Below, in pieces: positions 1-64,000 of a stretch of 64,000 bases of DNA. Where the stretch lies: NCBI GenBank assembly GCA_963709905.1, contig CAVPYI010000018.1:223300-287299 (forward strand), written 5' to 3'. How positions within the stretch are numbered: position 1 is the stretch's first letter; every line of letters starts with the position of its first letter. A program made the translations under genes and the position numbers. A model generated the notes under the pieces. The model did no database searches, was not told the origin of the DNA, and saw only the letters and a program-made list of their open reading frames with translations. Source of the DNA: an uncultured Gemmatimonadales bacterium (lineage in GTDB: Bacteria > Gemmatimonadota > Gemmatimonadetes > Gemmatimonadales > GWC2-71-9).

Positions 1-2
1 CC

Positions 3-320
3 GCCTGGACCATCTGGGGCGGGCTCAGCGGACTGGTATTCGCCCTCATTCTTGGAGCCGCCGAGCGCCGGCACACGCTGGCGGAGCTGTCCGTGGCGCG
101 GACGGCCGGTTGGGGAGCACTCGGATCGGCCTCGGTGCCTGGGTTGCTCGCGGGGTTCGACGTACTACGCGGGGCGACTGCCGGCGCGCTGTACGATTGG
201 AGCCCCGCCGTGGTGAGCCTGATCGTGAGTGCCGGCCTGGGAGCCGCGTGCGCCGCCGGGACACTGGCGGTGGCGCGGCGTCCAACAGGGAATCCAACAC
301 CACCCTTGGCCCGGCCCTGA
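3..320 (+). CDS. C-terminal part of a hydrophobic (membrane) protein; 5' end lies outside the window
   Basis: The frame is open from the window edge. The translation (AWTIWGGLSGLVFALILGAAE...SLIVSAGLGAACAAGTLAVA) is TM-helix-like. Its stop directly abuts the next ATG (TGAATG). Confidence 0.4.
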   Translation, partial: AWTIWGGLSGLVFALILGAAERRHTLAELSVARTAGWGALGSASVPGLLAGFDVLRGATAGALYDWSPAVVSLIVSAGLGAACAAGTLAVARRPTGNPTPPLARP

Positions 321-920
321 ATGGCTGACGCCGGCGCCCTCGCCGCGGAGCTGGTCGCCATGGCGGACGCAGACCTCCGGGTCCGGCAGGAGCTGGCCAC
401 GGACGGCTCGCTATGGGCCGGCTACCACCCGCGAATGCAGGCGGTCCACGACCGGAACGCCGGCCGGCTGACCGAGATCCTGGATACCCATGGCTGGCCG
501 GGGCGCTCGCTGGTCGGCGAGCGGGCGGCCCATGCCGCCTGGCTGATCCTGCAGCACGCGATCGGCCACCCTGACCTGCTGCGGCGGGGCCTGGCCCTGC
601 TCCAGGCCGCGCCGGCGGGCGAGGTCTCGGCCATCGAACTAGCGATGCTCGATGACCGGATCCGCGGCTTCGAAGGCCGGGGCCAGCTCTATGGAACCCA
701 GTTCGACTGGGACGACGAGGGGCAGATGAGCCCGCTCCCGATCGAGGACCCCGCGGGGGTGGACCAGCGCCGCGCAACGGTAGGCCTGGGGCCCCTCGCC
801 GAGGCAGTTGAACGGCACCGCGCCGAGAGCGGTGAGACAGCTCCGGCCGATCGGGAGCGGCGGCGGCGGGAACAGGAGGCGTGGCTGGAGCGAGTCGGCT
901 GGCGGCAGAAAGGTCTGTGA
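321..920 (+). CDS. Conserved hypothetical protein (DUF6624-like by recollection, unverified)
   Basis: 199-aa ORF with high GC3. Motifs HGWPGRSLVGERAAHAAWLILQHA and GRGQLYGTQF resemble a widespread actinobacterial/soil hypothetical family. It abuts both flanking ORFs. Confidence 0.6.
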   Translation: MADAGALAAELVAMADADLRVRQELATDGSLWAGYHPRMQAVHDRNAGRLTEILDTHGWPGRSLVGERAAHAAWLILQHAIGHPDLLRRGLALLQAAPAGEVSAIELAMLDDRIRGFEGRGQLYGTQFDWDDEGQMSPLPIEDPAGVDQRRATVGLGPLAEAVERHRAESGETAPADRERRRREQEAWLERVGWRQKGL

Positions 921-1667
921 ATGCGGAAGTGGATCCGCCGGCTCTGGATCAGCGGAGGCCTCGCCTTCGTAGCCTGGCTCGCCTGGAACGCTGAGGCCCG
1001 CGGAGTGGACCCGGAGCTGCTGCACTCGACGGCCGCGGTAGCGGTGATGGACTCGGGAGCCATCCTGCGATTCACGCCGCGGGCCGATTCCACGTCGCCG
1101 GGAGTGATCTTCCTGCCTGGCGGAGCGATCGACCCGCAGGCGTACGTGCCCCTGCTGCGGGCAGTAGCCGCGGCGGGTTATCCCGCGGTCCTGGTGCGGC
1201 TGCCCTGGCGTGTGGCCCCCAGCGCCTCGAGCCAGCGCCTGGTGTGGGACCGGATCCTCGGCGTGGTGTCAGAGGCACCGGCGCGGCGCTGGGTCCTCGC
1301 CGGCCACTCCCGCGGCGCGGCGCTGAGTGCCCGCTTCGCCGGCCTGCATCCCAAGGCGCTGGCCGGCCTGGTGCTGATCGGCACCACCCATCCGAAGCGC
1401 GAGAGTCTGGCCGGCCTGACGATGCCGGTCACCAAGATCTACGGTACCCGCGACTGCGTGGCCGATTCGGCCGCGGTCTTCGCCAACGCCTCCCTCCTGC
1501 CGGCGAACACCCGATGGGTGCGCCTGGAGGGCGCCAATCACCGGCAGTTCGGCTGGTACGGCGCCCAGCTGGGCGACTGCAGCGCCACCATGACCCGGGA
1601 AGATCAGCAGGCGCGTACGGTTCAGGCGCTGCTGGACGCACTGACATCCGCCGACGTGGCACACTGA
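921..1667 (+). CDS. Alpha/beta-fold hydrolase with N-terminal membrane anchor
   Basis: Nucleophile elbow GHSRG (LAGHSRGAALS). N-terminal hydrophobic segment LWISGGLAFVAWLAW. Start abuts the previous stop. Confidence 0.8.
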   Translation: MRKWIRRLWISGGLAFVAWLAWNAEARGVDPELLHSTAAVAVMDSGAILRFTPRADSTSPGVIFLPGGAIDPQAYVPLLRAVAAAGYPAVLVRLPWRVAPSASSQRLVWDRILGVVSEAPARRWVLAGHSRGAALSARFAGLHPKALAGLVLIGTTHPKRESLAGLTMPVTKIYGTRDCVADSAAVFANASLLPANTRWVRLEGANHRQFGWYGAQLGDCSATMTREDQQARTVQALLDALTSADVAH

Positions 1668-1728
1668 GCTCCGTCCGGGCGCCCGCCGCCAGGAGAATGC
1701 CCGACCGACACCGCTCTCCCCTCACCAC

Positions 1729-1770
1729 GAACGCGGGAGCGACGCTCGCCTGAGCATCGCTCCCGCGTTC
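1729..1770. terminator. Perfect 14-bp inverted repeat between convergent genes (candidate bidirectional terminator hairpin)
   Basis: gaacgcgggagcga (1729-1742) pairs with tcgctcccgcgttc (1757-1770) across a 14-nt loop. It lies between the stops at 1667 (+) and 1792 (-). There is no U-tract. Confidence 0.4.
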
Positions 1771-1791
1771 GGCACCCGTCGCGACTGACGA

Positions 1792-3300
1792 CTAACCGAG
1801 GCCTGGCCCCTTCGGAGGGTCCTGGCGCCAGGCCCGTTGCCACTCGTCCAGCTGGCGCGCGGCGATCTCCCGACCGCCAAGACCGAAGGCCACCGCCAGG
1901 GCCACGGCCACGGCCCCGAGCACCAGGCCGACCGCCAGCACGATGACCTGATCGGCGATGCCGATCTCCTGGAGGGCGACCGCCCCCGAGAACACCAGGA
2001 TCGTGACCCGCGACGCCAGGGCCAACGCCCGCGCCTGGTGTACCCCAGTGCCCTCGACCGCCGTCGCGGCGGCATTCGCCAGGAACAGGCCCAGGGCGAA
2101 GATCAGGGCCCCGAGCAACAGCTTTCCGCCGAATACCGTAAAGTCGGCGAGCAGCCCCGCCACGGTGGTGAACCCCAGCAGGTTGAACGCCTCGATCCCG
2201 GCAAACACCAGAATCGCGACCAGGGCGATAACCCCGACGATCGCCGCGGGCCGATAGCGCTCGTCCTTTGGTTCGCGCATGATCCCCAGTTTGACGATCA
2301 TGTCGTCGAAGCCGATCCCGCTGAGCAACGCCGTCACCAGCCCGGCCACCAGCCGTGCCACGATGAACGCGAGCACCAGGATTACCGTGACCGCGAACAG
2401 CACCGGCAGGGCGTTCAGCATCGTCCCCAGCATGTTGCTGGCCGGCCGGGTGATGGCATCGACGTTCAGGGCATTGAGGCTGGCGATCAGCACCGGCAAG
2501 AGCACCAGGACGTACACCACCAAGCCGAGCACTCGCGACGGCGAGTGCTTGCCCAGGGCTCGCTGGACCCCGGTACTGGCACCTAACTGGTCCACGCCCA
2601 CCGCCGAGAACAGGTTCTCGACCACCCGCTGGATCACCCGGGCGACGAACCACCCGATGACCAGGATGACGAGCGCCGTGACCAGATTGGGCAGATAGGC
2701 CATCACCTTGTTCATCATGTCCTGCACCGGCTGCAGCAGGCCCTGCAAGGCGAGGACGCCGAGGATGGCGGGGAGGAACAGCAGGTACACCAGCCAGTAG
2801 ACCGCCTCGCTCACGGTCTTCTGCAGCGGCGGGACACGGCGGCCCTCGATGGCGGGGCTGCGACTCAGCCGCTCGTCCACCTTGAGGGCGCCGAGACCGC
2901 GGGCGACCACGGTGCGGAGCGCCGTCGCCACGATCCAGGCGATGACCAGCAGCGCCACCGCGCCCAGCACCCGCGGCGCGTAGGTCGACATCTCCGAGAG
3001 CAGCTGGTTGAGTGGCTCGGTGAGCAGCGTCAACCCGATCGCCTGGAAGAACCCGACCAGGACGAACAGCATCAGGACCCAGAACACCACCCGTCCAACC
3101 GAGTCCTCGATCGGAACCCCGCCCCCTTCGGCCATCCAGTCGGCCACCTTGTTGTCGATCGTGGTGCGCTTGAGCGCCGCCCGCACCAGCCGGGCGATCG
3201 CATAGGCCACGACCCAGCCGATGACCAGGATGGCGAGGGCGACGAGCAGGTTGGGGAGGTAGTCCCGCACCGCCCGCGTCAGCTGATTCAGGAATTCCAT
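1792..3300 (-). CDS. Multi-pass membrane protein built from repeated 'conserved TM helix' units (MscS N-terminal-like)
   Basis: 502 aa. The pattern (hydrophobic helix + ARxV/L + GxxxxD) recurs many times, e.g. LLVALAILVIGWVVAYAIARLV and LVILVIGWFVARVIQRVV. No antisense alternative is credible. Confidence 0.7.
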   Translation of the reverse strand: MEFLNQLTRAVRDYLPNLLVALAILVIGWVVAYAIARLVRAALKRTTIDNKVADWMAEGGGVPIEDSVGRVVFWVLMLFVLVGFFQAIGLTLLTEPLNQLLSEMSTYAPRVLGAVALLVIAWIVATALRTVVARGLGALKVDERLSRSPAIEGRRVPPLQKTVSEAVYWLVYLLFLPAILGVLALQGLLQPVQDMMNKVMAYLPNLVTALVILVIGWFVARVIQRVVENLFSAVGVDQLGASTGVQRALGKHSPSRVLGLVVYVLVLLPVLIASLNALNVDAITRPASNMLGTMLNALPVLFAVTVILVLAFIVARLVAGLVTALLSGIGFDDMIVKLGIMREPKDERYRPAAIVGVIALVAILVFAGIEAFNLLGFTTVAGLLADFTVFGGKLLLGALIFALGLFLANAAATAVEGTGVHQARALALASRVTILVFSGAVALQEIGIADQVIVLAVGLVLGAVAVALAVAFGLGGREIAARQLDEWQRAWRQDPPKGPGLG

Positions 3301-3594
3301 CGCGTTCCCCCTTGGGAAGATGGTCCACGTCGCGGCACCGATCGCCCCGGTACAAGCGCGAATCGCCCGCGACCCTGGGGGCCCCGCTGGCGGCGATCAC
3401 GATCCATCTCAGCTGAATCGCGGCAGACCTGGGCTCGGCGGGACCACAGAAGGCGCGCCGTGACCGGTCCGTTGCCCGGCTCAAGGGAAGGACCAGCGCG
3501 CGCGCATGATACTTTGATATCACCGTATTATGCCACACTGACCAGCGAACGGCAAGGCGCGAGTTCCATCTCAGTTGTGAGGCCCGCCGACCGC

Positions 3595-4653
3595 TCAACG
3601 CGCCACTATGGCATGACTGCGCACGGCGTCCACGACCAGACGGATCGCGTTGGTGACCACCTCGGGCTGGTCGAGCTGGATGTGATGACCGCTCTGGTCC
3701 GCCATCAGCAGCGTGCTGTTGCCTGACAGGTTGGCCAGCTCGAGTTTCTGGCGTCGTTTGTCCTCGCTGACCCGCTGCCAGTCATCCGTGGAAATGCCGG
3801 GCGGCGGGTTGCCGGTCTCCGGCGCGGGAAGCACCACCACCAGAGGCATCGTACCCAGCGGGTATGACCGCCCTGCCCTCGCCAGGTACAGGGTCTGGAG
3901 TTCTTCGGCCCAGAAGTCGGGCCGGGCGGCGGCGCGGGGGGGGTGGGATCGGAACCAGAGCCGCATCGCCTGCACCGACGCCGGCAACCGGTCGAACGGC
4001 GGCTCGGTCTTCGGGGGGCCGAGCATCTGCGCGTTGAACGCGAATTGCTCGCTGTCCTCCCGGGTGGCCGGCTCGGGCGGGCTGCTCCGCATCGTCTGAA
4101 CCGGCGGCACGGGAGTCGACGTCGCCCCGTCCCGCACCCGCACCAGCTTGCCCTGGTATATCAGCCGCGTGCTTTCATGGGTCGGGTCCACCAGCACCAT
4201 CCCGGCGATCTCCGGAGGGTATTGTTGGGCGAAGACCCGCACAATTAATCCGCCGATGGAGTGCCCCACCAGCACCAACGGCCCATCGACCTGCGCGGCG
4301 TTCAAGAGGGTGTGCAGCTCGTAGGCATCTTGGCGCATCGTCCGGGGCGTGGGACCCGGGTCGCTCCAGGCCAGGCCCGCGCGATCGTAGCCGCAGACCC
4401 GCGCAAGACGGGACACCTCCGATTGCACCAGGCTCCAATCGAACGAGAAGTCCCCGGCCCCGGCCACCAGGACAACCGTCGGACCGCTCTTGCCGGTGCA
4501 GTGGAGGTGCAGTCGATAGCCGCCAACGTCGATCAGCTCGCCCGGCGGCGGATACCCGCCCTCGTCGTCGGGCTTGGAACGGGCGTGGTCTCCGTGGGAG
4601 CATGCCCCGGCGACCAGCAGGGCGAAGAGCAGCGTGACCCTGGGCTTCAGCAC
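3595..4653 (-). CDS. Alpha/beta hydrolase lipoprotein
   Basis: Lipobox-like N-terminus LLVAGAC. Nucleophile elbow GHSIGG. HG-type oxyanion region VVLVAGAGD. Confidence 0.8.
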   Translation of the reverse strand: MLKPRVTLLFALLVAGACSHGDHARSKPDDEGGYPPPGELIDVGGYRLHLHCTGKSGPTVVLVAGAGDFSFDWSLVQSEVSRLARVCGYDRAGLAWSDPGPTPRTMRQDAYELHTLLNAAQVDGPLVLVGHSIGGLIVRVFAQQYPPEIAGMVLVDPTHESTRLIYQGKLVRVRDGATSTPVPPVQTMRSSPPEPATREDSEQFAFNAQMLGPPKTEPPFDRLPASVQAMRLWFRSHPPRAAARPDFWAEELQTLYLARAGRSYPLGTMPLVVVLPAPETGNPPPGISTDDWQRVSEDKRRQKLELANLSGNSTLLMADQSGHHIQLDQPEVVTNAIRLVVDAVRSHAIVAR

Positions 4654-4726
4654 CCGGCCTCGCTTTGGGTAGACTGAACGCAGGACGGCGGGTCTTGTGG
4701 GGATGTTTCACGACGCACCGTTGCTT

Positions 4727-4836
4727 GAGGGCCCAGGGCCCGGAGCCCAGGGCCCAGTGAGTAATGACTTGTTGGTAGGTGACCCGGTGACTCAGGCTCA
4801 CACCACTGGGCCCTCGGCCCTGGGCCCTGGGCCCTC
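4727..4836. repeat. Two inverted arrays of GGGCCCA-type heptamers (33-nt arms, 30/33 complementary, 44-nt spacer)
   Basis: Left arm gagggcccagggcccggagcccagggcccagtg (4727-4759). Right arm cactgggccctcggccctgggccctgggccctc (4804-4836). Located in the divergent gap between the starts at 4653 (-) and 4871 (+). Confidence 0.8.
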
Positions 4837-4870
4837 AAACCCGACCCTACCTTATCCCCGAGCCCCATTC

Positions 4871-5338
4871 ATGTACGCTGCCCTCAAGGTCCTGCACATC
4901 CTCGCCGTGGTGCTCTTTCTCGGCAATATCATCACCGGCGTGTTCTGGAAGTACCACGGCGACCGGACTGGCGACCCCCGGATCATGGCCCACACGATGG
5001 CCGGGATTACCCGGAGCGACCGCTGGTTCACGATTCCCGGCGTGGTGGCCATCGTGGTGTCCGGGATTGCCGGGGCGATGCTCGGGGGTCTGCCAATCCT
5101 GGGCACCGCGTGGATCTGGCAGTCGATCGTGCTGTTCACCATTGCGGGTCTGGCGTTCGTCTTCCAGGTGGCTCCGCTCCAGCGGCGCCTGCGCTCTCTG
5201 GCCGAGGCCGCGGCCGGTGGCGAGCCGTGGGACCCTACGGTCTATCGCAGGCTGTCGCGCCGGTGGGATTTCTGGGGCGCAGTCGCGACCATAGCGCCGC
5301 TGGTGGCGCTGGGGCTGATGGTGTATAAGCCGGTGTAA
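4871..5338 (+). CDS. DUF2269-family integral membrane protein
   Basis: Internal ATG at 4871 (MYAALKVLHILAVVLFLGNIITGVFWK...). Four predicted TM helices. The upstream part of ORF 4697.. runs through the heptamer repeats and is not coding-like. Confidence 0.7.
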   Translation: MYAALKVLHILAVVLFLGNIITGVFWKYHGDRTGDPRIMAHTMAGITRSDRWFTIPGVVAIVVSGIAGAMLGGLPILGTAWIWQSIVLFTIAGLAFVFQVAPLQRRLRSLAEAAAGGEPWDPTVYRRLSRRWDFWGAVATIAPLVALGLMVYKPV

Positions 5339-5355
5339 GAGGGCCCAGGGCCCAC
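5339..5355. repeat. Short GGGCCCA heptamer array (about 2 units) starting 1 nt after the DUF2269 stop
   Basis: gagggcccagggcccac, the same unit as at 4727-4836. Confidence 0.6.
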
Positions 5356-5370
5356 AATCCAAGGAGTCCC

Positions 5371-5500
5371 GTGGCCGAACTCAAGACCAGGCCCAACAAG
5401 CGGAGTGTAGCGACGTTTCTGGCCCGAATCCGCGATCCCGAGCAGCGACGCGACGCCCGCGCTGTCGCGGCGATGATGCGGGCCGCCGGAAGAAGTGAGT
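5371..5500 (+). pseudogene. Remnant of a DUF1801/YdhG-like gene (only about the first 40 codons look genuine)
   Basis: MAELKTRPNKRSVATFLARIRDPEQRRDARAVAAMMRAA matches the typical DUF1801 N-terminus by recollection. The expected continuation (...MWG.SIVGFG...) is absent in all frames. The rest of ORF 5371..5769 is Arg/Ser-rich noise overlapping the next gene. Confidence 0.35.
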
Positions 5501-5608
5501 CCTCGGCTTCGAGCAGATCTTGCGGTGGACATTCCCGGCACGTCTCTTTAACAAGTAGCCGGTTCCGTGCCGCGGCTGGTCGATCGCGCGGCCCTGAGAG
5601 GGCAGGAG

Positions 5609-8020
5609 ATGACGATTACGGCGGGAATCGCCGGACGGTCGACGCGGCAGGCGCTGGCACCCATCGTGGTGCTGGCGCTTGGCGCTGTTTCATGGCTGTC
5701 CTGCGGTGGGGGCGACAGCCAGACCGGGCCCGAGCTCCCCCAGATCGTCATCGACTCCATCAGGCCTGACACCGCGACCGCCACCCTCGCGAGCACCCGG
5801 ATTTTCATCTACGGCCGGCACTTCGTGGGCGGGGCACAAGTGCTGGTCAATGGGTCGGCTCACGCCGCGACGTTGAACAGCCCAGTTCAACTCTGGACCC
5901 TCCTCAACGTGGTGGACCTGGCGCAGCCGGACACCCTCTCCGTGTCGGTGAGTGCACCGGGCGCCATCACATCCGGGACGCTGCCGTTCCGGGTTCTGCC
6001 CCTGCCCCCTGCACCGGTGCTGCTCACGATCAGCGTGGACTCGGTCGACGCGGGAACCTCGCTGACCCTGTTCGCCACCGGACAGCACATCCGCACGGGA
6101 ACCCGGATCCTGTGGGACGGCGTGACGCTCCCATCCATCCTGTTTCTGGACACCACCCGGGTGCAGGGCTACCTGGGCACTCAACTGAATGTACCGGGAG
6201 TCCATCAGGTCACCTTGCGAACCCTGCCGCCCGGTGGCGGGTACTCGAATACCCTGCTCGCGACCTCCTACGCCGGCAGGCCGCGGATCACGGGCATCAC
6301 GCCCGACAGTGCGACGGCCGGCCGGACGGACGTGACGGTTACGGCCACCGGCACCGAGTTCTATGCCACCAGCCGGATCCGGTTCGACGGGGTCGACCAA
6401 CCCACGACCTTCAACACTTTCACCGGCACGCTGACGGCCACGGTGACCCCGGCGGCCATCACCACGCCCGGGAGCATCCCGGTGACGGTGTTCACGCCGG
6501 CGCCGGGCGGCGGGACCTCGGATCCGCTGGTGTTCACTTCCAAGGTCCAGCCACCCGTCCCCACCCTCACGTCGCTGTCGGTGGACTCGATCCTGGCCGG
6601 CGAGACCGCCCAGGTGTACGCCACGGGCACCGGGTTCGTTCCGGGCACCACGCTCCACTTCGGTCCGGTTGTGCGCTTCACCGTCTGGCTGGCTGATACG
6701 CTCATCACTGCCGCCTATGGCTCGGCGACCGGGGGCACCGTACAGGTCACGGCGGTCACCCAACCGCCCGGCGGGGGCACCTCCAACGCCCTCCCCTTCA
6801 CGGTCACGCCGCTCAACGTGGTGCCTACCATTACGGACTTCGAGCCCCGGTTCAGTGTGAGCACACCCGATGCCGGCACACTCACGATCCTGGGGATCGG
6901 CTTCGCTCCGGGGGCGGTCGTGAAGTGGAACGACGCGCCCAGATCGTCCACCGTCGTGAGCGACAGCCGGATCGACATGGCGCTCGAGGCCGGCGATCTG
7001 GCGGAGATCAAGGACATCACCGTGGCGGTGATCAACCCGCCGCCCGGGGGCGGGGGCACGGCGCACACCCATTACATCATCGATTCCCGGACGATCGACA
7101 TGAAGATCGTCGATTTCTGGTCCCTGGACCTGCTCTGGGACTCGACCCGCCAGCGCATCTACGCCTCGGATGCCACCGCCCTTCGCGTCGTGGCGTTCGA
7201 TCCGGTGGCCGGGACCATTACGGGGAGCGTGACCACGCCGGCGCATGCGTCGGCGCTCCGCCCGAGCGCCGACTGGAGCCGGCTCTATACCGCCAGCACC
7301 CCGGTGCAGATCCTCACCCTCTCCTCCTTCAGCCTGCTCGGCAGCTGGGACATCGGACAGGTGTCGGACGGAGGAATGCACTTCGACGCGAGTCCCAAGG
7401 AGCCGCTGACCTTCGCCGCACTGGTGGGTTCGATGGTGGGGCTCAACTACGCGGTCGTGGCGACCTATACGCTCGCGGTTCGCAGCACCACGGAAAGCGG
7501 GCCGATGCGCGGGCCGGTCGCGTACGACACCAGCGGGACGGTCGTCTTTGGGCGGTCGGGGCTGGATAGCAGCCTGGTCCGGATCTTCGTGCCGGCCGGC
7601 CAGCCACTCGGCGAAGAGGTTCAGCCACACCTCGGTATCTGGGAGGATGAGCGCTGGATGAAATCGGCGGGAGACCGATTGTACAGCAACCGCGGCCGGG
7701 TGATCGATGTAGTGACATTTACCCGGCTCGCATCGATCGGGCAGCCTGGGCGAATGGTACGGACCGTCGCGCTGGATGAAGCCCGGAGCCGGATCTATGC
7801 GCTCGAGCTGATCCCGGGGAACGAGACCGAGCTCGAGCACTGCGTGCTGGTCAAGTACGACATGGCGTCGCTGCAGTATCTCGACGAGCAGCGGATCCCA
7901 ACCCCCTGCCCTCCCGATTATCTGCCCGCGGGTGCCGCCGGCTTCGTGCGCTGGGGAGCGGACGGTCTGGCGTTCCGTTCCGCCGGGGTCCTCCTGCTGC
8001 GCACCTCCCTGATCGACTGA
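5609..8020 (+). CDS. IPT/TIG-repeat surface lipoprotein with a C-terminal beta-propeller-like region
   Basis: Signal/lipobox ALGAVSWLSCGG. At least four Ig-like repeats each end in PPGGG(T/Y)S (e.g. TPAPGGGTSDPLVF, TQPPGGGTSNALPF). The start at Met15 of the ORF (5609) is inferred. Confidence 0.8.
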   Translation: MTITAGIAGRSTRQALAPIVVLALGAVSWLSCGGGDSQTGPELPQIVIDSIRPDTATATLASTRIFIYGRHFVGGAQVLVNGSAHAATLNSPVQLWTLLNVVDLAQPDTLSVSVSAPGAITSGTLPFRVLPLPPAPVLLTISVDSVDAGTSLTLFATGQHIRTGTRILWDGVTLPSILFLDTTRVQGYLGTQLNVPGVHQVTLRTLPPGGGYSNTLLATSYAGRPRITGITPDSATAGRTDVTVTATGTEFYATSRIRFDGVDQPTTFNTFTGTLTATVTPAAITTPGSIPVTVFTPAPGGGTSDPLVFTSKVQPPVPTLTSLSVDSILAGETAQVYATGTGFVPGTTLHFGPVVRFTVWLADTLITAAYGSATGGTVQVTAVTQPPGGGTSNALPFTVTPLNVVPTITDFEPRFSVSTPDAGTLTILGIGFAPGAVVKWNDAPRSSTVVSDSRIDMALEAGDLAEIKDITVAVINPPPGGGGTAHTHYIIDSRTIDMKIVDFWSLDLLWDSTRQRIYASDATALRVVAFDPVAGTITGSVTTPAHASALRPSADWSRLYTASTPVQILTLSSFSLLGSWDIGQVSDGGMHFDASPKEPLTFAALVGSMVGLNYAVVATYTLAVRSTTESGPMRGPVAYDTSGTVVFGRSGLDSSLVRIFVPAGQPLGEEVQPHLGIWEDERWMKSAGDRLYSNRGRVIDVVTFTRLASIGQPGRMVRTVALDEARSRIYALELIPGNETELEHCVLVKYDMASLQYLDEQRIPTPCPPDYLPAGAAGFVRWGADGLAFRSAGVLLLRTSLID

Positions 8021-8262
8021 GCGTCGAGGGGTCCGTTCCGGCCCTGGACGCCGGGCCCACCGGCGGCCGGCTGCTGTGCGCCCGCTGGAAGCCCGCGGCA
8101 CCTTTCGATCCGCTCGTGACGAGAGACACTTACGCCACTGCCAGCATACAATAGAGTACGGGTACGACCACCACCATTTCAGGCCAACCCGGTCACGAAG
8201 CAGATCGCGGACCGGGTGCTCCCAAACCGCCGCATCCGCACCGGCCGCCCGGAGACCGTCCC

Positions 8263-9168
8263 ATGCGCCACGCTAGCCACCTCGCCCGGCGACTGCTCCG
8301 CTCGACTTGGCCAGCGCTGGTGTGCACCATGGCGGCCTGTGCCACCGATTCTTCCGGCCCCGGCAGCCCGCCACCGGGAACCACCAACGTCCTGGTCGGA
8401 GCCGGGGACATCGCCGCCTGCAACTCCAACGGTGACGAGGCCACCGCGGACCTGCTGGACGGGATCCCGGGTACCGTCTTCACGGCCGGCGATAATGCCT
8501 ACCCCAATGGTACCGCCACCAACTTCGCCCAGTGCTACGGGCCAAGCTGGGGACGGCACCGGGCCCGGACCCGTCCCGCCCCGGGCAACCATGACTACAA
8601 CACCTCGGGGGCGGCAGACTACTACACCTACTACGGAGCCAGAGCTGGGCCGTCGGGCAGAGGGTACTACAGCTACGACCTGGGCGATTGGCACATCATC
8701 TCGCTCAACAGCAACGTCGCCATGGCAGTCGGCTCGGCCCAGGAGACCTGGCTCCGGGCCGACCTGGCGGCGAGCAACCAGCCCTGTACCCTGGCCTACT
8801 GGCATCATCCCCGGTTCAGCTCGGGCACGACCCACGGCAACGCCAACGCCACGGCACCGTTGTGGCAGGCGCTGTACGACGCCGGGGCGGAGATCGTGGT
8901 CTCCGGCCACGAGCACAACTATGAACGGTTTGCTCCGCAGGATCCGGTCGGAGTCGCCGATCCAGCCACCGGCATCCGGGAGTTCGTGGTCGGGACCGGC
9001 GGGGTCAGCCACTACAATGGCCGTACCCTGCAGCCGAACAGCGAGGTCTTCGAGGGATTGACCTGGGGTGTGCTGAAGCTGACCCTGAGTCCGGGCGGTT
9101 ATTCGTGGACCTTCATCTCCGTTCCGGGCTCGGGCTTCAGCGATTCGGGAACCGGCAGCTGCCACTGA
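8263..9168 (+). CDS. Calcineurin-like metallophosphoesterase (secreted/lipoprotein)
   Basis: Motifs GDIAAC, GDNAY, GNHDY and SGHEHNYERF. N-terminal signal with CTMAAC. Confidence 0.85.
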   Translation: MRHASHLARRLLRSTWPALVCTMAACATDSSGPGSPPPGTTNVLVGAGDIAACNSNGDEATADLLDGIPGTVFTAGDNAYPNGTATNFAQCYGPSWGRHRARTRPAPGNHDYNTSGAADYYTYYGARAGPSGRGYYSYDLGDWHIISLNSNVAMAVGSAQETWLRADLAASNQPCTLAYWHHPRFSSGTTHGNANATAPLWQALYDAGAEIVVSGHEHNYERFAPQDPVGVADPATGIREFVVGTGGVSHYNGRTLQPNSEVFEGLTWGVLKLTLSPGGYSWTFISVPGSGFSDSGTGSCH

Positions 9169-9330
9169 GCCTGCCAGTCTTCAATCCTCCCGCGACCCAA
9201 CCGATCTGACACTCCATTCCGGCGGGACCGCACCTCCTCTGCGACGAGGCGGACGCCCTGCTACCCGCTTCCCTGAGCAGCATGACATTCCATTCCGGTC
9301 GGCACTCCCGGCGCCGACCGGTGTTTCACC

Positions 9331-9339
9331 TGCTATAAT
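9331..9339 (+). promoter_or_regulatory. Extended -10 promoter-like element TGcTATAAT
   Basis: An exact TGnTATAAT sits about 195 nt upstream of the SDR start. It is preceded by a 9-bp perfect hairpin (ccggtcggc...gccgaccgg). There is no convincing -35, and the promoter consensus of this taxon is unknown. Confidence 0.3.
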
Positions 9340-9533
9340 GAGTGCGCCGCCTGAGTTCCGAGATGACAACCACTGAGGCTCATGGGATTCCGTCGGCGGT
9401 TGCCAGCCGCCGACCTCTTCACGGACGAACGCGCTACTGACCGAGCCTCAAGGACGAGAAGGTGCGCCGGTCCGAGTAACGGCCGGACCGGGCGGGTGTG
9501 CAGGCGACAAGGGCAATCGAGGAAAGCGCGCCA

Positions 9534-10283
9534 ATGACTGAACAGGTGGTGGTGATCACCGGCGCCAGCTCCGGCATTGGCGCGGCACTGGCCCGGCTGC
9601 TGGCGCAGCGGGGCAACGCCCGGCTGGTCCTGGTGGCCCGGCGGAGCGCTGCCCTCGACGAGGTAGCGCGCGACTGCAGCGGCCGGGCGCTGGCCGTGGT
9701 GGCCGACGCCACCAGTCGCGAGGATGTCCGGCGGGTCGTCAAGGAGGCGCTGGCTCGTTTCGGCCAGATCGACGTCTGGGTCAACAACGTCGGCCAGGGC
9801 ATCACCCGCACGCCAAGCGAGCTGACCGACCGGGACATCGACGACATGGTCCGGGTCAACGTGAACTCGGCGCTGTACGGAATGCAGGAGGTGTTGCCCC
9901 ACTTCAAGTCCCGCAACACCGGCCAGGTGATCAATGTGTCTTCGTTGCTGGGACGGGTTCCCTACGCCGTGTTCCGGTCCGCCTACAGTGGCGCCAAGCA
10001 CTTTCTCAACGCCCTGACGGCCAACTTCCGGATGGAGGTGCAGGCCACCCATCCGGGGATCCAGTTTTCGCTGGTCTCTCCCGGTCCGGTACGGACCGAC
10101 TTCGGTCGCAACGCGGTGCATGGGGGGCCGGACTCGCAAACGCTCCCGGATGCCCAGAGCGCCGAGGAGGTGGCGGCGGTCATCGCGGAGGTGATCGAGT
10201 CGCGCCGACCCGATGTCTACACTCGCGGAGGCACCCAGGCCCGGATCGCGTCCTACTACGATTCGCTCGGCGCGGATCCCTGA
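9534..10283 (+). CDS. Short-chain dehydrogenase/reductase (SDR)
   Basis: TGASSGIG cofactor motif, NNVG and the catalytic YSGAK (YxxxK). Start taken at the internal Met (MTEQVVVITGASSGIG). Confidence 0.9.
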   Translation: MTEQVVVITGASSGIGAALARLLAQRGNARLVLVARRSAALDEVARDCSGRALAVVADATSREDVRRVVKEALARFGQIDVWVNNVGQGITRTPSELTDRDIDDMVRVNVNSALYGMQEVLPHFKSRNTGQVINVSSLLGRVPYAVFRSAYSGAKHFLNALTANFRMEVQATHPGIQFSLVSPGPVRTDFGRNAVHGGPDSQTLPDAQSAEEVAAVIAEVIESRRPDVYTRGGTQARIASYYDSLGADP

Positions 10284-10294
10284 CACCGCCGCCC

Positions 10295-11500
10295 ATGAAG
10301 CGATCAGCCACTCGAGCAACCAGGAGTCGGCGTCCGACCGGTCGCGCCGGGCGGGCCACGGCGGCGTCCGCCCGAGCTTCGGAGCGCCTCGCCCTTCCCA
10401 CCCTGTACAGCAACGAGACCGGCCGGGAGTACCGGCTGGACCGCCTGATCGGCAAGGGCGGCTTCGGCGAGATCTACCTGGCCACCCCGACCACCGCCGG
10501 CCCGCTGCCGCAGCGGGTCTGCGTGAAGATCAGCTATTCGATCGCGGGCTGGGTCCGCGAAGCCTATTTCGCCCAGCTGCTGGACCGACAGGCGCGCGCG
10601 CTCAGGGTCTTCGATCGTTTCGTCGAGCCCGACGGCAGCCGCACCCGCTACTGCCTGGTGATGGAGTACGCGACTCACGGAGACCTCGGTGCCTGGCTCG
10701 CAGCCAAGGGGCCGCAGCCGGAGAGGTTCGTGCGCCGGGAGATCGCCGCCATCCTCGAGACCCTGGACATCCTGCACCGGGGCCAGGCGCTGCATCGCGA
10801 CCTGACCCCATTCAACGTGTTCGTCTGCGAGGGTGAATGCCTGAAACTGGGCGATTTCGGCATCGCCACCCACCAGGCCAGCCGTCACGGGGTGACGGCC
10901 GATGCCTTCAACCTGCTGGGTGCCCCGACCGAGATCGCCTGGGGGAGAGTGCGGAAATGGCAGCAGCGTGACGACATCTATCAGGTCGGGCAGCTGATCT
11001 CGATGCTGCTGCGTGGCGATGTCCACAGCCCGATGCGAAGCCGCGACGTCCGCAAGCTGCCCTGCAGCGACCACCTCAAGGAGGTGATCCACCGCTGCCT
11101 CGGCGCACGGGAGAAGCGCTACCAGGCGGCCGGCGAGCTGATCGCCGCGCTGCGAAGCCCTCCCCGGCACCTGACGACCGGCCGGGTGCAGAGTCTCCGG
11201 GGACGGCGAGTGTCGTTCACGGGATTCCTGAGCCGACCGAGACGGGAGGCGATTGCCGCCGCCAGACGCTCGGGCGCCATCTTCCAGGCCAGCCCCGGAC
11301 CATCCACCGACATTCTGGTGCGGGGTCGACCCAACGCGCAGCAGGTGGCCGGCCAGTGCGGTGGGCTCAAGCTGATGGAGATCAGGCGCCTGGCGGCCAA
11401 GGGCCACCGGGTCACCATCATCGGAGAAGCGCAGTTCTGGAAACTCGCGGCACGCACCAGCGCCACCCCGCGCACCGCCAGGGCAAAGACGATCAGGTGA
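10295..11500 (+). CDS. Hanks-type Ser/Thr protein kinase with a C-terminal BRCT domain
   Basis: G-loop IGKGGFGEIYLA, catalytic loop HRDLTPFNVF and DFGIA. The C-terminal ~90 aa (GRRVSFTGFLSRPRREAIAAARRSGAIF...TDILVRG...VTIIGEAQFWKL) follows the BRCT pattern seen in LigA. Confidence 0.85.
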   Translation: MKRSATRATRSRRPTGRAGRATAASARASERLALPTLYSNETGREYRLDRLIGKGGFGEIYLATPTTAGPLPQRVCVKISYSIAGWVREAYFAQLLDRQARALRVFDRFVEPDGSRTRYCLVMEYATHGDLGAWLAAKGPQPERFVRREIAAILETLDILHRGQALHRDLTPFNVFVCEGECLKLGDFGIATHQASRHGVTADAFNLLGAPTEIAWGRVRKWQQRDDIYQVGQLISMLLRGDVHSPMRSRDVRKLPCSDHLKEVIHRCLGAREKRYQAAGELIAALRSPPRHLTTGRVQSLRGRRVSFTGFLSRPRREAIAAARRSGAIFQASPGPSTDILVRGRPNAQQVAGQCGGLKLMEIRRLAAKGHRVTIIGEAQFWKLAARTSATPRTARAKTIR

Positions 11501-11780
11501 GCCAGTAGACGGCGGCAATCGCCGCCAGCGCCGCGCCGGCCTGCAGTGCGAGGACCCGGAGCGACTGTCCCCGATGGGTGGGCAGCCACTTCACCGCGAA
11601 GAACGCCACCAGCGGGACCTGGCCGGCCATGAGGAGCTGGAAGATGTGAGCCGCGGTTCCCTCATCGGCCTGGTGGACGACGCCGAATATCGCCGCGTGA
11701 CCCAGCACCAGTGCCAGAGCCGTGAGGGACATGGCCAAGGGCAGCCAACCGCTCGGCTGCCGCACGAGTGAGACGTTCAT
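11493..11780 (-). CDS. Small hydrophobic membrane protein (about 95 aa)
   Basis: From the internal Met (MNVSLVRQPSGWLPLAMSLTALALVLGHAAIF...) there are three TM-like segments. Its 3' end overlaps the convergent kinase gene by 8 nt. Confidence 0.5.
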   Translation of the reverse strand: MNVSLVRQPSGWLPLAMSLTALALVLGHAAIFGVVHQADEGTAAHIFQLLMAGQVPLVAFFAVKWLPTHRGQSLRVLALQAGAALAAIAAVYWLT

Positions 11781-11857
11781 CCGAACCTCCGCAGCGAATC
11801 CGGGACCGCCCCGGAAGCACCTTACATGGTCAGGCTGGATCGATGGTCCGTCAAGAG

Positions 11858-11881
11858 CGGCGCAGGCCGGGCGCCGTTTTT
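11858..11881 (+). terminator. Intrinsic-terminator-like hairpin with a T5 tract (orphan)
   Basis: cggcgc-aggccgg-gcgccg followed by ttttt. T5 runs are rare in this window. No + strand CDS ends nearby. Confidence 0.3.
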
Positions 11882-12103
11882 CGAGGCGCATCCTGACCTC
11901 CGTGCGGACGGGGATAGGGAGATAGATAAATGGATATATAGAAAGACCTCGGGTCGGAGCCCGGGGTCACCAGGAGGCCGGGCGAGGTTGCTGGCGCGAT
12001 CGCCGATACCTGCCCTAGCGCACGCCGGCTCCGGCGGAGAGCTTATCGGCGTGTCCGCCCCTCGCCCAGGCCCGGGGCCGGATCCATTCCTCGGCACCAA
12101 GCC

Positions 12104-12619
12104 ATGTATCTGTCCTCGCTCGCCGCAATCTTCAGACGCGATCTCGGCGCCATCCGCCGGGAGATCGAGGCCTATCCCGACGAGGCCGCGATCTGGACGC
12201 CGGTCACCGGTCTCCCCAACTCCGGTGGTGTCCTGGTCAGGCATATCGCCGGGAACCTGCAGCATTTCGTGGGCGCGGTGCTGGGCAGGACCGGGTACCA
12301 GCGGGACCGGGAGGCCGAGTTCGGCGCTCCGCCGTGGCCGCGCTCCCGGCTGCTGGCCGAGGTCGCCGCCACCGAGGAGGTGGTGGCGGGGACGCTGGCG
12401 GCGCTCGTGCCCGAGGACCTGGTGGACCCGTACCCTGTCGTCATCGCCCAGGCGGAACTGGTGACCGGCGACTTTCTGTTGCACCTCGCGGTCCACTGCG
12501 GGTTTCATCTCGGACAGCTCGATTATCACCGACGAGTCGTTACCGGCGCTCCGGCCAGCATCGCCCCCATGGCGATCACGGCCCTGGCGACGGCGCGGAT
12601 GCAGTCCGCGGGATCCTGA
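12104..12619 (+). CDS. DinB-family (DUF1572-like) four-helix-bundle protein
   Basis: HIAGNLQHF... and HLAVHCGFHLGQLDY are the histidine motifs typical of the DinB superfamily. Confidence 0.8.
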   Translation: MYLSSLAAIFRRDLGAIRREIEAYPDEAAIWTPVTGLPNSGGVLVRHIAGNLQHFVGAVLGRTGYQRDREAEFGAPPWPRSRLLAEVAATEEVVAGTLAALVPEDLVDPYPVVIAQAELVTGDFLLHLAVHCGFHLGQLDYHRRVVTGAPASIAPMAITALATARMQSAGS

Positions 12620-12674
12620 GCCCGCGAGCTTGCCCGGTTGCACACCACTCTCCGCACAAGACCGAGGAGTCGTC

Positions 12675-13421
12675 ATGTCGCACCGTTCGGCCCCGGCGAG
12701 TCCCGCTCCCTCGACCTGCACCTGGATCATGTTCCAGGGATGGCGGAACCTGCTGTTCTACAGCTGGCCGGTGGCGCCGCCCACACTGGCGCGGCTGCTG
12801 CCGCCGGGGCTGACGGTGGACGAATACCAGGGCAGCGGCTGGGTGACGCTGGTCCCGTTCCTGATGAAGGGGCTGCATCTCCGCTGGCTCCCGCCGATCC
12901 CGGGAACGAGCACCTTCCCGGAAGTGAATCTGCGCGCCTATGTCCGGGCCGGGGGTGAGCCGGGAGTGTACTTCTTCAGCATCGACGCCGCCTCGTGGCT
13001 CGGCGCCCTGGCCGCGCGACTGGTGTTCCACCTGCCTTACTCTCGCGCCCGCATCCAGCTGCAGGACGAGGGCGGCGGGTTCCGGATCGCGAGCAGCCGG
13101 CGGCTGCACGGCGGGTCGCCTCCCGCCGACCTGGTCGCCGCGTGGCGGCCGCGCGGGGAGTTGCGTCATCCGGCCCCGGGCTCGCTGGAGCATTTCCTGC
13201 TCGAGCGCTACGCCTCGTTCGCTCCCGGGCCGCCCGGCTACCTCTACCGCGGTCCGATTCGGCACTCCGACTGGCGGGTCCAGGATGCCGACGCCGAGAT
13301 GTCGGTGAGCACGGTGGTCACCGCGGCCGGCCTGGCGCCGCCCCGGGACGCGGTGTGCCACTATTCCCCCGGCGTGGATACCAACGTCTGCCCCATCCAG
13401 CGGATCCCAGTGACCGGGTGA
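12675..13421 (+). CDS. DUF2071 (YqjF-like) family protein, paralogue 1
   Basis: W..LLF.SWPV.P..L..LLP.GL..D...G.AWV.LVPF.M signature (WRNLLFYSWPVAPPTLARLLPPGLTVDEYQGSGWVTLVPFLM). Confidence 0.8.
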   Translation: MSHRSAPASPAPSTCTWIMFQGWRNLLFYSWPVAPPTLARLLPPGLTVDEYQGSGWVTLVPFLMKGLHLRWLPPIPGTSTFPEVNLRAYVRAGGEPGVYFFSIDAASWLGALAARLVFHLPYSRARIQLQDEGGGFRIASSRRLHGGSPPADLVAAWRPRGELRHPAPGSLEHFLLERYASFAPGPPGYLYRGPIRHSDWRVQDADAEMSVSTVVTAAGLAPPRDAVCHYSPGVDTNVCPIQRIPVTG

Positions 13422-13427
13422 CGGAGC

Positions 13428-14168
13428 ATGTCACTCTGCGGTCGTCTGCCCTGGCTGGTGGCTCAGACCGAAGCCGAGCTCCTGTTTCTGAGCTGGCCGG
13501 TGGCGCCCGGAGCGCTGGCCGGCCGGATCCCGGCGCCGCTCACGCTCGAGACCTTCGAACAGCGGGCGTGGATCACGCTGATACCGTTCCGGATGGAGCG
13601 GCTGCGCCCGCGCGGCCTGCCGCCGATGCCGCTGGTGTCGCGCTTCGCCGAGGTGGATTGCCTGACCTATGTGAGGCACGGAGAGGAACGCGGGATCTGG
13701 TTCTTCCGGATCGACGCCGGCACCGGGGTGGGATCGGCGATGGCGCGGACGTTCTTCGGTCTGCCGTATCACCGTTCCTCGGTCTCGCTGGAACGCGAGG
13801 GCGAGGAACGGATCTTCCAAAGCGAAGGAAGGCCCGACGCCACCGGACAGCGGCCGGAGCTGCGGCTCCGCTACCGCAGCCGCGGCCCGGCGCATGAGGC
13901 GGAGCCCGGGACGCTGGCGCATTTCATCGTCGAACGATTCGTGATGTATTCCCGGACCAGTTGGGGCACGCTGCTCCAGGGGCGGGAATCGCGGGCCCCG
14001 CGGCGGATTCAGGAGTGCGACGTGACGGTGGCCCGGAACACCCTGCCGCAGGCGGCCGGGATCCCCGGGCCCGCCGGCGGGCAGGTCGCCTGGAGCTGCG
14101 ACCGCTCCGAGATCCGGACCTGGCTGCCGGCGCCGATCACCGGGACGCTCACCACTCCAGCCCGATGA
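13428..14168 (+). CDS. DUF2071 (YqjF-like) family protein, paralogue 2
   Basis: Same signature (ELLFLSWPVAPGALAGRIPAPLTLETFEQRAWITLIPFRM). Lies 6 nt after paralogue 1. Confidence 0.8.
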   Translation: MSLCGRLPWLVAQTEAELLFLSWPVAPGALAGRIPAPLTLETFEQRAWITLIPFRMERLRPRGLPPMPLVSRFAEVDCLTYVRHGEERGIWFFRIDAGTGVGSAMARTFFGLPYHRSSVSLEREGEERIFQSEGRPDATGQRPELRLRYRSRGPAHEAEPGTLAHFIVERFVMYSRTSWGTLLQGRESRAPRRIQECDVTVARNTLPQAAGIPGPAGGQVAWSCDRSEIRTWLPAPITGTLTTPAR

Positions 14169-16362
14169 TGTCGCTCCGTTTGGGGTAGCCGGAGAGGGCG
14201 CTCCCGGCCAGCAGCCCCGACATGGTGGCCGCCTCGATGCAGCCCATGTTGAGTCCGCAGTCGGTCCAATCCCCCGACAGGTACATGTTGGTGAACTCGC
14301 GGTCGTCGTGCGCCGGCAGGCGGTACTTGTCGCTCCCCGGCACCGAGAGCACGTAGCGCTCGGTGGGTTCGACGTTGGCCCGGAAGTACTGGGCCCCGAG
14401 CCGCTCGGGACCGAGCGCGCCGATGCCGCGCTGGTCGACCAGCCACTCCCACCTGAAGGTGCCCGGCGCCGGATTGGCCTCCGGGAAGTACGCCCCGACC
14501 CGCTGCAGCAGAAACTCCCGCACGATGCGCTCCACCTTGGCGTCTTCGGCGCCCTGGTCGGGGTACGGGGCCCTGGGTCCGCAGTCGGTCATGGGGAGCA
14601 GGGGATCGTCGGCCATCACGCCGCAGTAATAGGCGGCGTTCATCGGATACTGCTCCCGCCCCGGCCGGCTCCCGGCCTGCCAGCTTTCGCAGGGGACGAG
14701 GTGCGACATGTCGGCCCAGGTGTCGAGCGGGCCGGTGTCGAAGCCGGAGACCACCGGCTGCTGCATCAGGGTCCAGCCGAGTTCGTAGGCCGTCCGGCGG
14801 TACCAGACCTGGCTGGCGAGGGTGCGCGCGGTCTTGATGTGGGTGACCATGTCGCGCCACTTGGCGCTCTTCTTCACCAGGTCGCAGGCGACGTATGGCA
14901 ACCCGCCGATCGAGATGGCCATTACCACCTGGTCGAAATCGCGGCCCAGTTCCAGGGTCAGAGAGCGGTCGCCCGGCCACGAGGCGCCGTAGGATTCGAG
15001 GTTGATGCCGGTGGCGCGGAGGGCTTCGCCGTCGACCAATTGACGGTAGATCGGCCGGTCGGGCCAGCAGGCCAGTCCCTTCACCTCGATGAGCGGCTGA
15101 TAGCCGCCGATCTCCCGCACCCGCGGCACCAGGTCGGCCTGGCGGGTGAGTTCGATCCGGTCGATGGTCTTGCCGTCGGCGCTGGCGTACACCTGGTCCA
15201 CCCGATGGAAGAAGGCGAACCGCACCCCGCGCCGGCGCAACACCTCGTACATCGGGCCGAACACGGTGTCGCCCATCCCGGCCTGCATCTTCCAGATTCC
15301 CGCGCCGCGATAGGTGAGCGCCTGGCGCAGGCAGCACTTGAGGGTTTCCCCCGCCTCCATCTTCGCATGGGGCGGCCACGCCGCACCGGGCGGGGTGCTG
15401 TTGTCGCCGTTCTCGTAGGCGAACATCCCGTCGTACAGACCGATCATGAATGCCGAGTTGAGCATCAGGCCGCCATCGTCGAGGGCGTGCTCGGCCATCC
15501 AGTCGCGAAAGTCCTGGCCATTGATTCCCTTGAACCCCCGGGAGAGCACCCGGTCGGCCACCATGCCGCCGAAGGAGGCGAGCATGAAGTTCAGCAGGAT
15601 CCAGCGCTCGCGCTGGAGCAGGTCGGTGGCGATGGCCTTCTTGTGCCGCGCCCAGTACCAGCGCAGCAGCAGCCGGTTGATGCCGACCAGCCCCTCCATG
15701 AAGAGATGGAACGGCAGCTCGAGGAAACCGAGGTGCCGGAGCAGGCTGGAGATGAACAGGACGAACCGGCCCTCGCGGACGCCTTCCCGGGTCTGGGCCC
15801 GGCGGCGCCGCGCACCGGGGAAGCGGACCTGTTCGTCGCCGGTGGGCGAGGGCTTCCGGTTCTGCCCCAGCCCGAGGAAGTTGCGGTAGAACATCTGAGC
15901 CGCGATCCGGATGTAGCTCCACAGCGGCAGCAGGCCACCGTAGCCCGGAGGCGAATCGTTGACCGGGAACGATCCGATCCAGTGGTACCACCGGCGTCCC
16001 AGCTGGATCTCGACGCCGGAGGCGCTGTGGGGGTGAAAGGCATCCATCCAGCCGGCCAGCGGCGCGTCGGGTGCCCGGCCCAGTTCCTCGTAGGCCTTGC
16101 GCATGAGTCCGAAGGCGTTGTCGTAGCAGCCGAACCAGATGTGGAGGCCGTGTTCCTGAATCCGGTTGTGGTACTCGGGGTCGAGGTTACGGCCGCTGGC
16201 GCCCTTCCCTCCCAGGCGCCAACCCATCTGATAGACCGTCACCTCGTACTCGTCGCGACGGGGATTGTCGGGGTCGGTGAGGGCGCAGGCGGTGGTCAGG
16301 CCCGCCATGCCTCCGCCCAGGATGGCCACTCGGGTCTTGGGACGCGGAGTCGGATCGGTCAT
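14149..16362 (-). CDS. Large FAD/NAD(P)-binding oxidoreductase (amine-oxidase/phytoene-desaturase-like, COG3349-type by recollection)
   Basis: Rossmann motif VAILGGGMAGLTTA at the N-terminus after the internal Met (MTDPTPRPKTR). The C-terminal LSGDWT...G.IEAA..SG is typical of flavin amine oxidases. The start overlaps the upstream stop (ATGA at 16359-16362). Confidence 0.85.
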   Translation of the reverse strand: MTDPTPRPKTRVAILGGGMAGLTTACALTDPDNPRRDEYEVTVYQMGWRLGGKGASGRNLDPEYHNRIQEHGLHIWFGCYDNAFGLMRKAYEELGRAPDAPLAGWMDAFHPHSASGVEIQLGRRWYHWIGSFPVNDSPPGYGGLLPLWSYIRIAAQMFYRNFLGLGQNRKPSPTGDEQVRFPGARRRRAQTREGVREGRFVLFISSLLRHLGFLELPFHLFMEGLVGINRLLLRWYWARHKKAIATDLLQRERWILLNFMLASFGGMVADRVLSRGFKGINGQDFRDWMAEHALDDGGLMLNSAFMIGLYDGMFAYENGDNSTPPGAAWPPHAKMEAGETLKCCLRQALTYRGAGIWKMQAGMGDTVFGPMYEVLRRRGVRFAFFHRVDQVYASADGKTIDRIELTRQADLVPRVREIGGYQPLIEVKGLACWPDRPIYRQLVDGEALRATGINLESYGASWPGDRSLTLELGRDFDQVVMAISIGGLPYVACDLVKKSAKWRDMVTHIKTARTLASQVWYRRTAYELGWTLMQQPVVSGFDTGPLDTWADMSHLVPCESWQAGSRPGREQYPMNAAYYCGVMADDPLLPMTDCGPRAPYPDQGAEDAKVERIVREFLLQRVGAYFPEANPAPGTFRWEWLVDQRGIGALGPERLGAQYFRANVEPTERYVLSVPGSDKYRLPAHDDREFTNMYLSGDWTDCGLNMGCIEAATMSGLLAGSALSGYPKRSDIIGLEW

Positions 16363-19300
16363 GGAATCCTCGGCAGACGGTCGAGGCGGCGAAGCCGTTC
16401 TTCGGCGCCCATTTCGGTGTAGAGGTCGCGGGCCCGGGCCAGGTGCCCGGTGCGTTCGGCCGGCACAGGATGGGCCCGGGCCAGGGCGAGGGCGGCCTCC
16501 GCCTCGTCCCAACGCTGGCCGTCGGCGGCGGCGCGCGCCAGCGACCGCCGCCAGAGCCGGAGCGCGGCGCGACCCCGGCCCCGCGCCGCGGCGATGGCAG
16601 CCGCCAACCGGTCCGCGGGGGGCGTGTACAGCGCGGCCATGAAGCGGCCGGTCCGGGCGAGCGGCGGCCGCACCGCGGCGGCGACTCGCAGCAACCGTTC
16701 CCATTCGGCGGGAGTCCCTGCCGCCACGGGAGTTTCGAGGCGCAGCACTGCCGCCTCGCCGGCCGCGACGTACCCCTCGGCGGCGATGACGCTGAGGCCG
16801 ACCTCCTGTGACAGGGTGGCAACTTCTTCGAGCAGCGGCAGCACGATCTCGGTGTCACCCTGGAGTACCCGCGCCAACCCGAGCACCCCGGTGGCATAGA
16901 TCCGTTCCGCCGGGAACGGCTCGCGGGTGGGGATCGCCCGGCTCTCGTCGACCGCGGCCACCGCCTCTTCCAGGCGGCCGAGCCGGAGCAGGACCAGGCC
17001 GAGCTGAGCCAGCCCCAGCATGGCCGACTGGGGCGAATCGCGGCGACGGGCGGATGCCACGACGCCTTCCATGAGTGCCAGGGCCTCGCGCAGATCTCCG
17101 CACGCCAGGGCCCGACCGGCGTTGGAGTAACACACTTCCTCCCAGCCGCGCGAATCGCCCAGCTCGAGATGGAGCTCGGCGGCGCGCTCGAACGTAGCCG
17201 GTGCCTGGTCGAGCCGCCGGGTCATCATGAAGATCATGCCCCGAATCTTCTCGAGGTTGGCCAGGGCGGGAAGGTTCCCGGCCGTCACGGCCACGGCGCG
17301 GGCCCGCTCATAGTACCGGGCGGCGACCCGGTGGAGACCGAGCACGTTGTCGAGCGTCGCCCCGACGTTGGTGTACGCCGTGGCAAGGTCGCCGGCCACC
17401 TCGGGCCCCCCGCCGGCGCGTTCCGCCAGATTGAGGGCGTGAAAGTTGGCGGTCACCGCACCCAGGATATTGCCGGTGGGGTAGAAGGTCCGGATCAGGG
17501 TGCCGAGCGTGCCGGCCATCTCGGTCCGCTCGATCGCTTCCCGGGGCGACGGCGCGGCCGCATCGGTGGAACGGATGCGATGGACACCCTGACGCAGCAT
17601 CGCGCCGCAAAGCATGCCTAACAGCCGTAACCGGCTCTGGGGCCACGGGTGACCCAAGGCCGCCAGCGCGTCCTCGAGCCGGGTCGACGCCACGGCGGTG
17701 TCGCCGAGCGAATTGGTGGCCTCACCCAGCCGGCGGAGGGCCCGGGCCCGACGGAGCGCCTGGGCGCCGGCCGAATCCGGGGGGAGCCCGTCGAGGCGAG
17801 CGAGGACTCGAGTGAAGAACGACGCCGCCTCGCGGTTGGCGTAGCTCCCGAGCGCCTGTTCCCCCGCCAGCTCGCCGTAACGCACCGCCTCCACCGCCGC
17901 CTCGGCCCGGTCCCAGTGATGGGCCAGCACCGGATAGAGCGGCGCCAGGTCGGCATCCTGGGTCTCATACCACTGGGCCACCGCCCGGTGGAGTTCCTGG
18001 CGGTGAGCAAAGAGCAGGGTGCCGTACACGGCATCGTGGGTGATGGCGTGCTTGAAGGTGTAGCTGGGCTCGGGCTCCGAGGCCTGCCGGATGATCTCGC
18101 TCCGGGCGAGTTCCTCCAGGGCGGCGGGAATGGCGGAGCGCTCCTCCTCAATCGGATACACCGCGTTGAGGAGGCGAGCAGGAAAGACCCGCCCGATGAC
18201 GCTGGCGACCTTGGCGGCCCGGCGCGACACCGGGCCCAGCCGGTCGAGCCGGCTGGTCACCAAACCTTCGAGAGTGTCGGGCAGGAGAGTCGCGGGATCG
18301 CCGGCGCTCTCGTCCCAATGGCAACGACCGGCTTCGACCCGGATCACCCCGCGTTCCACCAGCGCGTCCACCAGTTCTTCGACGTACAGCGGATTGCCCT
18401 CGGCCCGGCGCTCAATCAGCGCCGCGATCCGGGCCGGCAGCGCCGTCACGCCGAGGCGGCCGCAGGCGAGCGCCACCGCGGTAGCCGCGGGCAGCGCGTC
18501 CAGGTGGAGCGACACCGTGTCAGGCGCCCGGAGCAGCTCCTCCAGTGCGGGCGGGATCCCGGGGACGGCACGCTCGTCGACGGGCCGGGACACCACCATG
18601 ATCAGCAACGCCGGAGTCCGCCGGCGGACCACGGCGAGCAGCGCCCACGACGCCGAGTCGAACCAGTGCACATCCTCGAGCAGCAGGAGCGCGGGTCCGC
18701 CGGCGAGTACCTCCACCAGCCCGGCCAGCAGGTCGAGGGTGTTCTCGGCCCTCACCGCGGCATCCATCCGGGCGGTGACCGGCGTCTCGTCCACGCCGAG
18801 CGGCACGACGACGTTGAGCAGTGGGGCATGGCGTTCGAACGAAGGGCCGAGATCGCGGAGTCGGGCGAGCACCGCGTCCCGCAGCTTGGGGTCATCGGCC
18901 GAGCCGCGGTCGACGCCGAGCAGAGTGCCGAAGACCGACTGCCAGCCGTGGTAGGCGCGGTGGCGCTCGACCGGATCGCCCGCTCCGCGGAGCAGGCGAA
19001 GACCGGCCCGTTGGGCTCGGACCGCGACCTCGGCGGCCAGCCGGCTCTTGCCGATGCCGGCCGGCCCGTCGAGCACGATGCCGTGCCGGCCACCACTGGC
19101 GGTGGTGGCGAACAGCGGCTCCAGCCGGGCGAGTTCCGGCTCTCGCCCCACCAGCTCGGCCACCGGGCGATCGCCGTCGCCGGGCCCGTGTTCGGCCCGG
19201 CCGAGCAGAGTGGCGATAGGGACGGGATCGGATCGTCCCTTGATCGCGACCGGGGTCGGAGCCGAGAACCGATGCCGGCCGGCGGACCGGGCGATGCGCT

Positions 19301-20498
19301 GGTCAACCAGAATCGAGCCGGGCTCTGCCCGAGTCATCAGCCGGGCGGCGAGGTTGACCGGTTCGCCCATCACACCGTAGCAGCGGCGCTCGGCGCTGCC
19401 GCAGGCGCCGGTCCACACCGGTCCCTGGCTGATCCCGATGCGAGTCACCGGTACGAATCCGAGGGCGGCGGGCGGATGCTGCAGCGCCAGCGCCGCGGCG
19501 GCGGCGCGATCGGCGGCATCTTCCTGGGCCACCGGTGCCCCGAAGGCGGCGTAGGCGTTGGTGCCCTTGTCGCCGATGGTGAGCTGGATGACGGCGCCGC
19601 CCAACCCGCCAATGGTCGCCTGCACCCAGCGGACCCAGGCGTCGAGCCGCTGGCCAACCCGCGGGTCGCCCTCCCAATCGAGCCCGTCGAGACTGACGAA
19701 GAACGGCACCGCCTGACGCAGATCGCCGAGGAATCCGGCGCCAGCGGCGAGCTGCTCGGCCACGGCGGGGAGCAGCCAGTGGCGCGCGGTGTCCTCCGTC
19801 CCGGACGGCGCCAGCGGAGGCCACGGGGATGGCGGCGCCGGGGCGGCGACCGCCAGCACCGGATGCGCGTCGCCTCGGCCGCCGCCGAGTGGCCGGCCGG
19901 GGCCGGACTGGAAACCGGGCGCGAGGGCGTCGCGGGCCGCGTCGTCTACCAGGATCTCGCCGGCCACCGCGACCTGCTCCACAGCAGCCATCCGGTCGAG
20001 GGTTGGTCCGGCGAGGGCCTCGAGCAGGGAGTGGGCCGGATCGCCGACCGCCAGGCGGCGGGCTGGGCCGGCGGCGACCGCGACCTTGATGCCGAGGGCC
20101 ACCTCGCCGGGCGCCGGTGGCAGGGCGGCCGAGAGTTCCCGCATGGCCGCCTGCATGCCGACCGCCGCGGTGACCGCCCGGAGGACGGCGGGGGGATAGC
20201 CTGACAAACCAGCCGGGGCGTCATCGAACCAGCAGGTGATCGAGTCGCCGGCGAAACCCACCACCGCTCCGGCATGCTGATGGATGACGGCGATCAGCCG
20301 GTCGTACACCCGATTGAGGCGGGAGAGCAGCTCCTCGGCGCCACGCTTCCCCCCCTGCTCCGCCGCCAGCGTGCCGGCGAGCGCGGTGAAGCCGGAGATG
20401 TCGGCGAACAGCGCCGCGCCGGCGCAGCGATCGGGAAGCTGTTGGCCGGCGGCCAGGGCGTGGCAACGGTCGAGCGACAGGAACGGCCGCAGATCCAT
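16359..20498 (-). CDS. Tandem class III cyclase-homology domains + AAA/STAND ATPase + TPR-like C-terminal array (1379 aa)
   Basis: CHD1: LFADISGFTAL, FAGDSITCWF. CHD2: TIGDKGTNAYAAFG, RIGISQGPVWTGACG, YGVMGEPVNLAARLM. Walker A: LDGPAGIGKSRLAAE. About 600 aa of helical-repeat C-terminus. No HTH was seen. Confidence 0.9.
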   Translation of the reverse strand: MDLRPFLSLDRCHALAAGQQLPDRCAGAALFADISGFTALAGTLAAEQGGKRGAEELLSRLNRVYDRLIAVIHQHAGAVVGFAGDSITCWFDDAPAGLSGYPPAVLRAVTAAVGMQAAMRELSAALPPAPGEVALGIKVAVAAGPARRLAVGDPAHSLLEALAGPTLDRMAAVEQVAVAGEILVDDAARDALAPGFQSGPGRPLGGGRGDAHPVLAVAAPAPPSPWPPLAPSGTEDTARHWLLPAVAEQLAAGAGFLGDLRQAVPFFVSLDGLDWEGDPRVGQRLDAWVRWVQATIGGLGGAVIQLTIGDKGTNAYAAFGAPVAQEDAADRAAAAALALQHPPAALGFVPVTRIGISQGPVWTGACGSAERRCYGVMGEPVNLAARLMTRAEPGSILVDQRIARSAGRHRFSAPTPVAIKGRSDPVPIATLLGRAEHGPGDGDRPVAELVGREPELARLEPLFATTASGGRHGIVLDGPAGIGKSRLAAEVAVRAQRAGLRLLRGAGDPVERHRAYHGWQSVFGTLLGVDRGSADDPKLRDAVLARLRDLGPSFERHAPLLNVVVPLGVDETPVTARMDAAVRAENTLDLLAGLVEVLAGGPALLLLEDVHWFDSASWALLAVVRRRTPALLIMVVSRPVDERAVPGIPPALEELLRAPDTVSLHLDALPAATAVALACGRLGVTALPARIAALIERRAEGNPLYVEELVDALVERGVIRVEAGRCHWDESAGDPATLLPDTLEGLVTSRLDRLGPVSRRAAKVASVIGRVFPARLLNAVYPIEEERSAIPAALEELARSEIIRQASEPEPSYTFKHAITHDAVYGTLLFAHRQELHRAVAQWYETQDADLAPLYPVLAHHWDRAEAAVEAVRYGELAGEQALGSYANREAASFFTRVLARLDGLPPDSAGAQALRRARALRRLGEATNSLGDTAVASTRLEDALAALGHPWPQSRLRLLGMLCGAMLRQGVHRIRSTDAAAPSPREAIERTEMAGTLGTLIRTFYPTGNILGAVTANFHALNLAERAGGGPEVAGDLATAYTNVGATLDNVLGLHRVAARYYERARAVAVTAGNLPALANLEKIRGMIFMMTRRLDQAPATFERAAELHLELGDSRGWEEVCYSNAGRALACGDLREALALMEGVVASARRRDSPQSAMLGLAQLGLVLLRLGRLEEAVAAVDESRAIPTREPFPAERIYATGVLGLARVLQGDTEIVLPLLEEVATLSQEVGLSVIAAEGYVAAGEAAVLRLETPVAAGTPAEWERLLRVAAAVRPPLARTGRFMAALYTPPADRLAAAIAAARGRGRAALRLWRRSLARAAADGQRWDEAEAALALARAHPVPAERTGHLARARDLYTEMGAEERLRRLDRLPRIP

Positions 20499-20502
20499 CG
20501 AG

Positions 20503-21405
20503 CTACGGGCCGCGCCAGAGCCGCCGGCCCCAGCGCAACACGGGCCCCAGGAACCAGCGGGTCGACTTGATGGCCGGGTACACCGGCTCGCCGTGCAGGA
20601 CCCAGCCCCGGAGAAACGGGGCCGCGTTCCAGTCGGCGGCCTCGTGGTAGAGACGCAGGAGGTGGGGATGGATCAGAATCTCGTCCAGGCAGAACGCCGC
20701 CGCCTCCTGCAGCAGATGACCGCGGTGCATCACGTGCCGGATGCCCTGCCGGGAGAGCGGATAGTCGTCGGGGTAGAAATCGGGGAGATGAACCAGGGCA
20801 TCAACGGACGGGAGACGAGGATCGCCGAGGAAGCGCCCGAGCTTGCCGAACTCGACCCCCTCGATCATCGCCTGGGCGTAGAGCAGCCGGTACAACACGA
20901 CGTTGAGGAAGACCTGTTCCGGGCGGTTCTCCTGGTGCGCGGCGGTCAGGTGCCGGTCGTAGCCGGTGACGATACTGGCGTTGTGGGCCCGGTACCAGCT
21001 CTGCCCGCCGGGCCCGCGGATGTAGGCCATCCAGAACCCGACCGCCGGCTCGGCGGTAGCGGGATCGAGCCCGGCGTCGTGGCCCAGGGCGGCGAGTTCG
21101 CCTTCATATAGGAAGGAGAGGTTGACCTCTCTCCACCAGCGACTGCCGGCGGGGCCGCGGGAACCGTCCAGCGGATTGAGCACGCCGCGGCGGATCTCCC
21201 AGCGCATGAAGTCGAGTTCGGAGCGGCCGTAGCCGAATTCGTAGTCGGGATCGGTGGGCGAGACCTGGGCGGCGGCGGCGAGATGGTGCGGAAAGCCGAA
21301 GCGGCGATAGAACGCCATGCGGAGTTCGAGCCGGCGGTCGGGGTCGTCGGCCACCGCCTCGGTGGCCTGCCGCGCACGCGCCGCCAGCTCGTCCCAGGTC
21401 GTCAT
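20503..21405 (-). CDS. Hypothetical protein (300 aa), no family recognised
   Basis: High-GC3 ORF from the internal Met (MTTWDELAARARQ...). It ends 4 nt before the cyclase-STAND start and begins 28 nt after the receptor stop. Confidence 0.65.
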   Translation of the reverse strand: MTTWDELAARARQATEAVADDPDRRLELRMAFYRRFGFPHHLAAAAQVSPTDPDYEFGYGRSELDFMRWEIRRGVLNPLDGSRGPAGSRWWREVNLSFLYEGELAALGHDAGLDPATAEPAVGFWMAYIRGPGGQSWYRAHNASIVTGYDRHLTAAHQENRPEQVFLNVVLYRLLYAQAMIEGVEFGKLGRFLGDPRLPSVDALVHLPDFYPDDYPLSRQGIRHVMHRGHLLQEAAAFCLDEILIHPHLLRLYHEAADWNAAPFLRGWVLHGEPVYPAIKSTRWFLGPVLRWGRRLWRGP

Positions 21406-21433
21406 GGCTCGCCCGAGCCTGCCGCGACCAGAC

Positions 21434-24085
21434 TCAGAACGAGACCCGGAGGCGGGAGGTGATGAGCCGCCCGATGTCGGGGGTGCCGATGAACTCGGCG
21501 TGCTCGTGGTCGAGCACATTCAGCACATCGACGGAGAGCCAGGTCTCGAGCGCCCAGGGGATCCGCACGCCGACGCCGGCGTCGAACACCGCGAACGCCG
21601 GTACCCGGCCGACGTAGGCGGGTGAACTCACCGAGAAGGCGGCGGTGCCCCGGGCGCGGAGCGAGGCCCGGTAGCCGCCGGGATCGTCGCGCCAGTCGAT
21701 GCCGAGGTTGCCCTTGTGTCGCGGCGCCTGGAACAGCAGGAAACCGGCGTTGCCGCCGAGGTCGGTGGAGTCCTTGCTGGCGTAGGAGTAGCCCGCGGTC
21801 ACCGACAGCCGTTCCGACGCTCGCCAGCCGAGGGTGAAGTCGACGCCCCAGAACTGGTAGCGCCCGCCCTGGGTCGCCGGCTGGAAGATCAGCAGGTCGG
21901 CGCCCGGCACTTCGCGGGGCGAGATCGTCCCGACCGGAATGGTGGCCACCGCGGCTGCCACCGCCTGGGCCTGCGGTGCGGGCATGTACTGGCCCAGGTA
22001 CTGGGTCAGGGTGACGGGCTCGTAGAACACGTTGGGCGTGTTGACGCTCGAGGTGGTCGCGAAGACCCGGCTGGCGCGGGTGTAATAGAAGTCCACGGTC
22101 GTGAACAGCCGTTCGGTGAGGTAGCCCTTGTAGCCGGCCTCGAGCGAACTCTCCACCGTGCGCCGCACCGGGGCCACGTCCAGCACCTGGGCCGCGGTGA
22201 CCGGAGTGAAGGTCTGCAGGGCGGGATTGAGCAGCGCCAGCTGGCTGCCGACGTCGGCGGCGGTCGGCGGGGGGATGCCTGACAGATCCACCCCCTGGGC
22301 CTGCATCAGGGCGACGATCGCCGGCCAGGCCAGGGTGGCATCGGCGGGGGTGGTCACGATCTGGCCGCCGGCGAACGCCGCCGGGATCCGCATGCAGAGC
22401 CCGCCACAGGAGCGATCGAAGGTGAAGCCCTGCCCCGCCGATCCTTCGAGCCGGAGCGAGAACGGCAGCGGGCCCAGCGGGCCGAGGTCGAGGTCGGGGA
22501 ACAGCGCCCGGGCGGACGGCTGAGCGAAGGAGCGACTCCAGCCGGCGCGCAGCGCGTGGTTGGGGGTCGGCTTGATGACCACGGCGGCGCGCGGCGAGAG
22601 GAAGAACGCGTCGGCCAGGCGGTTGTGGTGGTCGAGCCGGAGCGCGCCGCTCAGCTCCACCCGCGGTCCGGCCGCGGCGCTGGCATGGAGGTAGCCGCCG
22701 GTCTCCCGGAGGTCGTCGTCGTTCTCGAACCGTCCGTTGAGGATCCCGCCGGTGCGGGGAATGCCCCAGCGGAAGTCGCCGCCGGCGAGGAGCCGGAGCG
22801 GGCCCCGCTCGGTGCGATACTGGGCCTGGGCAGCGAAGCGCCGGGAGTTCTCCTTGAGGTAGGCGCCGCTCCGGAGGTTGTACACGTCGCCGGCGTCGCT
22901 CAGGTCGAGCATGAGGTTGGCGAAGAGATGGGGATGTTCGAGCCGAGTCTGGAAGAAGGTCGACCGCCAGCCGGTGGATTGAGCGGCACCGGCTTCCGCT
23001 CCGGTCTCCACCCCCACGCCCCGGCTGACACCGGCGCTGGTCACCAGGATGGCGCCCGGCGCCACCATCCAGTCAGCCCGGGCCTCCGACTGGAACACCC
23101 GGGTGTCGGGTCGCCGCCGGCCGATGAGCAGGGTATCCGCCTGGGCGCCGGCTGCCAGCGCCTGAGCCCGCAACTGGGCCTCGACCGGATCGGTGTAGTG
23201 CCACTCATCGGCCCGGGCGTAGCGGGCCGACAGCTTGACCCCGACCCGGGTGCCCACCCGCCGGGAGAGCCGGAACGAGCCGTCGGCGTAGTTGCGCTGC
23301 CCGCCGGTGAAGCTGAGATGGGTCTCGGGCTCGCCCAGCGGCGAGCGGCTGATGAAGTGGACGATGCCGCGGCGACTGTTCGGGCCGTAGATCACGGCAC
23401 CCGGTCCCCGGACCACCTCGATCCGGTCCAGGTCATCGGTCGTGGCGGGGATCAGGCCGGCGTTGTTGTACTCCAGCACCGGCAGCGAGGCGTAGCGGTA
23501 GTCCGACAGCATCAGCAGGTCGGACGCCGTCACCGACCGCGGGCCGCGGGCGCTGAAGGTCTGGCTGAAGAATCCCTTGGAAGCGTAATCGACGCCGGCG
23601 ACGTCGCGCAGGTGATCGGCGAGGGTGGGGGCGACGGTGGTGAGCAGCTTTTCGCGGGGCACGACGGTTACGGCGGTGGGGCTCCTGAGCGCGGTCTCCA
23701 GCGCCAGGTTGGCGGTAACCACCAGCGGCTCGAGCTGCAGCGCCCGCTCTTCCAGCCGGACGTCGAGGCTCTGGTCCACCGCCCCGACATCGATGGGATT
23801 CTCGATGGGAGTAAAGCCGATGCGCGAGACCTGAATCAGGTAGCTGCCGGGCGATACCTGGGCGAGGCGAAACCGTCCCCGGCCATCGGTCTCGGCGGCG
23901 GCGACGGACTGCCCTTCCATAATAAGGAAGACCCGGGCTCCCTCCAGCCGGGCGCCGGTGGCCGAATCGGTGACGATGCCGCCGACCCGCGCGGTCTGCG
24001 CCGCGGCACCGTCGGCGAGCAGCACGAGCCCCAGCAGCGCGAGAGAAGCACGAAGCCAGATTGCACCGGCACCACAACGGGGCAA
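21434..24085 (-). CDS. TonB-dependent receptor with a carboxypeptidase-regulatory-like N-domain
   Basis: Signal LALLGLVLLADGAAAQ, CarbopepD_reg-like GIVTDSATGARLEGARVFL, plug region and a long beta-barrel ending ...SRLRVSF. A TTG start at 24085 preceded by aggaggga is inferred; the ORF is open to 24163. Confidence 0.9.
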   Translation of the reverse strand: MPRCGAGAIWLRASLALLGLVLLADGAAAQTARVGGIVTDSATGARLEGARVFLIMEGQSVAAAETDGRGRFRLAQVSPGSYLIQVSRIGFTPIENPIDVGAVDQSLDVRLEERALQLEPLVVTANLALETALRSPTAVTVVPREKLLTTVAPTLADHLRDVAGVDYASKGFFSQTFSARGPRSVTASDLLMLSDYRYASLPVLEYNNAGLIPATTDDLDRIEVVRGPGAVIYGPNSRRGIVHFISRSPLGEPETHLSFTGGQRNYADGSFRLSRRVGTRVGVKLSARYARADEWHYTDPVEAQLRAQALAAGAQADTLLIGRRRPDTRVFQSEARADWMVAPGAILVTSAGVSRGVGVETGAEAGAAQSTGWRSTFFQTRLEHPHLFANLMLDLSDAGDVYNLRSGAYLKENSRRFAAQAQYRTERGPLRLLAGGDFRWGIPRTGGILNGRFENDDDLRETGGYLHASAAAGPRVELSGALRLDHHNRLADAFFLSPRAAVVIKPTPNHALRAGWSRSFAQPSARALFPDLDLGPLGPLPFSLRLEGSAGQGFTFDRSCGGLCMRIPAAFAGGQIVTTPADATLAWPAIVALMQAQGVDLSGIPPPTAADVGSQLALLNPALQTFTPVTAAQVLDVAPVRRTVESSLEAGYKGYLTERLFTTVDFYYTRASRVFATTSSVNTPNVFYEPVTLTQYLGQYMPAPQAQAVAAAVATIPVGTISPREVPGADLLIFQPATQGGRYQFWGVDFTLGWRASERLSVTAGYSYASKDSTDLGGNAGFLLFQAPRHKGNLGIDWRDDPGGYRASLRARGTAAFSVSSPAYVGRVPAFAVFDAGVGVRIPWALETWLSVDVLNVLDHEHAEFIGTPDIGRLITSRLRVSF

Positions 24086-24187
24086 CTCGGCCTCCCTCCT
24101 CGGATTTACGATTTGGGTATGAAGGGTGTGGGAAACGGGGACTAGGATACCGTCCGGCGCCACGAAGCGCTAGGGCGGCGGTTCTCG

Positions 24188-24229
24188 GAGAAGTGAGAAG
24201 TGAGAAGTAAGAAGGGAGAAGTGAGAAGT
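24188..24229. repeat. Six tandem GAGAAGT (GTGAGAA) heptamers
   Basis: gagaagt x3, aagaagg, gagaagt x2, in the divergent gap between the receptor and the CxxCH-protein gene. Confidence 0.85.
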
Positions 24230-24290
24230 CAGGGGTAAGAGGATGGCGGAACGGTCCGGGGCGAGTAGGTTCGTGGGGGGCTATGGTCCC

Positions 24291-24311
24291 CTTCTCACTT
24301 CTCACTTCTCA
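24291..24311. repeat. Three tandem CTTCTCA heptamers (reverse complement of the 24188 array), ending 1 nt before the ATG at 24313
   Basis: cttctca x3. They can form about 21 bp of perfect pairing with 24188-24208. They lie between the in-frame ATGs at 24283 and 24313. Confidence 0.85.
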
Positions 24312-24312
24312 C

Positions 24313-25515
24313 ATGCCAATCTCCCCTCCAGTAGGACTGGCGCTGGCGGCGGCTTTTGCGGTGGTCACGGCCGGCGCTGCGACGTTTGGACGGATGGCGG
24401 ACCGCCGGTTCCCGGAGGCCGGGATGCCGGTGCTGGCGGCGAGTCGCGACGCCTGTCCGCTCACGCCGGCCCAGACCCGGAAGGCGGTGGAGGCCTTCGA
24501 GGAGATGATGCCGGTGCTGATGCATCCCCGCTGCCTCAACTGCCATGGCGGGGTGGATCCGTTCGTGGAGCCGAGCGAGGGGAGCCATGTGGGCGGGAAA
24601 ATGGACAGCCGGCCGCGGCGGATCGCCCAGTGCCAGGAATGCCACGACGGGCTCCCGGGGTGGGACGTGCCGGTGGACGTGATGTTCTTCGTGGGTAAGA
24701 GCGCCCGGGAGCTGTGCATGCTGTTCAAGCGGACCGAGCCCGACGGGGCCCGGTTCGTGGGCCACATCGAGCACGAGAACGGCGGGATCCAGTTCGTCGA
24801 AATGGCGTTCCGGGGTGACCGGGCGCTCAACGAGGGAGCGAAGTCGATCTACCAGATCGAGACCGGGCGGGCGTTGGTGATCGAGCCGCCGCCCGGTACC
24901 CACCGGGAGCTGGTGGCCCAGGCACAGGCGTGGGCCGACGCGGTGGGCGCGGGATGGACCGTCATGCCCGACTGCGGCTGCAAGCCGACCAGCGGCGCCT
25001 GGGTCGGCACGGTGAACGTGGTGTTCGTGCTGCAGGCCGCAGAATTGGGCACCGTGACCGAGACCTTGAAGTCCACGGTCCGGCTGGAGATCGACTCCAG
25101 CTTCACCGATGACCCGGCCCAGTATTTCAAGTCGGTATCGGGGACCATCAAGTGGCACTCCCAGTGGGTGGGCAAGTGCAGCGCCAACGCCTCGGGCACC
25201 GTTCCGATCGGGATCGGCGCCGACGACAACCCGATGGCGATGATGCACGTGGCGGATCAGACCGACGGCAACGGTACCCGGTACAACGTGTCCCTCGGTC
25301 CGTGGCCGGACCAGTACCAGCCCCGGTTCATCGTCCGGTGCGGGGACTCGCACTCATTTCCGGGACTCCTGTACGGCCTTGGCAACTGGTGGAATCATCC
25401 GGTCCCGGGGATGGTCTCGCCCGACGGCAAGACCCTCAAGGGCAGCTATCAGGCGCAGGTCGGCCCGAGTGCGACGGAGGTGTGGGAGTGGGATCTGAGG
25501 CTGGTGGAGGAGTGA
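24313..25515 (+). CDS. Secreted protein with two CxxCH haem-binding motifs (planctomycete-cytochrome-like N-domain) and an unknown C-terminal domain
   Basis: Motifs CLNCHGG and CQECHDG. Hydrophobic N-terminus GLALAAAFAVVTAGAA. An alternative start exists at 24283. Confidence 0.7.
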   Translation: MPISPPVGLALAAAFAVVTAGAATFGRMADRRFPEAGMPVLAASRDACPLTPAQTRKAVEAFEEMMPVLMHPRCLNCHGGVDPFVEPSEGSHVGGKMDSRPRRIAQCQECHDGLPGWDVPVDVMFFVGKSARELCMLFKRTEPDGARFVGHIEHENGGIQFVEMAFRGDRALNEGAKSIYQIETGRALVIEPPPGTHRELVAQAQAWADAVGAGWTVMPDCGCKPTSGAWVGTVNVVFVLQAAELGTVTETLKSTVRLEIDSSFTDDPAQYFKSVSGTIKWHSQWVGKCSANASGTVPIGIGADDNPMAMMHVADQTDGNGTRYNVSLGPWPDQYQPRFIVRCGDSHSFPGLLYGLGNWWNHPVPGMVSPDGKTLKGSYQAQVGPSATEVWEWDLRLVEE

Positions 25516-25521
25516 GGCTGA

Positions 25522-25602
25522 GGCGGACAGGGCGGACAGGGCGGACAAGGCGGACAGGGCGGACAAGGCGGACAAGGCGGACAAGGCGGACAAGGCGGAC
25601 AG
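25522..25602. repeat. Nine tandem GGCGGACAR nonamers
   Basis: Read directly. Starts 7 nt after the stop at 25515. Confidence 0.9.
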
Positions 25603-25634
25603 GAGTGACGGTCAGACGGCCACGGTAGTCGCGA

Positions 25635-25743
25635 GCTGGGAGCCGGGACGCCCCGCCGCGCGCTGACGTGCGCGCGAGAGGTCCGGCGCTCACACGCGAC
25701 GACCGCTCACGAAGGCGCGCTTCGGGGCATCCCGGCTCCCAGC
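25635..25743. other. Long-range hairpin (20-nt arms, 19/20 complementary) enclosing a smaller GC hairpin
   Basis: gctgggagccgggacgcccc (25635-25654) pairs with ggggcatcccggctcccagc (25724-25743). Inner hairpin cgcgcgc-tgacgt-gcgcgcg. It lies between the nonamer and heptamer arrays. Confidence 0.5.
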
Positions 25744-25792
25744 CCGCGCAGAGGGCGGACCCCTCGCTGCGCTCGGGGCAGGCGCGACGGGC

Positions 25793-25848
25793 GGCTGGAG
25801 GCTGACGGCCGATGGCTGACGGCTAACGGCTAACGGCTAACGGCCCGC
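25793..25848. repeat. Eight tandem GGCTRAC-type heptamers, led by GGCTGGA
   Basis: ggctgga ggctgac ggccgat ggctgac ggctaac x3 ggcccgc. Confidence 0.85.
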
Positions 25849-25879
25849 CGGTCCATCATTACATACCAAGGCTCATTCC

Positions 25880-26698
25880 ATGATCCCGTTCCGCTCGCTC
25901 CGCGTACTCGCGTTCATGGTCACGGCGACCGGGCTCATCGGCTGCCAGAAAGCGCGGACACCTACTGCGACCAGCGCCATGCTGCCGGTGGGTGACGTCC
26001 AGATCCACTACGAGATCCACGGGGCGGGAACGCCGGTCTTCCTCCTCCACGGCGGATCCGCGGACGCCGGTTCCTGGGCCAACCAGGTCCCCACCCTCTC
26101 CGCGCGGTACCGGGTGATCGCGCTGGACAGCCGCGGCCATGGCCGCTCCACCTACTCGGAACGGCCGCTCAGTTATGCGCTCATGGCCTCGGACGTGCTC
26201 GCGGTCATGGACAGTCTGGGGATCCGGCAGGCCCACGTCGTAGGCTGGAGCGACGGTGCCAACATCGGGCTGGAGCTGGCCATGCATCACCCCGAACGGC
26301 TGCTCAAGGTGATCGCCTACGGCGCCAACTTCGATCCCTCCGGTATCCGCGCCGACGCCATGGAGAACGAGAAGCTGACCCAGTTCCTGGCGGCCGCGGC
26401 CGCCAACTACCGCACGGTGTCGCCTGCCCCGGCGCGGTGGGACGCCCTCCTCGCCAACCTCGGCACGATGTGGGAGTCCCAGCCACGCTTCACTGCCGAG
26501 CAGCTCGGCCGCATCGCGATCCCCATCCTGGTCCTCGACGGCGAAATGGAGGAGGCCATCGATACTGCGCACACCCGGGAACTGGCTCGGCGGATCCCGA
26601 CCGCATCCCTCACCCTCATGCCGGGCACCGGACACTTCGCCCCTTGGGAGCAGCCGGCCAGGTTCAACGCCATTGTCATTGGCTTCCTGGACCAGTAG
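25880..26698 (+). CDS. Alpha/beta hydrolase lipoprotein
   Basis: Lipobox TATGLIGC. HGG oxyanion region (FLLHGGSADAGSW). Nucleophile elbow GWSDGA. C-terminal PGTGHF. Confidence 0.85.
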   Translation: MIPFRSLRVLAFMVTATGLIGCQKARTPTATSAMLPVGDVQIHYEIHGAGTPVFLLHGGSADAGSWANQVPTLSARYRVIALDSRGHGRSTYSERPLSYALMASDVLAVMDSLGIRQAHVVGWSDGANIGLELAMHHPERLLKVIAYGANFDPSGIRADAMENEKLTQFLAAAAANYRTVSPAPARWDALLANLGTMWESQPRFTAEQLGRIAIPILVLDGEMEEAIDTAHTRELARRIPTASLTLMPGTGHFAPWEQPARFNAIVIGFLDQ

Positions 26699-26703
26699 GG
26701 AGA

Positions 26704-26837
26704 GGCGGACAGGGCGGACAGGACGGACAGGGCGGACAGGGCGGCAGGGCGGACAGGGCGGACAGGGCGGACAGGGCGGAGGCAGGGCGGACAAGGCGGA
26801 CAAGGCGGACAGGGCGGACAGGGCGGACAGGGCGGAC
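26704..26837. repeat. About 15 tandem GGCGGACAR nonamers (a few units with 1-2 nt indels)
   Basis: Starts 6 nt after the stop at 26698. Contains runs of GGG separated by 6 nt. Confidence 0.9.
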
Positions 26838-26977
26838 GGCTGGAGGCTAACAGCTAACGGCTAATGGCTGACAGCTGACGCCTGACGCCTGACGCCTGAC
26901 GCCTGACGCCTGACGCCTGACGCCTGACGCCTGACGCCTGACGCCTGACACCCAACGCCCGACGCCCGACGCCCGAG
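26838..26977. repeat. About 20 tandem heptamers: GGCTGGA, GGCTAAC-type x5, GCCTGAC x10, GCCCGAC x3-4
   Basis: Read directly. Ends 3 nt before the dctM stop codon (26980-26982, minus strand). Confidence 0.9.
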
Positions 26978-26979
26978 CT

Positions 26980-28311
26980 CTAACGGCTCCCGTAATACAA
27001 CTCCGGCAGCCAGAGCGCGATCTCCGGGAAGATGATGACCAGGCCCAGCCCCAGCGATCATGAGCAGCACGAACGGGATGATCGAGCGGTAGATGTCGAC
27101 CAGCGTGATTTCCGGGGGCGCCATCGCCCGCATCAGGAACAGGTTGTATCCGAAGGGCGGCGTCATGTAGGCGATCTGGCAGGTGATGGTGTAGAGCACG
27201 CCGTACCAGATCGGGTTGAATCCCAGGGAGATGATCAGCGGCACGTACAGCGGCGCCACGATGATCAGCATGGCGGTGTCGTCGAGGAACGTGCCCATGA
27301 TGATGTAGGTCAGCTGCATCAGCACCAGCACCTGCCAGGGCTCGAGACCCCACTTCTCGAGGAACAGGCTTTCGATCGCCTTCACCGCGCCCAGGCCGTC
27401 GAAGACCGCGCCGAAGGCCAGCGCCGCCAGGATGATCCACATGAACATGCAGCTCACGACCAGGCTCTTGCGGAGGGTGTCTTCCATCACCTTCCGGGTG
27501 ATGCGGCCCTTGTACCAGGCGACCAAGCGTGGCCATGGCCGCACCGACGGCGGAACATTCCACCATGCTGGTGACGCCCATCAGGAACAGCCCGGTCATG
27601 GAGAAGATGATGAGCAGCGGCAGGATGCCGGCCCGGAGCAGGCGGATGCGCTCTCCCCAGGAGATCTGCTGCCGTTCCTCCAGCGGCAGGGGCGGCCCCA
27701 GCTCCGGCTGGAGCCAGCAGCGGATCAGGATGTACGCGACGAACAGCGCGGCCAGCAGCAGCCCCGGCATGACCCCGGCCAGCCAGAGCTGGCCCACCGG
27801 CTGCCGGGCGATCATGCCGTAGAGCACGAGCACGACGCTGGGCGGGATCATGATGCCGAGCGAGCTGCCGGCCTGGATGACCCCGGTCACCATGATCTTG
27901 TCGTAGCCGCGCTTGAGCAGCTCCGGCATGGCGACGCTGGCGCCGATCGCCAGGCCCGCCACGCTCAGGCCGTTCATGGCCGAGATCGCCACCATGAGCA
28001 GCACCGTGCCGATGGCCAGCCCGCCGCGCATCGGACCGGTCCAGACGTGGAACATGCGGTAGAGATCGCCCGCGATGCCGGACTCGGACAGCATGTAGCC
28101 CATGTAGACGAACATCGGGCAGGGTCAGCAGCGGATACCAGTTCAGCAGGGTGATGGTCGAGGCGAACGGCATCTCGACGGCGCCCTTCCCCCACAGCGC
28201 CAGGGCGAAGACCGTGGCCACGAAGCCGATGGCGCCGAAGACCCGCTGCCCGGTGAGCAGCATCAGCATCATCATCGAGAACATCAGCAGGGCGATCGCC
28301 TCGTAACTCAT
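26980..28311 (-). pseudogene. dctM: TRAP transporter large permease DctM, interrupted by 3 frameshifts (pseudogene or assembly indels)
   Basis: DctM-like sequence is spread over ORFs 27487..28842 (MSYEAIALLMFSMMML...), 26847..28115 (MFVYMGYMLSESGIAGDLYRMF...) and 26861..27544 (...LFLMRAMAPPEITLVDIYRSIIPFVLLMIAG), plus a fourth frame giving LGLVIIFPEIALWLPELYYGSR*. The shifts lie near 28117, 27524 and 27055. The first and last sit in G/C homopolymer runs. Confidence 0.8.
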
Positions 28312-28842
28312 GCGATCTCCTTCCCGGTGACCTTGGCGAGGTCCCTGAAGAAGATGGCGATCGCCTGCAGCAGCATCAGCACGATGCCCACGGTCATGAT
28401 GATCTTGATCGGGGCCATCGGCGGCGCCCACGCGGAATAGTTCGTCTGCCCGTACTTGAGCGCGTAGGCGGAGCTCGAGATCCCGCCGTACACCAGATAC
28501 ACCAGGTAGAAGACCAGGCAGAAGGCGGTGATCGAATCCACGAACGCCCGGGTCTTCGGCGGTCCAGCGTTCATACGCCACGTCCATCCGGACGTGCGCG
28601 TCCAGTTGCATGGAATAGCCGCCACCGAGCAGGTAGTAGGCGGCCATCAGGAACTGCGACATCTCGATGATCCAGAGGAACGGCACGTTGAAGACGTATC
28701 GCGAGATCGAGCCGAACAGCAGCACGCCCATCATCACCAGGGCCAGGTACATGACGAAGACGCCGACGACGCGGTTGATCGCATCGACGTAGCGGACATA
28801 GGCCTTGATGACGTTGGGCATTGCCGGTTCGCTCCTGGTCAC
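28308..28842 (-). pseudogene. dctQ: TRAP transporter small permease DctQ, 1 frameshift near 28563
   Basis: The N-terminal half (VIKAYVRYVDAINRVVGVFVMYLAL...HVRMDVAYERW) and the C-terminal half (PPKTRAFVDSITAFCLVFYLVYLVYGG...) are in different frames. The stop overlaps the dctM start (ATGA). Confidence 0.75.
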
Positions 28843-28947
28843 CCGCGCGGGTGGTCAGCCGAGGCCGCGGACCGCAGGGCGGTGCTTCCCCGGCCCGGAC
28901 ATGGGCCGGGGAAGACCCCCGCCATTCGCTCTCGATTCCGACCGCGA

Positions 28948-30025
28948 TCAACTGTAGCGATACGGAGGACCGGCCTTCTTCATGAGGTCGTTGTAGTCCT
29001 TGAAGATCTGGATCACCTTGGCGCACCGGGGGCTGGTCTTGGCGATCTCGTCCCAGAACTTGAGCGCCTCCGCCTCGACCGTCGCCCATTCGGCGTCCGG
29101 GATCGTCGTCAGCTGCATCTTCTCGCCCTTCACGCGCAGCTGCGCCTCGCCGGCCCAGTACCAGTGCTGGCGGTAGTAGTGGGAGCTGTCGATGCACAGC
29201 CGGAACAGGGTCTTGAGGTGCTCGGGCACCTTGTCCCAGGCGTCGGTGTTGGCGAAATACGAGCCGATCCAGGCGCCGGAGATGTTGTTGGTGAGGAAGT
29301 ACGGCGTCACGTTGGCCCAGCCCACCGTGTAGTCCTCGGTGATGCCGGACCAGGCGATCCCGTCCAGCTCGCCGGTCTGGACCGCCACCTCGACGTCGCC
29401 CCAGGGCAGCGTGACCGGCACCACGCCGAAGCGCGCCAGGAACTTGCCGGCGGTCGGGAAGGTGAACACCCGCAGGCCCTTGAGGTCCGCGAGCCGCCTG
29501 ATCGGCTTCCGGGTGTTGAAGTTGCAGGGATCCCAGGAGCCGGCGCTGAGCCAGGTCACGCCCTCGACCTCGTTGTAGGCCTCCTCCCAGATCTCGTTCA
29601 GGCCGTGCTTGTGAAACAGCGCGGGGACATCCAGGCTGTAGCGGGTCGCGAACGGGAAGTACCCGCCGAACACGCGCGACATCGGCCGGGGCCGCGATGG
29701 AATCGTCGTCACTCTGCACCGCGTCGATGGTGCCGGCCTGCATGGCCCGGAACAGCTCGCCGGTCGGGACCAGCTGATCGGCGAAATACAGCTCGATCAC
29801 CATCTCGCCGTTGGCGGCCTTGTTGAAGGCGTCGATGGACGGCTTGATGACGTGCTCGGCCAGGGCCGGACCGGCATAGGTCTGGAGTCGCCACTTGATC
29901 GCGGTCTTCTTCGCGGTCGAGACCGCGGGGCCACCGCCTTCGCCCGGGCCGCAGGCGGCCAGCACGGCCGGCGAGGCCGCACCGGCGGCCAGAGCCGCCG
30001 TTTTCAGGAACGATCGTCGCAGCAT
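28948..30025 (-). pseudogene. dctP: TRAP transporter solute-binding protein DctP (Tat-type signal), 1 frameshift near 29685
   Basis: N-terminus MLRRSFLKTAALAAGAAS...KWRLQTYAGPAL...GTIDAVQSDDDSI is in one frame. SRVFGGYFPFATRYSLDVPALF...KKAGPPYRYS is in another. Confidence 0.8.
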
Positions 30026-30262
30026 CGTGGCTCTCCTTGAGGTAGTAGCAGGTCACCTGAGGTTCATCCTACGGCGTGCCGCCTGCCGGGCGCGGCACTG
30101 GGCCATGCACGGCAGGAGCACAGTACTGTCTCCCCGGCTTGCCGGGAGAAATCCCTTCGGGCGGGCGCAGCCCACCCCCACAACGTCGTCGGAAAAGGAG
30201 GGTCTTCGTCCCGGCCAACGTACCGGCCGGAGGCTTGGGTGTCCACCCCGGGCGGTTGGGCG

Positions 30263-30397
30263 GGCGGACGGGACGGACAGGGCGGACAGGGCGGACAGGG
30301 CGGACAGGACGGACAAGGCGGACAAGGCGGACAAGGCGGACAGGGCGGACAGGACGGACAAGACGGACAAGACGGACAAGGCGGACAGGACGGACAG
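30263..30397. repeat. About 15 tandem GRCGGACAR nonamers
   Basis: Read directly. Same unit and orientation as at 25522 and 26704. Confidence 0.9.
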
Positions 30398-30413
30398 GGC
30401 GGGCGCGACGGTC

Positions 30414-30448
30414 GGTTGGAGGCGAACGGCTAATGGCGAACGGCTGAC
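30414..30448. repeat. Five tandem heptamers: GGTTGGA, GGCGAAC, GGCTAAT, GGCGAAC, GGCTGAC
   Basis: Same GGYTGGA-led heptamer block as at 25793 and 26838. Confidence 0.8.
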
Positions 30449-30516
30449 AACCTAACGAGGAACCCCATGGGCCAACCATCGGCCTACGGGATTCCTCGTT
30501 TTGTGTGCCCCAAGAA

Positions 30517-30572
30517 CTGGGCCCTCGGCCCTGGGCACTGGGCCCTCGGTATTCGGTACCCGGTACTTCTCA
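30517..30572. repeat. Eight heptamers drifting from CTGGGCC/CTCGGCC to TTCGGTA to CTTCTCA
   Basis: The unit drifts from the revcomp GGGCCCA type to the CTTCTCA type seen at 24291. The last unit overlaps the stop codon of the minus-strand ORF at 30570-30572. Confidence 0.7.
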
Positions 30573-31244
30573 CGCGGCCGGCGCGGCGCCGGCATTTGAC
30601 GTCGCTGGCGGGGCCGAGATCGGCCAGGGGACATTGCGGGCGCTCTTCCAGGCCGCCTGCAATTCGGGGTTGTCCCGGTACTTGAGGGAATAGAGCGCGT
30701 CGAGATGGCGCACGACTTCCATTATGTCATCGGCCACCTCGTCGAGTTCGGCCCGGGCCCCGACGTGGGCAGCCCGGGAGTTGTCCTTCACGCTCACCGC
30801 CCGTTCGTACCGTCCCAGGTTCTCGGCGATGCGAGCCAGCAGATCCTCCGGCATGGCGTAGCCGAGCAGAACGTCCACGGCGCCCTGGGCCTGGGCCAGG
30901 GCCGACCGGGCCGTGGCGAGAAATACCTGATGACTGACGGTGGCGTACGGCAGCGAGAACCGGATGCCGATTTCCGGCTGCGCGGTGGCCGCCGTGGTGG
31001 CGAGCCTGTGCAGCGACTCGAGATCGAGCCGGATGAGCCGGCGGATGTTGGCCTTTTCGATCACCGAGGACTTGACGCCCAGCGTGCCGAAGCGGTGCTG
31101 CTGGGCGAGGGTGCCGCCACGGTCGTTGAGCCCGACCAGGCGTTCGACCACCGAGGTTCCGGCGGACGTATCCAGTGGATGGAGTCGACAGAATTCCTCG
31201 ACCGTGCCACCGGTGTCCAGCTTGAGGCGTGTTTGCGTGCGCAT
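30570..31244 (-). CDS. Hypothetical protein (about 224 aa), mostly helical, no family recognised
   Basis: Reasonable amino-acid composition and GC3. ATG at 31244 preceded by gaagggga. Flanked by repeats and non-coding DNA. Confidence 0.5.
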   Translation of the reverse strand: MRTQTRLKLDTGGTVEEFCRLHPLDTSAGTSVVERLVGLNDRGGTLAQQHRFGTLGVKSSVIEKANIRRLIRLDLESLHRLATTAATAQPEIGIRFSLPYATVSHQVFLATARSALAQAQGAVDVLLGYAMPEDLLARIAENLGRYERAVSVKDNSRAAHVGARAELDEVADDIMEVVRHLDALYSLKYRDNPELQAAWKSARNVPWPISAPPATSNAGAAPAA

Positions 31245-31658
31245 ACAGATATCCCCTTCCGGTTGAAGTTCGACCAGCACCTCCAGTGAATGTTCCGCGG
31301 CCCATGAGGGGGCAACGGTCCTGCGCCGATCGGCGCCTCATCACCGCTCGGCGACAGGGGTGGAGATACAAGCGGCGTGCCAGCACCGCTATCACTCTCG
31401 TTAGGTGTGTGCCATGCGCCACTGGACAAGCAGGGGTCACTCTTCGGTGGGTGATGGCGCGGCGGATTAGGTGTTGGGATTACGGGAGTTAGTGGCTGGT
31501 CGGGCGGAAGTGCCGAACACCGGGGTGCGGCGGGTTGAGGTTCCCCGAGAACGGGTAGTCGGTGTTCCGTGAGTGCATGGGGGGCGGGTGGAACGTTCCC
31601 TGGAGGTGACAGTCGGTGATCCCGGTGAGGCGATCAATGGCTGCGGATGACCGTTCAG

Positions 31659-31771
31659 GTGAGTGGTACGAGGGGTAAGCGGCTGACGGTGAGCGGTAGG
31701 CGGTGAGTGGTGACCGGCCGGCGGGTGAGGGTGAGCGGTAAGCGTTGAACGGTGAGCGGTCGGCGGGTGAG
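31659..31771. repeat. About 16 degenerate GGTGAGC-type heptamers inside a G-rich tract
   Basis: ggctgac ggtgagc ggtaggc ggtgagt ggtgacc ggccggc gggtgag ggtgagc ggtaagc gttgaac ggtgagc ggtcggc gggtgag. Confidence 0.6.
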
Positions 31772-32639
31772 GATGCCTGGGAAGTTGCTAAGGGCGGGGT
31801 GGCAAGCTGCGAAAGACGAGCGATAGGTGACTGGGGAGGACCGATCAGAGCTTGGGGGCGGGTGGTTGGCGACTCTTATGCAGGGTGCGGGCGGTTGATG
31901 CAGTCGTAAGGCGGTGACGGAGAGCGGGAAGCGGTGGAGGAGGAGCGGTTTGCCTTCATATGAGTGCGGGGATGATGAGAGGTAATGTGGGCTATGGGGT
32001 CTGGTGGGTGGGGAACGGGTGGTTCGGGTGCGGAAGATGGGCCTGAGGAGGCTGTCGGGTTTCGGTCTCCTTCAGGGTGTCGCATTCTGTAACTGTGCCC
32101 TGACGAGACAGTCCCTCGCGCGCCATCACCACTCGCAGCAAAGTCACACAACCCCGATTGAAACTCCTATCCCGACCTTCCTCGAGAACGGCAAGAGCAC
32201 CTACCCGCCTCCGGCGTACACCATCAGCGACAAGTTCAGCACCTACCGCGCCGAGTTCCAGCGGAGCATCGGGGCGGTGACCGACTGCCGGATTCGAAGG
32301 CACTCGGCGCGCAGCCGATGCAACGATTCCGGCGGGAGAGGTCGCCCTGAACGGCATCGGCCTGAGCGATCAGCTCCGGTCGGGACAAAAACGTCAAGCG
32401 CGTCGTTGCTGGCGCTTCGGAACGGTCCCGAGGCGTGTTTCGCCTCGTGGAAGATCGTGACAGTGTTCAAGTAATGGCCGCGTTTTCATCACTGTTGTTC
32501 GGTCGCTCTTAGGAGCGAGTCCCGCACTGGTCATCACGAGCGATGGTAGCTGACTGCCCGCCCGACCACATTCTTCCACAGTGAAGATGCGGTATCGCAT
32601 CGCGTCGTGTCTGTCATCTGTGAGTGGAGAGTGGCGTTT

Positions 32640-33248
32640 ATGAAGGCAGTGATTTTCGGTGTGGTGCTCCTGTACCTCGCAGCCGGTGCAGCCCCGGCCG
32701 TCGCCCAGGCCGCGCCGGAAGGACTTCGCTCCGGCGACATTGTCCGGCTCAAGATCTGGCGTGAACCCGATCTCTCCGGCGACTTCCAGGTGGACGAGCA
32801 CGGGGACGTCGTCTTCCCCAGGATCGGACCGCTCTCGGTTACCTCACTCTCCGCCGATTCGCTCAAGCGGCTCCTGGTTCAGCGCTACACCGTGTATCTG
32901 CGGGATCCCGCGATCGACATCGTCCTCTTCCGCCGGGTGAACGTTCTCGGTGCCGTTCGCTCCCCCGGGCTATACCAGGCGGATCAGACCGAGACGATCG
33001 CTGACGTGCTGGCCCGGGCCGGCGGGGCAACCCCGGAAGGCAAGCCCGATCAGGTCCAGCTCCGCCGGAGTGGCGAAAGTCAGCCCGTGACCCTCGCGCG
33101 CGACACGCCCCTCTTCAGTTCCGGTGTGCGGTCGGGCGATCAGCTCTTCGTGCCCCAGCGAAGCTGGTTCGCCCGGAACAGCGGAACCCTCATCGGCGCC
33201 GGCATCACGGCCACCGCCATCATCACCGCGACTCTCATCAAGCCCTGA
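32640..33248 (+). CDS. Polysaccharide export protein (Wza-like: Poly_export + SLBB)
   Basis: Signal LLYLAAGAAPAVAQA. Motifs GDIVRLKIWREPDLSGDFQVDEHGDVVFPRIG and NVLGAVRSPGLY. Confidence 0.8.
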   Translation: MKAVIFGVVLLYLAAGAAPAVAQAAPEGLRSGDIVRLKIWREPDLSGDFQVDEHGDVVFPRIGPLSVTSLSADSLKRLLVQRYTVYLRDPAIDIVLFRRVNVLGAVRSPGLYQADQTETIADVLARAGGATPEGKPDQVQLRRSGESQPVTLARDTPLFSSGVRSGDQLFVPQRSWFARNSGTLIGAGITATAIITATLIKP

Positions 33249-33254
33249 GACCCC

Positions 33255-35738
33255 ATGGCCGGCCTGATTCCAGCGATTCCCGATTCGCATCTTCCGATGA
33301 CGGGAAGCCCCGCGCATCTCCCCGCACCCCCTGAGGTGGCCCTGTCGGACCTTAAGGGCCTCCTCTGGCGCCAGCGCTGGGTGATGGGAGCCTCCCTCGT
33401 CCTCGTCGTCGGACTCGTGGCACTCTACACCGCGTGGACGCGACCCGTCTTCGAAGCCTCGAGCATGCTCCGGTTCGAGCACGAACAGGTGAACCTGCCG
33501 CAGCTCGTGGAGCAACTCATCACCGAGAACCGCGTCAGCACCGAATTGGAGGTGCTGCAGGGGCGGTCGGCGGCGAGCGTCGTAATCGATTCCCTGGGCC
33601 TCCGGGCCGAGCTGGAGTCGCCCCGCAGGGGGCAGATCACCTCCCTCTTTCCGACCTTGCACGTGGATGCCCGCGCCGACACCGCGACCCTGATCTTCCA
33701 GGCGGATGGCGACAGCGGGTACGCCGCTTGGCGGAACGGGGACCACCGGAACGCCGTCTACGCCCGCTTCGGGGACCCGATCATCATCAACGGCGTCACC
33801 CTTGCGCTCTCCCCTGCGGCGATCGCGACGCCGAACCTTCGGTTGCACATCATTTCCGCCGATGCAGCACTGAAGCGGTTCCAGAAGGCGCTCCAAGTCA
33901 CCCGTCCGGCGCGCGACGCCGACCTGATCCAGGTGCGCATCGAGGCGAACGACCCCGAGATCGCCGCCCGGGCGGCCAACCTCCTGGCCGAGCACCTGAT
34001 TCGGTCCCGCCAGGCGGAGCTCCAGTATCGCACCGGACTCGCGGTGAACTTCCTGCACACGCAGGTGGATACGCTCCGCACCCAGCTCAGGAGCGCCGAG
34101 GACAGCCTGCAGCGTTTCCGCGAGCGGGCGAAGGCGGTGGATCCGGCCGAGCAAGCGAAGACGCAGGTCGGTCGCATGGCCCAGTTGGAAGCGGAACGCG
34201 GCGGTCTCGACGCCGAGCGAGGGGCGCTGGCCGCGGTCATGCAGAAGATCCAGCTCGAGGAGGTCGCCTCGCCTGGTGGCCCGTCGCCCTATCGCCGGCT
34301 CATCGGCTTTCCCTCGCTGCTGAAGAACCAGGCGGCCGGCGAGCTCCTCGGCACCCTGGACCACCTCGAGAACGAGCGCTCGGCCCTCCTTCGCCGGCGG
34401 ACCTGGCAGGATACCGACGTCCAGGCCCTGACCGTGCGCATCGCGGAGCTCGATCAGCAGCTCAAGGACATCGCGACGACCTATCTCGAGGGGATCACCA
34501 GTCAGGTGGCCGGGCTCGATCGCGTGGCCCACCAGTTCGGGCGGGCGCTCGATTCCCTCCCGCGCAAGGAAATCCAGGTCGCCCGCCTCGAGCGGGAGAC
34601 CGGCGTTCTCACCGCGCTCTACTCCTCGATGCAGACCCGTCTGAAGGAAGAGGAAGTCACCCAGGCGATGCAGGACCCCTCGGTCCGGATCGTGGACAGG
34701 GCCTACGCCGCGGACGAGCCCCTCCGACCCAGGCCCGCCATCAACCTGGCCATCTCGCTGGTGCTCGGGACGGTGCTCGGGCTCACCGTGTCGCTCGGGC
34801 GCGAGGTCTCCGACCGGTCGGTCCGCTCGCGTGCCGACGTGCTGCACGCCTCCGGCCTCCCGGTGCTGGGGGCTTTCCCCCGGGTGCCGGGCCACTTCGG
34901 TGGTGCGATGCGCCGCTTCAAGGGCAAGGCGAAGCCGCGCGCCATGGGGAGGGTCACCGGGATCAACGCGATGGGCCGTCCGGCCAGCGGAGCTTTCGGG
35001 GCGCCAGCGAGCGAGGAGGCAGCGGAACTGGCCCAGCGCCTGGTGCTGCAGGCCGATACCCCGGGCCCCTACGCGGAAGCCTTCAATCAGCTGCAGACCA
35101 ACCTGGGGCTCTCCTTCCAGGAAGATCCCCTGAAGGTGCTCGTCTTCACGAGCCCCCTCCCCGGCGAGGGGAAATCGCTCACGGCGATCAACTATGCGCT
35201 GACCGCCGCCGCCCGCGGCAAGAACGTGCTCCTGATCGATGCCGATACCCGCTGCGGCATCATCAACCAGGTCTTCGGGTGCACCCGCCAGCCCGGGCTG
35301 ACCGATCTCCTCGCGGACAAGGTGCGCTTCGAAGACGCCGTCCGCGGCGTCGTGGTGAACCGCACCACCTCCTTCGCGCTGCTGCCGACTGGCGGGCTCC
35401 TCACCGGGGCGTCACGCGAGCTGACCCTGGAGCGACTCAAGGCGGTCATCAGCGTCCTCCGCAACCAGTTCGACGTGGTCGTCATCGACAGCCCGCCGGT
35501 GAACATGCTTGCCGATGCCGCCCTGCTCGGATCCGTTTCCGATGGCGTGATTCTCGTGGCCCGGGCGCGGCAGACCCGGCGTGAGGCCCTCGCCTTCGCG
35601 ATGGACCAGCTGATCGCGGCCCGGGCGCCGGTGATCGGCACCCTGCTCAACGACATTGACCTCGAGCACGCACAGTACGACGACGGGAGCTACAAGTACC
35701 TGGCCGGGGTGGAGCAGTACCGTGCGGTTCACGCGTGA
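33255..35738 (+). CDS. Polysaccharide co-polymerase / tyrosine autokinase (Wzc-like, 827 aa)
   Basis: Wzz and GNVR-like periplasmic region. Walker A SPLPGEGKSLTA, DADTRCG and Walker B VVVIDSPPV. Tyr-rich C-terminus (QYDDGSYKYLAGVEQY). Confidence 0.9.
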   Translation: MAGLIPAIPDSHLPMTGSPAHLPAPPEVALSDLKGLLWRQRWVMGASLVLVVGLVALYTAWTRPVFEASSMLRFEHEQVNLPQLVEQLITENRVSTELEVLQGRSAASVVIDSLGLRAELESPRRGQITSLFPTLHVDARADTATLIFQADGDSGYAAWRNGDHRNAVYARFGDPIIINGVTLALSPAAIATPNLRLHIISADAALKRFQKALQVTRPARDADLIQVRIEANDPEIAARAANLLAEHLIRSRQAELQYRTGLAVNFLHTQVDTLRTQLRSAEDSLQRFRERAKAVDPAEQAKTQVGRMAQLEAERGGLDAERGALAAVMQKIQLEEVASPGGPSPYRRLIGFPSLLKNQAAGELLGTLDHLENERSALLRRRTWQDTDVQALTVRIAELDQQLKDIATTYLEGITSQVAGLDRVAHQFGRALDSLPRKEIQVARLERETGVLTALYSSMQTRLKEEEVTQAMQDPSVRIVDRAYAADEPLRPRPAINLAISLVLGTVLGLTVSLGREVSDRSVRSRADVLHASGLPVLGAFPRVPGHFGGAMRRFKGKAKPRAMGRVTGINAMGRPASGAFGAPASEEAAELAQRLVLQADTPGPYAEAFNQLQTNLGLSFQEDPLKVLVFTSPLPGEGKSLTAINYALTAAARGKNVLLIDADTRCGIINQVFGCTRQPGLTDLLADKVRFEDAVRGVVVNRTTSFALLPTGGLLTGASRELTLERLKAVISVLRNQFDVVVIDSPPVNMLADAALLGSVSDGVILVARARQTRREALAFAMDQLIAARAPVIGTLLNDIDLEHAQYDDGSYKYLAGVEQYRAVHA

Positions 35739-37249
35739 CCACCCCCGTGCTGACCATGGCTGAAGCGACTCGCGACCGCACCCTTTTCGCGCCGCCCGTC
35801 CGGCGGAGCGGTCCGGTGCGTTCGGCGGCCGGGGCGATTGGTGCCGCGCCGGCGACCGGCTGGCGGATCGTGGATGCCGTGCTGGGTGTGGCCCTGCTCC
35901 TGATGATCGTAACCGTGGGGAACTCGGAGCAGATGCCGACCGGGGTGAAGGAACTCCTGGCCATGCGCCTCTCACTCAAGAACGTGCTGCTCCTCACGGC
36001 GTTTGGGGTGGCCTGGCCGCTCGTTCTCTGGGGCTGCGGACTCTACGAGCCCGCCCGGCTCCGGGACGGCCGGGGCGAGTGGCCCCGGCTCCTCCTCGCG
36101 AGCGTCATCGCCAGCTTCCTCGTGATGATCTTCCCGCTCACCAGCCAGAGCGGGGCGACCCAGCCGATTCACGCCCTGCTGTTCGCCGTGATGATCGCGC
36201 CATCGGCCGCCGTGATGCGGAGCGGCGTGCGTGTCGCCCGCTCCGTCACCAGGTCGGCCCCCGCCCGCCGGACCGTCATCGTGGGGAGCGGGCCGATCGC
36301 CGCCGAAATCTACCGCCGCTTCCACAGCAACCCGCTCGTCCGGCGCGAGGCGCTGGGCTTCGTGGATACCGACCCCCAGCCGTCACTCGTCGCCGCGGGG
36401 CTGCGGCACCTCGGCTCGGTCGGGCGCCTCGAGTTTCTCCTCATGCGCGAGATCGTGGACGAGGTGCTCATTGCCCTGCCGGTCAAGTCGCGGTACGAGG
36501 AGATCCAGCAAGCCATCGCCGCCTGCGGCCTCGTCGGAGTCCCGGCGACGTATCCGGCGCCGGTCTTCGCCGCCGGCCCCGGAACAGCCCGGATTGAGCG
36601 CCACGCCATGGCGACCGTCATGGCGCTCCCGCTGGTGCATGACGATGCCCGCCAGACCATCAAGCGCGCCCTCGACATCGCCGGCTCGGCCGGCCTGCTG
36701 CTCCTCCTGGCGCCGGTGTTCGCGCTGATCACGTTCGCGGTGCGGTGGACCAGCCCGGGACCCGCCCTTTTCCGCCAGGAGCGGTACGGCTTCAACAAGC
36801 GCCGCTTCCAGATGCTCAAGTTCCGCTCGATGGTGGACGGCGCGGAGGGCATGCAGGAGGAGATGGAGAGCCGGAACGAGGCCGCGGGGCCGATCTTCAA
36901 GATCAAGGCCGACCCGCGCATCACCCCGCTCGGCAGGTTTCTCCGGCGCTCCTCGCTCGACGAGCTCCCGCAGTTGTGGCACGTCCTCACTGGCGAGATG
37001 TCGCTGGTCGGGCCCCGCCCGATGTCGCTCCGGGACGTCTCGCGGTTCGAGGATCCCTGGCTCATGCGGCGCTTCAGCGTCCGCCCCGGCCTCACCTGCC
37101 TCTGGCAGGTCGGCGGGCGGAGCAATCTCTCCTTCGACCAGTGGATCGCGCTCGATCTCGAGTACGTGGACCGCTGGTCGCTGGCCCTCGATGTCACGCT
37201 CCTGCTCAAGACGATCCCCGTCGTGCTCAAGGGCACGGGCGCGCACTGA
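35735..37249 (+). CDS. Polyprenyl-phosphate glycosyl-1-phosphate transferase (bacterial sugar transferase, initiating enzyme)
   Basis: C-terminal PF02397-like region: FKIKADPRITPLGRFLRRSSLDELPQLWHVLTGEMSLVGPRP. Several N-terminal TM helices. GTGA overlap with the wzc-like stop. Confidence 0.9.
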   Translation: MTTPVLTMAEATRDRTLFAPPVRRSGPVRSAAGAIGAAPATGWRIVDAVLGVALLLMIVTVGNSEQMPTGVKELLAMRLSLKNVLLLTAFGVAWPLVLWGCGLYEPARLRDGRGEWPRLLLASVIASFLVMIFPLTSQSGATQPIHALLFAVMIAPSAAVMRSGVRVARSVTRSAPARRTVIVGSGPIAAEIYRRFHSNPLVRREALGFVDTDPQPSLVAAGLRHLGSVGRLEFLLMREIVDEVLIALPVKSRYEEIQQAIAACGLVGVPATYPAPVFAAGPGTARIERHAMATVMALPLVHDDARQTIKRALDIAGSAGLLLLLAPVFALITFAVRWTSPGPALFRQERYGFNKRRFQMLKFRSMVDGAEGMQEEMESRNEAAGPIFKIKADPRITPLGRFLRRSSLDELPQLWHVLTGEMSLVGPRPMSLRDVSRFEDPWLMRRFSVRPGLTCLWQVGGRSNLSFDQWIALDLEYVDRWSLALDVTLLLKTIPVVLKGTGAH

Positions 37250-37278
37250 GCGCAACCACTTGCTGATCGGCAGGTTCC

Positions 37279-38391
<1,113 letters not shown>

Positions 38392-38394
38392 CGG

Positions 38395-39657
38395 ATGGCC
38401 ACCATGAATCCGTCCCCGGTGCCGGGGGAGCCGCTCCGCATCCTGATGGTGCACAACTTCTACCAGGAACCGGGGGGAGAGGATCAGGTGTTCCGGGCCG
38501 AAAAAAAGCTGCTGGAGGATCACGGTCATGAGGTGATCACCTACACCGCACATAACGACGCCATCACCGACATGGGGAAGCTGGCGCTCCTCCGGGCGAC
38601 CTTCTGGAGCCGCGACGCTTACTCGGATCTCCGATCCGTCATCCGCCGGCGCCGGCCCCAGGTCATGCACGCCCACAACACCTTTCCGCTGATCTCCCCC
38701 TCGGCCTACGCGGCCGCGCGGGTCGAGGGCGTACCGGTGGTGCAAACCCTGCACAATTTCCGGCTGCTCTGCGCCAACGTGATGCTGCTCCGGAACGGGG
38801 CCGTCTGCGAGCGCTGCGTGGGCCGGGCCTTCGGCTGGCCCGCCATCCTCGGGCGCTGCTACCGGAGCAGCGCGACACAGAGCGCGGTCGTCTCCGGGAT
38901 GGTCTGGTATCACCGTGCGCGGCGCACCTGGGCTGAGGACGTGGATGTGTACGTCGCGCTGACCTCGTTTGCCCGGGACAAGTTCGTGGCGGGCGGCCTG
39001 CCGGCGGAGCGGATCGTGGTGAAACCCAACTTCGTCGAGGACGCGTGGGCCAACCTACCGCCCGACGCGCCGGGCGAGGAGGTGCTATTCGTCGGGCGAC
39101 TCGCGCCCGAGAAGGGCATCGCCACGATGCTCGCCGCCTGGCGCAGCTCGGCGGAGCTCCCAGTGCTCCGGCTCATCGGCGACGGGCCGATGCGGGACAC
39201 GGTCCTCGCCGCCGCCGCCACCGATCCGCGCATCGTCTGGGTGGGACAGCAGTCGCCGGAGCTGGTCCGGCAGGCCATGCGCCGCTCCGCCGTGCTCCTG
39301 GTGCCGTCACTCTGCTACGAAGGCGCTCCGCTGGTCATCGTCGAAGCCTTCTCCGCAGGACTCCCCATCATCGGAAGCGCCCACGGGGCGCCTGGCGCGC
39401 AGATCGAAGCCGGGATCACCGGCCTGCACCATCGGCCCGGCGATGCGGAGGATCTCGCGCAGCTGGTCCGCTGGAGCCAGACGCACCCGGACGTGATGTC
39501 CGCCATGCGGGTCCAAGCCCGGAAGGAGTACCTCGAAGCGTACAGCACCGCCGCCAACTACCGGATGCTGCTCGACCTTTACGCGCGCGCCCGTCGAGCC
39601 GTCCGGGTTCGCGCGACGGCCGCCCCGGTCCCCGAACTCACCGCGAGGTCCCCATGA
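38395..39657 (+). CDS. Glycosyltransferase family 4 (GT-B)
   Basis: [17 protein letters not shown] at the N-terminus. GRLAPEKG and the E-x7-E region ([19 protein letters not shown]). Confidence 0.85.
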
Positions 39658-40376
39658 CCGCGCCACCCACCGGCGCACCGACGCCATCCTACGGCGTCGT
39701 GGACCACTATCTTGGCGACAAGGGCGACGCGTATTTCACCTGGCAGCGCCGGCCGGGCTTGCTCCAGGGATTCTGGAACCGGCACCTCTGGTCGCCCTAT
39801 ATCCGCTGGTGCGATGATGTCCTCGACTTCGGGTGCGGGGGCGGCTTCCTGCTGCACGTCCTCGAGGCGCGATCCAGAGTCGGGGTGGAAATCAATCCGC
39901 ACGCTGCGGCGTCCGCCCGGGCGCTGGGGATCACCACCTACGCGACCGTTGCCGAGGTGCCGGGCACCTTCGACCGGATCATCACCAGCCATGTGCTCGA
40001 GCACATTCCGAATCCCCGGCAGGCCCTCATCGAACTGCGGGAGAAGCTCCGCGACGGCGACAGCCGGCTGCTGGTGCTGCTGCCGCTCGACGACTGGCGC
40101 AATCGCGCGAACCGGCGCTACACCCGGACCGACCGGAGCATGCATCTGCAGACCTGGACGCCGCAGACGCTGGGCAATCTGCTGTCCTCGTCCGGTCTCG
40201 AGGTGCTCGACGTCCGCGTGGTGCGGGAGGCGTGGCCCCCTGGAGCAAGCCTCCTCTGGAAGCTCAGCCCGAGACTCTTCCGGGTCTGTTCCTTCATGTA
40301 CGCGATCGCCGCGCGGCGCTTTCAGCTCTTCGCGGTGTGCCGCCACTCCGGCCCGGGGCCTGACAGAGCGCGCTGA
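39654..40376 (+). CDS. Class I SAM-dependent methyltransferase
   Basis: Motif I VLDFGCGGGFLL. Internal Met start overlaps the GT4 stop (ATGA). Confidence 0.8.
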   Translation: MTAPPTGAPTPSYGVVDHYLGDKGDAYFTWQRRPGLLQGFWNRHLWSPYIRWCDDVLDFGCGGGFLLHVLEARSRVGVEINPHAAASARALGITTYATVAEVPGTFDRIITSHVLEHIPNPRQALIELREKLRDGDSRLLVLLPLDDWRNRANRRYTRTDRSMHLQTWTPQTLGNLLSSSGLEVLDVRVVREAWPPGASLLWKLSPRLFRVCSFMYAIAARRFQLFAVCRHSGPGPDRAR

Positions 40377-41809
40377 TGGCCCTCTTCGCTACCACGGCGA
40401 TCCCGGTCCGGTCCGCCACCTTCGTGGGGACGGCCGTCCGTCCGCGTCTCAGCACGTCCGCGCATCCCTATCGAGCCACCGATATCGTGGTGACGCTCAT
40501 CGGGGTGCTGCTGCTCTTCTCGACGGTTCAGACCTTCGGCCCGGATCGCGGCACGATCGGGAGCACCGCGGCCATGGATCCCCTCTCGATCATCAAGATG
40601 AGCGTCCGGCTGGTTGCGCTCGGCGCATCCTGGTATCTCTGGCGAAACTCGCCCGGGACGCTCCGCGCCAACCTGTCGAGTCCGACGGTCTGGTTCCTCG
40701 CCTTCTTCGGGTTCGCGACCCTGACGGCGTTCATCTCCGCCAATCCGTTCATCTCCGCCAGCCGGGCGATCAGTTTTGCGATCGTGCTCGTCTTTGGCAC
40801 CACCGTGGCCGCAGTGTATGCCCGGCAGGGGAGGCAAGCGGTCTACTGGCGCGGGGTCTGCCTGCTTCTTTTGTTGACGGGGGTACCGCTCTTCGCGGTC
40901 GTGATCCTGCTCGGGCCGAGCATTGCCTCCTACGACACCATCGCCCGCCTTGGCGGCATCTATCAACCCAACCAGCTCGGGGCCTTCGCCGGTCTCGTCC
41001 TGCTGACCTGCATCATGTGCCTCCTCCGGCGTCGGCTCCGCGTGCTCTCCGCCTGCTTGCTGCCGTTTGCCTCGTACATCGCCCTGTACACGCTGTCGCG
41101 CGGCTCGTGGATCGCGATCGCCGTCGGACTCCTCGCCGCCTGGTGGTCGGTCCGGCGGCTCCGGATCCGGACCGTGCCGGTGCTCGGCCTCCTCCTGTGC
41201 ACCGGTCTGCTCGGGGTCGAGACCGGTGCCCTGGATGCCAGCCGCGGCCTCTTCGCCGTCGTTCGGCGGGGGCAGAGCGCGAGCGAACTCCTGAGCGGAA
41301 CCGGCCGGACCGGCCTCTACACCTACCTGCTCGAGCGGCAGTTCCCGAAACGCCCCATCCTGGGCTTCGGCTACCAGATGCTTTCTGACGAGGATGTCGC
41401 GGGGGATGCCACACCCTCGGAAACCGCGATCGCCCGTGAACTCGGCTGGCCCGCGGAGCAAGGACACAACCTTTTTCTCAGCACGCTCATCGGCACCGGC
41501 CTCGTCGGGTTGAGTCTCTTTCTCGTTGCCCTCGGGACCCTGCTCTGGCGCACGAACCGCTCCGCCCGATCAGGCGATCCGATCGCCGGTGAGCAGCTCG
41601 TCCTCCTGGCCGCCATCCTGGCCCATGCGATGGTGGATACCACCCTCGTCACCGGCGTCGACCACGCCTTCATCGTCATGAGCGCCATCGCGGGGTTCGC
41701 CACGGCGCGCGTCGCGCTGGCGCGCCGTCCGGCCGGTCCGCCCACCGCACCACTCCTGAGGACCCAGCGATCGTGGGCGCCCTATGCCGCCCGGAGCGCC
41801 CGCGTCTGA
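40376..41809 (+). CDS. O-antigen ligase/polymerase-like membrane protein (Wzy_C family)
   Basis: About 10-12 TM helices. LYTLSRGSWIAIAVGLL motif and a periplasmic loop with HN.FL (EQGHNLFLSTLIGTG). Confidence 0.8.
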   Translation: MALFATTAIPVRSATFVGTAVRPRLSTSAHPYRATDIVVTLIGVLLLFSTVQTFGPDRGTIGSTAAMDPLSIIKMSVRLVALGASWYLWRNSPGTLRANLSSPTVWFLAFFGFATLTAFISANPFISASRAISFAIVLVFGTTVAAVYARQGRQAVYWRGVCLLLLLTGVPLFAVVILLGPSIASYDTIARLGGIYQPNQLGAFAGLVLLTCIMCLLRRRLRVLSACLLPFASYIALYTLSRGSWIAIAVGLLAAWWSVRRLRIRTVPVLGLLLCTGLLGVETGALDASRGLFAVVRRGQSASELLSGTGRTGLYTYLLERQFPKRPILGFGYQMLSDEDVAGDATPSETAIARELGWPAEQGHNLFLSTLIGTGLVGLSLFLVALGTLLWRTNRSARSGDPIAGEQLVLLAAILAHAMVDTTLVTGVDHAFIVMSAIAGFATARVALARRPAGPPTAPLLRTQRSWAPYAARSARV

Positions 41810-42630
41810 TGCCGCACCTCGCGCAGTACGAAGCCCGCAAACGGAATGTGCTCGGCGTGATGGTTACAGCCATCGAGCCGGTGCCAGCCGTGGCCGCAAT
41901 CCTCGATGCTGCCCGTGAACATCGCGGCCTCAGCGTCACCGCGACCGCAGTCCATGGGCTGATGGCCGGCGTGGAGGACACCGAGCATCGCTATCGGCTG
42001 AACCACTTCGACATGGTGCTCCCGGACGGTCAGCCGCTGCGCTGGGCGTTGAACCTGCTACATGGCTGCCGGCTCCGGGAGCGTGTCGCCGGTCCCGATC
42101 TGATGTGGAGAGTCTGCGAGGGGGCTGCCCTGGAGGGGCTGCCGGTCTACTTCTACGGGAGCACCCCCGAAACGCTCCGGAAGCTCACCGGGCAGCTCAA
42201 GCAGCGGCTGAAGACGCTGATCATCGCGGGTACCACGCCGTCGCGATTCCGCCGCCAGTCGCAGGAGGAGGTGGAGGCCGCAGCCTCCACCATTCGCGGC
42301 AGCGGCGCCGCGCTGGTGCTGGTGGGGCTCGGCTGTCCCCGGCAGGAGGTCTGGACCTACGAGAACCGGGATCTCCTCGGGCTCCCGGCGGTCGCGGTCG
42401 GGGCGGCGTTCGACTTTCACGCGGGAACCATCCCTCGGGCCCCGAAGATCCTGGGGCGCCTTGGTCTCGAGTGGGTGTTTCGCCTGGTGCTGGAACCACG
42501 CAGGCTCTGGCGCCGCTACCTGCGCCTCAATCCGCTCTTTCTCGGGCTGCTCGCCCTGCAGGTCATCGGCATCCGCCACTTCAGTCCGGCGGGGTCGCAC
42601 GCGCCCCTGGAGCTGCGGAGATACGGATGA
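41809..42630 (+). CDS. WecB/TagA/CpsF-family glycosyltransferase
   Basis: VLGVMVTAIE, LPDGQPLRWA and LVLVGLGCPRQEVW are typical of the family. Start inferred at the Met adjoining the previous stop. Confidence 0.85.
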   Translation: MPHLAQYEARKRNVLGVMVTAIEPVPAVAAILDAAREHRGLSVTATAVHGLMAGVEDTEHRYRLNHFDMVLPDGQPLRWALNLLHGCRLRERVAGPDLMWRVCEGAALEGLPVYFYGSTPETLRKLTGQLKQRLKTLIIAGTTPSRFRRQSQEEVEAAASTIRGSGAALVLVGLGCPRQEVWTYENRDLLGLPAVAVGAAFDFHAGTIPRAPKILGRLGLEWVFRLVLEPRRLWRRYLRLNPLFLGLLALQVIGIRHFSPAGSHAPLELRRYG

Positions 42631-43983
42631 GCGCCGCCACCCAGCCGGCGGCCGCCAAGTCCGCGACCGATACCTGGACGGCGCTCGCCGACCAGGGCCT
42701 GTACAGCGCGACGTCTTTCATCAGCACGATGCTCATCGCGCGGAACGCCTCCGTGCAGGACCTCGGCTGGTACAGTGCCGGTATCTCCCTCCTGATTACC
42801 GCCGTCGGGTTCATGAGCAGCTTCGTGGCGATCCCCCTGATGCTAACCATCCAGGCTTCGACGCCGCAGGAGCGGGAACATCACCTCGTGGGGGGCCTCG
42901 GCGCGAGCGTCGCCATGGGTGGCATCGTCGCGGTCGGGATGCTGGTCGCCGTCCCGGTCGCGACGCTCTGGAATGGCACGCCGGCACGGCTCGATACCTG
43001 GCTCCTCGTGATGGCGGCGGTCGCCGTTCCGATGGTGGTACGGGAGTACGCCCGGCAGATGGCCTTCGCCCAGCCGGGATTGCCCGGCCTCGGGGTCATG
43101 GATGCGGCCTACTCCACCGTGGCCCTTGGTGGCCTTGGCCTCCTGGTCCACTGGGGGCGGCTCGATGCCAGCCGCGGACTCGCCGTGGTGGGTGGCGCGG
43201 CGCTCGTCAGCGTGATCACGTGGTGGATCGCCACCCGCCCGATCGTGGAGTGGGCCGCGGTCGTGGATGCTCCCCGATTCCGCGAAGAGTCATCTCCGCA
43301 TGAGCCGGTGGCTCTGCGGGGCCAGCGTGCTCTATGCCTGCAGCATCTCCGCGGTCCCCTGGCTGCTCGGGTTGCTCGCGTCGTCGGCGTCGGTCGGCGT
43401 CTTCGCCGCCTATGCGACCATCGCGGGCGTCCTCAACCCGCTCCTGCTGGTCGGGAGCAACCTGACCGCACCGCGCACCGCCCGGGCGGCGGCGGGTGAG
43501 TCGAAGCGGGCCGTGCGCCGAGTGGCGTTGACCGCCTCTACGCTGCTCGGGATAGGACTCTGCATCGTCGCCATCGGACTCGGGCTGGGAGAACGCACCC
43601 TCGTCCCGATGCTCTTCGGCGCCCAATTCCACACCGCGCCATTGGTCCTCTGGATCCTCGTCGGATCCGCCGTCTGTGAGGCGCTGGGGATCGGGGCGTT
43701 CTGGGGGCTCCACTCCATGGGCGAGAGCCGGCTGGCGTTCTGGGCCCGTGCCGCCGCGGTCGTCCTCGCACTCCCCCTCGGCGGCTGGGCCATTCTCCGA
43801 CTCGGCGTGGTCGGGGCCGCCGGGCTCATGCTCGGGCTCCGTGCCCTGAACGCCCTGTTCAACTGGATGCTCTTCCTGGACGTCTCCCATCCCGCACGCG
43901 TGAACAGCACGGAACCGCGTCCGATGACCCCGTCGATCATCGAACAGCAGCTCGTCGCTTTTAGCCCGGAAGGGGCCCAATGA
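42627..43983 (+). pseudogene. Wzx-like oligosaccharide flippase with one frameshift (about 43240-43290)
   Basis: The N-terminal 6-7 TM segments are in the frame of ORF 42105..43499 (from MSAATQPAAAKS...). The C-terminal TM segments are in ORF 43267..43983 (SHLRMSRWLCGASVLYACSISAVPWLLG...). The frames differ by +1. Confidence 0.65.
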
Positions 43984-45155
43984 GCGCACCGGTCGAGTCC
44001 CCCCGTGTTGCCTTGCTGACCAATCTCGTGGCGCCCTACCGGGTGGCGCTCTACGACGAGATCGCGCGCTACCTCGAGCTGGAGGTGCTCTTCTCCGGGC
44101 ACGAGGACAACCGCACCGGGTGGGAAGGCGCCGATCGGGGCTTGAAGCGCGCGCACGCTCGCCGGGTCTGGGGGTGGGTGCTGAAACTCAAGCGGCCCGC
44201 GAACGAGAACCCCGCCAAGGAGGGTGCCGAGCCCTTCGACGTGCGGTACCTGCACATCTCCCCGGGGTACTGGCGCGATCTCCGGCGCTTCCGACCCGAT
44301 GCGATCGTGACCACCGAGATGGGAGCGCGAACGCTGGTCGCACTCGCCTATGGGTTCTTCGCCAGGATTCCGGTCTGGGTCATGATCGAGAGCTCGCTCC
44401 ATACCGTCCGCAACACCGGCCGCCTGCGCGCGTTTGTCCGGCGCGTGATCGCCCGCCGAGCCCGCCGCTGGTTCGCCGTGGGCACCTGTGCGATGGAGTA
44501 TCTCAGCTCGCTGCGTGTGCCGCGGGGGCAGGTGATCGTGATCCAGAATACCGTGGATGAGCGCCCCTTCCGCGCCGCCCGGCGACTTTCTCCGGTCATC
44601 CATCCGAAGCCCCTGGCGCTCTGCGTGGGTCAGCTCGTCCCGCGGAAGGGGGTGGGGCTCCTGCTCGAGGCGCTGGCCGCGCTCTCCGCGCGGGGCATCG
44701 ATATGGAGCTACGCATCGCCGGTGATGGTCCGGAACGGCGGCGGCTGGAGGCGCGGGCGAGGGAACTGGAGCTGCATGATGTGCATTTCCTCGGTCATCG
44801 GACCACCAGCGAAATCGCCGTGCTCTTCGCGCGGTCCGACTTCCTGGTGTTCCCGACCCTCGAGGATGTCTGGGGGCTGGTGGTGAACGAGGCCCTCTGG
44901 GCGGGCCTGCCGGTGCTCGCCTCGCGGTACGCGGGGTGTGCGCAGGAACTCCTCCCAGCCGAAAACATCTTCGATCCGCTCGACCAGGAGGGATTCGTCG
45001 CGGCACTGCAGCGGGCGGCTGTCGAAGGCCTCGCCCCTGCCGACGAGACGCCGCTCTGGACCACGGCGATGGCGGCCCGTCGCGTCGCCGAGACCCTGCT
45101 CGCGACCCTCGGGGCGCCGGTGCCACGGCCGCTCGACGAGGTGGCCCGGCCATGA
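43980..45155 (+). CDS. Glycosyltransferase family 4 (GT-B)
   Basis: GQLVPRKGV, GDGPERRRLE and the E-x7-E region (LEDVWGLVVNEALWAGLPVL). ATGA overlap with the flippase stop. Confidence 0.85.
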   Translation: MSAPVESPRVALLTNLVAPYRVALYDEIARYLELEVLFSGHEDNRTGWEGADRGLKRAHARRVWGWVLKLKRPANENPAKEGAEPFDVRYLHISPGYWRDLRRFRPDAIVTTEMGARTLVALAYGFFARIPVWVMIESSLHTVRNTGRLRAFVRRVIARRARRWFAVGTCAMEYLSSLRVPRGQVIVIQNTVDERPFRAARRLSPVIHPKPLALCVGQLVPRKGVGLLLEALAALSARGIDMELRIAGDGPERRRLEARARELELHDVHFLGHRTTSEIAVLFARSDFLVFPTLEDVWGLVVNEALWAGLPVLASRYAGCAQELLPAENIFDPLDQEGFVAALQRAAVEGLAPADETPLWTTAMAARRVAETLLATLGAPVPRPLDEVARP

Positions 45156-46357
45156 GCCGGACGGCGGCCGCTCCCAGACGACCCTCTCTCGGCGCGCTGA
45201 CGGGCCTCCGGTTCGTCGCCGCCGCCCAGGTCGTGCTGTTCCACTCGATGGGGCCGCGACTTGACCAGATGCCCCACTGGCTCGCGAGCCTGGTGGGGGC
45301 CGGATACACGGGAGTGAGTCTCTTCTTCGTGCTCTCCGGCTTCGTGCTTGCGTACAATTACCTCACCCCGGGAGGGGGAGGCGTGAAGAAGACCGGGGAT
45401 TTCTTCGCGGCCCGCGTGGCCCGCATCTATCCGGTCTACCTGGTCGGGGTGCTCCTGGCCCTGCCCGGCCTCGGGCTGCGGCTCCTCCGTGTGCACGGCG
45501 CCGGGGACGCGCTCTTCAGCGGTGCACCGGTCGTCCTCTCGGCGCTCACGCTCACCCAGTCCTGGATTCCCTCCTACGCCTGCCAGGTCAACTGTCCCGG
45601 CTGGTCGCTCTCGGTGGAGGCATTCTTCTACCTGATGTTTCCGCTGATTGCCTACCTGCTGACCCCCCGGTCGAACGCCAGCCTTTTCCCCATCGTCCTC
45701 TGCTGCTGGGCCGCTTCGTTGTTGATGGGATGGGCGTACGTGCACCTCGATCCCGATGCACTCGGCGCGGCGACACCGCTCTCGGACGGCTTCTGGCTCA
45801 ATGCGCTCAAGTACAATCCGCTGGTGCGGCTGCCGGAGTTCATGATCGGGATGAGTCTGGGGCTGGCCTTCCTGCGCGCCCCGGATGTGCTCCGCGGCCA
45901 GTCGCGTCGGATCGCGCCGGCGGCGCTGGGGATCGTGCTCGTCCTGCTGGTGGTCAGTCGGTGGCTACCGTATCCGGTCCTGAACAACGGGCTCCTGCTC
46001 GGGCCGTTCGCCCTCCTGATCCTGGCCCTGGCGGCGGGGAGCGGAATCCTCGCGGGATTCCTCTCCTCACCACCGATGCTGCTGCTGGGCGAGGCGAGCT
46101 ACGCCCTCTACATTCTGCACGTGCCGATTCACTCCATCCTCCGGCGGCTCGTCCCGCCCGCCGGACCGCTGGCCGAGACATCGACGGGGTTCCTGATCGT
46201 CTATCTGCTCGTGTCGGTGCTGGTCGCGGTCCTGGTGCTTAGGTGGCTGGAGGAGCCCGCCCGCGTGGTGCTCCGGAAGCGGCTGGTGCAGTGGATGGAC
46301 ACCAGGCGGCGGGGTGCGCCTCAGGGGGCGAGGGAGAATGTCCCGGCCACGTCCTGA
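45152..46357 (+). CDS. Acyltransferase family 3 membrane protein (O-acyltransferase)
   Basis: LTGLRFVAAAQVVLFHS and GVSLFFVLSGFVLAYNY. Multi-TM. Start overlaps the previous stop (ATGA). Confidence 0.85.
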   Translation: MSRTAAAPRRPSLGALTGLRFVAAAQVVLFHSMGPRLDQMPHWLASLVGAGYTGVSLFFVLSGFVLAYNYLTPGGGGVKKTGDFFAARVARIYPVYLVGVLLALPGLGLRLLRVHGAGDALFSGAPVVLSALTLTQSWIPSYACQVNCPGWSLSVEAFFYLMFPLIAYLLTPRSNASLFPIVLCCWAASLLMGWAYVHLDPDALGAATPLSDGFWLNALKYNPLVRLPEFMIGMSLGLAFLRAPDVLRGQSRRIAPAALGIVLVLLVVSRWLPYPVLNNGLLLGPFALLILALAAGSGILAGFLSSPPMLLLGEASYALYILHVPIHSILRRLVPPAGPLAETSTGFLIVYLLVSVLVAVLVLRWLEEPARVVLRKRLVQWMDTRRRGAPQGARENVPATS

Positions 46358-47596
46358 CCTGCCGCGACCCACTGCGCCGACGTCAGCAGCCTGTTGTCCC
46401 AGGCGAAGGGCTGGGTGTTCGCCGCGGCGATAATGTACTGGTTGGCCGCGAAGCGGTTGTTCCACGCCGTGAACATGTCCAGGCTCAGGTCGAGATTCTG
46501 GGCCATGCCCGTGAGGCCCACCGTCATGGTGATGACATTGTCATGGATGTAGTTGTTCCGGGTGTTCCACGGTCCGTACGGCCGGGGCAGCGAATCCTCA
46601 TACGGCGTCGCGGGGCGCGCTTGATGATACGCCGTGATCCCCTGCCGGTTGTTGGTGACCGTGTTGCCGTAGATCTCGACGTCCGAGGAGTTCGCGAGCA
46701 TGATCCCCGCGCCCAGCACCCAGGCGGGCTCAGCCTGCGCGAAGCCGTTCCGGAGCACGGTGTTGTTCCGGATGATCGCCTTGTAGCTGATCTCGTAGAA
46801 GATCCCGGCGTAGGCGTTGTCCTCGACCCGGTTATTCTCGTACAGCGTGTTGTAGCTCGAGATGTCCGACCACAACCCCATCCCGTTGTTGTGGTGGACG
46901 TAGTTCCCGCGGACCACGAGATCGTGGGTGAGGACGAACTTCGCGCCCCCCGCCTCCCACCCCGGGTCGGTGCCACCGGTATTGTTGTACGAGATCTCGT
47001 TGTCGGCCACCAGCGTTCCATCGCCGACGCCGCTGATCCCGATCTGGCCGTTGTGGTGGACGAAGTTGTGGAGCACCTGGGTATGCGAGCCGATGCGGAT
47101 GCCCCCCGCGGCGTTGGCCGTGACCTCGTTATCCTTGATGATCCAGCCATTGGTCACCGCACCCTGGTTCCACATGTGCCCGGCCAGAATCGCGGCGCTC
47201 TGCAGCGGCCCGTTGTATCCCCGGATCACGAGTCCCTGGATGGTGACGTTCTTCGGGTAGGGCGGGCCGCTGGTCACGCCGTCAATGGCATACGGCACGG
47301 CATTGCCACCATCGAGGATGGCGCCCGGCTCCCCGATAAACGCGTCGCCGTCCTTCGGGTGAATGGCTTGGCCCATATGCAGGCCGGCCTTGATCAGGAA
47401 ATGGGTGCCGCGCCGGCGCCGAATCCACCTTGAGCTGGATGTTGTCGCCGGGGTACACCACGACCGTGGGAGGCGGATCCATCCCGCCTTCCGTCGGCTG
47501 AGTCCCATTACAGGCGAGCATGGTCCAGACCCCAGCCAGGAGCCCGATCATGGGGGCGGCCGCCGGTGTCCGCAGGTCCATGGTGGTCTGTGGCAT
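46321..47596 (-). pseudogene. Right-handed parallel beta-helix lipoprotein (polysaccharide lyase/hydrolase-like) with one frameshift near 47410
   Basis: The signal/lipobox and first strand (MIGLLAGVWTMLACNG...VVVYPGDNIQLKVDSAPA) are in ORF 47282..47596. The rest (GTHFLIKAGLH..., NNGMGLWSDISSYN, repeated N/G-rich beta-helix turns) is in ORF 46321..47508. One extra base in gcgcggc joins them. Confidence 0.7.
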
Positions 47597-47831
47597 CGCA
47601 TCCCTCAGTTTTGCGCCCGTAGACCTGCCAGATGCCCCGGCGGGTCGTTGAATCGAGGCAGGTCAACAGCAGCATCGGCCAATGCTCCGGGAAATGCAAG
47701 CGCCGAGTTCTCAGGAAGCCCTTGGCACAGGTCCTCGCGAGCAGGGTGCACTATCCGCTCAGTGACCCACATCACCCTGCTTCCATACTGTGATCCTGTC
47801 AGATCATGCGAATCGCCGGGAAGAAACGCTC

Positions 47832-49389
47832 ATGATTGACCTGGCGCGGCCACCCTGGGCAGGCGCGTCCCGCACGATTGCGGTGGCCATCCTCGGAGTG
47901 GCCGCCGCTCTCCGGGCTCGCCCGGCTCACCGCCCAGAGTCTCTGGATCGACGAGGGCTACTCCCTCGAGTATGCCCGGATCGCCACGCCCCTTCAGGTC
48001 CTGGGCGATGCCTCTGACTGCCATGCAACCGAGTGCCTCAGTCCGCTGCACCCCATGCTCCTGCACGTCGCGATCGGCTGGTTCGGAGAGTCCACGGTGG
48101 TCCTCCGGGGCGTCTCGGCGGTCGCGGGGATCCTCGCGGTGATCGCCCTCATGCTCGCGGCCCGCTCCTTCTTCGACGACGCCACCGCGCTCATCGCTGG
48201 AGCCCTGCTTGCCGTCAGCGCCTTCGCCATCTGGTACAGCCAGGATGCCCGGCCCTACAGCCTAGTCCTTCTCCTCACGGCGCTCGCGCTCTGGGGGCTG
48301 TCGCTCTGCCGGACCCGAAGCGGCCCTGTGCCGCCCTGGAGGCATCGGCTCCTGCTCGCGCTCTCCATCGGTCTGGGTCTGCTCGGCAATATGCTCTTCG
48401 CGATCGGCGCGGGTGCGTTGGCGTTGGCTCACCTTGCCACCACATCCTCTCGGCGGCGCTGGTGGGCCACCTGGTGGCCGGCCGCCGTGGCGGCGCTGCC
48501 GGCGATCCTCCTTGTCGCGGCGACGCCGGTGCTCGCCGCCCCCGGCTCGGCTCATGTCACCCAGCTCCGTCAGGACGGCCTGCTCAACCTGGCCTACGCC
48601 GTGTACGGCCAGCTGGTCGGGATCACCTTCGGCCCGCCCCAGATCGCGCTCCGTGGCGGGAATGCCTGGGGCGTCCTGCTCGAGCACCGCCCCGCGCTCG
48701 CTGCCTTCGCGCTGCTCCTCGTAGCCCTCGCGGCGGCCCTGGTCCGGGCCCACCGCCAGCGGAGCGCTGCCGATCCGCGCTGGACAAGCCTCTGGCTGCT
48801 CGAGATCAGCGTCGCTGTCGGAGCGGGACTGGCGGCGCTGCTCGTCGCCGCGATCGGGTTCAGCATGGGGCCGAGGCATGCCTTCTTCCTCTTCCCGCCC
48901 GTCGTGCTCGCGGTCGCCTTCGCCCTCCGGGAGGTGGGCGCCAGCCGCTCCTGGCCGGTGCGCGCGCTGGCCGTGGTAGCCGTCTTGCTCTTCCTGGGTA
49001 CCAACCTCACCGGCGTGTACAACTATCTCGAGGATCCGCGGTACGCGAAGGACGACTACCGCGGCGCGACGGCGCACCTGCTGGAGGCGGAGCGGTCGGG
49101 CGAACCGACGGCGCTCCTCAACGGGAAGGCGGTCCTGCTTCGGTACTACGGCGATTCCAGCACCGTGGATCTCACCCAGGTCGCGGGCACCGAACTGATC
49201 GAGCGGTTGCAGGAACTGGCGGCGCGTCGCGGCGCACTGCGTATCGCGCTCAATCGTCAATTCGATTGGGGGGATGGGGCGGGGGTGCCGGCGGCGCTGG
49301 GAAGCGTCTTCGAGGTGGGGGACCACACGTCGCGGCAATACTTCGACTTCTATCTTCTCACGCTCCGGCGGCCGGGCTCGATCCCCTGA
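47832..49389 (+). pseudogene. ArnT/PMT-like (PMT_2, GT39/GT83-type) membrane glycosyltransferase with an N-terminal frameshift near 47910
   Basis: The first TM segment (MIDLARPPWAGASRTIAVAILGVAAAL) is in ORF 47790.. and the rest (LARLTAQSLWIDEGYSLEYA..., 10+ TM segments) is in ORF 47836..49389. The LWxDE motif normally follows TM1. Confidence 0.7.
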
Positions 49390-49430
49390 GCCCGGCCGCT
49401 GGCCGGCGTGAACCTGCTACGCGTGACTGC

Positions 49431-50450
49431 TCAGGTCCTGACCGCGCCTCGCGTGGCGGAAACGGGCCTGGCCTCCCCATGGCCGTTAGTGTGCCGCGCC
49501 TGGTTGCCGGGCCACCGTGGAAACGACGGGTACTGTACGGTCGTCCGCGTCGCCTTCTGCAGAGCGCTCACCAGCGCCACACCGTTCGCCAGCGGAACCT
49601 CCGGCACGAAACCGAGCAGTGCCATCTGGCGTTCCAGGTGTGGCTCCTTGACGAGTGTCATCTGCGGGGGCAGCGGCAGCAGGTGGATCAGCGAGGGCTC
49701 CGCATCGAGCGCCGCCCGCATCATCTCCGCCAATTCAGTCGTCAGCACGAGGTCGGGATGGCCGACGTTGATGACCGCCGGTTCGTGCAGCCGGCCCGCC
49801 GCTTCGATCGCCCGCACCGCATCCGAGATATGCAGCCACCCCCGCGCGCTCCCCTGGTGTACTTCGATGGGAATCCCCCGCGCCAGGTTCCAGGCGAATC
49901 GGATCATCGCGGAGCGGTGATCCCCCGGCTCCTCGTTCTCGTCGTAGATGGTGAAGGGGCGAAGGATGACCGCCTGCAGGCCGTTGTGGCGGACGTCGTA
50001 CTCCACCAACTGCTCCCCGAGCCACTTCGAGAGCGCGTAGCGGTTGCCGGGATGCGGGATGCTCGTGACCTCATCCATGAGGCCATCCTGCGAGCCGTAG
50101 ATCTCCGAGCTGGAGAAGAAGACGCACCGGCTACCCGACCGCCGGCAGAGCGCGAGCACATTGTGCACTCCCGCCAGGTTGGTGGTGACCGTCAGCGCAC
50201 TCGCCTGCTCGGCTACGCCCCGCCCCACGACCCCGCCGAGCAGGAACACCACGTCCGGCCCCCAGTCGAACGCCGGCAGCAGGTCGATTGGATTGTTGAT
50301 GTCGGCGACCAGGTAGTCGTCGCGAAGCCCCGGCCGGATATCGGCCTCGAGCACGTCGTAGCCAGCAGCCTTCAGGTGGCGGACCAGCGGCCGGCCGATA
50401 TTGCCGCGCGAACCGATCACCAGTGCCTTGGTCGGTAATATCCGTCTCAT
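49431..50450 (-). CDS. NAD-dependent epimerase/dehydratase
   Basis: ALVIGSRGNIGRPL Rossmann motif, SSSEIYG and YALSK (YxxxK). Start overlaps the upstream stop (ATGA). Confidence 0.85.
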   Translation of the reverse strand: MRRILPTKALVIGSRGNIGRPLVRHLKAAGYDVLEADIRPGLRDDYLVADINNPIDLLPAFDWGPDVVFLLGGVVGRGVAEQASALTVTTNLAGVHNVLALCRRSGSRCVFFSSSEIYGSQDGLMDEVTSIPHPGNRYALSKWLGEQLVEYDVRHNGLQAVILRPFTIYDENEEPGDHRSAMIRFAWNLARGIPIEVHQGSARGWLHISDAVRAIEAAGRLHEPAVINVGHPDLVLTTELAEMMRAALDAEPSLIHLLPLPPQMTLVKEPHLERQMALLGFVPEVPLANGVALVSALQKATRTTVQYPSFPRWPGNQARHTNGHGEARPVSATRGAVRT

Positions 50451-51478
50451 CTGCGTACTCCTCGAATCGGAATGGCGTTCCACCGCCGTGGGGCGGCGGG
50501 GACACCTGGTGTGGCGTCGAAATCCTGCCGGGCCGCCGCCGCAGCGGCGTTGAGCCGATCGGCCTGGGCCCCCATCGTGTCCAGAAGAAAGGCATCCTTG
50601 AGCATGGCCAGGGTCGTCTCCAGCAGCGAGAGCTTCCGGGCCACCGGCGTCTGCATGCCGGGGAAGAAGCGGAGCTCCGGCACCTCATCGGCCCCGAGCC
50701 AGTCCAGCGGGTGAAAGAGCAGGCTCGGCTCGACCCCGCCCCGCCGGCAGAGCCGCAGGCTCAGGCCGAGGTACTTTCGGGCGAGCCGCATGGAGAACGA
50801 GGCGAGATACACCAGGTAGCTCTGATGGAACGGCAATCGGAGTCCCGGCATCGTCGTCACCGGGATCTCGAGCAGCCGCCCGCCCCCGGGGAGGTCCCAG
50901 TGCCAGGGACGGTCGGGCCAGAGGCCGTCGCGCCATGAGCCGAACAGGTCGCCCCGCAGAAGTCGGTCCGCCTTGCCGAGGTGTGCGCCGCGAAGCAACC
51001 GCCACCGCGCCAGCGGCCCGATGAACGTCGGCAGCAGCGAAGCATCGAAGCGATAGCCCATGTTGGCGACCGTCTCCAGGAGGGCGGGGCTCCAGGTGAA
51101 TCCCGGTCCCCGGAAGCCCACCGGCGTGCCTCCCGTTGCCTCCCGGATGGCGCGGTCCGCCCGGCGCAACTCCTCCCCGAGCGCGGCCGGTTCGCCACGA
51201 TGCAGCCAGCAGGCGTGGCCGAAGGAGTGATTGCCCACCTCATGCCCCGCCCGGACGATCGGGCTGAGCAGCTCCTTCGCCCCGGCCTGCGCGGCGTCGA
51301 GCCCGACGATGAACACCGTCGCCCGGCACCCCGCCCGCTCGAAGGCCTCGAGCATTCTCGGCACGGCGATCGGGAGATACGACCGGAGCTTGAGCCATGC
51401 GGCGTCGCCGTGGGTCCGCTGGTAGGCCCAGAGGTTGTCGAGATCGACGGAGACGGTGGCCAGGGGCATGGTGATCAT
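50447..51478 (-). CDS. Polysaccharide deacetylase (CE4) family protein
   Basis: ATVFIVG and GHEVGNHSFGH motifs. 1-nt overlap with the upstream stop (TGATG). Confidence 0.85.
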   Translation of the reverse strand: MITMPLATVSVDLDNLWAYQRTHGDAAWLKLRSYLPIAVPRMLEAFERAGCRATVFIVGLDAAQAGAKELLSPIVRAGHEVGNHSFGHACWLHRGEPAALGEELRRADRAIREATGGTPVGFRGPGFTWSPALLETVANMGYRFDASLLPTFIGPLARWRLLRGAHLGKADRLLRGDLFGSWRDGLWPDRPWHWDLPGGGRLLEIPVTTMPGLRLPFHQSYLVYLASFSMRLARKYLGLSLRLCRRGGVEPSLLFHPLDWLGADEVPELRFFPGMQTPVARKLSLLETTLAMLKDAFLLDTMGAQADRLNAAAAAARQDFDATPGVPAAPRRWNAIPIRGVRR

Positions 51479-52827
51479 CAGGCCGCTCCCGCCAGCGCCA
51501 CGGGGGACTGGAGCGCGTTCAGCAGCTCGTCCGCCTTGGCGTGCGCGAGGCCCACCGTCTCGTTGACGTTGAGCGTCCCGTTCACGATCTGGGCGGAGTT
51601 GGTCACGTAGAGGTTGGGCACCGACGTCCGAAGCGGCGGGGCGAGGGTAGTGGAGTACCCCACCGTCGAGACCGCGAGCATCTCCCGTACCCGCGAGATG
51701 CGGCTTGCGACCACATCTCCGACGTGGAAGGTCGGATGCATCCGGGCGAGCCCCGCCGTGAAGTCGGCGAGAATCTCGGCGTCATTCCGCCCCCACCAGG
51801 GATCGTCCTGCGCGAGGTAGCGCGGCAGGTACACGAGATGGTGCCCGCCGAAGTTCGCCGGGTCCACGAGGGAGGTCGTCTCGACCACGGCGGTGAAGGG
51901 TGCCGAGGTGTCGGTGATGTTCGTGACGTAGTAGCCGGCGAGCGGGTGCTTGAGGAGGAGCGCCGCGCAGATGATCCCCTGGTAGGTGACCGCGTTGAGA
52001 CGGGCACGCTCCCGGGGATGCAGCTGCGGCGCGAGCCGCGCCACCTGCCCGCACGGCGTGGTGAGTACCACGGCGTCGAACCGGAGCGACTCCCCGCCGT
52101 CGAGCCGGGTGGTGGCGCCATCAGGATCCCCTGTCACCTCCGATACTCGCGCGCCGAAGCGGCTCTCGACGCCCAGATCCTGAAGAGCGCGTTCCAGCCG
52201 GGCGAGAATCGTCGCATAGCCCCCCTCCACGTAGCCGAACGCCTCCCGCTTCATCGCCGATTGCCGGGCCCCGTAGAGCCGCGCGATGATCGCCCAGATG
52301 AACGCCGCACTCGCCTTTTCGGCGTTGACGCCAAGCTTCGCGCGGAGAAGCGGCATCCAGATCCGCTCGAGGGTCCGCTCCCCTGACCAGCGCCGGAGCC
52401 ACTCGGTGGCGAGGATTCCTTCAAGCGGCTTCCAGTCACGAATCTCCGCCGCGCGAAGGATCGTCGCCGCGAGCCGCACCTTGTCGAGCAGGGAGATGGC
52501 CGGAAAGCGGGCGAAGTCGAGCGAAGTGGAGAGCGGATGGAGTTTCCCGTCCGTGTAGAAGCCGGTCCGCGTCGCCCCCCAACGCAGCTGGCGGCTCAGT
52601 CCCAGGTCGCCGAGAAGGTCGAGCAGGTGGGTGTCGCTCCGGAGAATCACGTGGTAGAACCGGTCCCAGGTGAACGCGCCGATGGACGAGGGCGCCGCGA
52701 GGCCCCCGGACCGCTCGGCCCCTTCGAGAATCGTGACCCGGGCGCCCCCAGCGGCCAAGCGCCGGGCCAGCGTCATCCCGAGGATGCCGCCACCCACGAT
52801 CCCGATATGCCCGGCCGCGCCGCTCAC
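51478..52827 (-). CDS. NAD(P)/FAD-dependent oxidoreductase (protoporphyrinogen/phytoene-desaturase-like)
   Basis: GTG start overlaps the upstream stop (GTGA). Rossmann motif IGIVGGGILGMTLARRL...LEGAERSGGLA. Confidence 0.8.
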   Translation of the reverse strand: MSGAAGHIGIVGGGILGMTLARRLAAGGARVTILEGAERSGGLAAPSSIGAFTWDRFYHVILRSDTHLLDLLGDLGLSRQLRWGATRTGFYTDGKLHPLSTSLDFARFPAISLLDKVRLAATILRAAEIRDWKPLEGILATEWLRRWSGERTLERIWMPLLRAKLGVNAEKASAAFIWAIIARLYGARQSAMKREAFGYVEGGYATILARLERALQDLGVESRFGARVSEVTGDPDGATTRLDGGESLRFDAVVLTTPCGQVARLAPQLHPRERARLNAVTYQGIICAALLLKHPLAGYYVTNITDTSAPFTAVVETTSLVDPANFGGHHLVYLPRYLAQDDPWWGRNDAEILADFTAGLARMHPTFHVGDVVASRISRVREMLAVSTVGYSTTLAPPLRTSVPNLYVTNSAQIVNGTLNVNETVGLAHAKADELLNALQSPVALAGAA

Positions 52828-54587
52828 GTGGCCACCCTGCCCGCAGGGGTGGTCAGGACGCTCCTCGCAGAACGGTGGCGGAACCGGCCTCGTGCGAGGC
52901 GCGTCATCAGCAGCAGGTGGCCGATGGCGGTCCGGACCACCCTGAGCTTCGAATGGCCCAGGAGCCGGGACTTGAGCGTCGTCGGGAACTCGACGATGCG
53001 CGCCCCGCCCTGCTCGAGCTGGGCCAGCATCTCCGCGAGGCCGACAAATCCTCCGCGCCGTACCTCGACCTTGGCAACCACACTGCGTCGGTATACCCGG
53101 AAACAGCTCGTGTATGTGTGGAGCTGGTGCCGGAATACCAGCCGGTAGAGCCGGGAGGCGATCTTCGACAGCACCAGCCGCCATCGCGGGACGTTCAGTA
53201 CGCCGCCGTCCGGGTGATACGGGGAGGCCGTGACCACGTCCACCCCTTCCGTCAGGAGGGGGAGCATGTCCGCGAGTTCGTGCGGGTCGTAGCTGCAGTC
53301 GGCGTCGATCGAGCAGACGATTGGCGTCTCGGCATGCCGGATGCCCCGGAGAATCGCCGCCGCCGCGCCGCGGTTCACGGGCTGGCGGAAGCACCGGACC
53401 GTCAGGTCCTTGCCGAACAGCTCCTGCAGCACATCCCATGTGCGGTCGGTGCTCGCGTCGTCCACCAGGATCACGCTGATGTCGTACCGCCCCACCAGCG
53501 CCGAGCGCACGCTCTGCAGGGTGTTGGCGAGATACGGCAGCGCCGCCGCTTCGTTGTAGCAGGGAACCACGATCGTCACCGCCTCACGGAACGCATGGAG
53601 CTGCCGGGAGGGAGGGGCGGCGTCCCGGACCAGCGTCGCGGCCCGCCGGGGCGCCACCGGAAGGCCCAGATGGTCCGCGATGCCGGTGAACCGGTAAGTC
53701 GAGAGGTAATGGCCGAGGATCATCGGCATCCGCCCGAGGTTCCGGTATTGCCGGATCCGCTTGTGGAGCGCGGCGCCGTGGAACTTCGGCTGGGCCGGAT
53801 CCAGCTCCCAGGTGTGGAAGTACATCACGAACGGCGCCGGACACTCCCGGTCCCAGCGCGAGACGGCGCGCTGCACCAGCCAGTGGGGCCACTGCCGGAA
53901 GTAGTTCCCCCCCGAGATCGGGACATCGAGGCCCGCAACCCGGGTGCTCGAGAAGGGGATCTCCCACAGCGCCCGGTCGCCCAGCATCTGGCGGTGGATG
54001 AACCGCCGGTGCGGTTCGCCCGGCCACTCCCGGAGCATCGGCTTGAGGCTCGAGTCGTAGGCGAAGCCGAGTTCAGCGAGCACCCGGAGCGCCCAGAGGT
54101 CGTCCGGCGCAAGACAACCCTCAGCGACCCGGTAGCCGATCACCCCGCGGCCTGAGGCGCGCTCCACTGCCTCCCGCGCCCGGATGGTGTCCTCGCGGAA
54201 CTCCGCCGGTTCGAATTCCCGGAGCGCGCGGTGGTAGTACCCTCGCGTGGCGACCTCGTGGCCACGGGCGACGATCTTCCGGATCAGCTCGGGCGCCGCG
54301 TCGGCCACCCAGCCCAGGGCAAAGAACGTCGCCTTGGTACCGAATTGATCGAGCAGGTCGAGCGCTCGGAGGGTCCCGATCTCGAGCCGGCTTTCGAACC
54401 GGTACCAGTTGCCGTGGCTGATCAGGTTCCGGAACGGCCCGGTGTGGTAGTAGTCCTCGACCGCAATGGTAAGGATGTGTCGCTTGGCGTGATCGAGCTG
54501 GGGCTGGCGTCCCTCGTCCCCGTGCGGATACGCGGGGGTGATGCTCGGCGCAGGTACTCGTACGGAAGCGTTCAACCAGGCCACCAC
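52824..54587 (-). CDS. Fusion protein: DUF3473/CE4-type polysaccharide deacetylase (N-terminal) + GT2 polyprenyl-phosphate glycosyltransferase (ArnC/Dpm1-like, C-terminal)
   Basis: N-terminal half: HILTIAVEDYYH...TKATFFALGWVA...HEVATRGYYH...FHTWELD. C-terminal half: TIVVPCYNEA, ILVDDASTDRT, SIDADCSYDP, RLLGHSKL. Confidence 0.85.
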   Translation of the reverse strand: MVAWLNASVRVPAPSITPAYPHGDEGRQPQLDHAKRHILTIAVEDYYHTGPFRNLISHGNWYRFESRLEIGTLRALDLLDQFGTKATFFALGWVADAAPELIRKIVARGHEVATRGYYHRALREFEPAEFREDTIRAREAVERASGRGVIGYRVAEGCLAPDDLWALRVLAELGFAYDSSLKPMLREWPGEPHRRFIHRQMLGDRALWEIPFSSTRVAGLDVPISGGNYFRQWPHWLVQRAVSRWDRECPAPFVMYFHTWELDPAQPKFHGAALHKRIRQYRNLGRMPMILGHYLSTYRFTGIADHLGLPVAPRRAATLVRDAAPPSRQLHAFREAVTIVVPCYNEAAALPYLANTLQSVRSALVGRYDISVILVDDASTDRTWDVLQELFGKDLTVRCFRQPVNRGAAAAILRGIRHAETPIVCSIDADCSYDPHELADMLPLLTEGVDVVTASPYHPDGGVLNVPRWRLVLSKIASRLYRLVFRHQLHTYTSCFRVYRRSVVAKVEVRRGGFVGLAEMLAQLEQGGARIVEFPTTLKSRLLGHSKLRVVRTAIGHLLLMTRLARGRFRHRSARSVLTTPAGRVAT

Positions 54588-54930
54588 GAGAAGAGAAGAT
54601 CCCGCCCGGCGGGCAAGGGATCAGGCATCACTCAACATGGAGGGAAAGGTGGGATAAGTGCAGTTGTCCCAAGGGTCTAGACAGGAAGATCAGTAGCCCC
54701 GAACCGGCCCACTCCCAACTGTCGCTTCACCGCGACACGGCCGGTGCCTGGATGACATCTCGTCTGTGAGGAAGGGGCATTTCCCGGGGGGCAGAGCGCG
54801 GATGTATCGTCCCGTTATGGCGCGTTGGCATTCCCGACCCGGTGGGTGACCGGATCGGGATGCCAGGGGAGAGAACTACGCGTGGGCCGGAGCGCCCAGC
54901 GAGGGCCGGGAAGGGCGTGCTTCGGGGTAT

Positions 54931-55137
54931 TCAGGGAATCCACTCGAGCAGCTTCCCCGGCTGCAGGTGGAAGAACACGCAGAGGGCATCGAGGGTCTCG
55001 GTGTGCAGCCTGCCGAACTGGCCCCCGGTGCGCGAGAGACGGTACGCGGTGGGATAGCTGAGGTTGGTGCCCTTGCTGAGCGCGTAGGCGGAGATCCCAT
55101 GTTTCTTCATCAACTGGTGAATCCGGAGCCTGACCAT
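54931..55137 (-). CDS. XRE/Cro-type helix-turn-helix regulator (68 aa)
   Basis: From the internal Met: MVRLRIHQLMKKHGISAYALSKGTNLSYPTAYRLSR... is a classic HTH_3-like layout. Confidence 0.7.
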   Translation of the reverse strand: MVRLRIHQLMKKHGISAYALSKGTNLSYPTAYRLSRTGGQFGRLHTETLDALCVFFHLQPGKLLEWIP

Positions 55138-55184
55138 GACACATCTTCGGGTAATACCGCGTTGCTCTAGGATCGAGCATTGGC

Positions 55185-55207
55185 GATATACAGCGCTGCA
55201 GTATATC
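55185..55207. promoter_or_regulatory. 23-nt near-palindrome (candidate operator) upstream of the XRE gene, in the XRE/kaiC divergent gap
   Basis: gatatacagcgctgcagtatatc (9 of 11 arm positions complementary). A second perfect IR, tcgtcgc-aata-gcgacga, lies at 55214-55231. Confidence 0.3.
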
Positions 55208-55497
55208 CTTCCATCGTCGCAATAGCGACGATGACTTACGATGGCGCGCGGCATTCCACTCGCCCCGAGTCATCACAGGCGCTTCACCAGTGCTTCAAGA
55301 CCGGTCGTTCGCACGAACGCGAACCGCGTCGCTTCCCCCGAGAAGGATGCCCGCATGGGCGACGCCCCGCGTTACCGCTTCCTGCTTCCGGCCTCCTTTC
55401 CAGATGCCGGCCACCGAAGTGCGCGATCCTGCCGCCCTCTGCGGGTGAGACTCCCACGACCCCGCTGTAGCTCCGCAGGTCAGCTCCCTCTTGAGGA

Positions 55498-57072
55498 ATG
55501 CCCGTGACTGCCATCGCCCGTGAGCGCAGGCCCTCGCCCTCCCGACGTGCCGCTCGCGCTACGCCGAGTGCCGGGCGTACGCTGGCCAAGGCCCCGACCG
55601 GGATTCCCGGCCTGGACGAGATCACGAACGGCGGACTTCCGCGCGGTCGCCCCACCCTGGTGTGCGGCGGGGCCGGTTGCGGCAAGACACTGCTCGGCCT
55701 GGAATTCCTCGTGCGGGGGGCGCTCGATCACGGCGAGCCCGGTGTCTTCGTGTCCTTCGAGGAATCCGCCGAAGACCTCGTCGACAACGCCCGGTCGCTG
55801 GGGTTCGATCTGCCTCGGTTGCGCGCCCGACGCCGGCTGCAGATTGACTACGTCCCGATCGACCGAGCAGAGATCTCGGAGGCCGGCGCTTACGATCTCG
55901 AAGGGCTGTTCATCCGGCTGGGCCACGCGATCGATTCGATCGGCGCCAAGCGGGTGGTCCTCGATACGATTGAACTGCTCTTTGCAGGGCTGTCAGATCG
56001 CTTCGTGGTGCGGGCGGAGCTGATCCGGCTGTTCCGGTGGCTGAAGGCCCGGAAGGTCACCGCCATCGTGACCGGAGAGCGGGATGCGCAGCATCTCACG
56101 CGCCACGGTCTCGAAGAGTTCGTGTCCGATTGTGTGATCCTGCTCGATCAGCGGATCGTCGAACAGAGTGCCACCCGCCGCCTGCGCGTCATCAAGTACC
56201 GTGGCTCGTCGCACGGCGGCGATGAAATCCCGTTCCTTATCGATGATCGCGGGTTCTGCGTGATGCCGATCACCTCGCTCGGCCTCACCCACCACGCGTC
56301 CACCGGGCACCTCTCGACCGGCGTGACCGGGCTGGACGCGATGCTCGGCCGGAAGGGGGTCTACCGCGGCAACAGCATTCTCGTGTCCGGAACCGCCGGG
56401 ACCGGCAAGTCCAGCCTCGCTTCAAGTTTCGTGGAGGCCGCCTGCCGCCGGGGCGAGCGCGGTCTGTACCTCGCCTTCGAGGAATCGCCGGCACAGATCG
56501 CCCGCAACATGCGGTCGATCGGCCTGGACCTCGAGCGCTGGATGGCGCGGGACCTGTTGCACATTCATGCCACCCGGCCGACGGCGACGGGCCTGGAGCA
56601 GCACCTCGTCGCGATGCAGCGGCTGATCGAGGACGTTCGGCCTCAGGTCGTGGTGATGGATCCCGTCACCAACCTGATTGCGGTCGGCAGTGAGCCCGAA
56701 GTGAAATCCATGCTCGCGCGGCTCATCGACTTCATGAAGCTCCGAGAGATCACGGCCCTCTTCACCTCGCTGACCGAGGGAGGCCGCGCCGCCGAGCGGA
56801 CCGATCTCGGCGTCTCCTCCTTGATGGACGTGTGGATGCTCCTCAGTAACCTCGAGGCGAACGGGGAGCGGAACCGGGCGATCCAGATTGTCAAGGCGCG
56901 CGGCATGGCGCACTCCAACCAGGTCCGGGAGTTCATCATCACCGACCACGGCTTCCTGTTGCTGGAGGTGAGCCGCCGCGCGGATGGGCTGGTCGCGGTC
57001 GGCGCGACGCGCGATGCGCGGCAAGCCGCCCACCCCGGTGCGCCGAAGCGGCGCCGAGGGAGGAGCGCATGA
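55498..57072 (+). CDS. kaiC: KaiC (double RecA-like ATPase)
   Basis: Two halves with Walker A ([16 protein letters not shown]) and catalytic EE pairs (SFEES, AFEES). The segment [12 protein letters not shown]...[24 protein letters not shown] aligns by eye with the cyanobacterial ISTITDTIILL...KMRGSWHDKAIREF. Confidence 0.9.
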
Positions 57073-57413
57073 GCCGCACCAACGGTCAGACGTGGCGGCT
57101 GCGGCTCTACCTCGCGGGGCAGACCCCCAAGTCCGTCGTCGCGCTCGCCAATCTGCGGCGCCTCTGTGAGGGCCATCTCACCGGCCGCTATCGGATCGAA
57201 GTGGTCGACCTGATGCGCCGGCCGCACCTGGCGCGTCGTGACAACATCGTGGTGATCCCCACCCTGGTGAGAAAACTGCCGCCCCCGCTCCGGAAGATCA
57301 TCGGCGACCTCTCGAACGACGAGCGAGTGCTGATCGGCCTGGACGCCCCTACTGACGCGAATGGCGCCCGGGCGCGGCGGACACCGGCGCCGCCTCGTCG
57401 GCATGTCTCATGA
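57069..57413 (+). CDS. kaiB: KaiB
   Basis: [12 protein letters not shown]...[30 protein letters not shown] is the KaiB signature. ATGA overlap with the kaiC stop. Confidence 0.9.
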
Positions 57414-58597
57414 CGAAGAAGGCCAAGCGGGTTCGCCCCCGGCCGGACGGGCTGCAGGCCATCCGGACGCGCCTCCGCGAGGCCGAGGAGGCTCTGGAGG
57501 CCCTCCGGGCGGGAGAGGTGGACGCGATGGTGATGGTTCGGGGCGGAGAGCATGTCATCACCCTGGGCGGTGGGGAGCTCGCCTACCGGATCCTGTTCGA
57601 ACAGATGAATGAGGGCGCGGTGACCCTGACCCGGGACGGGGTGATCGCCTACTCCAACCAGCGCTTCGCCGACCTCGTGCGGACCCCCCTCGAGGAAGTG
57701 ATCGGTGCACCGTTCTGCCGCTTCGTCCGGGGCCAGGACCAGGGTAGGTGCGAGATGTTGTGTCATCGGGGGACACTGGAGAATACCCGGGACGAACTGA
57801 CCTTCGGTGTCGGTGACGACGTGCCGGTGCCAGTCGCGCTCTCCTTCGCGCCCCTCCATGTGGAAGGCGGTACCGACATCATCGGAGTCGTCGGGGTGGT
57901 CACGGATATCACCATACGGAAGGAATACGCCGATCGCCGCGCCCAGCTGATGCAGCAGGTGATCACCGCCCAGGACGATGAGCGGCGGCGGATCTCCCGG
58001 GAACTCCACGATGAAACCGCACAGGCGTTGACGGCGCTCCTCGTGGGGCTCCGGACGATCGAGGAGTCCAGGACGATAACCGCGACAGGCGCGCTGGCCC
58101 GCCAGCTCCGCGAGACGGTGGCCGCCACCCTGAATGACGTGGGCCGCCTGGCACGGGGACTCCACCCCGGTACCCTCGACGATCTCGGGCTCACCGCCGC
58201 GGTGACCCTTCAGGTGAAGGAGTTCTTCGAGCGGCACGGGATCGCCGTGGGCCTATCTATCGAAGGGTTCGAGGCCGGGCCCCCCTTGGCTCCCCTCCTC
58301 GAGATCTCTGTCTACCGGGTCCTGCAGGAGGCGCTGACCAATGTGGCCAGGCATGCCCATGCCCGCCGGGTGGAGGTCGGGCTGGTGCGCAACGAGGTCG
58401 CCGTGGAACTGCGGGTGCGGGACGATGGCATCGGATTTGGCGGGGCGAGCAACCCCATCGCCGCCGATGAGCGGCGGGGACTCGGACTGCAGGGGATCCG
58501 GGAACGGACGGCGCTGCTGGGTGGAGCGGTCGAGATGCAGGCGGGGACGGGCACCGGGACCACAATTCGGGCCCGCTTTCCGCTGCCCAGCGAGTAG
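57410..58597 (+). CDS. Cytoplasmic PAS-domain histidine kinase of the HisKA_3 (NarX/DesK) type
   Basis: PAS-like region ([26 protein letters not shown]...). H-box [11 protein letters not shown]. HATPase boxes [16 protein letters not shown] and [10 protein letters not shown]. No TM segment. ATGA overlap with kaiB. Confidence 0.85.
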
Positions 58598-58602
58598 GCC
58601 GG

Positions 58603-59286
58603 ATGCCGAAGATCCGGGTGCTCCTCGCCGATGACCACGCCGTTCTCCGGGCCGGTCTCAAGCTGCTCATCAGCGGGCAGCCCGACATGGAAGTGGTGGG
58701 CGAGGCGGCGGATGGCCCCGAAGCGGTGCAGCGCGCCGAGGCGCTTGCCCCGCACATCGTGCTGCTCGACCTCGCGATGCCGGGAACCCACGGTATGCAG
58801 ACGATCGAGCACCTGGTCCGGGTCGCACCCAGGTCCCGCGTGCTCGTGCTCACGATGCACGACGATCCGGCCTATTCGCAGGCGGCGCTCCGCGCCGGCG
58901 CCTCGGGCTATATCGTCAAGAAGGCCGCCGACGTGGAACTGCTGGTCGGAATTCGCGCCGTCTGCAGTGGCCGCAGCATCGTGAATCTCACCCGCGCCCC
59001 CGACACCACGCGCAGCCACGACCAGCCACCCGGCGCCCGCGGCACGCCGCCGCGGGGGCACCCGCGGCCGCTGAGCCCCCGGGAGTCCGAAGTGCTCAGG
59101 CTGCTCGCCCAGGGGCACACCAATCAGGAAGTCGCCACGCTGCTCACGGTGAGCGTGAAGACCGTCGAGACCCACCGGAAGCGGCTAGGTGACAAGCTCG
59201 ACCTCCGGAGTCGCGCCGGGTTGTTCCGCTACGCCGTCGAGCGTGGACTGCTCGCGCCGGACGCTGCCGTACCGCTCGATAAATAG
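58603..59286 (+). CDS. NarL/FixJ-type response regulator (canonical receiver + LuxR HTH)
   Basis: Receiver residues LADDH, LLDLAMPG, VLVLT and YIVKK. HTH region LSPRESEVLRLLAQGHTNQEVA...VKTVETHR. Confidence 0.9.
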   Translation: MPKIRVLLADDHAVLRAGLKLLISGQPDMEVVGEAADGPEAVQRAEALAPHIVLLDLAMPGTHGMQTIEHLVRVAPRSRVLVLTMHDDPAYSQAALRAGASGYIVKKAADVELLVGIRAVCSGRSIVNLTRAPDTTRSHDQPPGARGTPPRGHPRPLSPRESEVLRLLAQGHTNQEVATLLTVSVKTVETHRKRLGDKLDLRSRAGLFRYAVERGLLAPDAAVPLDK

Positions 59287-59449
59287 CCCGCCCCGGGCGC
59301 GCGGAGGGTCAGGGATTGCCCGACACCCGAACCGCCTGTGAGGGTTCTACCGAATTCCCCATTGAAATACGCGCATTATCTTTTCACCCGGGCGTAAAGG
59401 CCCGCTTGCGAGTTCGAGTATAAAGAGGAGAAGGAAGGGCTGGGAGACA

Positions 59450-60133
59450 ATGTATACGGACGTGAAGCCAATTTCCCTGATTCTCATCGACGACAACCGG
59501 CTCCTCCGTGAGGGGCTCGCGGCGATGATCCACGATCAGCCAGGTTTCAAGGTGCTCGCGGCCAACGCGGACGTCGACGAGGCGCTCCAGCATGTGCGTG
59601 AGGCAAAGCCGGACATCGTCCTGGTCGACTTCGGGCTGGAAGATCACGACAGTCTGAGTCTCACCGCGACGGTCCACGCCGAGGTGCCCCAGGCCAGGAT
59701 CATCGTCATGGGGCTGCTGGCGACCCAAGAAGATGTCGCCAACTACGTCCGGGCCGGCGCCTCCGGCTTCGTCATGAAAGACGCCTCCTTCGAGGAGTTT
59801 TTCACCACCATTCGCGCGGTCGCCGACGGCGCCGAGGTCCTGCCCACCCAGCTGACCAACACCCTCTTCGCTCAGATTGCGCGGAACGCCGTCTCAGGAA
59901 GCAAGGCGAAGCTGCTCGATGCGGTGCGGCTCACCAACCGGGAGCGCCAGGTGATCGACCTCCTCGCGGAAGGCCTGAGTAACAAGGAGATCGCCACCCG
60001 GCTCGACATCGCAGTGCATACCGTCAAGAGTCATGTGCACAACGTGCTCGAAAAGCTTTCACTCAACAGCCGCCTCGAGGTGGCTGCCTTCACGCACACC
60101 GAGAGCAAAAAGTTGCTCGCCACCCACTCGTAG
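59450..60133 (+). CDS. LuxR-family response regulator (receiver retains Asp and Lys; Thr position altered)
   Basis: Receiver residues LIDDN, VLVDFGLED, IIVMG and GFVMKD. HTH region LTNRERQVIDLLAEGLSNKEIA...VHTVKSHV. Confidence 0.85.
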   Translation: MYTDVKPISLILIDDNRLLREGLAAMIHDQPGFKVLAANADVDEALQHVREAKPDIVLVDFGLEDHDSLSLTATVHAEVPQARIIVMGLLATQEDVANYVRAGASGFVMKDASFEEFFTTIRAVADGAEVLPTQLTNTLFAQIARNAVSGSKAKLLDAVRLTNRERQVIDLLAEGLSNKEIATRLDIAVHTVKSHVHNVLEKLSLNSRLEVAAFTHTESKKLLATHS

Positions 60134-60375
60134 GATCCAGCATCGTACGGATCCGCGAGGCCTTCCCGTGTGAACTCGCTCGCCCGATGGAGCGTGACTC
60201 ACTCGGATGAGCGATTGTCGTCCTTCCCGCACAGCCCCACATTCATGTCCGCTGGATTTCCGATGCCGCCTTGACGGGGCGCCGAAGGCAGTTCGCGCCC
60301 GGAGGTGCCGTGCCATTCTCCACCGTAGTTGCCCAGAATCACCGCGCCTGGAAGGCGTCGCTCCGTGCCAAGATC

Positions 60376-60768
60376 ATGCCGGTAGCCGTGCTCGTCTCGC
60401 TCGTGTCGTGCGAAGTCCTGGGCCCCTCGGCCCCGCTCCCGCACAACGCGGTCGCCCTCGTCGCCCCACCGGAGTATGAGGGGTGGTGGGCGCAGACGGA
60501 GGCCTGTTCCGGCCGTCGGGGAAATCTGAAGGACATCCGGTGGTTCGTCGTGCCCGGCGTGGCCACGTTCATGACCCGCGAGGGCCTGAAGGTGGGGCGC
60601 TGGTCCCGTGGCGGCGATGGCACCGAGATCGTCCTGGCCGGCGACTATGTCTCGGATGAACTGGTGGTGCGGCACGAGATGCTGCACGCCCTCCTCGATC
60701 GGGAAGACCATCCCCCCGAATACTTTACGGACCGGTGTCACCTGACTTGGCTGAGTTGGGGAGGGTGA
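60376..60768 (+). CDS. Small lipoprotein with an HExxH motif (possible minimal metallopeptidase-like protein)
   Basis: Lipobox VLVSLVSC from the internal Met. HEMLH near the C-terminus. No family recognised. Confidence 0.5.
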   Translation: MPVAVLVSLVSCEVLGPSAPLPHNAVALVAPPEYEGWWAQTEACSGRRGNLKDIRWFVVPGVATFMTREGLKVGRWSRGGDGTEIVLAGDYVSDELVVRHEMLHALLDREDHPPEYFTDRCHLTWLSWGG

Positions 60769-60823
60769 GCCCGATGCCGCCCCGAACCGTGACATATTTC
60801 CACACCCCACCTCCGTCGCAGAT

Positions 60824-61519
60824 GTGAAAAAGGATGTGACCGTTGTCCTCGTCGATGACGTCAGCCTGGCGCTAGACCGCGCGGTGGTTCGCCTCCGCAA
60901 GACGCCCGGCGTGCTGGTCCTCGCCGCCTCCGCCGCCATCGAGGTCGCCGTGCGGCAGGTGCGGGAAACCGCCCCGGATATCACCCTCCTGAATCTGGTG
61001 CAGCAGGGCGAGGACAACCTCACGCTGACCGGGGCGCTGCATGGCGAAGCACCAGATTCCCGGGTAATCGTCATGGGGATCCGGCCGCTCGAGAAGGACT
61101 TGGCTCGGCTGATCCGCGCTGGGGCCGCGGGCTTCGTCATGGCAGGGACCTCCTTCGAGAGGTGCCTGCAGACCATCACGACCGTCGCCGATGGCATCCA
61201 CGTGCTCCCGCTGGAGCTGACGCGCTCACTCTTCGCGCAGCTCAACACCCGCGGCCGCGTGCGCCAGAAGAAGACGGTGGATGTGCAGCAGCTCACGCCC
61301 CGGGAACGGGAAGTGGCCGACTTGGTTGTGGGGGGATTGAGCAACAAGGAGATCGCCCGGCGTCTGAAGATCGCCGTCCACACCGCGAAGAAGCATGTCC
61401 ACCAGGTGCTCTCGAAGCTGCATGTCAATGGCCGACTGGAAGTGGCGGGTTTCTCCCGGGAACGACCACCGCCCGTGCCCGCCGCGCAGGCGCCTCACGA
61501 GCGCTCCCCCGCGCTCTAG
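60824..61519 (+). CDS. LuxR-family regulator with a pseudo-receiver domain
   Basis: Paralogue of 59450..60133. The phospho-acceptor position reads LLNLVQQG (Asp->Asn). The Lys position reads GFVMAG (Lys->Ala). The LuxR HTH is intact (LTPREREVADLVVGGLSNKEIA...VHTAKKHV). GTG start. Confidence 0.8.
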   Translation: MKKDVTVVLVDDVSLALDRAVVRLRKTPGVLVLAASAAIEVAVRQVRETAPDITLLNLVQQGEDNLTLTGALHGEAPDSRVIVMGIRPLEKDLARLIRAGAAGFVMAGTSFERCLQTITTVADGIHVLPLELTRSLFAQLNTRGRVRQKKTVDVQQLTPREREVADLVVGGLSNKEIARRLKIAVHTAKKHVHQVLSKLHVNGRLEVAGFSRERPPPVPAAQAPHERSPAL

Positions 61520-61826
61520 TTCCCTCGATGTAGATCCTTCGGCGCAGATCACATTCCACCCGTTCGAGCGATTGTTCCCGCCGTTCATTCCTGGGATCTT
61601 GATCATCCACGTTGTACCAACGGGGGGCACGCCTGACGGTTTGCCCTCCTCCCACCTTGCGGTGAGGCGCAGAAGCGACTCTGTGGACGCGCGGAAACGA
61701 GCAGTCCGGTGGTGATGGTGCACGGCAGGACCAGCGAAGCGATAGCCCCCTAGGGAGCCGGCTGAGTGCACCTCCCTCGAGGCGCTTCGCCCTCTCCCTT
61801 GAATCCCCCGGGAGCGTGAGGGTCTG

Positions 61827-62570
61827 ATGACGACATCCTTGGCCTGTACCCCGGAGCGGGCGACGGGCTACCACCGCAAGCAACTCGTGGCGGCCTTCGC
61901 GCAGGTGCGCAATCCCGTCGACTGGAAGGGCCCGATCTCCGCCGTCATCGCGGTCGCCGAGCGGCCACTGGTGGAACAGGCCGTCATCTGGTTCACTGCT
62001 ACGGTACCCGCCTTCACCCCGGCCCGCGGGGCGGCGGACCGCCTCGTGGTTCGGGCGCCGGGGTACAGCGCGGGGCCCGCCGGCCCGGGCCATAGTGCTG
62101 GCCCAGCGGCGGGCAGGCCCTCGTGGCAGGATTGGCCATTGTCGTCGCCGGGATGCGGCAAACGGCCTGATCCGGCGACCGAACGAGGCCAGGCAACGAA
62201 CGCAGCAAGGGAGACCGGCATGGCCTGGTACCTCGTCGAGATCTGGGTGGTCGCGGGAGCGCGGTGCTGGAACACGCACTCCATGTCGGCGACGGCCGGA
62301 TCGGTGGACGAAGCGCGGGAATCCGTTGCCGCGTGCCTCGGTCTCGATCCCGAACACTGGCAGGGAGAGGACTCACTACTCGCTCTGGTCGTCCGTTCGG
62401 CTCGATTGGCGGCGGGAGCGCTGCACAAAGCCCCGTCTCGCCGACAGCGGGCGCCCTGGGCAGATGGCGGCACGATCGACCGCGCACCCGCGCCGGAAGA
62501 TGACCTCGACGCCTGGGTCAGGCACGTGGAGTGCCTCGCCCGCCCGGTGGAAGCACCGCCCTGCGGCTGA
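61827..62570 (+). CDS. Hypothetical ORF; only the first ~90 codons look like a conserved small protein, and the rest may be read-through
   Basis: YHRKQLVAAFAQVRNPVDWKGPISAVI...APGYSAGPAGPGH resembles, from memory, small accessory-element proteins that end about there. GC3 and composition deteriorate afterwards. Confidence 0.3.
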   Translation: MTTSLACTPERATGYHRKQLVAAFAQVRNPVDWKGPISAVIAVAERPLVEQAVIWFTATVPAFTPARGAADRLVVRAPGYSAGPAGPGHSAGPAAGRPSWQDWPLSSPGCGKRPDPATERGQATNAARETGMAWYLVEIWVVAGARCWNTHSMSATAGSVDEARESVAACLGLDPEHWQGEDSLLALVVRSARLAAGALHKAPSRRQRAPWADGGTIDRAPAPEDDLDAWVRHVECLARPVEAPPCG

Positions 62571-62597
62571 ACGCCGGGCTAACCATAGGAGCATTGC

Positions 62598-62855
62598 ATG
62601 GACATCGTTACATGGCTGGTGGTCGGACTGGTCGCGGGCCTGCTCGCGAGCGTCATGGTCGGCGGGAGCGGCTATGGCATTCTGGGGGACATCGTGGTGG
62701 GGATCGTCGGCGCCGTCCTGGGCGGCTGGCTCTTTGCCCAGCTCCACATCACCGCGCCCTTCTCGGGTATCGCCGGGGTTATCTTCGTGGCCTTCATCGG
62801 CGCGGTCGTGCTGCTGCTCGTCGCGCGGGCGGTCCGCCCGCGGCGCTTCACCTAG
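62598..62855 (+). CDS. GlsB/YeaQ/YmgE-family (transglycosylase-associated) small membrane stress protein
   Basis: MDIVTWLVVGLVAGLLAS...GILGDIVVGIVGAVLGGWLF is the family signature. Confidence 0.85.
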   Translation: MDIVTWLVVGLVAGLLASVMVGGSGYGILGDIVVGIVGAVLGGWLFAQLHITAPFSGIAGVIFVAFIGAVVLLLVARAVRPRRFT

Positions 62856-63342
62856 GTTACCCCTCCCCGAACGCCAGTCGCCCCCGCGGCGGGCCCTTCC
62901 CTGCAGCGCAGCAGCCGTGCGGGCTAACCCCGCAGCCCGCCACGGACTAGCCGCCGCAGGGAGGTGCCAAGGCGCGGCCCGGCTGGTAGCTTAGGGCGAG
63001 CATCACGAGCCGCGCTTTGCAGCTCATGGCGAGGACGTTAGGCGGCAGCACGTCCCACCGTGTATCTCGCGCATCACTTGGAAGGGATCCAAGCTTGTCT
63101 AGACCACTGCCAGCCCACAAAGCTTCCGCCGCTGCTCTGCTCCTGCTCTTTTTCAGTATTACCCTGCTGAGCTGCGCCTCTCCCTCACAGCTCAGGAGCC
63201 TCCCCGCACCTCGGCCGGCCGTTCTTCTGCCCCTTCAGCATATCACGGTACCTAGTGCAAGTATTGGCCTCGCCGGCAGGCACCGCGAGCCAATCAGGAC
63301 CACCGAGCGGTGGACTGCGAGATCAAATTTGAAGTGCAACGC

Positions 63343-64000
63343 TCACCCTTCATAGACTTCCTCCGGGGTGCGATAGGCTAGCCGTTTGCGCGGGCGCTGG
63401 TTGAGCTGCCGGGCTATGCGGTTGCCGTCGTGCTGGGTGAGCGGAAACATTGACTGGCGCTTGGGCCAGTACTGTCGGAGGAGGCCATTGGTATTCTCGT
63501 TGGTGCCCCGCTCCCAGGCATGGTACGGTGTCGCGAAGTAGAACCGCGCTCCCGTGCGCTCCTCGATCTGCGGATAGCCCGTCATCTCGCTGCCGTTGTC
63601 CGCGGTCACCGTGTGCACCGGTCGGGGCTGGCGCCGGAAGAGCCCGATGGCCCGGGCCGCAAAGGCGTCGCCGGTCGCGTGGGCCAGCTTGCCCAGCAGG
63701 ACATACCCCGTCCGCCGCTCGACCGCACTCAGGACACACGCCCGGCTGCCCCGACCCTGCAGCGTATCGATCTCCCAGTGGCCGATCTGCCGGCGCTGCT
63801 CCACCGCGCGTGGCCGAGCCCCGAGGGGGCCCCGGGGGTGGCAGCGTCGTCGGCGACTTCCGTACCGCGGCGCTCGGCGCAACCACTGATGGAGGGTGCC
63901 CCCCGCCAGCCGGTCCTGGTAGACATAGCGATAGATGGTCTCGTGGCTGATGCGGAGCTCGCCCGTGCGCCGGAACCGGCCGGCGATCTGCTCCGGGCTC
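63343..64000 (-). mobile_element. IS30-family transposase gene, 5' part beyond the window end
   Basis: The frame is open to the window edge. SPEQIAGRFRRTGELRISHETIYRYVYQD...GHWEIDT...VTADNGSEM...YHAWERGTNENTNGLLRQY gives the IS30 HTH region plus the DDE triad. The terminal inverted repeat was not identifiable without the other end. Confidence 0.85.

Follow-up and report, generated by a model that had tools for sequence, protein, structure and literature searches.

The STRR sequences of heterocystous cyanobacteria are tandem heptanucleotides in noncoding DNA, and some of their units are shared across genera. The BIMEs of enterobacteria combine imperfectly palindromic REP modules of 20–40 nt with other motifs and are mobilized by RAYT transposases. 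Repeats with units of 5–11 nt, most commonly heptamers, were catalogued by Mrazek, Guo, and Shah in 2007 in Burkholderia, Actinobacteria, and Xanthomonas, with cyanobacteria also among the described genomes and slippage as the proposed origin (as far as the catalog is relayed in PMC4679880 and PMC4692102). In view of this catalog, the notion that high-GC noncyanobacteria lack tandem heptamers is not supported; the original prediction for the present locus had known of no nonamer/heptamer composite in such a genome. The GGGAATC and GGGGA(C/T)T arrays of Xanthomonas and Nostoc were studied in detail by Rehm et al. in 2015; they follow a "5′ neighbor" rule, according to which the G-rich strand is proximal to the 5′ neighbor ORF (PMC4692102). 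Further examples include the TAACTGA repeats of marine Beggiatoaceae, cyanobacteria, and Bacteroidetes (MacGregor 2015, PMC4679880) and the Borg extrachromosomal elements of archaea, whose tandem direct repeats are pervasive, fast evolving, and formed independently at many sites within one genome (PMC9879509).

The locus described in this article lies in a 64-kb window—the whole stretch of DNA analyzed—within a 443-kb contig of an uncultured Gemmatimonadales bacterium. It contains three mosaics on the + strand (25521–25844, 26704–26977, and 30262–30448), each of which leads from an array of GGCGGACAR nonamers through a GGYTGGA unit into heptamers. They have the form of long simple sequence repeats, with 9- and 7-nt units joined head to tail in 9–15.7 and ~7–20 copies, respectively, and 90–94% matches. 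Like the 2007 repeats, they are intergenic head-to-tail arrays of 7–9 nt, much longer than expected by chance, in large high-GC genomes of free-living bacteria; unlike those, as far as the catalog is relayed, they join at least two different arrays in a fixed purine-to-pyrimidine order. With the Xanthomonas and Nostoc arrays they share the intergenic position, the G-richness, the variable unit number, the inverted pairs, and the lack of a link to mobile elements. However, they use a 9-mer with mostly GG instead of GGG tracts—hence, three-tetrad quadruplexes are rare—show no four-unit preference, and have a second array of a different unit attached (PMC4692102). The TAACTGA repeats are likewise intergenic heptamers near gene boundaries, with a conserved unit that recurs across many loci and several lineages, but they mostly comprise 2–6 copies immediately ahead of start codons, are dominated by a single unit, and have not been described as mosaics (PMC4679880). 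The heptamers of the present locus qualify as STRR by form; however, the principal unit is a 9-mer, the relatives with the same nonamer arrays between their genes are Gemmatimonadales/Gemmatimonadota, phylum, base composition, and units differ, and neither the nonamer nor the polar mosaic is known as an STRR feature. BIMEs are similar modular intergenic mosaics that lie at gene ends and contain hairpins and combinations of motifs that recur, but the mosaics described here are built of tandem direct repeats of 7–9 nt. Borg units are longer and frequently lie inside genes, and no polarity rule is reported for them in the sections of PMC9879509 considered here. Finally, the contiguous units without spacers distinguish the arrays from CRISPR, which requires repeats of 23–47 nt and unique spacers of comparable length.

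Architecture of the three mosaics

Array borders and periods were determined with Tandem Repeats Finder (TRF), and the sequence was also read directly. Copy 1 starts with nine nonamers (25521–25601; TRF period 9, 9.0 copies, 94% matches) 5 nt downstream of the stop codon of a 400/410-aa gene. The nonamers are followed by a unique insert of 190 nt (25602–25791), which an inverted-repeat search revealed to contain a long imperfect hairpin with 45-nt arms (25630–25674 and 25704–25748, 82% complementary). [quoted passage not shown] Its nonamer array comprises 14.8 units (26704–26837; TRF period 9 and sequence), two of which are irregular with 8 and 11 nt. It is directly followed by the junction GGCTGGA and ~20 heptamers (26838–26977; TRF period 7 at 26846–26973), which proceed from GGCTAAC/AGCTAAC types to ~12 GCCTGAC and three CGCCCGA units; the dominant block (26875–26973) amounts to 14.1 copies of CTGACGC in TRF. 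The heptamers had been described as GGCTRAC/GGCGAAC, which has to be amended for this copy, since its main unit GCCTGAC is a one-base variant of GGCTGAC. The array adjoins the stop codon of a dctM remnant (26980).

Copy 3 contains 15.7 nonamers (30262–30402; TRF period 9) with a higher-order period of 45 nt or five units (3.1 copies, score 220), which points to multi-unit duplication. Its junction, GCGCGACGG-TCGG-TTGGAGGC, leads into ~5 heptamers of the types GGCGAAC, GGCTAAT, and GGCTGAC (30403–30448; alignment and pattern). The cluster continues to the right (30455–30549; sequence, TRF, fold, and a terminator-like match at 30486–30499) with a hairpin CGAGGAACCC...GGGATTCCTCG at ~30455–30500, followed by TTTTGTGTG, and ends with a pyrimidine-leaning array (GGCCCTC)n at 30517–30549.

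Between copies 2 and 3 lies a TRAP transporter operon dctP-dctQ-dctM (26980–30025, − strand; Pfam/profile frames) that consists of pseudogenes. At least four to five frameshifts are present, and all three genes are broken across reading frames: profile positions 57–245 and 250–402 of DctM fall in separate frames, DctQ is divided into 1–57 and 57–130, and DctP 90–284 is apart from its own N terminus. General sequencing error is an unlikely cause, because other long ORFs in the window (901, 910, and 1437 codons) are intact. The predicted bracketing of an intact hydrolase gene and a decayed TRAP operon by three same-strand, intergenic composite arrays is thus borne out, all arrays of the mosaics being located between called genes. 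A CarboxypepD_reg–TonB receptor (Pfam) also neighbors the mosaics, which fits a Gemmatimonadales/Gemmatimonadota lineage. Synteny was sought through homologues of the 410-aa neighbor and the hydrolase, but the best matches are 55–60% identical and their neighborhoods unrelated.

The nonamer is confined to these arrays: a regex scan of the 64 kb yielded 28 matches of GGCGGACAR on the + strand and none on the − strand, all inside the three arrays. Across the junction, ~45 nt are common to all copies, including the order GGAGGC-NRAC-RGCYRAY-GGCKRAY in the alignment, and the 20-nt pattern GGYTGGAGGCKRACRGCYRA has three exact matches, one per junction, against 0.02 expected from shuffles. Both the shared stretch and the same order of variant heptamers argue for copies of one element instead of independent slippage. 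Judged by this alignment, the three mosaics are paralogous, as originally proposed; GGYTGGA, which was taken for a separate unit, is indeed present but merely opens the heptamer array as its degenerate first unit. The exact junction is absent from every other genome and metagenome examined, and the specific pattern has no match in the whole metagenome-contig collection. A loose 20-mer version matches at least 120 stretches of the metagenome contigs; among the matches listed, none is accompanied by nonamers and one is a different heptamer array. In viral contigs, it has a single match (L237). Neither the insert of copy 1, the hairpin of copy 3, nor any other spacer has a second copy according to BLAST against the window and all fetched loci, and blastn of the window against these loci returned one unrelated gene as the sole match.

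Further intergenic heptamer arrays of the window were left unlinked to the mosaics in the original prediction. An inverted pair (GAGAAGT)n...(CTTCTCA)n at 24188–24312 (arms 24188–24240 and 24291–24312; TRF, inverted repeats, fold z −5.1) occupies a divergent intergenic region, its right arm running to the ATG of the next gene. A second pair, (AGGGCCC)n...(GGGCCCT)n with a 50-nt spacer, is located at 4728–4836 (arms 4728–4757 and 4806–4836; TRF, sequence, fold z −6.9). Both pairs are separate examples of the repeat class of the mosaics. A further array is found at 31670–31770.

Folding and possible roles at gene ends

All three gaps harbor one strong stem-loop each: the insert in copy 1, which is the dominant helix in the predicted fold of that region, both arrays together in copy 2, and the hairpin with its U-tract in copy 3. 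In copy 2, nonamers and heptamers form a long interrupted hairpin (RNA z −8.45, DNA z −4.4, minus-strand RNA z −4.8). No excess of folding is seen for copy 3, and the two arrays of copies 1 and 3 are noncomplementary. Selection of the second array to pair with the first was considered and rejected: when units are unrelated, the complementarity between partner arrays does not exceed that of shuffled partners (p 0.47), and 4.6% of random heptamers would pair with the nonamer as well as GCCTGAC does. Hence, the copy 2 stem-loop may be incidental.

It has to be weighed herein whether the arrays are selected cis-acting RNA or DNA elements—quadruplexes or R-loops in the case of G-rich arrays, stem-loops in the case of array pairs—that terminate, insulate, or stabilize transcripts in a lineage without canonical hairpin-plus-U terminators. 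The start of arrays so shortly past stop codons speaks for such a role, as do the folding of copy 2 and of the inverted pairs far better than shuffles and the excess of purine-rich sense strands after stop codons (see below). In addition, a scan of 24–32.7 kb for σ70 promoters and intrinsic terminators gave nothing exceeding chance, with 2 canonical terminators against 2.6 expected, and the homologous Xanthomonas class is transcribed and forms G4 in vitro (PMC4692102). Against it stand the missing complementarity just described, the occurrence of the same architecture between divergent promoters (24188–24312 and 4728–4836), and the fact that a regulatory role could not be shown by Rehm et al. 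A strong G-quadruplex version is weakened as well: only two-tetrad quadruplexes with small energy gains are predicted, and G3 tracts number only three in copy 1. Copy 2 has 11 such tracts and copy 3 has nine, and the canonical motif (at least four G3 tracts, loops of 1–7 nt) occurs once in each of these two copies. A selected cis-acting function is regarded as unlikely.

An Rfam scan of the whole window gave no match at the gathering score. A coding reading of the nonamers as Gly-Gly-Gln or Ala-Asp-Lys repeats was rejected for Gemmatimonadales, where the arrays lie outside genes bearing the GC3 signature of coding DNA. For most nonamer matches from other phyla, this reading is valid.

Polar array clusters in the Gemmatimonadales

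The same nonamer arrays occur in at least 14 other Gemmatimonadales/Gemmatimonadota assemblies. About three quarters of the 34 Gemmatimonad nonamer loci are intergenic; most high-GC matches from other phyla lie within ORFs. The 228 kb of Gemmatimonad loci contain 41 arrays with 7–8-nt units versus two in 398 kb of other high-GC loci, a ~36-fold higher density. Of 170 arrays, 132 are located between genes, although noncoding calls account for just 32% of the sequence; this agrees with the exclusion from coding DNA of units that are not multiples of three.

The arrays are clustered in a polar fashion. Clusters begin purine-rich and end pyrimidine-rich in 33 of 49 cases and are reversed in two (p 4e-8); without the nonamer family, the order still prevails by 14 to 2. 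Behind stop codons, purine-rich sense strands outnumber pyrimidine-rich ones by 37 to 14. Inverted pairs make up ~40% of the clusters. Since the polarity is present even between sequence-unrelated arrays, hairpin formation cannot explain it. Loci chosen without regard to repeats behave alike; one of them (L242) contains 21 arrays in 21 kb, with purine scores in purine-to-pyrimidine order in all seven clusters. The unit repertoire is highly diverse, most units being found once. Combinations recur within genomes, as in the MAG CAWGSK, which carries its own trio of nonamer, CACTYGC, and YTGCCGA at three loci with spacers between identical array pairs that vary by locus. The three mosaics are one instance of this lineage-wide, polar, multi-array architecture, which the original prediction had missed. 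No report of such repeats for Gemmatimonadota and no published description of polar paired-array intergenic gaps were found in the literature.

This breadth bears on whether the arrays or their copy numbers might be assembly artifacts. Such repeats do break short-read assemblies, and several contigs (L050, L076, and L079) end inside nonamer arrays. However, the arrays of the window have ordered variant units and unique flanks within the 443-kb contig, and the neighboring genes are intact and reach exactly to the arrays. Dozens of independent assemblies display the class, and their contig names (k141_, k99_, NODE_, contig_N) suggest, as far as names go, different assemblers. An artifact is thus extremely improbable.

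The nonamer could also be a protein-binding site, or iteron, whose arrays titrate or recruit a DNA- or RNA-binding protein, possibly shared with phages. Phage contigs of 25–55 kb from one metagenome carry a dense field of ~20 GGCGGACAA / TTGTCCGCC sites, both tandem and dispersed, in both orientations, and with AT-rich stretches in between, which is typical of a protein-binding region. Their polarity, however, is opposite to the chromosomal rule, and no candidate for a binding protein was found. Most chromosomal arrays have quite different units; hence, one binding protein cannot explain the class, and we regard this possibility as very unlikely.

Origin and spread of the mosaics

A dedicated enzyme from another part of the genome, dispersing the mosaics as nonautonomous mobile elements analogous to MITEs or REP/BIME elements, would account for the recurrence of the same units and combinations at unrelated loci. 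In line with this, the same 26-nt nonamer pattern is found at non-orthologous intergenic sites in many species, composites recur within genomes (the three copies here and the CAWGSK trio), and REP-like hairpins are frequent in spacers. Yet the three copies have neither terminal inverted repeats nor target-site duplications, they are clustered within 5 kb instead of being dispersed, and their insert and spacers are single-copy in the window and the fetched loci. Spacers of identical array pairs differ across loci, the units are very diverse, and no transposase, integrase, or RAYT-like domain was detected in a scan of 26 ORFs from 9.5 to 39.7 kb. Hence, dispersal as a mobile element appears quite improbable.

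The account we favor, with moderate confidence, is that the mosaics are noncoding long-unit repeats generated by slippage, multi-unit exchange, and local recombinational copying and tolerated between genes. They are typical of array-rich Gemmatimonadales genomes and not a new kind of element. Individual arrays would lengthen and shorten by replication slippage and by unequal exchange of several units at a time. Homology-driven recombination, gene conversion, or template switching, initiated in the common nonamer tract and without involvement of a transposase, may have copied the entire mosaic, junction included, into three adjacent gaps. The arrays would be tolerated only outside genes, where they occupy the gaps as far as the adjoining stop and start codons. 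Their general order is probably set by selection acting on the transcribed strand, with the purine-rich array after a stop codon and the pyrimidine-rich array ahead of a start codon or the end of an opposite gene, and the arrays may provide gene ends with structured or insulating spacers. As direct repeats of 80–140 nt that are ~90% alike, the mosaics make deletion or duplication between copies plausible, and they may serve as substrates for RecA-dependent loss or duplication of the hydrolase gene and the dead TRAP operon. Inversion, which had also been suggested, cannot arise from direct repeats.

Slippage alone cannot seed one 9-mer at many non-orthologous sites and species, so that some dispersal or sequence-specific process is still needed. 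A bolder reading, which we put forward only tentatively and consider unlikely, is that array-rich Gemmatimonadales possess an undescribed sequence-directed process that seeds and copies arrays at gene boundaries with fixed strand polarity, from a purine-rich array through a spacer or hairpin to a pyrimidine-rich array. Candidates would be a recombinase or nuclease specific for the repeats, a templated synthesis, or an expansion coupled to transcription. The observations cited for it are the presence of the same 9-mer at unrelated sites of at least 15 assemblies, the recurrence of composite types within genomes, and the polarity even between unrelated arrays. If true, this would make the mosaics a novel type of intergenic element as opposed to passive products of slippage.

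Taken by itself, the locus is ordinary: noncoding simple-sequence DNA with possible local deletion or duplication. On a practical level, the arrays fragment short-read assemblies of a phylum that is abundant in soil, and the stop-free nonamers give rise to spurious read-through ORFs. The question of the origin and role of long-unit repeats dates from the 2007 catalog and was unanswered in 2015 for Xanthomonas and Nostoc. Almost all intergenic gaps of some Gemmatimonadales consist of paired tandem arrays, and their polarity is almost never broken. The 33 versus 2 clusters provide a countable rule that any model of the origin or role of long-unit repeats must explain.

Architecture and paralogy of the three mosaics

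The window contains three mosaics on the same strand, as originally predicted and as confirmed by sequence reading and Tandem Repeats Finder. Each consists of an array of the nonamer GGCGGACAR, a junction opened by a GGYTGGA-type heptamer, and a run of further heptamers. Copy 1 starts with nine nonamers (25521-25601, + strand; Tandem Repeats Finder), which are separated from a GGCTGGA unit and about seven heptamers (25792-25844, +) by a unique insert of 190 nt on the same strand, a hairpin with arms of 45 nt. In copy 2, 14.8 nonamers (26704-26837, +) run without a break into GGCTGGA and some 20 heptamers (26838-26977, +). Copy 3 comprises 15.7 nonamers (30262-30402, +), a short GCGCGACGGTCGG linker, and GGTTGGA with about five heptamers (to 30448, +); it has a higher-order period of 45 nt (Tandem Repeats Finder) and is extended by a hairpin plus a (GGCCCTC)n array. 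The heptamers had been described as GGCTRAC/GGCGAAC. Heptamer arrays are indeed present, but the main unit of copy 2 is GCCTGAC, a single-base variant of GGCTGAC, followed by CGCCCGA. A pattern scan, which had been proposed for the whole genome and related genomes, gave 28 matches to GGCGGACAR in the window, all on the + strand and all within the three arrays. All six frames of the nonamer are free of stop codons, and long spurious ORFs run through the arrays (26437-26850, +; 26847-28115, −; 30053-30479, −; 29895-30455, +). Their products, such as ...RTGRTGRTG... and ...LSALSALS..., could be mis-annotated as repeat proteins.

An alignment of the three junctions reveals about 45 positions common to all copies, which begin in the final nonamers, span CGG-Y-TGGAGGC, and extend into the heptamers. 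All copies have their variant units (NRAC, RGCYRAY, GGCKRAY) in identical order, and GGCGCGACGG precedes the junction in copies 1 and 3. A 20-nt pattern defined at the junction matches exactly three times in the window, compared with 0.02 matches expected from shuffles. Independent slippage is ruled out as the source of the three copies because they share both the ~45-nt junction and the variant order; judged by their sequence, they are paralogous copies of one element, in agreement with the earlier proposal. They occupy three consecutive intergenic gaps, whose gene contexts are tandem, convergent, and tandem on the minus strand, and no further copy occurs elsewhere in the 64-kb window. Hence, the arrangement points to local copying rather than a dispersed family, at least within these 64 kb. 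Multi-unit duplication is evident within the mosaics. Recombination between the direct copies could plausibly delete or duplicate the intervening genes; inversion, which had also been suggested, is not expected from direct repeats.

Between copies 1 and 2 lies an intact α/β hydrolase gene, and between copies 2 and 3 a dead TRAP transporter operon (26980-30025, −). To the left of the mosaics are genes for a TonB-dependent receptor on the minus strand (21434-24163) and for a 400/410-aa protein of unknown family. The reading frames of DctM, DctQ, and DctP are each split, and the operon carries at least four to five frameshifts yet keeps its GC3 coding signature. Since the other long ORFs of the window are intact, the earlier reading of a decayed operon holds and a general sequencing error is unlikely; the frameshifts point to recent pseudogenisation, or possibly to a locally poor consensus. 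A scan of 26 ORFs between 9.5 and 39.7 kb detected no transposase, integrase, or RAYT-like domain, no Rfam family matched anywhere in the window, and canonical promoters and hairpin-plus-U terminators were not above chance between 24 and 32.7 kb. No homologue of the flanking proteins exceeds 60% identity, and synteny is absent, so the source lineage has no close relative in the searched collections. To the right, a 1.3-kb stretch (31281-32606) lacks a convincing ORF, has a strong G bias on the + strand (GC skew +0.18 at 30-32 kb), and includes degenerate (GAGCGGT)n arrays (31670-31770). It lies immediately upstream of a polysaccharide export/synthesis cluster (Poly_export, Wzz/GNVR tyrosine kinase, sugar transferase, glycosyltransferase) and could represent a long leader or a regulatory region.

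The predicted folding differs among the copies. Copy 2 would form a long interrupted hairpin, in which AGGCG or GGGCG of the nonamers pairs with CGCCT or CGCCC of the heptamers (z of −8.45 as RNA, −4.4 as DNA, and −4.8 as minus-strand RNA); 4.6% of random heptamers would pair as well as that of copy 2. The only fold in copy 1 is that of the insert hairpin (z −1.9). For copy 3, no excess folding is predicted (z +0.3); its sole local structure is a hairpin followed by TTTTGTGTG. Strong folds are predicted for inverted heptamer pairs at 24180-24320 (z −5.1) and 4715-4845 (z −6.9). Nonamer arrays alone are nearly unstructured, and quadruplex prediction yields only two-tetrad forms with a small energy gain.

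Related arrays in Gemmatimonadota

A scan of one genome per species with three consecutive nonamers returned at least 103 loci, of which at least 34 belong to Gemmatimonadales or Gemmatimonadota assemblies. In the listed Gemmatimonad loci, the nonamer arrays are mostly intergenic and adjoin stop or start codons, which bears out the intergenic restriction for which a check of related genomes had been proposed. Of the listed high-GC matches in other phyla (Streptomyces and others), most lie within ORFs and are coding repeats. The typical Gemmatimonad locus consists of a nonamer array and a spacer, often with a hairpin of its own, beyond which comes the inverted complement (GTCCGCCYT)n or, alternatively, another pyrimidine-rich array, for instance of CTGCCGA, CTCAACCA, GATACCC, or CTCCCTA. 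Among the matches listed, arrays of 7-8 nt units number 41 per 228 kb in Gemmatimonad loci versus 2 per 398 kb in other high-GC loci taken from the same scan.

Array richness differs between genomes, as seen in loci fetched via a protein and hence not selected for repeats: L242 (ENA ERZ25039602 contig_16236, 1-21335) holds 21 arrays of 7-9 nt units in 21 kb, and three others (L238, L240, L241) hold almost none. In L242, a purine-rich/pyrimidine-rich pair occupies almost every intergenic gap; one gap of 107 nt (20230-20336) is wholly an inverted heptamer pair of the unit AGTGAGA, which is also present in the window at 24188.

Another species, the MAG CAWGSK (MFD05684.bin.2.194), has its own trio of GGCGGACAG, CACTYGC, and YTGCCGA with differing spacers at three loci (L021 300-760; L065 4840-5080; L065 7740-7900), and the pair of GGCGGACAG and CTCAACCA was found again at two further loci, L029 and L057. 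Recurring composites are thus not peculiar to the window. The exact junction was absent from the 103 genome loci among the matches listed, and its specific pattern from the whole metagenome collection. A loose junction pattern had flanking arrays at none of the 120 metagenome matches listed and gave a single match in viral contigs, by pattern alone.

Spacers of L012, L018, and L029 contain REP-like hairpins, such as GTCATTCCGAGCG..GCGAGGAATC and GGGATGACAG variants, which look like a separate family of small dispersed palindromes. Several short-read MAG contigs (L050, L076, L079, L020, L012) start or end within a nonamer array; the assemblies of Gemmatimonadota MAGs probably often break at such arrays. 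Siphovirus-like contigs (L227-L235; IMG/VR, metagenome 3300045988), encoding a terminase, portal, major head protein, and ParB-methyltransferase, carry a field of about 20 GGCGGACAA / TTGTCCGCC sites (e.g., L227 11700-12130). These are tandem and dispersed, in both orientations, with AT-rich stretches between them, near contig ends and upstream of a VRR-NUC-like gene. By its layout, the field looks like a putative protein-binding region, be it an origin, a pac site, or a regulatory region.

Polarity of paired arrays

Arrays at most 250 nt apart were grouped into clusters, giving 49 clusters of two or more arrays from Gemmatimonad loci (L010-L099, L224-L242) and the window (4728-4836, 24188-24312, 25521-25844, 26704-26973, 30262-30549). 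On the + strand, 33 of the 49 open with a purine-rich array and close with a pyrimidine-rich one; two have the reverse order (binomial p 4e-8). The order reads alike on both strands and is therefore independent of the orientation in which a locus is stored. It is kept in all five window clusters and in 7/7 clusters of L242, and clusters without any nonamer-family array obey it 14 times versus two reversals.

Of the 49 clusters, 20 pair an array with its inverted complement, and 28 combine unrelated units. The polarity is kept in the latter as well, and such partners are no more complementary than shuffled ones (p 0.47); hairpin formation hence cannot cause the polarity. With genes called by a GC3 criterion, purine-rich sense strands outnumber pyrimidine-rich ones by 37 to 14 right after a stop codon; right before a start codon, where positions are approximate, pyrimidine-rich ones prevail by 13 to seven. 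The same placement rule applies to the G-rich heptamers of Xanthomonas and Nostoc, which adjoin their 5′ neighbour, after the stop on the coding strand or before the start on the non-coding strand (PMC4692102).

Origin and precedent

The mosaics are most likely lineage-typical long-unit simple sequence repeats in a mosaic arrangement; their tandem structure, intergenic restriction, lineage distribution, and polarity are demonstrated features. Arrays would grow by slippage, and the mosaic may have been copied between adjacent gaps by recombination or template switching that started in the common nonamer tract. Selection acting on the transcribed strand could account for the polarity, for instance if G-rich or Shine-Dalgarno-like arrays were disfavoured in 5′ leaders, and the arrays might serve as structured spacers at gene ends. 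At least 15 assemblies carry one and the same 9-mer at unrelated sites, which slippage cannot seed; it does not account for the CAWGSK trio at three loci with differing spacers either. A dispersal or sequence-specific process may therefore exist, although this is considered rather improbable.

Long simple sequence repeats of 5-11 nt with predominant heptamers are described for large high-GC genomes in the part of Mrazek 2007 relayed by PMC4679880; GGGAATC arrays occur in Xanthomonas and Nostoc (PMC4692102) and TAACTGA arrays in Beggiatoaceae (PMC4679880). The supposed lack of precedent outside cyanobacteria thus does not extend to the class, and applies to the nonamer/heptamer mosaic and the phylum; literature searches that covered Gemmatimonadetes/Gemmatimonadota found no description of such arrays. 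The feature is real, its copies are paralogous, and its kind is already known. New aspects are the lineage that hosts it, the combination of different units in one mosaic, and how strongly the polarity rule holds.
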